From Klebsormidium nitens (taxonomy: Eukaryota; Plantae; Klebsormidiophyceae): a DNA stretch of 52,022 nucleotides. The notes beneath the pieces are model-generated. The model was not told the DNA's origin and did no database searches. It saw only the letters and a list, made by a program, of their open reading frames with translations. The stretch is taken from positions 1 to 52,022 of the forward strand of contig DF237556.1 of NCBI GenBank assembly GCA_000708835.1. The letters run 5' to 3'. This document shows, one piece after another, positions 1-52,022 of this stretch. Within the stretch, counting starts at the first letter, position 1, and every line of letters begins with the position of its first letter. A program made the translations under genes and the position numbers.

Positions 1-714
1 TGTTCAGCGCCGCTTCATATAAGCTCGATGCTCTGGGCTCCGTGTTTCCGATAACGCGTCAACAGTTCCACTTCGGGAGTTCAGCGAATGGTTAAAAATG
101 ACAAGAGCCGCTACATTGCCGATGCAGGAGCACCCCTAGAAGCACCCCTGCGCTGGAGCGGCATATGGGAAGACAGGCAAGCCGGTTCCGCGCGTCGAAG
201 TCATGGAGCTTGCTGATTGTCTTCTGCATTCGGATGAAAGGACGAGATGCAAAGGCAGCCAAGATTGGAACCGCAAGGTCGTTCGATGCAAGGTAAAAAC
301 TGGGATTGGAGTTCACGCCCTCGACCAAAACTTGAGTCGTTGAAGTTGAACTTCGCGATCACCCAGGCGAGCTGTCTTCTTAATGCGAGCGGCTTTGTTA
401 GACAGCTGGCCAATGATAAATTTGCGCCGCATGGATTTTGCACCCGGCCTTCTTTGTACCCCAGCGACCTTTGCTGTTTGATCGTTCACATGCCCCACTT
501 TGACGGTCAAGGTCTTCCCAAGCAATGACTGCGCAAGAGCCATCTTAATCGAAAACCTGCTATACATGTTGTAAACCTTCATCAAAGGTCTGAAACTGCT
601 TCGCTCCAAAGAACGACCGATAAAGAGAGGGACCTATTCTCACCGAGCTTTGGACGGGGTCGAAGTTGGGGTTCCGCTGGGCTGCAAGGACGAGAGATGT
701 GAATAAGCAAGACA

Positions 715-1206
715 TTGCGCTCACCAAACCTGCTTCAAAAACCTCCAGAAGCCGCACAACAGGATCGCACCATATGGATGGTAAACACTGCCGCAGAAAG
801 GTTACTTGAAGAAGGTCCAAATTGGTCCAAAGTCTGGGGACCTTTGAATCCTTTATCTCACCAGTTGAAACGAGTGTGTCTGCCAGGACCAGTGAGACAG
901 CACGGGGCGTCCCGCTGTAAGTTCCAACGTATGTGCCCGGACGTGGCGGCTTCCAAATGGCTACTCTACTTTCTCAAACCGGGATACCAAGACGATTATC
1001 TGGTCACCAGAAGGGGCGATCCAGCTCATTGCGAGGGATACGGGCTTGAATTTCCCCAGGAACAGTGCACACGTGGCGACTTCCCTGTGCGCGAGGCATA
1101 CATCTACAATGTCCCCAAAGCTCAAAAGCGCGAAGTACGTGGACGTTGGCTTGCATATTATCGCGCACTAGCTAACGAGACTCAGTCCTGCCAGAGGGCG
1201 GCTTGA
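715..1206 (+). CDS. Hypothetical ORF (163 aa, TTG start); may be a fragment or non-coding
   Basis: Open frame of 163 codons; no recognised motif and no splice model found. Confidence 0.15.
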   Translation: MRSPNLLQKPPEAAQQDRTIWMVNTAAERLLEEGPNWSKVWGPLNPLSHQLKRVCLPGPVRQHGASRCKFQRMCPDVAASKWLLYFLKPGYQDDYLVTRRGDPAHCEGYGLEFPQEQCTRGDFPVREAYIYNVPKAQKREVRGRWLAYYRALANETQSCQRAA

Positions 1207-1518
1207 AGACCTGAAGACCAACCAAGAGAGACGCCCAATATATGCAGCTTAGATGTACACACCATCCAATACCCGGCAAGCGCGCGCGCTACGCCTGCTT
1301 ACTAGTGGGCGTTCTAGGACCCGGCCGGAACGCCTGTCATCACGTGAGGACATTGAAGCATGGCGTTTTGGTCCCCAAAAAGTCTGTGCCCTGAGCACCG
1401 GGCCGCCCTGTCATTGTGGCCTGGTGATGACGTTCCGTTACGGTGGAAGCCCTCTAAATTGCAATACCTCCAAAGATCATCGAAAACTTTCAACTGCTCA
1501 AGAAGGTTAGCAGCTTAC

Positions 1519-2595
1519 GGGTGGGTGCCGGAGTAGCCGGGGGCGGGTTGGAGGGGGTAGGCGACCCGCTCGGGTACTTTCCGGATGCACACGTGGCAGC
1601 AGCTCCGTTGGACAGCCCGCACGACTGGCTGTCGCAGCACACGAAGGTGGTGCCAGCATCTCCGAAGCACTGCGGAGAAAACGGCGGCCGGGTACATAGC
1701 GTTTTGGCCTCGTCGTAGCGTGGGCTTCTGTGCTCGAGAAATGACTCCCCTGAAACGCTTGTGCCGATCCGAGGGGTTGAGGAGTGCCGGGGAGGGAGGG
1801 TTCGGCATGATATCAGCAGAATCGACGACAGCAGGTGAGAGATTCAGCTAACGAGAGGATCGCGTCAACATCTGGAGGGGCCCAAACCCAAGTTTGACTG
1901 AGAGAGGGGGGGATGCTACCAACCTGGTTGGGATAGTCGGGATAGGCCGAGCAGTCAGCAGCATCTGCACACAGAACCTGAAATGAGAACTCTCTCACTT
2001 CCTGAAATAATTGGATATTAATCGTCTGACCACGAAGCTGACAGCCAGCTTCTCCGCCGGAACTCTAGCTAGGATCGGAAGCACTTCCTACCGCCTTGCC
2101 ACAGTCCGTCTACAGGGCACTTTGCGGCTACCTTGTGGAGTTTACAGATTGAACCCGAGGCGGTAATATGTCCCATTTTCTCGGTGTCCCCTTGCGAAGA
2201 TCAAGGTCCAGGGTCTTTCAGTTGCAGACCAGTTCGGCTTTTGACAATCTCAGTTAGTAATCTTGTCAAAGCGCTTGAGGCCCATGGTCTCAGAGGATGT
2301 CTTTGTGAATGGTCCAACTCTGTCGCCATCTTAGGACTCTGTGCGGCAGATACGAATGAAACCCTCTTCCAGGGTTACCAACTTCATGCAGAAGCAGGTG
2401 TAGTGAAGAAACGCTGTGCGGAGAGCTATGTACACCACGATCTTGGTGAGCGCCTTCGATCACCGAGCAATATTATACCATCAGAATCTTTGACCTGAGA
2501 TGAAGTCTGGGCGTTCTGGGTGGTTGTGTCTTACATGATTAAACGATGCTTGTACTCAGCAACAGCACAAGGAGGGCAAATGCGGAACCGTTCAT
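1519..2595 (-). CDS. Secreted Cys-rich protein with Pro/Thr-rich tail, 3' end unresolved
   Basis: Exons 2595-2545 (MNGSAFALLVLLLSTSI; weak GTTTAA donor), 1977-1924 (VLCADAADCSAYPDYPNQ) and 1669-1519 (CFGDAGTTFVCCDSQSCGLSNGAAATCASGKYPSGSPTPSNPPPATPAPT, GTAAG donor) join in frame. The Cys module matches the C-terminal module of the 13724-18573 gene. Confidence 0.6.
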
Positions 2596-3959
2596 CTTCA
2601 CCCAGGCGCGCGGGGAAGTGGACCAGCTGTCAGTCTTCAGACTGCACATTTGACACAGCTGTCAGCATTGCCAGTGGGAGAGTCTCAATGAGGACCAGGA
2701 AGCAACTTCGAAGTCAAGGTCTTGAAGAAAAGGCACGGGTGCGGTACTAATCAGCAAGAGCTCAATATTGACCTGCAGATAACTGTGGAACTGAAAATGT
2801 TAACAAAAGCTATAGCAGCAAAGTTCAGGGTACTCAGGAATTCAAACGTTGCCTTCAGCATTTTCGAACACCAGCAGTTTCCAGCTTTAGGGATTGGGAT
2901 TGATTGTGACCCGTGCATCCGCCCAGTGCTGCCACTCAATGCTGATGTCATGCGACGCCATTTGCTGGCGCCTCCTCAATGACCAATGAAGAACCCAACA
3001 GAAAGAAAATGCTGATGCTACAATGATGTGAATACGCTCTCACCTGAAGAACCGCCCTATGCTGCTGGCCGCCCGTTACCCTCGCTTGCGCAAACTTTGC
3101 GCATCACTGTATATACTACCTCTGGGGCGCGTCAGCAAGGGCAGCGCAGCGATCAGAAAAAAGGCGCGTCAACGGCTGCCCCCTTTTGAGAAGGCAAGAT
3201 GCGACTTCCAAGTTAAGCTGAGCATTGCAGGGGGAGTCACAGCTTAGAATGAGGCCAACCTGCTTAGCCTTGTGAATCTAGCTCAGGGACGCTAGTATTC
3301 CCCAGCTTGGCGCCCGTGCGCGTTGGATGCAGCTTACTCTCCCTTCCGCGTGTTCAGACAACCGCAGAATTGAGAGAAGAGTCGTCGCAAGTGTCAAGGA
3401 TGTGAGGTAGCTTCAAGCTGGCTGGTAATGATAACACTCTTCAGGATTCAGCGCATTAACAGGTCATAAACGTCAAAGCGACGTGTAGTCCAGGGACCAG
3501 GACCCCGCCGCAGGTCTTGACAATTAACTGGTCTGACAGGCCGGCCCTTCACACAACAAGCAACAAGCAACACGAAGCGAGGAATGGAGTCAAGCCTAAA
3601 GGGGTTTCTAGTTCAGATCTGACGCTCCGAGTCAAGGCTAGGAGCTGGCCAGAGGCGGCCGCAGCAGCTCAGGACTTCGTTTCAGTTTGAAGCCACACTG
3701 CACAGCCTCAGCTGCAGGGCAGCCAGGGGCGGTGACACCTGCGCAGGAAAAACCTCTGCTGACTCTTGACTCGATTGACATTTCTGTCGCCACCAAGCAA
3801 GGCTGGCCACCGACCCAGTGAGGCTCTGACTGTGGCGACCACCGAAAATCTAGGCATCATGCAATGATCTTGGTCGATCTCAATGTCAACCAATCACAAT
3901 GCGCGTGTACAGCTCTGCTAGATCTGGGGAAGGTACTACCCTACCTACTGGCCAGCGTC

Positions 3960-4563
3960 GCAAGTAGGATACTGGCAACGCTCGCTTGCACTAAAAGCCG
4001 CTTGCACTAAGATACACAACTCCCGGGCACCCAAGCTAAAAACCCGAACCAAACAAATCACGCGCTCCGCACCCGCACCCACCCTAACCACCAAGCTAAC
4101 CCTACCCGTTCCCCGGGTGCTTATCTTAGTGCAAGCTAGCGTTGCCGCGCCGGAATGCAAGTAGGACAAAGTACACTATTATATTAGTGTCTCCGGAATT
4201 TCTTCAGTGTTAGCACCCTCCCGTGCCGCGACCATAAAATTGATAAATGAACAGGTCGTTGAAGCTGGCCGGTAGGTACCACACCTGCACAGCGGTCATC
4301 CGGGCACTTGTTATCGCCCGGCCGGGTAGCTGGACGACGGGCAAACCTTCCCGGCAGTGTCACCGGGAAAATTGAGGGGTCTCCGGGATGTACTCGGTAC
4401 CATGCCGGTGCCCGGTCGAGGAGGACCGGAGTCCTGCATCCAAGCAAACAGATCATTCTGACACATGTCAACAGTCAGACCATCAATTGACGCCCTGTGA
4501 AAGTATTTACTCTGACAGATCGACCGGAGACACTAATATAATTGTGTAGATTGTCCCTTTTGC
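3960..4563. mobile_element. Non-autonomous Mutator-like MITE (element D), interrupted by element A
   Basis: About 40-bp imperfect TIRs: GCAAGTAGGACAAAGTACACTATTATATTAGTGTCTCCGG versus the reverse complement of the right end GCAAAAGGGACAATCTACACAATTATATTAGTGTCTCCGG. 9-bp flanking repeat GCCAGCGTC (3951-3959) / GCCAGTGTC (4564-4572). Confidence 0.75.
3969..4156 (-). mobile_element. G-rich-core MITE, copy A
   Basis: Inverted arms GCTTGCACTAAGATA / TATCTTAGTGCAAGC; direct repeat GCAAGTAGG(A) at 3960-3969 and 4157-4166; core homologous to 29201-29388 and 42833-43031. Confidence 0.8.
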
Positions 4564-6313
4564 GCCAGTGTCTGATTGGCTGATCCTAGCCTGAGGAACG
4601 TGTCCCCATCCTCCAGGCTCCGATCTGCTGGCTTTCAAGTTTTAACGTGGTCCACTCATAGAAATATCACCTACTCTCGATGGTGACATTGTCTGACACA
4701 TACAAACAAGGTACAAACATTTAACAGACGTATGTTGCGTTCACGTTCCTGTTTACCGACCGGGGATCTCCAGGCCGGCTACTTTGATAGTACCGGTATG
4801 AATGGGATGAACCGATCTCGATGCTAGCCCTAACTAATAAAGAAGCGGGCATCGAAACCTGATTTTATTTAGACCTCCATTGCTTTGAAAGCAGTTAAAT
4901 AGGTAGGTACCGTAGTCGGAAGTTTGACAAACCACGAGTCGAGGGTCGCGAAACACAACCATCAAGTAAATAATCTGGACTAAAACTTTGGGTCGAGCGC
5001 GGGGCTCCGCACACCGGGCCCAAGGCCCCGGGGCCCCGCGCTCTCTACTGGATTGGGTGATGATTGGGATATTACGCTATTGCATTGAGTCTTGACTATC
5101 TAAAAAGTGCGGGGGGACTCCGATGACGACATTCTTGAATGAATGGCGCACATTGGTACAAGTTGAAACAACCCATGTATTACGGCAGCTGGGTAGCCTG
5201 GGGCCCTGGGCCCTGGAGGCTGGTACCCGTTGGCAAATTTGCGCCTGCGGCCTTTGAGAGGTGGGCACTACTGCCACTGCCAGCACGGGTACGTCGGAGG
5301 TGGGCGCTTTTAGGTTTAGGTTTTTGGATCTCATTTTACAACGTCCGGGCACAATCAGTCCTGTTCTGAGAATTTATGAACATGCTCAAGTTCGTCAAGA
5401 AGGAATCGGAAAGAGTCCAGTGAGTCGAGACCGGCCACCCGTAACCCTCAGCCTATAGCTAGCTGACGTATACGTACCAGCTCCATTATGCTGAGCTCAC
5501 AATCCGTTCGTGCCGCATCATGTGGGTTACAGTCGGCAAACTAACGCGGGCCCGCTGATTTTGCCACTCGCGTGAGAGCTCAGAAATCTACGGTCGATGG
5601 TTGGCCAGTAGCACGTCATACTAGTACATAGTACTTACTACTTTAAGTGTGCTTCATGTGTCTCAGGCTCTGCCAATCACAGTAAGTACTAAGCAGTACC
5701 CGGCCCCTGGTAAGTGATTACACTGATCGAATTGATATTAGTAGGTGATTAATCTTGCAGTTGGACCATGCTCAGCGGGTATATTATACCAGTTTGTTAG
5801 TACCGCTACATGATGGAAACACCTATGTCGACAATGTGTCTGAGTGATCGAAAGGCTGGACAGAGCTATCTACTTGGGGCCGCAGTTTCTGGTGAATTGA
5901 GGCAAAGTGACTTGATTGATCACATTGGTAGGTTTAGCTCGGCTGTCACGTCAGACGTCTAGCTATACAAGAGCTCATATAGGCGCTGTTAGTACAGCTG
6001 GGACTCGAGGATCCACAGTGCCGCGCTTGAGTGCCGCGCTTGAATGCAGACAGCGCATGTGGGTTCTGTCACACACAATTCAAGCTGCTCACAAACACCG
6101 AAGGTGATATCTTTCCAGAATCGGACTAGTAGTCAGAAAGTCGAATATTTTCTCACAGCTCCAGACATCCGCATCGTTGATCATGAGCAATAATTTCTCT
6201 TCTATCAATCGCAGGCACCACCGTCGTGACCTCACAGCTTGATGCGCCCACTTGCTAGATACTAAGCCGCTAACTCTATCTGCACTGAAGCAATCCTTTT
6301 TGGGTGGAGAAAA

Positions 6314-6457
6314 ATGGCGCACCTCGCGGCAGGTCCCTGTTTCCGCGGACTCGCAGCTGCGCTGCTGACGTTGCTGTGCGCGTCCAGCGCTGCTAATTAT
6401 TAAGGCAAGCGCTCAGGGCATCAACCCCGCCCCTTCAAGTGGCCTGGGAGCCAACCC
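6314..6457 (+). pseudogene. Orphan, frame-broken paralogue of exon 1 of the Cys-rich AGP-like gene
   Basis: ATGGCGCACCTCGCG... aligns with 13724-13860, with a similar upstream leader and the same CC|GTAAG donor. Extra AT-rich bases at about 6395-6410 break the frame and give TAA at 6401. No downstream exons found. Confidence 0.75.
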
Positions 6458-8370
6458 GTAAGTGCTAGCTCCGTCATTACAAGGCTGCAATCTTCTCCAA
6501 CCCAACTTTGCATGCACGGACTGTCCTGCAGTTCAGAGTGAAAAGATAAACAGGAGGTCGATTTTCAAAGTAGTGGCGAGCGGCCGAGTTCGTTTTGTTA
6601 TACGTACACACTTCTGACTCTCAGAGGTCGCTGAATAAAATATTGACATATGACGTTGCGATCACTGTCTTTGAACGGAAGGCCTTCCGCTGGCTGAGGG
6701 CGTAGAGTTCCAGACTAAGACAGCGGATTCGTTAAGAACGCGAACGGAAGGAGCAGGCTAATTAGCCCCAGAAAGAGTGCCATGCAATTCAGATGCCAAT
6801 TAAAGGCGTTCAAGGGGACCGACTTAGATAAACAAGTAGGTGCCGATGCGGATCAGTGGGGTGATATCTGTTAGGAGAGCGTAATCAGGTTGAGAATGTT
6901 GCATAAACGGTCGTAGAATTCGCGTAGAAGTAGCTGATAGACGAGCAGCCCACAAGCCTCCAAGCTGGCTGAATGCATTGAGCATATACGTGCGGATCAT
7001 TTGAATAATTAGTTTAGCTGAGGTCTGTTGTTTGAGTTTTGTGTACGTGCGCCGGAAACCCTTGAAATGTTTCTTGTCCTCGCTCGGAACGACTATCATG
7101 GCATCGATCCTAGAGACACTTCAATTTGATTGGGTTTCCATTGAGAAACTCTTTCTGCTTCTGGGTCAGAAAACACTCAGTATTCGCAAGTCAGATAATC
7201 CACAACGCGTTACTTAAGTCACAATCACATGCAGCTAGTATCTTCATGAAATATCGTGAAAGCTCATGATGACGGTACGTTCATGGAAAGCGGATCAAAT
7301 GTTGGAGATGCCCTTCATACTGCATTCATTTCTTAGCTATCCTTTTAAAGTCAACCGTTCAACAATTCTCGGCCAGGCCAAGGCGCCAGCTTGAAAGTCA
7401 GGCCTTGCGGCCAACGACAGCGCCGCGGAACCGCGCGAACAGTTCGCTACCGTGTTGGAAAACAGTCGTGGGATTTCCAAAACCCGCAAAAAGTTAGTTA
7501 GTCAACTTGCAGTATATAACCGTCTAAGTCTGGACCCTATCTGCGCTTTGTACTGTAACAAGCTTGCGAAGTAGCGCTACTAGCATTCTTGATAGATGCT
7601 AACTTTTCCGCATACGTGGCACGTCTGTCTCTTATCAATTGTCTTCAGCCTCTCAGATCACTCTTAAAATCCAACCAAGAAGATCCTGAATGATTCTTAT
7701 TTCGATCCGGCGCCGCATCTAAACAGTTCCTCGCCAGAACGAGCTTCAGTTTCCCCTTGTAAGTGAATAAGCCGCTCGTCTGCATCCTTGCGAGCGCTCT
7801 CGAGGGCGCCCGCTGAGTTCTTCGGGTTGAGTCCGTCGAGTTGAGTCCGAAGAGCCAAAACGTCACAGTTCAAACTTGCGAATCTGCAAGCATGATTGTC
7901 CGGCTGTAAGACGACATCCAACAACTCTGAGCACAAAGTTCACAGAGGGCGAAGTAATGAGGCTCGCTTCCTACAGCCTTCTGCGAAGTTCAAGCTCAGT
8001 ATAAAGGGGAGACCTGGGAATGCGCGAAGTCTTGACACAAGTGTTTCATGAAAGCTCTCACGGGACCAGATCGACGCTGGTAACTGGGCTCTTCTCATCA
8101 GAGCTGACCGGTCGCACACAAAGCACCAAATTGCAGCCTTCCGTAAAGGCGACGAGGAACTTCGGAAGGCTAGCACGGCTGCGCCCTTCAAAGGCTTCGA
8201 CTGAGTACCCACGTACCTGGCGCCAAATCCTCAGAGAAACTTGCAAAAAGCACCGAGACAATTTCAGCAGTGTCGTCAGCCCCTCCGCATAGGCGCGCGC
8301 GCGCGCGCAGTGCCATCTCCGGTACCGCCCATCTCTAGTTCCTTCCAATGCTTCCGTGTCGGACATCCAC

Positions 8371-8399
8371 CCAATTAATCATGGGGCGCGATTAATTGG
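8371..8399. repeat. Perfect 10-bp hairpin
   Basis: CCAATTAATC-atggggcgc-GATTAATTGG. Confidence 0.6.
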
Positions 8400-11300
8400 A
8401 ATTCCAAACCATCCCCCTGGTGTAAATGCACTCTTCCAGCTGCCGGACGCTCGCTTGATGCCGTCAGCTCGGCCGGGTTTGAGAGTTTCTACTCCCCGCC
8501 AGCCTCAGTAAAAAGCTAGCCTCGTTGACGGTGCCCGTGAGGGCGGACTTGGCAGCTCCTGCGCCGGTGATCTGGATAGAGAGGTCCGTTTTGGGGACCT
8601 CATCACACTACCCAAATTGATGTCAACGGGGCTCAAGGGCTTTGGAGAATTGATACGGGATGTGGTCAAGAGCACGCGCGAGCACCGCCGGCGCTTCATT
8701 TGGCCGCGGTCTATGGAATCCTCAATCTGCACTTGCATCCCCTCCTCTGGTGCCCTCGGCGTCCGTTCGGACAAGCTGCCGGGTCGTCTCCCTCCTGCCA
8801 GACGTGCAAAAGCGCCACGTGCGCGAACTCGAGCTGGCCCGCTGCGTACTTATCTTGTTCTCTTACTTTACTAGTTCACACGGATCTGACGTGCTCCCAC
8901 GTTGTCACCGTAATTTGGCCGCTTGAAAACCTCTAGATGAGCACAGAAGCATACAAGTACTCGTCAGCACGACGCAGTTTTCAATCACTGGCACGTTGGC
9001 CGGCTGCCACGTCAGCCCCAGGTTGACGAGCGTCTGCTTCGAGTCTTGGACGCTTTGTTAATTTCTACGGACCACTCCAGGCTCTCGGAAGTAAACCCTG
9101 TCGCCATTTCCTTGTTCTGAAGCGTGGTTTCCAAGTAATTGCAGTACGAGCTTGCACGTATGCCAGGGAGCCAATTTCTGACGACGGGGACAAAAGGCGC
9201 CTTGGGCCAACTAAAAGGCCGGGAGACAGGCTGGAATATTCGCATCTGCCTTTATGCTTATACGGATCATGAAATGCAGGCGAACGGTGCTCAAGGAGCA
9301 AACCATCAATAGAATAGGATGAGAGATACGAAAGCGAAAAGCAGAATCAAAAGCGCAAGGCAACAGACTAATCGATTGGAAATGGAGTCAGACTGCAGGA
9401 AGACCGAACGGGCGCGAAAGATTCAAAAGATGACGACAGTGGAAACGGAATTGACGGCCGTGATCAACCCAGAACAGGAAGACGAACCAGAACGGGAAGT
9501 GGGGACATAACAAGCTGCAGAATTCCATAAGGCCCCAGGCCGCCAAAGCAAGCCGGATACTGGTGGGCAATCCCCCTCTCAAAGTCAGATGGCCCTTGGA
9601 CCGCCTACGATGAGAAGGCTGGCCAGACTACTAGCAAGAGCGCCAAGTATTGTAGCATCGAAAACGGGGGGACTATTGAAAGGCAAACGGCAGAGTTTGT
9701 TACCAGCTTTGAGCCAAAAAGTGTAGACGAAGGAGCGTGGAATAAAAGGACAGATTACATATTGACGTAGTGCCCGTAGCCGAGGCGCCAAGCAGGGCTT
9801 GAGCAAGTTATTGACCCAGCACGCACGCTGAGACTACTTTTGGGCAGGACGAAGTGACCCTGACATGTTCGAACGTGTTCACAAAGTGTCTGGTTCAAAC
9901 AGAGACTTGTTTCCAAACAGAGTCCGGACATGGTCCGAGCCTGATCCACATCTAGTTTGAGTGACGCAATTTATGAGGCTGCACCGATCTGAATGTGTCC
10001 GAACTGGATTCGAACTTCTCCGAACCAGACACAAACGGCACTTCAATCCGGAATTTCAATTTGACTTGGTTCGGACAAAGCACAATCGGACTCTGCCAAA
10101 ACTAGCATCCGGATGATTCAGTGTCCGTCAATGTCAACCTTTGTTGACATTGGCAGTACGTCACGGTGTTGCCTTGATCCAATGTCTCAGATATGTAAGA
10201 GTCCAATCTCGCACTCGTCGGTCCTGAACAGACCTCTCGTAACGGAAGAGCGACACAACAGTCCGCCTGCTCTGTGAAACCCGCTGAGCGCCTTGCACTT
10301 TGGTAACAAGCAAATTTATGAGAGCCCAGCGCCCCCACGCAAGCATCAAGGACAGCGGAGCCGAGAAAAGCCGAGCCACCGGACTGAGGTGAGCAGTACG
10401 TCCTTTCGGATTCATTGAGAAGCCGTATTTTTTCCTGAAGAAGATAAGCAACGTAATAAGAACAGTTATTGTCAGGTCTGATGAGACAAGGCTGTTCTTG
10501 CAAGCTTCCTAGTAGTCTCTGTCTCGAGTCACTGAAGGGGCAACTGCTCGCTTTGACTTTGATTCAACGAAGAGTCAAGGACTTTAGCATTTTTCCTGCG
10601 CTTCGATGTAGTAAACGAGCTCATCAGTACAATCTCATAAGGACAACAGTAGGTTCTGGGTCGAGGTCGAAGAGCAATTCTGTTTTCCGAAGCTTTGTGA
10701 CGCCACTGTCGCTCAGGCATTGGGGCGTGTCCAGGCCCTCCTGTCGTTCATTCCAACACCCTGGAGTCTGGATTGACCGACAGGTTAAGAGTACTGGCGA
10801 ACGGCCCTCTCTCACACACTCCCTTGGTTTCAGTAAGTGTTTTTATAGCAAGCTCTCGAGAAACAAGCCCCGCGTCAAAAGCCCCGCGTCTCTCCGGAGT
10901 CTCTCCGCTCCGACAGCCTTCCAGCTAGGGAAACCAGAACCCGAACCGGAATTGAGAAGAGTCCTGATCAGTTCAACCTTTGGCAGGCAGCTAGCTTGGC
11001 GCACTGGTCCACTACCAAGCCTCGGTCGTACAACCAGGCTTGGGTTCCCAGGTTCCGTCCTGAATTGAGTTTCTGCCAGCCTAGTTCGCGTTATTCAGGT
11101 AACACCTTGTGTAACCAGTCCAGGGCCCGATCACGTGCGCCCAATTCCTCGTGGCATGTTTTGAGTATCTATGGGGGTTTGAGTAGAGAGAGGGAAACAA
11201 AAGGGTAGAAAACGTTAACAAAGCAACGTCATGAAACTTTACGTTCGAGGTGCTTAAGGTACTTCTGGTCGTTATCTTGTGGAAAAGCTTTAGCGAGCGA

Positions 11301-11917
11301 GACATTGAAGACTAGTCAGCAAAGGAGGGAGACAAACAAGACTGTGTCGAATAGAGTTGATCGACTTCGACTGTACAGAAACTCAAGCAGAAAAAAACGA
11401 AAAAGCGCAAGATGAAGGTGCTTTACAAGCATGACAATGACTTGAGGCCGCGTGACAGAGACGGGACCAGAACATAGTCGAGTCAGGAGGGAAGAAGAAA
11501 GGGGGCCACGTCTTCAATGGAATTGCCCCAACAATTTCTCTTCGAAGTTGGCCTTTAGGGTGCTTCTTGTGTCTCCCCATAATGATGTGTAAGCACACAT
11601 TCCTACACACTCGGAGCGCTCGGCTCGTGTTTATTTAGGCGATTAGACAGGGAGTAAGGAGCAAGGGAGAAGAAGCACCGTCTCTACTATGTCGAGTCGG
11701 AAGTCAGAAGACTCTCGCTTCAACTCGTACGTATCAAACAACCAGCGGTCTGCAGCGCTTTTCTTTTCAGCATAGGAACTGACTATGATGAATGCACATC
11801 TCAACTAGATTTACAACGTCGGTGCCGCGTACCTCAATTCTTGAGGATGCAGGCTAAAAGGAACAATGAAATTCGAACCTTGCACATCTCGCAAAGAGGG
11901 AAAGAGGGAGCGCCGAC

Positions 11918-12085
11918 CTTGAACGATGGTGCCAGCGTGAGGAGATGAGGAGAAATTTCCTGACTGGATAAGATCGTCTTATTCATCTGCTCGAATTCAC
12001 GCAGCTCAGTGGCCTCCGGATTCCGCGACCTGGTCCATGCACGCCAGCGCCGGCGACGGCCAACGGGCCTCTGCACAGCGCCTTC
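11918..12085 (-). pseudogene. Decayed copy of LACS exon 21
   Basis: Minus strand ...GGCGCTGTGC...CATGGACCAGGTCGC...GAGGCC..AGCTGCG...TTCGAGCA...CTCCTCACGC...CGTTCAAG|GT aligns with 22085-21909, including the donor; contains indels. Confidence 0.7.
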
Positions 12086-12322
12086 AACAGACGCTCGCCT
12101 CAGCTCTCGATGCTCTCAAATCAGACCCCTTCAATAAGGGAGGACGACGTGGGACATGTCCCACACGGCGACCAGATGCCTGATTTACTTTTTTTGGTAG
12201 TCGCTCGGGAAATTCCACGTGGGCTGATTCTGCAGCGACGGCCGGCAGCCGATGCAAGTTGTTTAGAATCAGATGTCGCCGCGAGCCAAATTTAGACGCC
12301 CTGCTCTAAAATACCTATGCAG

Positions 12323-12927
12323 CAGGGGTGCTGCGCGGGGCGCCAAATGCTGGCGCCCCCGGGCGGAAGCCCGAGGCGCCAGAGTAGCCATAGCGTCCTG
12401 GGCCGCAGGGCCCAGGCCCGGCCTAGTGGTGGCCTAGTTTCGGAATCAGGTCCAGGGCCCAGGCCGCCTCAACCGAGAACTCTCAAGTGATTAACTACCA
12501 AATTACAGAGGATTGCAAGGCTCCACGGCACATATCACGACACAAAGGAAGCGCTAGCCCTGCATATGTTCCAGGAGCTAGAAAATGCACTCATTTCTGA
12601 TTGATTGTACTAATCCATTTTTTGGAAGACAGCCTTCGAGCCTGGGTATCTTCATTGCAAAATATCATATCTGCAAGGATATGCTTCCTAAGAAGCCAGA
12701 TGTCTTGAGCAGCTGCCCAACTTACGTCCAGTAATATGGACAAATTTGGCTCGGTTGTACACAACCACCGCCGCAAAATCCGGGGACATATCGTGCCGGG
12801 CTCTGGCGCCTGGGCCCGGCTGGCTTGGAGGCTTGGGCGCCCCAGGGAACCTGGTTGGCGCTCCGAGGCGAAGCCCAGGGCCAGGGGCGCCACAGCACCT
12901 CCGGGCAAAATCCTGTCGGCACCCCTG
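12323..12927. mobile_element. Non-autonomous hAT element (605 bp)
   Basis: TIRs CAGGGGTGC...GCACCCCTG; 8-bp TSD CTATGCAG / CTTTGCAG; GC-rich subterminal GGGCCC/GGCGCC motifs and a more AT-rich interior. Confidence 0.8.
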
Positions 12928-13723
12928 CTTTGCAGGATTGCAGATCGTGCGACCACTGACGAGCCGACTACCCGGAGCAAAGAATAGTAAATAGAAGGGA
13001 GTGTAAACCGGGGAATTTGTGACCATCGCAACAAAGCTCTGAATCGTAAATTAAAATACCGAGGGTATTCACATTTTCTGACACTCAAAACGGGCACCAA
13101 ATGGCAGGTCGACGCTCGAGATGCGGAGTGCCCGTCAGAAGCTTACAACTGGCAGCACCACAACCGCCTTCGTATCTGGTCAGTGGTCAACCAATCCTAG
13201 CCTTGCAGTAGGTATCTTGGTACAGTATCCTACCGATTCTACGGGGTACGGTATTGTATTACCGGTACTTTATCTACCGTGACACCTTCAAGACTCAAGT
13301 TGAGGCTACGGTAGCTAGGATACGGTACTGTCAGTGTTTTTAGCACATGATGCATGGTGTACCTACCGGTATACTCATACTGCGCAGTGCGGTGTAACAA
13401 GCAAGATGGCCCTAGCTGAGGACCCTTGGGCCTTGACATCAGGGTTGAAGTTTGAACCATTGAAGCACCACGCCGGGCTCACAGGCAGCAAGTTTTTTGG
13501 CGTTTGTGGTTCCGTCACACGTGTGTCGCCCAAGCGTTTGTCACACCACCTCTAGGCTCTCGAAATATCTATTCCAACATCAGACGCAGAGTCGCAGGCC
13601 TCAAAACCACATTGGCGCAAAAAGCATCCGCATCCGCATTAATGTGAGCACTCCCTCATCAAGCGCAGCATCACCTCGTCCTGCCACTCAGGCTGCATTG
13701 CATTCCCCTTTTGCTGAGGAATA

Positions 13724-16700
13724 ATGGCGCACCTCGCGGGTCCCGGCATTCGCATTCTCGCCATTGCGCTGCTGACGGTGTTGTGCGCGTCCAATGCTGC
13801 TGCCCAGGGCATTCTTGCCCCCTGCAACCTCACGACGGTGAACTACTCAGCATACACCCCGTAAGTTTTCTTCATCATGTTTCCCCTTCTGTCATGTGGC
13901 GCCATCTTGTGGGGCTCAAGAACATCTTTACAAGAGTTTAGAGTCCCCTTTTCTTGGTGGGAGTCACCTGGTTTTCAATGCGCCAGCGCCAAAAATAAAC
14001 ATCAGCGATTTCTTTAGAGCTAAGTTTGGCGGAAGCGCGTGTGCCGCATTGTTGCGGTCAAATATTGGCATAAAGGTTTGGAAATGCTGACCCTAAGTCT
14101 TGAGTCTCCTAAGCATCTGTATTGGAAGGGCAGAATTCATGTGGGGTCAGCCACGCAACTGATCCAAAAGGGAATGCATTGCACAGGTCACATTGAAATT
14201 CCAGGCAACTGCAAAGGTTGCAGTAAGGAGAAGCTGTCTCCTCTACTGTGGTACATTATGGCTCAAGTTGAAGGCTTTCTTTGGGCCTAGATTTTCTTGC
14301 CATTAAAGATTCGATATCTTGAGCTAAACCAGGGAGTGTGAGAATAGACGTTATCAACTTGAGCTTGTCGGATGCGCATGGCAACCATGCCGCAACGCTG
14401 GCGAAAGTTCCCATTGACCCATAGTATGTGTTTGGAAATGATAAAGCTACAAGTGACACTTCTGAATATGTGTAGTGTAGTGTCATGGCCAGCTGGCAAG
14501 TGAGGTCAGCCACTCCTTTGACTTAGAAAGGCATTGCATTGCACTGGTCAAACTTGAATGTGACCAGTGCAACCTTTGCAGTTGCCTTCAATCTCAAGGC
14601 AACTGCAAAGGTTTACATAGGAAAAGGTGTCTCCTTTGATCCTTTTCTGTGTTGCATTTTGCTCCGAGTTGTCTTTCTTTCATTCCTAGGTCACGGTTGG
14701 CCATTATCAAGCTAACCCAGAGATAACCATAATTGACATGAGCTTGCCCTGAGGAATTTGTTGACTGCATATGCTGCGATTCTTTCCTGTTTTAGTTTCA
14801 TCTGAGAGCTTCTTCCGTGGGCGCTGTAACACAAACAGAACTGAGCTCCTTACAGAATATGGTTCTGTGACCACTTGAAGGAATACAGGTGTACTGCTTC
14901 ACATCCAAGCCTCTGTCTTGAAAGCCTTGTTCTGGCCAAGAAGTGACTATAGCAGCTCTCAAAGTTGTCACTTTTCTCAGATCTGCAGATCTAGCTTCCA
15001 AGGCCCAAGCGCATTGCATGCACAGCTGATGTCAAGATTGTATGGTTTGGTTGCCCTTCTGCTCTTCTTGACGGGTGTGTTTGAGAAGGCAATGCCACTT
15101 CAAACTGCATCATCCAAAGCCCCAAGTTTTCCGTTCTGAAGACCTTCTACTTGTTTGCTGAGGTGGGTTCTCAGAAAGGCTTTCAAGGAGGGCCACAGAC
15201 TCCCGGAAGTCAGTCATCAAGGGGACGCTACCTATAGCGTCTAGATAAGATCAAATTCTGTGACGAGCGGCGCAAAATAAGTTTGACTTTCCAATCCCCT
15301 CAGTTATCTTCCAACGTCTTTGAGTGGGACCTAAACCAGAGACCTTTCCAAGACCCATACCTAAGATGGTTGACAGTCGATGTGGTGGACTTTCTGCCAA
15401 GCTGGTAATCATAGTCAAGGAAGATAATGAGAAGCAGATTCGAAGTCAAGGGAAGCGGGACTGGGACAGGTAGAGTTGCTTTGGGGGTTAAGGATGGGAA
15501 GGGGTATAGAGCACGGGTTGCATTGTTTGTGTCAGTCGACACTAACCATCATCTTGGCTTATATCATTACGTTAATAAAGCTGGCGACCCTTACAATGGT
15601 CAAGTTGATTGCAAGAGGAAGGGGAGGCATCACCCTCTCAAATCTGCAGGAATCAGCAGGAAGACTATCCCATTGTGTTCTAAAGTGGCAGCTCATGTGC
15701 CTCCGCGAATTACTGAGTCATGCTTCGTCAAAGCCCGTCAACTGCAGCAATCTCAGTCCACTCACACAAGCTCAACATGCACATGGGCTCTATTCGAGCT
15801 CAACCAGTGAACCACTTTCCGGCGGTCAAAATTTGTTGTGGGTGGCTGGTTCTGAAATCCAAGCTGTTCTTTCAGGTGCTACACCTTCAACAGTTCAACG
15901 CCCTTCTGCTGCCCCACCCCAAGCACCAGTTGCTGCGGTTTCGCCGTCATGCAGCCCACCTGTTGCTCGACCACAAACGGGTCGGTTGTCTTCACCCAAA
16001 CCCCTTCCCCGACCACGGCTGCCCCGACCACCCCCGCCCCGACCACACGCCGGCCACCGGTTACGCCCGCCTCCGACCACACGCACGCCACCAGTTACCG
16101 CCCGCTCCGACCACACGCCGGCACCGGTACGCCCGCNNNNNNNNNNNNNNNNNNNNCCCGGTCACCCCGCCCGACCACGCGGCACCGGTCACGCCCGCAC
16201 CGACCACGGCGGCACCGGTTACGCCCGCGCCGACTACCCCTGCCCCGACCACCCCCGCCCCGACCGTGCCCGCCGGCCCGCTTCTCTCCCCCTGCAACCT
16301 GAGCACCGTAGACTATGCAGTGTATACTCCGTAAGTGCTCTGCAGTCATTCTGGCCTCGTTGTGGTTTGAGAAGGCTTTTCTGCGCCAGTCAAAGATCGA
16401 GGCCATTCTCTGGCAGGAACTTACTTACGGTGAGGGTGAGACGGTGCACGTTTTACTTTGGGAACTATCTGCAGAAGTCGAGTTGCTTCGAGAGAGAGTG
16501 GGAGGCGTCATCAGCGACTGGTTTTCAAGTTCCTTCCCTCATTCGCAAGTAGCAACCATGAATCCCGCCGTTAAGTTCTACGCCAGCTTAACCTTAACTT
16601 GGTTGGACGGCCATCAAGCTTCAATTCTCTTCTCCACAAAACCCAGCCGAAGGCTGATTCCACCCTCATCAAGCAACCCCTCACGTCAAGAGGCATCGTG

Positions 16701-18573
16701 CATAGCTGGCGATATGTCAACAAACGCTGACATTCCGGCATTCTCCCAGGTGCTACACTAACAGCGGACCAACCCCCTTCTGCTGCCCCACCCCGAGCAC
16801 CGGTTGCTGCAGCACCCCCGTCGGGCAGCCCACCTGTTGCTCGACCACAAACGGGTCGGTCGTCCTGACCCAAACCCCTTCCCCGACCACGGCTGCACCG
16901 GCCACACCTGCCCCGACCACGGCTGCCCCGGTTACGCCCGCGCCGACCACGGCGGCACCGGTCACGCCCTCTCCGACTACGGCTGCACCAGTCACCCCTG
17001 CCCCGACCACGGCTGCCCCGACCACTCCCGTGCCGACTACCCCTGCCCCGACCATGCCCGCCATGATTCTCTCCCCCTGCAACTTGAGCACCGTAAATTA
17101 TGCAGCATATACTCCGTGAGTGCTCCTCCAGGCATTCTGGCTGTACTTGAAGTGTCATCGTGGGTTGAAAACTTCCTTCTCTGCATCGGTCCAAGCTTGA
17201 GGCAACTTTCATGGCAGGAACTTGCTTACGGCTGGTTCGAGATGGTGCACGCTCCGCTAAGAAAAGCTTTTGTTGAAGTCGAGATGCCATCAAAGAGTGG
17301 AAAGCTTCATCAGCGGCTGTTTTCAACGTTGACTAAGCTTCATGCACGCAAAGCACCAATCCCGAACCCCTCAATTAGGTTCTTTGGCAGCTTAACCTTG
17401 CATTGGGCCATGCTTGATCAGACCGCCATCAAGAGCGTAAAACGATCCTAGACACGTGAAAAAAACGTAAGAACTTTGGTCATAGCGCTGCCGTTGATCA
17501 ATGGACTGGGGGCATTCTAACAAAATGGAAACAAATTAAAGAACAGTTTTTCTCCTCCTACAACAGGGGATCACCCTTCTTCGCAAGTCCGAGCCAAAGC
17601 CTCACCACGCCCTGATCGAGCAACGTCTCACGTCGTAGAGATCATGGATGCCCGGCGATATGTCAACAAAAGTTGAAATTCCGGTGTTATTCCAGGTGCT
17701 ACACGACAAGCGGACCCACCCCCTTCTGCTGCCCCACCCCGAGCACCGGCTGCTGCAGCACCCCCGTCGGGGAGCCCACGTGCTGCTCGACCACAAACGG
17801 ATCGGTCGTCCTGACGTCCCAAACCCCCGCCCCGACCACTTTGGCCCCGGTCACCCCCGCCCCGACCACGGCTGCCCCGGTTACGCCCGCCCCGACTACT
17901 CTCGCCCCGACCACCGCCGCCCCGGGACCAGCACCGCAAGCGTGCGACCCGGCTTCGTCCTTGCCCAACCAGGTGAGCAGCTCGTAAAAGCACTCGTGAC
18001 GGTTGGGCCTCGCCAATGATGCACTGAGCGGCGGCGTTCATCTGTCTAGGTACATAAGGTCGCGTTGTGTTTCGAGAACGGCCGATTCGTTCACACTGAC
18101 TCTATTCATGGAAGCCTTTCGGTTCTGTGAGAGCCGAGTTCAGGGGTGCCAGAAGGGAGAAAGTAAAGGTGCCGAATCCAGTCGACTTGAACGCTGCAAG
18201 TACGAAAATGGAGTGTCACCTTCTGTACTCGCGTGTATCGAGTCGCACTCGACTGCTCTTGGCGGCAGTCGGTTACTCCTTAGATGGGCAGGATCCCTGC
18301 TCTTCTCATCTTCGCCTCTGCCCAACCAATCTGAGAACTGTCATACATTACTCTTGTACGCTGAGGCCTTTGATGGTTGACCAATATTCTCTTTACAAAA
18401 GCTCAATGGTGGGCATTCAAGCCCTAACTTCTTCTGGCCGCAATCTGAGCAATGAATCGAGCGATATAAACGCCTTTGCCCGCCGTGCGCAGTGCTTCAA
18501 CGCCGCCGGGAACGCCTTCATTTGCTGCGCCGGCAGCTGCCCTTCGCAGCCTGGAACGGCGCCCGCCTGTTAG
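13724..18573 (+). CDS. Secreted chimeric Cys-rich / arabinogalactan- or mucin-like (PAPTT repeat) protein
   Basis: Exons 13724-13860 (signal peptide MAHLAGPGIRILAIALLTVLCASNAAAQG), 15876-16330 (contains the N gap and local indels), 16750-17115, 17696-17972 and 18493-18573 (TAG). All GT-AG with consistent phases. Three C-x12-C-x9-CC-x6-CC-x8-CC modules are each followed by (T)TAAPVTPAP repeats; a six-Cys module ends the protein. Confidence 0.85.
14539..14613. repeat. Two abutting hairpins in intron 1
   Basis: TTGCACTGGTCA...TGACCAGTGCAA followed by AACCTTTGCAGTTGCCT-9 nt-AGGCAACTGCAAAGGTT. Confidence 0.7.
15340..17972 (+). repeat. Tandem exon+intron units of about 0.9 kb (3 copies)
   Basis: The exons and intron 3' ends are homologous (e.g. 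GGCGATATGTCAACAAA...CCAG|GTGCTACAC before 16750 and before 17696). Confidence 0.8.
16137..16156. other. Assembly gap (20 N) inside the PAPTT repeat exon
   Basis: Run of N; the repeat units just before it are garbled, as expected for low-quality sequence. Confidence 0.95.
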
Positions 18574-20344
18574 GCGGCGGCCCCGCCTGCTTAGGAACGT
18601 CGGTGTGAAGCGTCTTCTCTTGGAACAGACACAGATCAAAGTGTCTGAAAGTAGCGTGAGTTTGTCGAGTTTTGAGTAATTACTACAGGACCCACTTTCT
18701 AATTCAGTGGTGTTGAGTCCGGACCAATAAATTATGCATGGAGATACTGACCGTCATGCGCGAGTGACAGACCTTCTCCTTCGTTGAGGCCGTTGATTTC
18801 GGGGACAGTGGGTTGAGTTCAACAAAGCACACGGGAGAAGCCCAAGGATTTTGGTGTCAGTGCATATGCATTGGAGGCGTTCTGAGGGGAGGGAGTCGAG
18901 AAAACATTTATTCGATTCAAAAGTCGAAGCTGACTCAGCAGAGCGAGTACGACCCCGTGACTAAGGAGCACGTCGTGTTGAGCCTTTTGAAAAAACGTTC
19001 ACCATTGCTTTTTATAATTAGCGGATTGGAGCAAACGTCGTAAATCAGGGGAGCAGCCCACGGGACTCCAAGCTGATTGATGACGGCATGCGTGCCGTAG
19101 TTTCAAGTAATCTATTCGTGGGTGTGTGTTGTCTAAGCCTTTTTCGTCAGCGTACGTATAACCCACCTTCAAATGATTCTTGTCCATTCTCGGGTCGACC
19201 ACCATCATTGCATCAGCTCAGCCTGATACTCGTACTACGCATGGAATCGCATGGTCACGTTGTTGACTCCGTGACAAGATGACATTCAACATCGATCACA
19301 ATCAAGGACCGATCACTTCCGACCAATAAGACGTTTCAGAACGTACTCGAGTACCTACTGAAGTCGCCCTTTTGGACGTACGATTTTCTGCATGCATTCC
19401 GCTGCCAGTATCGTTGACAGGCTCTATGTTAAGTACATTCATAACCGTCCGTCGCACACTTCGGAAAGAATTTTACATATTTCTAGTCTCTACATCCGCT
19501 TCTACGTACTGTCAGTTGTCGGACGCTGCAACTGACCACTTCGTTGCCAATGGGGACAATCATAAATTGGACGTACGCAATGATATCATGAATCCACAAG
19601 CCTCAGGCTGCATGGCGCGGCATGTCGCATCTCTAGGTTAGCTTAGTATATAGCTCTGTCGCCGAACGGGCGAGCTGCACCGCGCAAGACGACCTACTTG
19701 GGTTCGGATTCAATTGAATCTCGGAACTTCGGCGAGCTGCCAAACTTGAAATCTAAAGGCTTGAAATTCTGGGCCCGGCCCAAGGTGCTGCCACGGTAGC
19801 GCGGGGGCGGCCTACATGTCTCTAGCCGCGCCACTCGTGTGGTAAGCATGTTAAATCAGTCCGACATTGATTGTGGGGACTCTCAGTTGGACCGTCAGCT
19901 AGCTAGCGCTATCCTAGGCTTTCAGCTAGATTTCAAGTAGCGCGGCTGCTTCAGGCATCATGCAAGCGCGAAACAGCCAGATACCTCAGTGACTGCTTCT
20001 GACTCGGACTCGACGGTTGGTGACCGGATATACTTGCCATGGCAGGCGGCACGGTCCTCTCAAAGCCCCAAGATCCAGGCCGATCGTCCCGCGGCTTGGT
20101 AGCTTAAGTCCGTCGTTGTCGAGAAGTTGTTGTAAGAACACGTCCTTGCGAATTAATCGCATGCACTATATTTAACGGTGCTCTGTATATACCCGCACTC
20201 CGGCGGCCCCATGCCACTGATTCGCACGGGCTATAAGAAAAGTATTCCATCGAATACGTCGAATGCGCATGCACGCACATAACCGATCAAATCTATTCAT
20301 TTTATTGAGCTTGTTAAGACAAAACACAACAACGGTATTCCATG

Positions 20345-20376
20345 AGAACTTTGGAACTTTGGAACTTTGGAACTTC
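20345..20376 (+). repeat. Short tandem repeat (GGAACTTT)n, about 3.5 units
   Basis: gagaactttggaactttggaactttggaactt. Confidence 0.7.
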
Positions 20377-20956
20377 TATATGGCCGCATTGGTTACGGCG
20401 TAACGAACAGAACCGGCCTTGAAAGATCTCAGAAGGTCACGTTTGCATGAAATCGTCCAATTTGTTGTGATCATTGCCCGGCGCGGCTGGCTCCCGGAGT
20501 CCCTGTACTAAGTTCAAGTTGCCATGCATCGGACCAATTCGATCCATAAGAAATCTAATCTGGCCTAGTGGGCCTCTCGTTCCCCGGTCCCACGTGGTAC
20601 CACGGCAATGAGATCACAAGCTGAGCTCGACTTGATCGAACCGTGAATATACCACGGTTCTGTCGGTCATGGGTTCTTATCGCCCATACAGGACCGTCTT
20701 GTGTCAAAGCTGGTCATATTGTCCTGCTTCAATCGCGATCGAGAGAGAAACGGTTTATATCAACTTTGTAGGAATGAACTAGGATACGTTTCGCTTTTTT
20801 TTGCAGAAGGCATGCAGAAGTGGAACAGAACATCTGGACATGTTAAATGCTGCCACTCTTTAAAGGCACGCTAGCTTCCATGCGTGCATCTGTCCGGATC
20901 CAAAGACAGCTGAATTACAGGATGCCACCTATTCATAATGAGTCGCTGTAGAAGCC

Positions 20957-23900
20957 CTACTTCTTAATCTTCTTCACAAGCACCTTGTCTTTGTTCACCA
21001 GGTCCTTGTACATCTGCTCAATCTGCTGCTTGAAGAAGGCACGGGCCTGGGGACGCTTAACCTGTACGCAAGTTCAATCTCATAATGAGGTCAATTTTGC
21101 GCAATAAGATGGTTGGAATGATAGAGGCACGTTTTCCCGACCAAGAGAAGGATGTCGAAAGGGGAGGTGCACGGCGGTCTGGCGTCAGAACCACATCAAA
21201 TAAAAAACAGACTCGAAAGAGAAGCGTCCTTTCCGAAGTATTGAGTGGAAGTCCTCGGGCGTAGAATCTTTCCGGAGCACACGCATAAATAGATAACGCG
21301 CGCTCAGGAGCTTAATTTCAATCGAGCACAATTCCGCAGCCAAGTTCGAAGTCTCTATCTGAGGGCACGATGTCCGACGCGGAAAGATGGAAGAAGAAGG
21401 AAAAGCCTTTGGGGCACGAAAAATGCAGGCGGTGCAAGACTGACGATCGAACGTGACAATTTGACTAACGTGAGCATTTCTGCCCGAAAAGCGCGTTCGC
21501 ATGGGCGGAGCTAACAGACTTTACAGCTGGCAAAGGTCTATGAGAAGTATCCGGCAATCCTCGAGAGGGTACAACGAACACTAAACTCCAACCTTTGCAA
21601 TCTACCCTGTGGCAAATCACCCGTTAAAAAGAAAAAAGAAAAGAGCAAACCTTGAACATGGGGGTGAGGAGGCCGTTCTCAATGAGAAGGGCTCCTGGGT
21701 CAGGAAGACCTGTAACTGAACCTCCGCCATGCCTGAGTTTAGCGAAACCGGCTCTCTACTTTTTAGCAAGAGAAAGAGCGCACCTTGAAAGTGGGAGTGG
21801 GGAGGCCTTTCTCAATGAGGAAAGGCTCGTGAGTGCAGAAGACCTGTGACTCAACCTCCAATTGGACTAACTCGGCCCCGCACTTTATAGAGAAGGAAAA
21901 GAGCGCACCTTGAACGTGGGCGTGAGGAGGCCGTTTTCGATGGAGAAGGGCTCGTGCGTGAGGAAGACCGCCTTGGCTTGCTCGAACCCGCGCAGCTTGG
22001 CCTCTCTAGCGACCTGGTCCATGGAAGCCAGCACAGCGGCAGCTGCTACGGGGTCGTTGCACAGCGCCTCGTAGTTGCTCGCGTGCTGCCACAAAACAAG
22101 TGACGTCAGCAAAACGTTTCTTACCCCGGACAGGATACTGCTCCGGCTCAAGAATCAGTGTGTCAATCTAACGACGCCTTACAGCGGCCGGCCGCCACTG
22201 AATTCTTGCACAGCGCTTCGTAGTTGCCCGGGGGCTGCCCCGAAACGAGTGACGTCGGTATCAGTGACGTCAGCAGAAAAATGCTACAAAGCAAAATAAG
22301 TTCCAGCACAAGGATGGTCTGTCATTTCGATGTGACGAGCACAGCAACAGACGCCGCCAGGTCCTTGCACAGCGCCTCGTAGTTGCTTGCGCGCCGCCAC
22401 GGGAATGCATTTCAGGTACCAATTTGCAATTTGGTTCGAGTTCCTGAGCAGACTGTCAACTATAGAAACTTCACCGATGCAGCTTCTGTCCAGAGCTGCA
22501 TCCAAGACAATGATCACATGTGACTCTGACGGAAGCGAAAACGGATGTGGGTGCGACAACTCCGCAAAGACGGAGTCCATGACGTGGACAACACAAATCG
22601 CTGACGCCTCGGATGCATGCAGGGAGCTGGAGGATCGGTCCGGCAGGGCCCGTGACCGAACGCAAATGAATGCTGGTAACCATTGTTCAGTCCTTATATA
22701 TCGAGACAAGACACGCGGAGTGGTCACTCAGACTTGCCTCACGATGCAAACCCGGGAGATGCAAGCAAGTTATGCTCATTAACGTTGACTGTCACCAAAA
22801 ATGCTAGATCACATGCTTCACGGAACAGAAGTGGCTCGACTTCTGGCGATGTCCTCCTTAGACACCGCTCCCAATCCTGTCCAAGGTGCGTCGGGCGCAG
22901 TTGGCAATGGAATGATCCTCAAAAATAGACCGGTGCACATATTGCTCAAACTGCGTAAGCGTTTAGAGTGGCTTTGCGAACCGGACTGCCCCCTTAGCTC
23001 ACCGGGATGCCTCGTGCCTTGGCCCACTCCGGGAGTGTTTCCGGATCTGGCACCACCACGGCCACCAGCTCAGCGTTCAGGCTATCACCTGCGACAGTGT
23101 CAATGAGAATCTTTTAGTCCTTGTCATTTATGCATCTACGCACGTAACCTCGGAGAAGCTGTTTCTGTTCGTGTTTGCTGTTCAGGCTATCGCCTGGGTG
23201 GTGAGAAAGGGCAAGACCTTTCCAATTATGTACACAGACGCAGCTGAAGAAGGTCAGAAAGCGACTGAAACAGCGAGCGGTCTGCTTGTCTGTCGCCGGG
23301 AAGGACACAGTTGTGCAGATTCACAAGTGCGAACTTCAGGACCGGCTTTTGGGCCTGCCAACGCTTCTAACCGGAACGGTGCGAATATGTAGAAGAGGCA
23401 AGGGGATTGCCAGCCGCAGCGCAGGTCAGAGATGCCCAGTCGGGCGCATCTACACAAGACGCAATGCAAAGTGTACGCTCTTCGACGTGTGCCGTATCCA
23501 AATTCCTGCAACTAGGGCTCGGTTATTTTCAGAGGATTTAGCCCGGGACGCTGCTGGCGAAACCCATCCGCCGGTTAGTCACGCCCTCTTCCACCTGTTT
23601 CGGCACACGTCACAAATCTCGGAAAGGCTACCTTCAAGCTTGCTCGCGCTTGTCTTCGCCTGACAAGCTTCCGTCTTTTGTGTATGTAAGAGTTCGGTTC
23701 GTTACAACCGAGCGGCTTCGACCCCGCACGAACCACGTACCAGCATAAAAGTAGATAGGAAGACGAGACCGTTTCCGCGTGGACTTTATAATTTTAGATT
23801 CTTCGACCGCCGTCCGTTGCTGTCCTGCTCAAAATGATGCCAGGCGCTCTGCAGGGCACTCTGCGGAGCAGCCCAAGTCATGCTGAGAAGAAAAAGTAGA

Positions 23901-26900
23901 CGGAGACTGACCGTGTATGAAGCACTGCGCAACCAAGGAGCTCCGGTTGTAGACGTTTTCGATCTTCTCCGGGGCGATGTACTCGCCTTGCGCCAGCTTG
24001 AAGATGTTCTTCTTCCTGCGCGGAGCGGGTTTTGGGGCGTCAAGACACCTGTCCTCCGAGCATAAAGTGCGCTTTGTGGCAAGAGTCGGCGCTCATTGCT
24101 ATCACAAAGAAACGAGCTGTGCAAGCAAGGGAGAAAGAGGAATTGGCGACGACAATAAGGAATGACTCGACCTCTGCAAATCAGGCTGATTGAAGAACAC
24201 GTCAGGGCAAAGAGACACAGCTACATGCAGGCTAATTTCCCCCTTGACTCCCCTTCCTCTCGGATCCTGAGGCTCGCAAAAGGTTGCTTCTTGTCTTGGC
24301 ATACAAGGGTTATGCCGGCCGCCTATTTGGCCGGCAGACGCTCTCCGTTATCGTAAGTGTAAAACACGAGTTGGAAGGTCCGATACTCGAGCTCGCGACT
24401 TTGTGAAGTTCAAGCTCTTTAAGCGGAATGCACCAGTCTGAAGCCAGTCAAGACATGCTGATTCAAAACCAAATCATTGAGTTTCCAAGGCAACACGAGC
24501 TTGCCTGTCAATGATCTTGAGCCGCCCCTTGTCGACCCACATGCCAATATCCCCGGTGTGCAACCAGCCGTCGTCGTCTACCGCGTCTCGTCTGCAGCCC
24601 ATGAATGAAAACGTATCACAGTTTGAAGTCTTTCTAGTTGGCTAGGAAGCGTCATGAAATCATCACAAGCCGCTTCGAGTGCCACTGTACCATCAGACTC
24701 CGAGACGACAGAAAAAAGCTTTCAGGGTTCGTCGAATGTAAATGACAAGCAAGAAGCGTTCAAGAAACGCGAAAGCAGGTGCGAGTACCCTCTTTACGAT
24801 GCGGGACAGCCTACAGCGGAGGCCTGAAGTCATTCGCACAAGCTTCAAAGGTTCTAGATATCCTTGCCCTCTTCCCAGACTGTTTTTTCAAGTCGCTAGA
24901 TTGCAGAACCCAAAAGTTGCTCGAGCGCGTCACCTGTTGCGAGAGCTAAGGCAGATCTTTTCGCTCATTGATGCAAATGCCTAACTGTATAAGAGCTGGC
25001 GGTATTTTCCTTATTACTTTCGAAAACCGGTCGGACAATTGAAGTGCACATGTCGGTGACGGAACCAATCACCACGTAGAGCAGCAAGTCGGGAACGAAC
25101 AAGGAAACGTTTCGGCCTTTTCTTCGTATAACCCTTGATTGAAAGGTTCCTGTTGTTTGCGCTTCTCGTAACTTACGTCTGTTCCACGTCCTTGTAGTAG
25201 CCCTTGAAGACGATCGGCCCCCGTACGCAGACCTCTCCCCGGGGGTTGGGCTTGTCATTGTTAGTGTAGTTCATCTCCGGAACGTCAACCAGCTTGACCT
25301 CTGTGGATAAGAAGGTAACGGGTTGTTTCGCGGTTCTTATGTTTTGGGTATCAGGGTTTTAGGTGCGTTCACAGCCCAAGGCATCGCGCTTGTCGTCGTT
25401 GGTGTGATTCATCTCAAAAATCCCCCCCAGCTTATTCTCTGTATAAACCTCTGTAAAGCAAGAAAATGTTATGTCCAAACCCTTTTGGTCAAATCAGCCG
25501 GCTTGACAAAACCACCGGTATAAATCTATGCAGAGCAAGAAAGGTTATGCCCAAACCCTTTGGTCAAATCAGCCGGCTTGACACACGCACCGGACTACGC
25601 TTCCCAACTCAGGGAGTGGTACTTTTAATCTTCGGTGTCTTCCATTTGAGAAACGTCGAGCAGCTTGATCTTTGTGAGTGGAAAACGACAAACCGGGTCA
25701 AACCAGTCGGTCCAAAGTCGCCCAGCTTGAGAGATATGCATCCTGGGGGTTTTCCGAGCGGAGTTTGTCCAAGAATCCAGATCTGCAGTCTACGAAATTA
25801 GGAAAATCGCCTGATTCTTCACGTGCGCGGGCAGACACAATCTTCACGAATTTTGGCTCACTCGTAATCCTCAGCAAAAGGGCAGAAGCCTCTGCAACTC
25901 GTCTCGACAAGAAACTTCAAAGGATTCTTCGTCTTTCTATTCATTGACGAGGGTGCATCGCTGGGTGCTCGAAAGAAAAGCGAAGCCACAGACCAACACC
26001 TAAACCCCATTGAACTGCAGGTCTTCAAGCCGCGTCCGGTTTCAAAGAACGATCTTCATGCCTTCTGCGGAGAGGCGCTAAGCAACTCGGTTGAGGGGAT
26101 CCGTGTGTATTCTTTCGCCAAATGCTCGGTGCCTTAAACTGCCCTTCAAGTGCCAACCGTGAATGGAAAGTTCCCACTCTTTACTCTTCCAGCCAATATC
26201 CGGAATTTGAAGGAGCTTACAAAACCGGAGAGCTCACCGCAGGCAGGGTTGGGAGCGCCCACAGAGCCCGGCTCGTTATCGCCCTCTTCTTGAGTGGAGA
26301 TGACGCAAGTGGTCTCCGTCATACCGTAGCCCTCCACCACACGTGCAACAAAGCATCTGTGAATGTCCACAAATCTGAAGTAAGTATACGCAGAAGCTAT
26401 ATCTAAATGCCTCTGGGAACATAACCGGACGGTACTTCTTGCAATTGGGACAAGACGCCTCAACGAACGAGAGTGCAGACCGCATAGACCAGCCTGCAAT
26501 TGAGTGTAGCACTTCGGGCACCGACACTGGTAGATAAAGCAAATCAAATATACGAGGATGCAGAGAGGGCTGAGGGTAAATCTTTGCGACCGTCAAACTT
26601 TGCACAGAAATGACACCACTCACGGCCACCTTGTACACTGCAATCATCATTGCTCTCTTGGGCTTAGCACGCAGAGGCCCCTAGCTTTAGAGCTGCCAAA
26701 GAGCGGACGCCTACAGCTCTTGAGAGCACGCAAAGAATCCAAGTAAGAAATCTAAAAACATTCCGGAATCCTCACATCTGCAGGAACTCGGAGACTTCGG
26801 GCGAAATGGGCGACGCCCCGGTGGCGAGGATGCGCACGCGGCCGCCTAACCGCTCCTTGATTTTGTTGAAGACGAGCCGGTCCCAGACGGGCGAGACACG

Positions 26901-29900
26901 AGTACCTGAAGGGGGAGTTTGAAGGCTTTGAGTTACAACTGCGGCCATAGGGTGGTTACTGCACCGGGCCCCTTGAACGACGTGAAAGAGAGAGGACTGT
27001 ACCACAAATGATCTCGAAAGCGAAGAGTCGACTGAACGAATCGGCCATATCACTAGAGAACAGCAACCATTAATACGCAATATTCAACGCCCGGAAGCGG
27101 ATTGGAGTTGCGCCAAACAGATTTCTGCGGCAGATCCTCGGCTGCCAGCCGGCGCATCTTAGACGAGCGGCAGCCCCTCTTAAGCCAGCTACCTTTGTCC
27201 ATCAATGAGTCGTACTTGGCAAGGTAAAATATGGAGGCCTCCAAACCGCTCGTTATCTGAACACCAACGCTGATGTGCCAAGTATGTTTGTTGCGAACAC
27301 GTCTGCCTAAAAGTAAAGCCGGGAAACGCGCACCTTTTCGTAGGCCAGCCTTCTTCGAACTGTAGGCCACGTCGAAGAGGCGCTGCTTCAGCCCGCCAGC
27401 ACTCCGTACGGTTGCGTTTATTCTGCATCAAGAAAAGCCCGGATGCCGTCAGGACGATGCAATTGCGAACAACGACGCACGAACAACATTGAAACAGACC
27501 GGGCTTCACTACACAAGTGCAAGAACGTCTCGAAACTGAGAGCCAGTGAACATCCTAATTGCTCAGCTGATCTTAAGTCGGAAATTTTGGGTTCGTCTTC
27601 GATCGACCAATCGACATTCCCGACCTGGTTAAAGACAATCTGGATTTAAACCAGGATGGGAGATGTAAATCATCGCGCAAATGACAGCCGGAGCTCGAGA
27701 TGCGCAGAGAACGACCACGAAGTCAAGCTCTGACTTCAGACCTGTCGTAGATGCGGTTGTACAGGCGGGGCACACTGGCGAAGAGCGTGGGCTTCAGCTC
27801 CTGCATGTCGTCCATCAGCTTCAGGATGTCCTGCGTGGGTGACGAAGATGCTGACGTCAGCACTCAGCGTGCACTCTGACACGCGAGAGAAGTCCAGCAA
27901 GCATCAACATGGCTCAAGATGTTGACGTTGTAAACTCGGGAACGGCTAGGAACGGCTGATAAGTACCGGGCCAGCTGCTGAACGGGGCGGATGCAAGCAT
28001 AATCTCAGAGGGAGATAGCAGAGTCGATCCCCAAATTCTGTCACTTTCGGGTCAAAGTCTTCACCTTTGGTCAGATTCTCTGCCTTCCTTTACGTATCTT
28101 CCAAACCCACTTCCCCTCCCTTCTGGTTGAACTGATTGCAGCAGAGTCGGAACAAATCGTCAATCGACGGGCAGAATGGAGAATCTCTCGGACCAACTCA
28201 CCCCTTGGTAGAAGCCGATGGCGACTCCGTTGTGGATGGCCATCTGAACATTGAGCCGTTCGTAGATGTGCGCGAGCGGGAGATAAGAGATGTGCCTGCA
28301 GACAAAAGGTCGGGCTATTGGCTTAGTACCAAGCTAAGGGGAGGTCATATCTAACCTATGAAGGTTCTGAAAAGTAGACAAAAGGTGTGACAACCCAGAG
28401 AAAAGGTCGAGATCGTTAACCAGGTAGGACCTCCACGTTGCAAAAAAAGCGTGCAACTTGAAAATCGACCATAGAGAGTGGTTTCAGATTCAAAAAGAAC
28501 ACAAACGAAAAATGTTTACGAGAATTTCCAATAGTGTAGATACACAAAACAAGCTACCAGGCAGCCAGGAACAGACGCTGCTGACTCACACATCGCCAGG
28601 AAATGTCTCATTCATCATCGCCATGCCGGCCGTGCTGGCAACGAAGTTTGAGTGCGTGATCATTGCCCCCTGCAAGAAACGCCATGCAAACAAAATAAGG
28701 GCGTGAGTCACGGCAGGAATACGTCACTAACACAAAATCGAGCACATGCGGTGTTCGAATTGGCCTAATATGGGCTTGTTGGTCCCCGCACGTGAGGATG
28801 ATAGAAGCACATAACAATTCTCCGATGTGTGGCAAACAGTGTATGCTATCCCACGACGCAGAGCTCTAGGTAGCTCTAGTTCAAGTGACTGCGACCATAA
28901 TCAACGAGAATAAGAACGCGACTTTTGACGACCAGTGGAGCGAGCAAACGCTCTGCAGCCTTTCAGTGCCGTATATACAGGCAAGTCGCACAGGATTGTG
29001 GCGCAAAAGAAGCAAAGTCCTCAGACACTCCGAAATGTACACAGCTTCCAAGTCGACTACTGGACGAAGAGTAAGCATCTTGGTGAGGGCGTACCTTGGG
29101 CGTTCCGGTGGTTCCGCTGGTGTAGCAGATGGTGGCCAAGTCTTGACATTGCGGGGGGGTGAAAGGGAGCGGGTTCACTCGCCCCTGAAACGGAAAGCAA
29201 ATCTCGAAACACTTCAGGAATAGTAGGCTTCAGGAATAGTAAGATTACCAGCCTGGGACGGGTAGGGTTAGTTTGGGGGTGTAGGGTGGGTTCGGGTGCG
29301 GAGCAGTTGATTCTAATAGGTTAGGTTTTTAGTTTTTGGTTTGAGCTTACTATTCCTTGAGCTTACTATTCCTGAAGTGTCGCGACATGGAAAGCAACCG
29401 GCTGTTCAGCCCGGCTCGTTTTGAAAGCAGAATCTGACCAGTGGCTGTTTTGAAGATTTAGGCGAAGGACTCCAACAAGGCGGCGGCGAACAAGCAACCC
29501 GTGTCTGGCTCTTTGGAGAAAGGTAGCTTGTAAGCTTGGCGACTCGAAGGGCCTTGTCTGCAATGGCTGAAGGATAAATCTTTGCAGAGCATTGCTGTGC
29601 AGGCTGCCCAGCACGCCCAGCGAAAGAACCAACGGCAAGCCAGAGAGAGTAAAGAAGGGCAGGGCTGGGCAAATAATTGAAGATTCTCCTTTTTCGGACC
29701 CTTTGAACAGACTTAATCCCTGACAACCACGAAGACCTTCTGGAAATTGGTTTTGAAAAGACTCCGCACCTGCGCTTCCAACCTCGAGTAGGGCATGATC
29801 ACAACGTCCCGCTTCGGGGGGGGGAGCGGCAAGGTCTGTTCGGTGCCCCCCACAACGACGATGACTCGGATGGAAGGGCACTCGTGAAGGATGTCCATCA

Positions 29901-32900
29901 TCTGCAGAGCAATGACGTCATCAGAACAGCTGCGCCCGAGCTGATTGACGGAGAAGGCAGGCATCAGACAAGTCTCGTAAGCACCAAGGAAAGGTATAGC
30001 TCGCGATTACCGACGGTTAGCAGTGCCTTAGGACAGAAAACATGGATCAATCCTCTGAACACGTGTTTTTGAGGCGTACGTAGACCACGTGGCATTGAGT
30101 TACTGCTCCTGTTATGCTCCAGAGGCCCCTCCACCATTTAAGAGTCACTCACATCAGAAAAGCTCGTACTACAAGAATCTGGCGCTTGAAATGCCAATAG
30201 CATAAAGATTCGTAAGAAGAGTGTAAAGGGAGCTCACAATCTGCATCTTGTCTCTTGTACAGAAGACAGCCACAAGCTCCCCATGATTGATGATGTACTT
30301 CACAGAGTCGGGCCCTGAAAGGAAAGGAGACGAAAGAGTCGGGCCCTGGGATGAAAGCAGACGACATACGAGCATGAAAGTGAGGATCGCACAACAACAC
30401 ACGAGCATGGCGAATACCAATCACACATTTTAAGACTTCACAAGGTCCGCATGAAGAACTCAAAAAGCTTTCCCGCGCTCTCCTACAGCACGCTCGCAAT
30501 CTGACCGCATGGCCGCTTCCAACTCTTGCAACCCGCTTCTCCCTGCTACACCGACGCCCCATCTTTTGGGGATCTCAACCGGAAACGAGCAGGTGACAAA
30601 AACAACCACTGCGGGAAAGTCTCGACCTGCTGATGGCGTTCAAATAGGAATCAAACGCTGAAAGAGAGTGCCTCCGGTACCCCACTTGGTCCCAGGAACT
30701 AGCTTTACACCTAAGGTCAGATAAACTGAAGCTTCAGGACACTCCATAGATGAGCCATAGATGAAGCGATAGTTCAACAATCGAACAGGCAGTTCGCTGC
30801 GAAGGACACGGTTTGTGGCTCTTCGTTTGTTGATGCAATATTTTCTTACCGAGGGTGTCGTACAGAGGCACCGAAACAAAGGCGTACGAGTTGCAGGCCT
30901 GCTCGGTAATCACCCACTCCTCACGGTTGATGAAATAGAGGCCGACCTTGGCTCCCTGCAGAGATAGGGAGGCACGTCAAAGAAGCGTCCCACACTCTAC
31001 CGTCGTGACTTGGGAAGTCACCCCCAAGCGCCCCGAATATTCATTTTCGAGGGTTTTCGGGTTTCATGCTCCAATATGAAATCTTGTATAGCTGGCGTTG
31101 TTTTCAATCTGATCGTCAATTCTCGTTTTTCCCCGTCGGATCCAATTTAGTGTCTGAAGTTTCGTCTTGATCAAGTCCCAAGTCACTAAGATACCCAGCA
31201 AGGAATCTCCAACAAGACAGCTCTAGATCCGGCGCCACGAATGAGTACTACTCTATTGGACGATCTGGAAGCAATCAATTTCTACACAGAGTGGACGCCG
31301 CAGCTGAAGCAAAGCATACACCGGGGCAAAGCTCGATAAAATACAACCTGTTTGAAGGTAAGTCCAAAAGCAAGAGACAAAGCGATTGTCACATTAGTCT
31401 TGAACTGCAAGCTTGTGATGAAGAAGCTCACCGGTTGAAGGCCTTGCTGCACCAGACCAGAGCCCACGGCAGTCCTCAAAGCGCCTGCTTCCCGGTAGGA
31501 CTTCCAGACATAGCTGCGCAAGGAGAGATTAGGATGAGTACAGACGCTGTGAATTCCATCCCAAAACAATCCTGCACTCTCTCAGCAACAACGCAGTCGG
31601 CCTCCCAGATTTGAATATTGCTTCTAGCAATGGCGAACAATCTCAGGTATGCGCAATCAATGAACGCTCGATTCAACGTACTTCTGTCCTATATGGAAAA
31701 TTCTGGCCTGAATCGAACAAAGTCGTCGAAGGGTACTCACGGGCCCACAGTGCCGTCGGGCTTGACGCGGGTCCCTAGACAAGGCTCATCAGCATAAACC
31801 CTGATGCTGCGCCTGCAGCAAACAAGAACACCCATAAATATTCAATTTTCACAGCAGTACGCACACGGTCCAAGAGGCAGAGGGTACTCTAAGCAATTGA
31901 AGACACCCATGCAGTTAGAGACTTCTCAACGCTTTGGAGAGTCTCGAACATATCTATGATAGAAGCCGCATGAAATGAGCATCGATTGCATTGCATACAC
32001 GAGAGGCGCTGACATCATCGTCGCGCAATGCTCACTCGAAGCTGTCGTGGCAGGTCTTCACATCAGGATCCTCTTGGAATCTGTGCACCAACTTCAAGGG
32101 GGAGCGTGCGGACCTGCGATTCATGAAAGAGTTTTGGTGCCAGCAAGAAGAAAACTCAAATAATAGTCATAGTCCCAGGACAACCAAAGATCAATCCTGT
32201 CCCACAAACAGCCTCCCATAGCCCATACTGATTTGATCATGACCATCCCGATTGAGAGACACAGCCCGAGGGGCAAGAAATAAAAACAGGCAACCAACTC
32301 AAGGGGATGGTCAGGAGGTCCGAGATGACCAGATCACAATCCCATTTGAATAGCAATCAAGAATGTTTGAAAGGAAGTGGACGGGGTCCTCTTTGTCACT
32401 CCTTGCGATGGGCGATAAAAAGTTCAACAAAAAAAAACACGATTCTGAAAAAAGTGGGACAAAAGTCACAACCCAAAAGATGCATGCCTTCTGCTTCATA
32501 AGCTCCCTGTGTTATGCAAGATTTTTGAGATATAGGTTACAGGACCTTTGATTGCCTGGCAATTCGTTGTCTAAACCAAGTTCTCAGGCAACAGCTTTAG
32601 TAAACACCGTTACGCTCCAACTAATACGGAGGGCAAATACAGAAGGTGAACGTCTATCCAGCATGTATGTGATCGATCTTTTCAATTTTATCAGCCAACT
32701 GCTTGAAAGTATCAGGAAAGTCCTTAAGCGCATGTCACCTGTGTACATTCCACTTGCCCTCTGATAGCCGCTCTGGAAGGACAACGCTAAACCCTTGATC
32801 TGTACACAATGGTAAGGCAGGATAAAATTTGCATGAGCATGATTACTTGAAGGTGTCAAGCACAGACTCCTTCTTTAGCAAGTACAAAAGCTTCTCTTTC

Positions 32901-33659
32901 ATGACCGCATAACGACCTCCATAGACGCTATATGTCGGGCCAGCTCTCTAGGGTAAAGCTGCTAGATGCTATACTGACAATCTTCAGCAATGTTTTTCTG
33001 CAGAAGGCCCACCCACCTGAAAGGACCTATCATGACTAGTCATAGAGCAAACTTTGTGCCCTCGTTGTCTAGGGTCAGCTCTCAAGCGTACCTAGCAACC
33101 ACCAGGCTTGAAACCTTACATGGATAATCCTGTCCTGGATAAAGCAACAGCCAAGCGACCTACCTACTAAGTACTCTCCAGCTGTGGTCTGAAGATGCAA
33201 CAAATCACTACCAGCTGGTCCTGCGGGGAGACAAGAAATCTCGAATCATGTATCCAAAGTGGTGTCACACGTCTAGCAAAAGGGCAGGTATACTTCCAAA
33301 TTGTTCACATGTCCTCAGTTTCAGCCACCTGTGCACGCTGCTGCCACCGCAAGGGAAGATTTTCCCTGACAGACAGATACCACAATATGTTCACCCTAGG
33401 GCATCAAATCAGATGCAACAACAGCGAGTTCGCCCTCCAACTTCAATACGGTTTGGATTCTATCCTTGTCATCTTGTTGCCCTGATGTCGTCCCGTCACT
33501 ACCTTTCGAAATAAGTTCCGCAACGGGTCCATCAATGCATCACAATTCCCATATCCTCGCAAAAGAAGAAAGATGGGAAATTCAAGGAGACCTACCTGCG
33601 GCATCATTTTCAACATGCTTCCTGAGGATTGCTAAGCGTCGCTCTGCAGCCTCCGCCAT
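20957..33659 (-). CDS. LACS6: Peroxisomal long-chain acyl-CoA synthetase (LACS6/7-like), 22 exons, 700 aa
   Basis: Exons: 33659-33596, 33220-33164, 32799-32739, 32113-32036, 31812-31741, 31513-31432, 30955-30850, 30314-30238, 29901-29770, 29184-29095, 28669-28590, 28295-28202, 27830-27742, 27422-27334, 26905-26776, 26356-26238, 25300-25177, 24591-24505, 24015-23912, 23088-23003, 22085-21909, 21061-20957 (2103 nt, all phases consistent). Motifs: [55 protein letters not shown], and N-terminal PTS2-like RLAILRKHV. Confidence 0.95.
21640..21850 (-). repeat. Two decayed copies of the LACS exon 21 3' end plus donor
   Basis: About 130-bp period; ...GAGCCCTTCTC.AT.GA.AA.GGCCTCC.CAC.CCCA..TTCAAG|GT repeated downstream of the functional donor at 21908. 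Confidence 0.8.
22200..22420 (-). repeat. Two decayed copies of the LACS exon 21 acceptor plus 5' end
   Basis: GCAACTACGA(G/A)GCGCTGTGCAA at about 22225 (with GGCAG acceptor) and about 22380 (AG mutated), both upstream of the functional acceptor at 22086. Confidence 0.8.
25386..25680 (-). repeat. Decayed copies of the LACS exon 17 5' end, plus a ~75-bp tandem duplication
   Basis: AAGCTGG...GAGATGAATCACACCAACGACGACAAG (about 25445-25390) and GATCAAGCTGCTCGACGTT..CAAATG (about 25670-25640) resemble AGGTCAAGCTGGTTGACGTTCCGGAGATGAACTACACTAACAATGACAAG. Confidence 0.65.
29201..29388 (+). mobile_element. G-rich-core MITE, copy B (in LACS intron 9)
   Basis: Perfect 9-bp TSD GGAAAGCAA (29192-29200 and 29389-29397); arms ACACTTCAGGAATAGTA(A/G) with an internal tandem duplicate on each side; core GGGACGGGTAGGGTTAGTTTGGGGGTGTAGGGTGGGTTCGGGTGCGGAGC. 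Confidence 0.85.
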
Positions 33660-34797
33660 CCTCTCGGCACCGTCAAAGAGTTCAGCACCTTTTCTTCTGG
33701 TCCTTTCCTTGTTCAGATTCTGCCCTCAGTACACGTAAATTGCAAGAGAATGTCTGGCTACCTAGTAGCCGCCACTAAGCCAATAATCAAGGAGTACGCA
33801 TGCAACCGTCAGCGTCTGAGGGCTACTTGCCAGCACCTCATTCAAACCAGCGAAATTGCTCCTCGCTCCCCCAATTTTCAGCTGAATTGCTGTTTGCGAG
33901 TCGGACTCCCTTCCTTGAAAATCCAAACTTTCCAAAGCCCTCATGCCCTTCCCTTTCCGGCCTGCTTTCCAAATTCCTTCCCTGCCGCAGATTAGCCTAC
34001 CTTCCGCAGATTTCACATTGCCTGTGCAGGCAAACCGCCTCATGGTGACGTCTTCTCACTGCCGTTTTCTAGATTTCCAACTTTCCTCTCCAGCACCCGA
34101 TTCCAATCGTCCTCGGTTGATATTCCATGATCTGAAAGTGTCCCCTTCAAACACCCTGGCCTGGGGCCGGAGGAAAACCCATTTTGCCTTCATTGCCGTT
34201 GAGGATGTTGGTGCTGACTCGACAGCGGCCGTCTCTGTATGCAAGAACCGTCACATCCTCGGCGACAAAAAGGACAGGGTTCAGCAACCTTGACTCTTGA
34301 GCACTGCTGGAAAGGAAGGTGGATGCGGTGGGATTAGTGCTGGAGGCGCTCATTGTGGAAGTTGTGGAGGTGCTCATTGTGGAAGTTGCAGCTATTCAAA
34401 TGTGTTGAAGCTCTCTTCAAGGGAAATTGAAAGGTGTTTGTTCAAACCCGGTTTGAAGGGGTGGCAGAAGGATGTACTTTGCTCCTTCCGGACACCAATG
34501 ACTTCAGCCCGGGGCTGAGCAGCTTGCATTGGACTGAAGCTTGAGCCTAGCTAAACCCCTGCTAAAAGACCTGTATTGTTCATCCTGAGAGCAGGGGGGG
34601 CCTTTTTTCTTCAGCTCCGGCGGTTCTGCTTTGAGTTTCTTGCGTTCACCCATGCAACCTGGGAACCGGGCTCCGGGTTCAGCTCCACCACCCCCGAACG
34701 CAAACTCCATGGCTGCCTTCCTGCCAGCGATCGCTGCACTTGTTGCTGTGAGTGCTTCTTCTTTCCTTTCCTTCCCTTTTCAGCGGAAGGAGCCGCC
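33660..34797. promoter_or_regulatory. Divergent (head-to-head) LACS/Erlin intergenic region of about 1.1 kb
   Basis: Lies between the two inferred start codons; the Erlin ATG has a GCCGCCATGG context. Actual TSSs are unknown. Confidence 0.45.
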
Positions 34798-37700
34798 ATG
34801 GCAGAGAGGTTTTCTATGATTCGTCTTCAAAGTAGAACAACTTCTTGTCGAAGGTTCGGGGTGCGCATCCTCCTTACCACTCTTGTCACTGTTCTATGCA
34901 CTGACGTGTGTCTCACGTCCTCAAAAGTTAGTTGTCGGGCATGCCTGGATTGGTGTTCGTAAGCTGGTGCCAATTGTGTTAGCCAAGAGGTGGACTTTTG
35001 GCCAAGCGAGCATAGAGCATTCTGTAACTGAAAAAGTTGTGTGTTCGTAGCTTGAGCAGCATACGGCCACTTTCCGTTATCTTGACATGTGCCCTTTTAC
35101 CTGTCGACGATGCTGTCGGCAAACTCAATGTGAACGTGGACTTGACAAGAGTTTATCAAGGCTAGAGGCTCTCTTTTCAAGATTAGAACTTGACTCAAGG
35201 AGGGTTCTCTCAGTACAAAAACACTTCTGTCGCAGAGCCTCTCTACAGTCCATTTTTACGTTCACATGGTGATACTACCACAATTACGGCCCTTCGTGCA
35301 TGAGCCAAGTTTCATATTACGAAAAGCATTTGGGAGGACAGGTGCGAAACAAAAGAGTCTTCTGAATCGTATCCTTGCAGTGCGTGGCTCCTCTGGCAAG
35401 CGCCAACCTTGGAATTCTGCACTCAATTCCTGAGGGCCATGTGGGCGTGTACTGGAGGGGTGGGGCCCTGCTGCCTACAATCAGCGAGCCAGGTGAGCAT
35501 AGCAGCCTATAGTTTCTTAATCGTTGTCCATGGAAAGTTATTCGCTCAAGTATGTGAGGTCTCTTGTCACACCCTGAGCTGCCTTCTGAACCTTTTTGAG
35601 TAGGTCAGCTCTGCTCCAGTAAATCTGGCATCTTTCTTGCTTATATGGCTGCGTGTAAGCACAGTTCTGCGCAAGTCCCCTGTTCAACCGAATCCGCAGA
35701 AGATTCATTGGCCAATATGCTGTTCACCAGCTGTCTAGCGCTTTCTGGTTGTAACGGGAAGCGAAGATTTGTTAAAAGTATGATGTATTGAACCTTCTGC
35801 CATTGGAGTGGTCGTACCAACTGCCTTCTAAGCCCTTCTCAGGACCTGGTGTTATCGTCCAAAACACCGGGCACTGCGGGGGTTCTGACCTGCGTTCATG
35901 AGACAGTCAAACGTCCTTGAACATGCCCCGGTGTAGCTTACATATACTCAATTCATCATAAGTAGTCTTTGGCCAAAGAAACTATGGCTGACATGCCTTG
36001 TCATCATCTTCTATGGTGGGTGTCTTCCTGAGGCCAAGTTACGCTGAGCCGGAAAGCAATGACAGAATGGCCCTTTGCTGTAAATGCTGATTGAGTAGTT
36101 GCTGCGCACTTGCTTTTGCGAACGCATGTCTTCTGGTCGTTCTGATGCTTTGCTGCCCACCTAGTATTTGACAGATACTCCTCTTATGCCCGTGCTTTTG
36201 GGCGCGGTTGCTTGCCGCAGCTGGAAACAACTTTTTCTGGCCTGTAAGTGAGCCCCTTTTTGATTGTCGCGTCCCTTCTGGGATGCTAAGAACCCCGGAG
36301 ATATTTTGATGTTGCCCATGTGGCTTGCCATCCCTCTAAACGTTGGCAATCTTTTGCCGAAGTTGGTTGCAGAGTTTTGTGCTTCGATACAGAGGCTCTT
36401 GTGTGACTGTGGCAAGGATTGCACCAGGTAATGTGCCAAGTCATTGAGCTGTTTGTCTATGATGAGGCCACTTGGAAGCCGTGGGATTGAAGTGAAGGCC
36501 ATCTTGCTGGGTGGTGCATGTTGGTCCAGGCATGCTCGCAGCATCGTTGCATCTTTGACGTTCTTTCCCTGCTTGAATCGTCTTCGTTTCGAACCATTTA
36601 CTTTCCAAGCGAATCGCACTTCATGCTGCATAGCTCGTGTGAGGGGGGCTGCTTTAGGGTGGTAGCTCAATGGAAGCTTTTGGCGGTGACGGCACGTTCC
36701 GACCACGGGTTGAAATTTAGTCGGATTCATCCAGCATCGATCTTGCTGCCAAACGGTTTACTAACCAGGATTTTAAGATACCTGAGGCACCTGTTGCTTG
36801 TGAAGACACGAAGCAGCGCGCGTTTCTTCAAATCATTGAGAAGATACAAGGCCCTTTTTGCGGTACCACACCATCTTTTGAGGGCGATTGGTTAGAAAAT
36901 TGCAGAGGAAGCCCCTTCGACGTTGCGAGGGTTCTGAACTGATGAGCTCTGTTTTAAAAGCCAGATGCCCACGGTCTCGGATTGATGAGCAGAAACACAC
37001 GTCTTCTTTCGACGTGCAAAGCAGCGACTCGCCATTGTCCTTCGCTGAAGCGTTGGCTCACTCGTTGGGCACCCCCTCCATACAGCCCACTGTATCGAGG
37101 AAAATATAAGAGGTTTTCTAATGTTTGTTGCCCTGGTTACTTGCGTGACTCTGTCGAGCGGCGAGGACGATTCGCTTCTGGCTTGTATGGCCACCCGAAC
37201 TTCCACTTTTTCTCCAATGCCACTCTACGATTTTGATACCTGTTGCAATTAACACTCATCTTTAGATCAAAATTTTCATGCTGTTGTTTGCACCTCATGG
37301 CAGCGGCCTAGAAGCATCCTGGCTGTGTGACTGCTGAATCTTCGGCAGACTGGGCACCTCCCGTTCAGGCTTTCTGGATAGCTGGCAAGTTGACCCGTTT
37401 CGCTTCTCACCAATGAAACATCGTAAAGTTGTCTATGTGCGACTCTGGGAGCATCCGATGGTCAAGCTTCTTTGCTTTCTCCTGACGAGCCCAATTTACT
37501 TGCTCCTCCACTTGGCCTAGGTCTACAAAAGATATCGAATTGGGAATATACAAGTGAGGTCTTGGCAACCGAGATAAAGTCAGGTTGCGACACTTTTTGA
37601 GTCTTACAAAACGTTCATAGGCCACCAAGGAAATACCTCCGCGTTTTCTGTAGTGCCGCTAATCTGATGTCGTGACCTTAGTGCAGTCTATCAGGTCCAG

Positions 37701-40700
37701 CTAGCTCCGAAGTTGAATCGAGACAGGAAGAGAGCTGACAAGCCTTTCTCAACAGTAGAATGAGGTCAGTGCTGTCAATCTTGTCGCGGCGACGCTCGAG
37801 CGCCAACATGTGGTTTACCGTCGCTGCGTGCTGACTCAGCTGTTACGCCCCCTTTAAGCGGACGTGCCCTTTCCAATTTTCCATTGTCACGTGTCACGGG
37901 GCAGCACGTTCAGAAGAACCCGAGGAACTCGTCTTTTCAAAAGCACTTTGCTGATTGCAAGCCGAAGTCTTTGCACTTCTTTTTTCAGTACGAGCTCAGG
38001 GTCTGAGTGACTAAGCTGCCGACTGTCTACGTCAACAACGTTTTGCACCAACAGCTGTAAACTCCAGTGGCGTTGATGACGAAGGGTTTGGCCACAGTCT
38101 CGAGCGTAGTCAGTTAGGGGCTGCTGTTGCTTATGCCATCTGTTCATCCGACACATTTTAGTTTGTTTATTTGGAGGTAGACCTCAAGAATCTTTTTTTG
38201 AGAACGGCCTTGGCCTTCGCTCTTTCCGGAGTGCATTCTGATACCTGCGCTTATGATCTGCTCTTTAACGACGACGTGGAAATCGGCCCCATCAAAGCGC
38301 CTCTCTCAGCACATCTTCGGCTCTTTTCCCGAACAAGACCGCTCGATAATGTTGGACTCTCTCATATCCCAGCCTGTTATTCAGTAGGATCTTTGATCGC
38401 AAAGAGGTCTACATTAAGGAGCTCCGTCACGGACCCCTTCTACATACATCTCTACACCCCTGCCACAGAACAGGGGCCACATCGGCGCTATAAGTCTTCA
38501 TTGCTTTCTTAAGCTACCAGACCCGGTTGTAATATCCCACGTGTCACGGAACTCCTTGATGTTCAAACCTCCTCTTCTTAGGTTGGAGTTGGCGCCATGT
38601 CCCAGGAAACTTCCTTTCAAGTGGTGCTCGTTTCTCTGCTAGTATACTTTGACGGCGAGGACGAGTCCTTTTGCTGGCTCTTCGGTGCCAGCTCGATTCT
38701 GAAATGTCTCCTTCCGGAAGCCGTCAAAGTATCCCGGTGAATGCCGGAAGAGAATCCCCGGAGTTTGGCAGCTTTGTGCGCTTTCTGGATTGTGGTTGAA
38801 TTCGCTCATCTGGCTGGTCTTGCCTGCTGACGCATGCTACTCTCTGGTAGGCCTCGGGTCTCGCGCCGTTTCGAACCAGCGGTAATCTCGTACGGTAGAG
38901 TGCAGATTTGAGATCAATCACTGCTTTCGGTGCCTTGCCGAGGACTGACGCCGTCAGTAACAAAACGGGGCGTCCGAAACGAAACTCGTGCCTCAAAACA
39001 CCGATTTTCGGATGTGGTTGGACGCTAGGCAACCCATGATCAAGCGAAATCTTTATTGATGGGTTTGAAGGCGTTGCCCTTCAAGCCACCAGGTGAAGGT
39101 GTGCTCGAACGGATCTTTTTGGTGTCAGTGTTATGGCATAACTGTGTCGAGTTATGGGCTCCTTATCATCTATTCACCATCGTGACGTTAAGCGCTTGCC
39201 GTCAAAGCAAGGAGACAGTATCTTTCTCTGTTCCGTTCTCTGCTCGTGCTTTTTACCAGAGTAGCATCAAGCTTACTTGACTGCATCACCGCCATCTGTT
39301 GAGCACGATCATGCTGCCTCTACTGAATTCATGATGTTCACGAAGCTTTCTCTCTCGCTCCGTGGTCTGACGTCCTTTTGGAACGTTAATGCTGTGAGAG
39401 CCAGCGCTCTTACTCAGGTCCAAGCCTAGTTACTGTTGCAACGACTCCTGCAATTTGCTCCCTATCGTGTCTTGCTCAGCGCAAAGTGCAGTGCTTTCTT
39501 CTGCACCGAAGTTGCAAGAAGGCATGGACGACTGCTGTTCTCCGGTCTGCACGATTGTCTTTCAGGAAATGCCAAGGACACGACTTCCCAGTTATTTCTC
39601 AATCGCTGAATGCTTTTTTGCACGCAACAGTTCTCCGAAGACGAAGCAGCGCTTTTTGACTCCCAACTCTGAAAGGCGGTTCTGTCGTATACCGGTGCAC
39701 ATACCTGCTTGCTCTTGCGCATCCTTGTTCAAGAGTTGCTTGTACATGTGCGTTTTTAAATCCCTGGTTCTGATCGGATGTGTGCGTTGAGCAAAGGGGG
39801 ACAACGCTTGAAATGATCCGGCCTTCTGGTTACGGAGTTTCGTTTTTCAGCAAATCTTATTCAGTCTGCCCCATGGTTCCTTGCTCACGTTTTGTGGTGA
39901 ACGCCGCGGGTCTGTTTCCTTTTCTGTTATGGCCAAAGTAGAGCCGGGCACTTGCCGCACTTGCAAGACTGCGGAAGCCAGGAAGTTTTGAGGCTAGCAT
40001 TGTTGTCAGCTCGTTACGGCGAGTATGAAGACTCCGAAGCTGACGCCAAATGTGCTCTCCTTCGTAGCTATCCTTTCCGGTATCTATATTGCTTTGCTTT
40101 TCAGTTCCGCTCGGTGATTGACCGTCACTGGAAGCTGACTATTGACTAATATGTCTGCCCAGCTTCGAAGATTAGTTCGTCCCAATTCCCGCAAACAAAG
40201 GTAGCTTTGCAAACTCCCGCCACTCTGTGATGGCAGGGATGGTTCCTCGGATAACAACTGCTGCCACTCCGGAAGATGAAACGAAGCCATACGGTGCCTT
40301 TTCGTCTCGCGGGTTACCGTTTTTCACGTCACTTCTTTCGGAGCGTGTCCGGCTCAATCTCGTCATTCCCTCATCAAGGCCTGTCTTCAATCCAAGCCAA
40401 GGCATTCTTTGGAGATTGGTCTTACTGGACTGCTTCGAAATCTGTCTTTTTGGCCATATTCAGGGTGGCAGTCGGTTGATCCAAGTCTGCTGTCCACCAA
40501 TCTGCTGCTTTAATGGGTCACAAGCAAGCGAACAGAAATAGAGTACGGTGCTTCGCCGGCGGCAGTGCATCACCAAAGCTGCAGTTCGGCAATATGCCCC
40601 TCCCAGCGAAACTCATTGCTTGATAGCCATCCGCTGGGATTCGTCTCCACTTTTGATGTGTCGCTTTCTGACGCTGTTCAGGGTATCACATGAAGATCCC

Positions 40701-43700
40701 GTTCCTGACCACGTACGAGCCGGTCCAAGTGACGCTCCAAACGGACGAGGTGACCAACATCCCGTGCGGCACGAAAGGCGGGGTCATGATCTACTTCGAG
40801 AAAGTGGAGGTACGGGCATCTTGCTACGCAGTACATAATCCGGGTTTGTTACAAATTCACTGCGCGTGTACTGATTCTTAACGACTTTGACGGCGCTCCA
40901 TAAGGTCGAAGGTGACTTTTAACAATTCAGCTTGTCCGGTCCCGGGCCATATGCTCGTTGCTGAGGAAAGCCTGCCGGCTCCGGATTTTCGTGTACATCT
41001 CCTGTCGACGTGAGTCCTTACGTCGGACGGACACTTTAAAGGATTTTTGATCGGTGATTTTCCTTCTCATGCGACATAGCGCATAAACCTAGAGATTGAT
41101 TTTAACAGGAGGACTTAGATCCATGTGGAGACCGTCAGTACAGAGCCAGGTATCGTTATCGGCGAACTGATCTTGTTCTCTTTGGTGTAAACCACCGTCT
41201 GGCTCAAATGCCGATCGCCGGTTCTCCGTTGCAGGGTAATGATGCAGTTACATAAGGCGCACGTGCTCAACACACACCGGCAAACAGCATCTAGTCCAAC
41301 AAGAAGTGGGCTGACAAGGATCTCCGCCGTTTTAACCTTGCCGGACGATGAAGCTTTTATTCGGACGATTCGTTCTGATAAGTCGCGTACAAGCTAAGTA
41401 AGGCACACGTGCACGAAATTACCAAGGAGTAACGCCAAAACATGGATCCCCATGGATCACTTTCGACACAGATTGTTCTGTTCCGAAGACAGGTTCCCTG
41501 ATCTGGACGCTTCTTTTCCGGGTGTGGTGAGCAAGCTGCACAAGGAGCACGTCCCGAGACCAGTCAAGGGAACGGCATTCTCAACAACTCAACAAACTAC
41601 ATCAAGACTTGGATCAACAGCGATTTCCCCACTTCCGTCGGACGCTAGAACTCTTGACCGGGACGCAGAAATTTTCGATTCGGACGTTTCTTTTCTTAGG
41701 TGGTGAGCAAGCTGAACAAGGCACACATGCACGAGACGATTAAGGAGTCCGGCATCCAGTACCACGAGATCCGGACTGACGTCCGCATTTATCACTCTTA
41801 AAGTCAATCAAACGCATACATTCGGACGCAGACTTTTTGATTTGGACGCTTCTAGTCTGCAGGTGGTGAACAAGCTGAACAAGGCACGAGCTGCGTGCAC
41901 GAGATTATCAGGGAGTACGGCATCACAGTATGACAGTATTTGAATCTACGACAGTATTCCTCACACCAAATTGTTGGGCTCAGAATCTTGATCCGGAGGC
42001 AAAGTACCTGCTTCGGACGCTTCTTTTCTGCAGGTGCTGAACGTGGCGGCCGTTGCACGAGGCGATGTAAAAGAAGACGGCTTTTAGTCCGGCAAGACGG
42101 GGATGATCACCCAAACTTTCACTTGACGCGTTTGCTTCTCTCTTTCAGACGCGTAAGAATACTTTCCTGCAGGTGGTGAACAAGCTGAACAAGGCGTTCG
42201 TGCACGCGACGATCAAGGAATACGGCATTCAGTACGACAAGACGTGGATCTACGACAAGATCCACCACGAGATCAACCAGTTCTGCAGCGCGCACTCGCT
42301 GCAAGAGGTGTACATCGACCTCTTTGACCAGATTGACGAGATCCTCAAGGAGCTTATACAGGTAGGGTGATTGGTCTTTCTTAACGTTGATAGAGCTTCT
42401 CCTTAAGTTGGAAGCGTAGGCGCGGCGATGCCGAGTTGTGCAGCTTCTTGGCGAGGTTGTTTTGAAAACAACAATAGAGACCGTGGCAGGCGTATTTTGA
42501 CTGCCAGCGCTTGAAAGCTTATTCAGGATCAAGCGATTGGGGTTACTGGAGCTAGGTTCGTCTCCCTTGTGGCTAATCTCGCAGTCAGGAGCTTGGTTTC
42601 AAGTTAACTACACATTGTTTACAACCGGGACAAGTCAAGCTTCAGAATTGGGATGCAAAAGCCTTGGAGAAGGCAAAGTACCGACTGCTCCTTTGACGTG
42701 GGGTGCTGCCACTGTAATTGAGTGCTTCAGCTCGGTTTTCATTTCGGCGAGGTACACGTTGCATCCCTCCTGCTACATTCTGAACAGTTCCAACGCTCGT
42801 CCCTTACTTCCAGCAAGGCACTTGATGATTCCAGTAGTCTCGATTTTATGTTGGAGTTACGGCTATGTTGAGTTAGGTCATGCCCGGGGGACGGGTGGGG
42901 TTGGTTTGGGGGTTTAGAGTGGGTACGGGTGCGGAGCATGTTAATTTTGGGTTTAGGGTGTTAGTTTGTTGGAGCCCGGGGACTTTATCTAACTCAACAT
43001 ACACCTAAGTCAACATAAAATCGAGACTTATGATGATTCCCCTGAAGAGGTTGACTGCATTTCGGTACACCGCTCATGGCATGCACTTGTGTTATGGTGA
43101 TTGCGTTCAGGAGCTTAAGAAAAATCTGCTGTTTGATTCTTACGAAATGACGTCGCAATGCGCCAGGTAGCAGAATATTTGGCAACGTCGCGCCGTGTCC
43201 GAGCTTTTTGTCGTTGATTGCACGTGCTTGCGAGGCAAAAAAATTATTGTCATCATGCAGAGAGATTGCACGCGCTACGTGCCCGGGTTGGAGATCATCG
43301 GCACCCGCGTGACGAAGCCCAGCATTCCGACGTCCATCGTGCAGAGTTGCGGAATGGCCTGCTTCATTTCTCTACCGGAATGTCAGTAAAGTCGTATCAT
43401 CCCTGCAGAGAGACTGCACGCGCTACGTGCCCGGGCTGGAGATCATTGGCATCCGCGTGACGAAGCCTAGCATTCCGACGTCCATTGCGCGCAACTACGA
43501 GGCGATGGAGGAGCAGCGGACGCAGGCGCTCATCGCGGCGGAGCGGCAGAAGGTGGTCGAACGAGAAGCGGAGACGGACCGTCGTAAAGCGGTGAGTAAC
43601 TTGAGCTGGCTTTGAGCTCGTGACACCTGGCTCTCAATCTCGTTTGTTGGATGATGTGGGGAGGGCTACGTCTGCAGGATCCACGTTAGAGTGCTTGGGC

Positions 43701-45850
43701 AGCTTAAGAGTCTGTTCTCGTGTACACTTCTGAAAAGTTCACGGCCGAGGTCATGTTTGGACTTTTGCTGAGATTTGGTCGAAGGCGTTTTATAGTTGCG
43801 GAGTCCAGTGTCTTCTCGCTGTTTTTGAACCGGTCTGTGATTCCGGCTTAAGGCGGCGCTCCGTGCCGGGTTTGATTGATGCGCCCCATTGGACGGCTGC
43901 GGCTTCAATATTACTCCCAAGATTCTGCGATTTTCTTTGCAGGGCGGAACATAGGACGCCTCTAGTTGCTGAACTGACTGGAGCTGCCGTTCAAACCTTC
44001 TTTTTGGTTTTACCCGGCTTTCTGTCATGTCTTGCCTGCAGTCGCCCATAAAACATTCTGGTCCTGATTTTGCGGAGAACTTACAGTCCAATGTCGACAC
44101 TTTTTTTCTGAAGTGGACACTATTTCTCTTTCAGACAGGTGGTAGTCCGCTCATGTCCGCGGAACAGCCTCCAACGCTACACTTAACAAGCCTCTACCCG
44201 ATTATGTCAAGGATTCGAAAACAGTCGTTTGCGTGTCTCCCTTTCTGAACAACCGTTTGTTTCCTTGGCAGGTGATGGAAGCCGAGAAGGTCGCTCAGAC
44301 GAGCCGCATCTACCAGGAGCAAAAGCTCGCGGAAAAGGAGTCGAACCGGCAACAGGAGCACATCGAGAACGAGATCTACCTCGCCAAGCAGAAGAGTCTA
44401 GTTGATGCGGAGGTCTATCGGTGAGCGAGCTTTCTGCTCGGATTGCGCCGAGGTGCTTGTCGGTGCTGATAGCTTGATGCGTGTGAGCATGTTTGGTTAA
44501 GCGTAAGCAATTATCGCTCTGCCGTTGCTTCGCACAGAAGAAGATAGGTCTTGGGCGCGCGTGTTGTAAAGGCTCGGAGATGTGGACGGTAGTATTGTAC
44601 GAGGCTTCAGAACAAGTTGAAAGTTCCTGATCGGATTCTGTGAATCACAGTTATTGTCACGTCGCCCTAATGGGAACGAGAAGGTGGCCAGACTGCGATG
44701 ACTTGCCTGGATAGCGACAAAGTTTTGCGCTCTTGTCGAATCAACGGGCTTCGATCGCAGTCAGTGCGTCTATTATGGGCACACTTTCTCGTGTTGGGCG
44801 TCCTAGTGGTGCGATAGTTTGCGCTTGCAAAGTCGGACACTTCGTGTTCAGTCAATCGAAAAGGGTTTTTCAGCTTACGTCAAGTCAGTTCGATTTATCC
44901 AGCTTTGGGAAACGTAGCAAACGTTCGGTGATCGCACACGTATAATCAATCTTTTCGTTCTCCCAGGTTAACGAAGGAGGCAGAGGCGAACAAGTTGAAG
45001 CTGACCGCCGAGTTTCTTGAGTTGGAGTTCATCCGAGCGATTGCCAACAACACCAAGATGTTCTTTGGAGACAAGGTGAGGCGGTGCTTTAAATTGGAGA
45101 CAACGTGGTCTGGACGAATCTGCAAAGTTGAGTTTCCGAAGATCAAGTTTCCTAGGGGTAATGAGATATGTGGGATTTGAGGGTATCACATCTTCATACT
45201 TCAGCTAGAACGCTGAGGGCCATCGCCAACAGTCTTTGTACGGGTTTTGCATTGAAGCAGATCAAGCTGACTGTCCAACTAGTTCAGCAGTAGTTGAAGA
45301 AATCGATTCTAGTCCTGCTCAGATATTGCTCACCCTGAAAGTCCCGGGCATCAAGCCACCTCAACCTGGGTGCACCTTTCCAAAATTCTAAGTACCTTCC
45401 AACCAATGAACGCCGTCTATGGAACAAGTCAATAGACGGCGTCAGTGAATATATCCTTTCGTTGCAAGGTCGCCGTCCGAAAAATGTATGTTTTGGAGTG
45501 TCTTAGTCTTTCCCGACTCGGTGCGGATCTGCCCAGCGCAAATTATGCTCCCGGAAGTTCCTGTTGAATTGTCCTTGCCAAATAGGTCCTCCTTTCGTTT
45601 CTGATTTCTTGTTGTGCACGTTTCTCTCACAGGCGTTACTTTCATGAAGAAACCCCCCAACATGTGAATCCTTAAAGGCAGGACTCTGATTCCAGCTCTC
45701 TCCACTAAAACGCCCCCATCACTTACGTCTGGTGATAGTTAGATGGTTCTTTTCCAACCGCTGTCGCATTCCGCTTCCGTGCAGATTCCGGCCATGGTGC
45801 TGGACCAGCGGCTACTCGGAAGCTCTTTCAGGAACAAGCTGAACCAATAG
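34798..45850 (+). CDS. ERLIN: Erlin-like SPFH/band-7 ER membrane protein, 8 exons, 347 aa
   Basis: Exons 34798-34905, 35381-35492, 40682-40809, 42173-42361, 43409-43591, 44272-44420, 44967-45075, 45785-45850 (1044 nt, phases consistent). Erlin motifs: [98 protein letters not shown]. Exon 1 is the least certain. Confidence 0.92.
41231..42172 (+). repeat. Array of about 6 decayed copies of the Erlin exon 4 acceptor plus 5' end
   Basis: Units (TTCGGACGCTTC..TT..CAG)|GTGGTGA(A/G)CAAGCTGAACAAGGC... at about 41231, 41385, 41520, 41697, 41857 and 42028; period about 150-175 bp. Confidence 0.85.
42833..43031 (+). mobile_element. G-rich-core MITE, copy C (in Erlin intron 4)
   Basis: TSD (T)GATGATTCC at 42823-42832 and 43031-43040; arms AGTCTCGATTTTATGTTG..TATGTTGAGTTAG / CTAACTCAACATA..CAACATAAAATCGAGACT; core homologous to copies A and B. 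Confidence 0.85.
43250..43345 (+). repeat. Young duplicate of the Erlin exon 5 acceptor plus first 26 codons
   Basis: GCAG|AGAGATTGCACGCGCTACGTGCCCGGG...TCCATCG differs from 43409 onward at 6 of 79 nt. Confidence 0.9.
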
Positions 45851-46373
45851 GAAGGCAAGCGGTTAGATGGTGAGAGCTTTGGTCTTAGATGGAGCATGAT
45901 CATTGACGAACCATCCCGTCACCCAGAGCTTTTCTTTGTCGTTTAATCAAATTGAGGCCTGCTAAGTTGATCAGACCTCCCGGTGTCCGAGGCTGGATAA
46001 CACATTAAGCGGCACTGTAAGTCGAAATACGGTCCGCTGACATGATATGTGTTTGTGCAGCTCATAAAAAGATCACATGAATATCATTTGCAATCCCATC
46101 ATCGCATATACCCATAGGAAGCGCGGCCGCTGATACAGAAGGCTGGTCATGAGGGTTCTGCAGTTTCTTTTTCGACGACGTACACATGTGCAGAGCTCCG
46201 GATCAATCTAGATCATATTGAATCAATCAACTCGTATCGACCCGCGTGACTGAATGATCCAAATCATTTGGCCCTATCATGAGTTGATATCTCACAGTAC
46301 ATGATGTCGGAGTGTCATATATGTCTTAATTGCGCGCATCGATCGGAGACAGTATAGTTGCACGGGTCTTGAT

Positions 46374-49300
46374 TCATCTGGATATACGCACCGTCCAAGT
46401 GCTCTGAGTCCGCGCATTGAGGTCCGCCAAAGCTGTTTCGAGATCGCCCCCCGGAATGTCCGCAAACATTTCGCTCTTCTGAGCTTTCCCCAAAGCTTTC
46501 CGCTGTTCCGGCCGGCTGCCCTTGGACTCAATTCCGGCTTCTGTCTTCTTGGCTTCCGGAATCACAGCCATTTCGGGCGCAGAGCCCTTGGGCCCGGCAC
46601 CCTCATCAAGCTTCTTACCCGTTTCGACTTTCTTTCGCCTGGGACCCGCCTCGTCGAGTCCCTTCTTTCCGCCGGAAACCTTGGTTTCCGGTTCCGTCTT
46701 TTTCCGTTCCGCTCCCCCAGAGGTTTCGCCGGGGACTTAGACGGAGTCCTCGGGCTCTTCAGTTGGGCCTCTTCTAAGGTAGCGGATCCCGGGGGAGACG
46801 TTTTCAACCCCAACCGTCCCCGTTCCGCTTCTGGATCCGACTTCCTCAGCTTTCCCTTTTTCGTTCCGGTCCCCTTGGGTTCCGGTTCCGGCTTTTTCCT
46901 CCCCTCCTTTGGAATATCCGCTCCGGCGGTCACAACCGTGGCTGTAACCTTTTCGCGAACACTTCCCTTCTGCTCGTAGTCTTCACCCGCAAACCTGCGA
47001 GTTTCCCCAATGAGTTGGATTTCCTCCTCGGAGGAGATCCCGGCCAGATCTTTTTTCTTTTTCTCTTTTTCTTGTTGCTTCCGACTCTGCCGCTTATCCG
47101 ACTCCCCTAAAGCGGCCAAGAGTCGTTGAGCAGCCCTGTCGTTATCCTTCCGGTCTCCTTCCGAAAGATTTGACCACGCCGGAACCCCCCACTCTTCATT
47201 CGTGAGCAAATCACGAACGCGATCCTTCGTCCACCGCGGCTCCTTTCTGCGATCAAAAACGATCTGCTCGATGACCGCCGCGGGAATCGTAAGATCGACC
47301 TCCTTGAAGGCAGAATCGAGGTCCTCGTCGCGGGAGCTGCACTGGAAGGCTGACAGCGGCACAGTCCGTGGACCGTAAAGCTGCTGGGGATCGTTCAACA
47401 TTCCCCACTGGAACAGAACCCCCCGATTAGCGCTCCTTTCCCACTCCTGAAGCGACGCGTCCAGAGCTAACTGTTCCAACTCCACAAGACCCAGATCCGA
47501 CACCGTGGTGCCGTCCACGTACTGCAAAAAGAACTCGTCCGGCATGAAAAGTGCAAACCGTTCGCCTACCGGTTCCCCCCACAGAATGTTCCGTAAAAAT
47601 CCGTGGACTTTCAACTGCAGCTGGGGAAACTCGATTCCGGCGGACTCCCACTTCCCTTCCGTGCCCTCGAGAAGTTGGATCTTGCACCAGACGCCGTCCT
47701 TCCGCATCTCTTCTACAAACTTTCCGCCCCGGTCGCTCCTAGACCCAAAACGCTTGACCTTGTCCGCGCGCGCGCGGCGAAGCCACTCGTCTTCCGCCGA
47801 AGTTTTTGCCACTTCCCATGCACGCAGCATGTTGCTTTCATTTTCTTCTGCCGGCTCCTCGGTCGTGACCGTAGCAGTCGGCCCCTGCCCCGCTCCTTCC
47901 ATCTCTTCGCCGGGCTCCTCCCGCGACTTTTCCCCTCGGCTTTGACGACGTCGCGCGCGCGCGCTCTCCGCCTCACCGCCTTGGGCGCCCGCGGTGACTC
48001 CGGTCTTCTGCTTCTTCGGCGTCGGCGCGCGCGCACCACCACCGCGGCCGCCGCCGCTCGACTCGCGCCGCCGTACCACATCCACGAACGACGGCGCCTG
48101 CGAGTCGGTTCTGCCCGCCGACTGGGCACCTTCTACAGTCTGCTCACCCTCGCTCTTGAGTCCTTTCCGTGGAAAAGGACACGCAGCGCTCGCCAACTCC
48201 CGATCCGCCAACACCAAAACCGACTCCCAAGTCTTATGGGCCTTGGCGAGGACTTGTATCTCCCGGGCTTTAACGTTTCGCAGTTCGCTCCGCAGGAACG
48301 GGGGAAAGGTTAAGGGTTTTTCCAACCACAGCGCAGTATCGCGTGCGATAGCTGCCAGTTCCTGTTCCACTCTTCCCCCGGTAAGAACTGCCGAAACTCC
48401 GTACTGCCATTGTCCAAAGGACTGCGCCAGCCTTGGCCGTTTAGCAATCTTGCTGGACCATTGCCCCACGAAAAAGTCAATGTCCTTCCCCGCGGGGTCG
48501 GACCGCTCGTGCCGGGCCCACTCCGCTATCCCCATCAAATACGCTTTCTCCTCGACCGCATGGGGTCCGCTAAGGAGGTTGAACGCCTCACTCAGGACAA
48601 TCCGCCGGAGAATCCCGATGAGGAACTGGATCAGCGGCTGGCCACGCAAGTAACACTTAACCCGGACGTGCTTCAAACAGTGACCGATGACGAAAATCCA
48701 GTTGGCCAACAACTGGGTACAGACCTTCCCCGCAATCGCGTTGTGGCTTGCCACTAACGCTTGGGCCCCATCGATCTCCGTCAACTGTTTGGGCTCCGTT
48801 CGCGGGTTCGCCGAGATGACTTCGAGAAGAGGCGCTTGCAATTCCTCAAAACGAAGATCCGGTTGATGCGGGGCGTGCAAGACGTCCAGGGGCCGGTGTA
48901 AATCGGCCTCGTCCAGCTTCCCCATGGCCGCGTCCTGCTCTTCAGCCGTGGCTTCAGAGCGCTCTTTCCGCAACGATTTTGGCCGAACTAAAGGGATCTC
49001 TTCGGATTCCGTGGATTCCGAAGTTTCAGGAGGTCCCCGCTTCCGATGGGACCGCTCCTCCGCTCGCTGCTGCCGCTTCTTCCTCTCCAGCCCTTCCTCG
49101 CTCATACCCCGCCGGTATGGACGTTTCGAACCTGCGAAGTTGAGGGCAGGACTCATTGAGTTGAACTGCGGCGGAAAGGGACGAAACCATGGAGCTTGCG
49201 GACCTTCGTAATAGCCTGCTCCAAACGGAGGCTGGCAAAAGGGGGGGCCACGAAATTCCTCTCGAGGAAACGGGCAATAAGGAGGTTGGGCATAGGGCGG

Positions 49301-49477
49301 ACGCCATCCACGGCGCGGACCTCCTCCAGGTACTCGCGGACGAACTGGATACGGGGAAAATACCGGCAAAGCTCGTGAGCGTTGCGGAACCATTTTTGCC
49401 CGAGATGGTCTTGCAAAACCGCCTTCTTGTTTTTGAGACCGGGGAGCCACCCAAGGAACGCGTAAGGGCCTTCGCAT
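46374..49477 (-). CDS. Large unrecognised ORF of the integrase element (971-aa frame plus a frameshifted C-terminal extension to 46374)
   Basis: 971-codon open frame 49477-46562 with a Pro-rich N-terminus, basic NLS-like tracts and two ordered regions. From about 46850 a different frame reads more naturally (ERKKTEPETKVSGGKKG, echoing RKKPEPEPKGTGTKKG) and ends at 46374 with one internal TAA, indicating decay. Confidence 0.6.
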
Positions 49478-50744
49478 CGGAGTCGATGACCCCTAATCGT
49501 CCCGGGCCGCTTCATTAACACCCAATCCCCTTTTTTCAAAAGCGCGACCTTGTTTTTCGCCGTGGCGTTCCATCGGGCGAAGTTCTTTCTCTGCACAATA
49601 GACGCGCCCAAAATCATTGCCTTGGCCGATGATTGAGCTTGGTGAATGTTACTAATCCTCTGCTGGCGCTCCGCTTCGGTCTCTGGGCGATTGAGGTTCG
49701 GCCGCACCAACCCGTGGCGAGTAGGAAGACTGTTGATTTCGATCGGTAAAAGGGGGGAACGACCGTAAAGGCATTGAAAAGGAGACATTTGAATAGTGTC
49801 CTGAAAGGTGGTCCTAATATCGAACGCGACTCCGGAGAGATGCTGGTGCCAGCTGTCAGGGTGCTCGTGAGCACACTTCCGCAGACAAGCTTTGATCACC
49901 TGCATGTAACGTTCAACCTGACCATTAGCCTGCGGACTGTTAGCCGCGATCGGGACATGATTCAGATGCCACTCCTTCAACTTCTGTTGAAAAACGGTCG
50001 AAAACTCCCCACCGTTATCCGTTACCACTTCAAAGACTCCGGCGTGCCGGTGGAGAACTTCTCGTAAGAAATTCCGAGTCATTTCAGGGGCCTGGTCAGT
50101 CTTCAAAGGCCACATCTCAATCCACTTAGTTACCGAATCAATAGCAACTCCGACGTATCGGTATTGCTCCGACCCAGACGGCTGAAAGCGCCCAGCAGTA
50201 TCTACATGAACTCGATAAAAAGGAGCAGTCGGAGGGGTTGGATGGATCTCCCGGTCGCTCCGCGGAGCTTTCCTAGCCTTCTCAAACTGGCACAAGTGGC
50301 AGCGTTTAACCATCTCAGAGACAAAAACAGTCATCTGCGGAAACCAATAACGCTTTGCACTTTAACCCGCGTCTTCTCACACGAGCCCGGATAATGCCCC
50401 TCGCCCTTGTGGATATCTTCCACGGCCTGAAACCTTTCTTCTGCCCACAAAACTCGCCGGAAGTCCGGCTGTTTAACCAGAACTTCGGCTCCCCCATCAA
50501 TCACCACTTCAAGCTTATTCACTTTAACCCTAGAACGAAATTTTGCATTCGCCCTAGCTTTTGCTCGCCCCACTTTCGAGTTGGGTGGCAAGGTCCCGTC
50601 CCGCAAAAACAAAAATGCGTCCCGCAGGAATACTTCTTTCTTTTGCAGAAACGAAAAAGCCAACGGATCCTGAGCGTGCCCAGGATGTGCCGATAAATTA
50701 GCCACAAGCACTTCTGTGCCAGTCAACCGCGTTTGCGGTTCCAT
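49153..50744 (-). mobile_element. Ty3/gypsy-type (rve) integrase, frameshifted at about 50353
   Basis: FLRDGTLP, then HKGEGH...KT (50744-50331 frame); one base short, then RYWFPQM...CHLC (HHCC); HVDTAG, VTDNGGEF, QANGQVER (D,D-34-E); GDWVLMK...EGPY (GPY/F module). Confidence 0.9.
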
Positions 50745-50841
50745 TCACCCAAAGCTGAAAGAGATCAGTGAGCCTCCCCTGAGCTGGCTAGCGGTTCATC
50801 GGACTCGGGTTTTTCTCGTTGCTCTCCCGCACTTCCGTTCT

Positions 50842-51222
50842 TTACATCTTCAGAGTCGGTGAGATCTCTGCCACGTCCGGCCTTCCAATCTCTCCACTCA
50901 GAAAGAAGAAGAACTTCTCCTGCGGATGGCAACAAGCCAACTCACCCGAGTCTGCGACGAAAACGTCGCCTGCCGCTCCGCCGTCCGCCCTTCCGGAGGT
51001 CGCTTCCGCTTCCGGTGCCGCTAACGCAAGGACCGGAATTTCAACCACTCGCCGCAGCAAGTCGTCGTTGATGACGTCACCGTCGTCCGCAAATGCCTGC
51101 AGCAATTCCGGTGCGTTGTTCAACGGTCCAGGAGAGGGCTGCCGTTTCGCAAACTCTATCGGTGGGACGTCGAAGTCGACTTCCTCCTCCGAAAGGTAGT
51201 GCAAACCCAAGTCGTAACTCAT
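50842..51222 (-). CDS. Acidic hypothetical ORF/exon upstream of the integrase
   Basis: MSYDLGLHYLSEEEVDFDVPP... preceded by an acceptor-like TTTTCCGCTTGCAG; no recognised domain. Confidence 0.3.
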   Translation of the reverse strand: MSYDLGLHYLSEEEVDFDVPPIEFAKRQPSPGPLNNAPELLQAFADDGDVINDDLLRRVVEIPVLALAAPEAEATSGRADGGAAGDVFVADSGELACCHPQEKFFFFLSGEIGRPDVAEISPTLKM

Positions 51223-52022
51223 CAGTCTGCAAGCGGAAAAAACGGAAAGTCTAAACGCGATGCACCTTGGTGACATCAGCGCTCCGGTGGGAACGAGGCC
51301 TAGGTAAACTGCTCAACTGCTCAATCTCTCCCAGCGCAATTCTGCAACTCTGCAGGTCGAAGTCGTTCCGTCTTCACCATTCTGCGAAATTCAGCGACTT
51401 TTCTTCTGTCGTTTCGCTTCAAAATCCGACGGAATTCTGCGACCTCTAGACCCGAGAGCTGTCCGCTGGCCAACGGAATTCCGCAACTTTCGCTCAGTTG
51501 TTCCGTGCCTGAAAACTCATCCCGAAATTCATCCGAGACTCTAAGCTGCCAGAATATTAACTCCACCACGAGCCCTTCTGCGCCCCAAAGATAGTTCCTT
51601 CCATTCTCAAGCCTTACTATGTCCAGCAACTCCGGCCGCCCTTCTAAGAAGTCGGGATTTCGGAAACAGACAAAGGAGGAGGAGATACGTCCTTGGACGC
51701 AATCTCTTATTGCCATGAACGCAGAAGGCGACGAAGGGTAAGTTCTCACCGGTCCGTGGACAAGATGATTGCCCCCCACTCCTTTCTTCGCCCTCCCGCG
51801 GTCGGGACCGATGCAGCTTCCTTCGCGAAGGACGCCGCCCGTGGCTCCGTCCGTAATCCGCTGCTTCCGAAGTCCGCCTTCATAGCCGCGAGCGGAACAC
51901 CGCCGTGGCAGTTTCTCCGTCGACCTCAGGGATCGTCTGCTACGGGGAATGGTGACAACCGCCACCGGACTCCTTCCTCACGGGCGGTCCACCGCGCAAA
52001 CATTGATTTCGCCGCTTCGAAG

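Follow-up and report, generated by a model that had tools for sequence, protein, structure and literature searches.

Composite inverted repeats assembled from short tandem units have been described for Tm1 of root-knot nematodes, in which the units measure ~14 bp, the target-site duplications are of 9 bp (8-10 bp) and MITE-like members exist together with a Phantom/Mutator transposase (PMC3169594). Tm1, a Mutator/Foldback family (cf. Drosophila Foldback), is the closest described family that we found to three elements, here designated A, B and C, which lie in a 52,022-nt stretch of Klebsormidium nitens DNA (the whole of the stretch that was analysed, referred to below as the window). The likeness extends to the short tandem arm units (16 bp in our elements as against ~14 bp), to the predominance of 9-bp duplications within a range of 8-10 bp, to the existence of non-coding MITE-like members, and to arms that match each other imperfectly within a given element. 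However, the arm motifs of Tm1 are common to all members while the middles differ, which is the reverse of the situation described here; in addition, the arms of our elements have just two units each, and the window yielded no transposase.

A second relevant system is VANDAL/VANC of Arabidopsis, where family-specific short DNA motifs co-evolve with Mutator-encoded binding proteins (PMC5735166). As in the present case, closely related elements each carry a multi-copy short motif of their own, and in VANDAL/VANC this motif changes together with the sequence-specific protein that the element encodes. VANC motifs, in contrast to the boxes described below, are found within large autonomous elements, in their internal non-coding parts, and have an anti-silencing role, whereas the boxes form the arms of non-coding elements of ~190 bp and their protein partner is only putative. 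Stowaway, Tourist and MULE-derived MITEs are similarly small and non-coding, possess inverted ends and target-site duplications, and are often found within introns or near genes; but ordinary MITE families are defined by conserved ends, and in A, B and C conservation is lowest at the ends. A conserved central domain that is common to families with different ends, as here, is a property of the CORE-SINE, V-SINE and Deu-SINE superfamilies; these, however, are retroposons whose heads derive from tRNAs and whose tails derive from LINEs, whereas A, B and C are DNA elements with inverted repeats and duplications of fixed length. Within the literature on Klebsormidium MITEs or introners, we found nothing relevant.

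The three elements are 187-198 bp long and each lies between perfect target-site duplications of 9-10 bp (Table 1), at the sites given in the first-pass annotation, whose edges had to be shifted by one base only. When the whole window was scanned for direct repeats of 9 bp that flank inverted ends, only B and C were returned, without any false positive, and such structures are therefore not chance products in this window; A was missing from the output of the scan because of an indel in one of its arms. The inverted arms comprise 21-43 nt that are 73-100% complementary, so that terminal inverted repeats are present, and the terminal nucleotides differ among A, B and C. The near-equal length of A and B (187 and 188 bp), considered as a sign of a fixed scaffold, was dropped as a coincidence because the left part of A is 10 nt shorter, and its right part 10 nt longer, than the counterpart in B. 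None of the three elements has coding capacity, with only short open stretches running through them. Rfam at the gathering threshold gave no match to a known RNA family across the whole window and, in E-value mode on B, returned only noise (E above 6), while ARAGORN gave no tRNA that would point to a tRNA origin.

Table 1. Elements A, B and C, their parts, a degraded core and the host intron of B (positions within the window)
Feature	Position	Strand	Remarks
Element A	3970-4156	-	187 bp; G-rich on the minus strand
Target-site duplication of A, GCAAGTAGGA	left 3960-3969; right 4157-4166		10 bp, perfect
Arm boxes of A, CGCTTGCACTAA twice	3983-4014	+	16-bp period; inverted copy at 4126-4136
Core of A	4022-4117	-	CCCGGG at both boundaries
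Degraded fourth core	15452-15513	+	BLASTN E about 1e-5; several G-runs broken
Host intron of B	29185-29769	-	585 nt, phase 0; inferred from sequence
Element B	29201-29388	+	188 bp; copy on which the first-pass annotation centred
Target-site duplication of B, GGAAAGCAA	left 29192-29200; right 29389-29397		9 bp, perfect
Left-arm boxes of B	29212-29243	+	two 16-bp units
Core of B	29252-29340	+	left boundary CCTGGG; right CCCGGG missing
Right-arm boxes of B	29341-29372		two perfect 16-mers
Element C	42833-43030	+	198 bp
Target-site duplication of C, TGATGATTCC	left 42823-42832; right 43031-43040		10 bp, perfect
Left-arm boxes of C, TATGTTGAGTTAG type	42846-42879	+	right-arm boxes at 42989-43020
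Core of C	42883-42981	+	CCCGGG at both boundaries

When the elements are compared with one another by BLASTN, 87-99 nt of the middle align at 78-82% identity (E 1e-14 to 1e-17), and the three cores are about equidistant from one another. The core of ~100 bp that had been proposed is therefore real, but it consists of two parts that differ in conservation in the three-way alignment: a block of 55 columns, made up of CCCGGG and the G-rich core, at 85-87% identity, and behind it a T/G-rich tail at 51-62%. An invariant 19-mer, GTGGGTNCGGGTGCGGAGC, occurs three times in the window as against 0.04 expected. The arms, on the other hand, share 28-38% identity between elements in the same alignment, which is about the level of chance, and a gapless comparison anchored at either end likewise gave chance values (24-35%). 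With core and arms so far apart in identity, drift at an equal rate from a single TIR consensus is ruled out. Accordingly, two propositions of the first-pass annotation hold, namely that a positionally conserved core is common to three elements, each with its duplication, and that the middle is kept while the arms vary, the reverse of the norm for MITEs.

The window contains a fourth, degraded core (Table 1), for which no recognizable arms and no duplication were found; an inverted repeat around it (73% over 15 nt, in the wrong register) was taken as chance, and the sequence is probably an old relic. Elsewhere in the window, a GC-rich and strongly skewed stretch (16024-17924) carries C-rich tandem repeats of 15, 30 and 34 bp and long ORFs on both strands without Pfam match, and is interrupted by an assembly gap of 20 N (16137-16156); a further tandem repeat, a 75-bp unit present 1.9 times at 88% identity, is found at 25441-25583.

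Despite their different motifs, the arms of A, B and C have a similar scaffold, as had been noted from the sequence before: the terminal 11-14 nt are followed by two boxes, a TAAGAT-like junction and then CCCGGG. The box is specific to the element, measures 11-13 nt and is present twice per arm with a start-to-start period of 16 bp (one arm of C has 17 bp), which gives up to four boxes in an element. The count of three to four motif copies per element, tandem as well as inverted, was borne out (three in A, four each in B and C), and the deficit in A, with two boxes on one arm and one on the other, corresponds to a missing 16-bp unit. Boxes are nearly identical within one element, and no motif of the A, B or C type was found elsewhere in the window. 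Between elements, the 5' seven nucleotides of the box are wholly different (CGCTTGC, CAGGAAT and TATGTTG), and the 3' ASTWA(G) end of the box together with the inner junction are, by our own reading, the only parts in common.

Taken as a class, A, B and C are foldback/Mutator-like MITEs in variant form and not a new kind of system. They have the inverted ends, which fold into long stems in all three, the fixed-length duplications, the small size and the absence of a transposase gene that are expected of MITEs, and depart from the definition only in that the terminal repeats are not common to the members. Duplications of 8-11 bp, mostly 9 bp, are the mark of Mutator/Foldback (Phantom) elements, and those found here measure 9-10 bp; composite arms built from tandem sub-repeats are also present, in a minimal form with two units per arm. 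Insertion involved staggered cuts of 9-10 bp made by a trans-acting enzyme, and from two features only, duplication length and composite arms, we infer that this enzyme is a DDE transposase of the Mutator/Phantom type. Merlin and Chapaev-type elements likewise make duplications of 8-10 bp, which counts against the assignment to a superfamily, and neither a MULE-type DDE transposase gene nor an autonomous partner was found within the window. Another integrase-bearing locus does occur in it: at 46565-50334 on the minus strand, an ORF of 393 amino acids with an integrase core domain (rve, E 7e-10) adjoins an ORF of 971 amino acids without Pfam match, and the two are probably part of a retroelement or of another mobile element that bears an integrase. 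Overall, the reading that we prefer, with a probability of roughly 0.6, is that A, B and C are non-autonomous, hairpin-forming cut-and-paste DNA transposons of the foldback type belonging to three sub-families, a comparison of arm types that is drawn from three full copies. Points that speak against it include the differing terminal nucleotides and the state of A, where the duplication is perfect although a box has been lost and one end is irregular.

Considering how three sub-families of such transposons may have come to possess different arms, we suggest that the four phased boxes, two per end, may well serve as docking sites for a sequence-specific protein, and that the sub-families may derive from one ancestor in which the boxes were re-specified as a set. 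Co-divergence of the boxes with different trans-acting proteins would be the likely driver. The four copies of a box could be kept alike by conversion or duplication acting through the hairpin and the tandem repeats, while the core and the scaffold (the ASTWA(G) end of the box, the TAAGAT junction and CCCGGG) would be retained as cis requirements. A joint change of four boxes would presumably need one of three things: a changed binding protein that selects for it, fast homogenization (the tandem units slipping against each other, or mismatches being corrected between the arms within the hairpin), or arms built anew from a single unit. Put more generally, and as a tentative proposal, the elements could represent a natural specificity-switching system, with four-box arm sets matched to different transposases or VANC-like factors, or else it could be the core that spreads, as a module, from one arm set to another.

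A copying mechanism behind the arms had also been put forward, and it found no support in the three copies, since templating from the target site and templating from the element's own core were both at the level of chance. For the target site, comparison with random 9-10-mers of the window gave p = 0.09, 0.21 and 0.69; non-cognate pairs of duplication and arm box score like cognate ones, the resemblance of the cognate pairs having been first noticed by eye. For the core, each arm box had looked as if repeated where the core of its own element ends, with a 7-mer common to arm and core in A and an 8-mer in C; shuffled cores equalled the observed match (p = 0.37 for A, 0.14 for C and 0.99 for B), and non-cognate pairs also give 7-mers. 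Both forms of templating were rejected.

Among the alternatives to re-specification in place, the one that survives best, albeit as a rather unlikely explanation, is that a core bounded by CCCGGG has moved between unrelated foldback MITE families, the arms having been replaced and not evolved in place; such a move would have gone by way of template switching or gap repair, with the CCCGGG palindromes as its sites. In agreement with such an exchange, identity jumps from ~35% to ~85% exactly at the left CCCGGG, and identity in the arms is at chance. Relatives of the core from public data also bear on the matter. A scan with the invariant 19-mer gave 76 metagenome, 2 viral and 88 prokaryote genome loci, all of which are, according to BLAST, seed-only chance matches in GC-rich DNA except for one (L073), a metagenome contig of 1.8 kb and 51% G+C in which 39 nt are 85-87% identical to all three cores. 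Word searches with the translated core yielded six short ORFs in ENA/Logan contigs (P0001-P0006). These matches, together with L073, place the core family outside the window as well, and two of the six (P0001 and P0002, in ENA contigs of 637 and 899 bp) contain two tandem cores each, 38 residues (114 nt) apart, which suggests that the core is a repeatable unit. Against exchange between unrelated families, one design underlies all three arm sets and points to a common descent of the arms; moreover, the right edge of conservation is gradual and not sharp, and the window holds no element in which these boxes are combined with another loop.

Less probable still, and in our view doubtful, is recognition by structure only, whereby the enzyme would read the shape of the hairpin together with its loop, as integron integrases do with attC sites, and the sequence of the stem would be free to change so long as the arms remained complementary, the box repeats merely reflecting a recent duplication within each arm set. 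The single strands of A, B and C each fold into a stem of ~45 bp with an unpaired loop of ~95 nt that holds the core (DNA fold z-scores of -7.4, -3.6 and -7.3 for the three elements), and it is consistent with structural recognition that the stems are retained in all three while their sequences differ, that the conserved part is the loop and that the termini lack conservation. Free drift, however, would not hold near-identical tandem boxes at a fixed period of 16 bp in three sub-families, the stems contain 5-27% mismatches, and duplications of 9-10 bp point to staggered double-strand cuts and not to single-strand hairpin recombination. Re-specification of the boxes as a set, within a common scaffold, continues to be the account that we favour.

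The core itself had been described as telomere-like and prone to form G-quadruplexes (G4). The telomere unit of Klebsormidium species, including K. nitens, is TTTTAGGG (PMC3622300), and this unit is absent from A, B and C, as is a double telomere unit of any type from the window. TTAGGG occurs once in A and TTTAGGG once in C, at a non-homologous position, and neither is found in B; the description as telomere-like thus has to be abandoned, and a reading of the core as an interstitial telomere repeat was rejected, there being no tandem units of the host type. The G4 claim fares better, though only in part. Canonical motifs (four runs of three or more G, with loops of 1-7 nt) are present in B (two) and in C (one), which between them hold two of the four canonical clusters of the window, but A has none, since one loop would need 15 nt. 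Quadruplex-aware folding predicts that every loop contains a G4 of three layers, formed from different, non-homologous G-runs in each element, with energy gains of 3.8, 12.5 and 9.5 kcal/mol, values that may be based on RNA-derived energy terms. The core has seven G3 runs, five of them invariant, and variable columns fall on 2 of ~21 G-run positions as against 5 of ~26 others, a difference that is not significant (hand count in the three-way alignment). From these predictions, G4 potential of the cores appears plausible but not uniform.

As to the genomic setting, B lies in a predicted intron of a gene for an AMP-binding, long-chain acyl-CoA synthetase-like protein, the downstream exon of which matches PF00501 with E 5.5e-9, and the joined exons around the intron read ...SRLEAQ/GRVNPLPF... 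(the slash marks the junction). The element ends 16 nt before the predicted 3' splice site, with its duplication within the polypyrimidine tract, and the original branch region is consequently now ~200 nt distant. Within 29185-29260 (minus strand), the CCTGGG of B provides CTAAC, a pyrimidine run and CAG/G on the transcribed strand, so that a cryptic 3' splice site inside B is possible as judged from these motifs. C lies in an intron of a plus-strand gene for an SPFH/Band 7 (erlin-like) protein, whose flanking exons match profile positions 23-63 and 133-171. Just downstream of C, an SPFH/Band 7 exon-like segment of 87 nt is tandemly duplicated (43256-43342 and 43404-43490, 92% identical and 148 nt apart), which could represent two alternative exons or a pseudo-exon. 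No gene was recognized near A, the ten neighbouring ORFs giving no Pfam match. An origin as introner-like elements was rejected for B and C, both of which sit inside longer introns of conserved genes, and also for A, where by our own reading the use of splice-like sites within the duplication would leave the original sequence unrestored. In B, the transcribed strand of the core, as read from the sequence, is the C-rich one, whereas in C the G-rich strand is transcribed; this opposite orientation relative to the host genes disfavours a strand-specific role in RNA.

That the core is under selection for a function at the level of the host, as a G-quadruplex, as a site for a telomere-repeat protein or another factor, or as an intron signal, with the arms as mere vehicles, is very improbable, for although the seven G3 runs with five invariant, the share of B and C in the canonical clusters, the G4 predicted in every loop, the loss of several G-runs in the arm-less relic and the intronic position of two of the three copies agree with it, A lacks a canonical motif, the predicted quadruplexes draw on non-homologous runs, G-runs show no clear depletion of variable columns, the telomere unit of the host (PMC3622300) is absent and B and C are oppositely oriented with respect to their host genes.

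Finally, transposon families are defined and mobilized through their ends, and a middle that is kept while the ends change raises two questions, the first concerning the role of the middle in cis and the second how four binding boxes can change jointly without loss of mobility. What the present analysis contributes is the 16-bp phasing of the boxes, the 3' half that they have in common, the negative outcome of both templating tests, the opposite orientation of B and C in their introns and the relatives with double cores. In practical terms the effect is an ordinary one, with elements inserted into introns and in one case 16 nt away from a splice site. Should the arm types prove to match different transposase lineages, the elements would constitute a compact natural series for the switching of protein-DNA specificity; should they not, hairpin-based or modular routes to new MITE families would be indicated. 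If specificity switching or spread of the core is true, the co-evolution of transposases with the specificity of the ends would become directly testable on a small and abundant element in a streptophyte alga.
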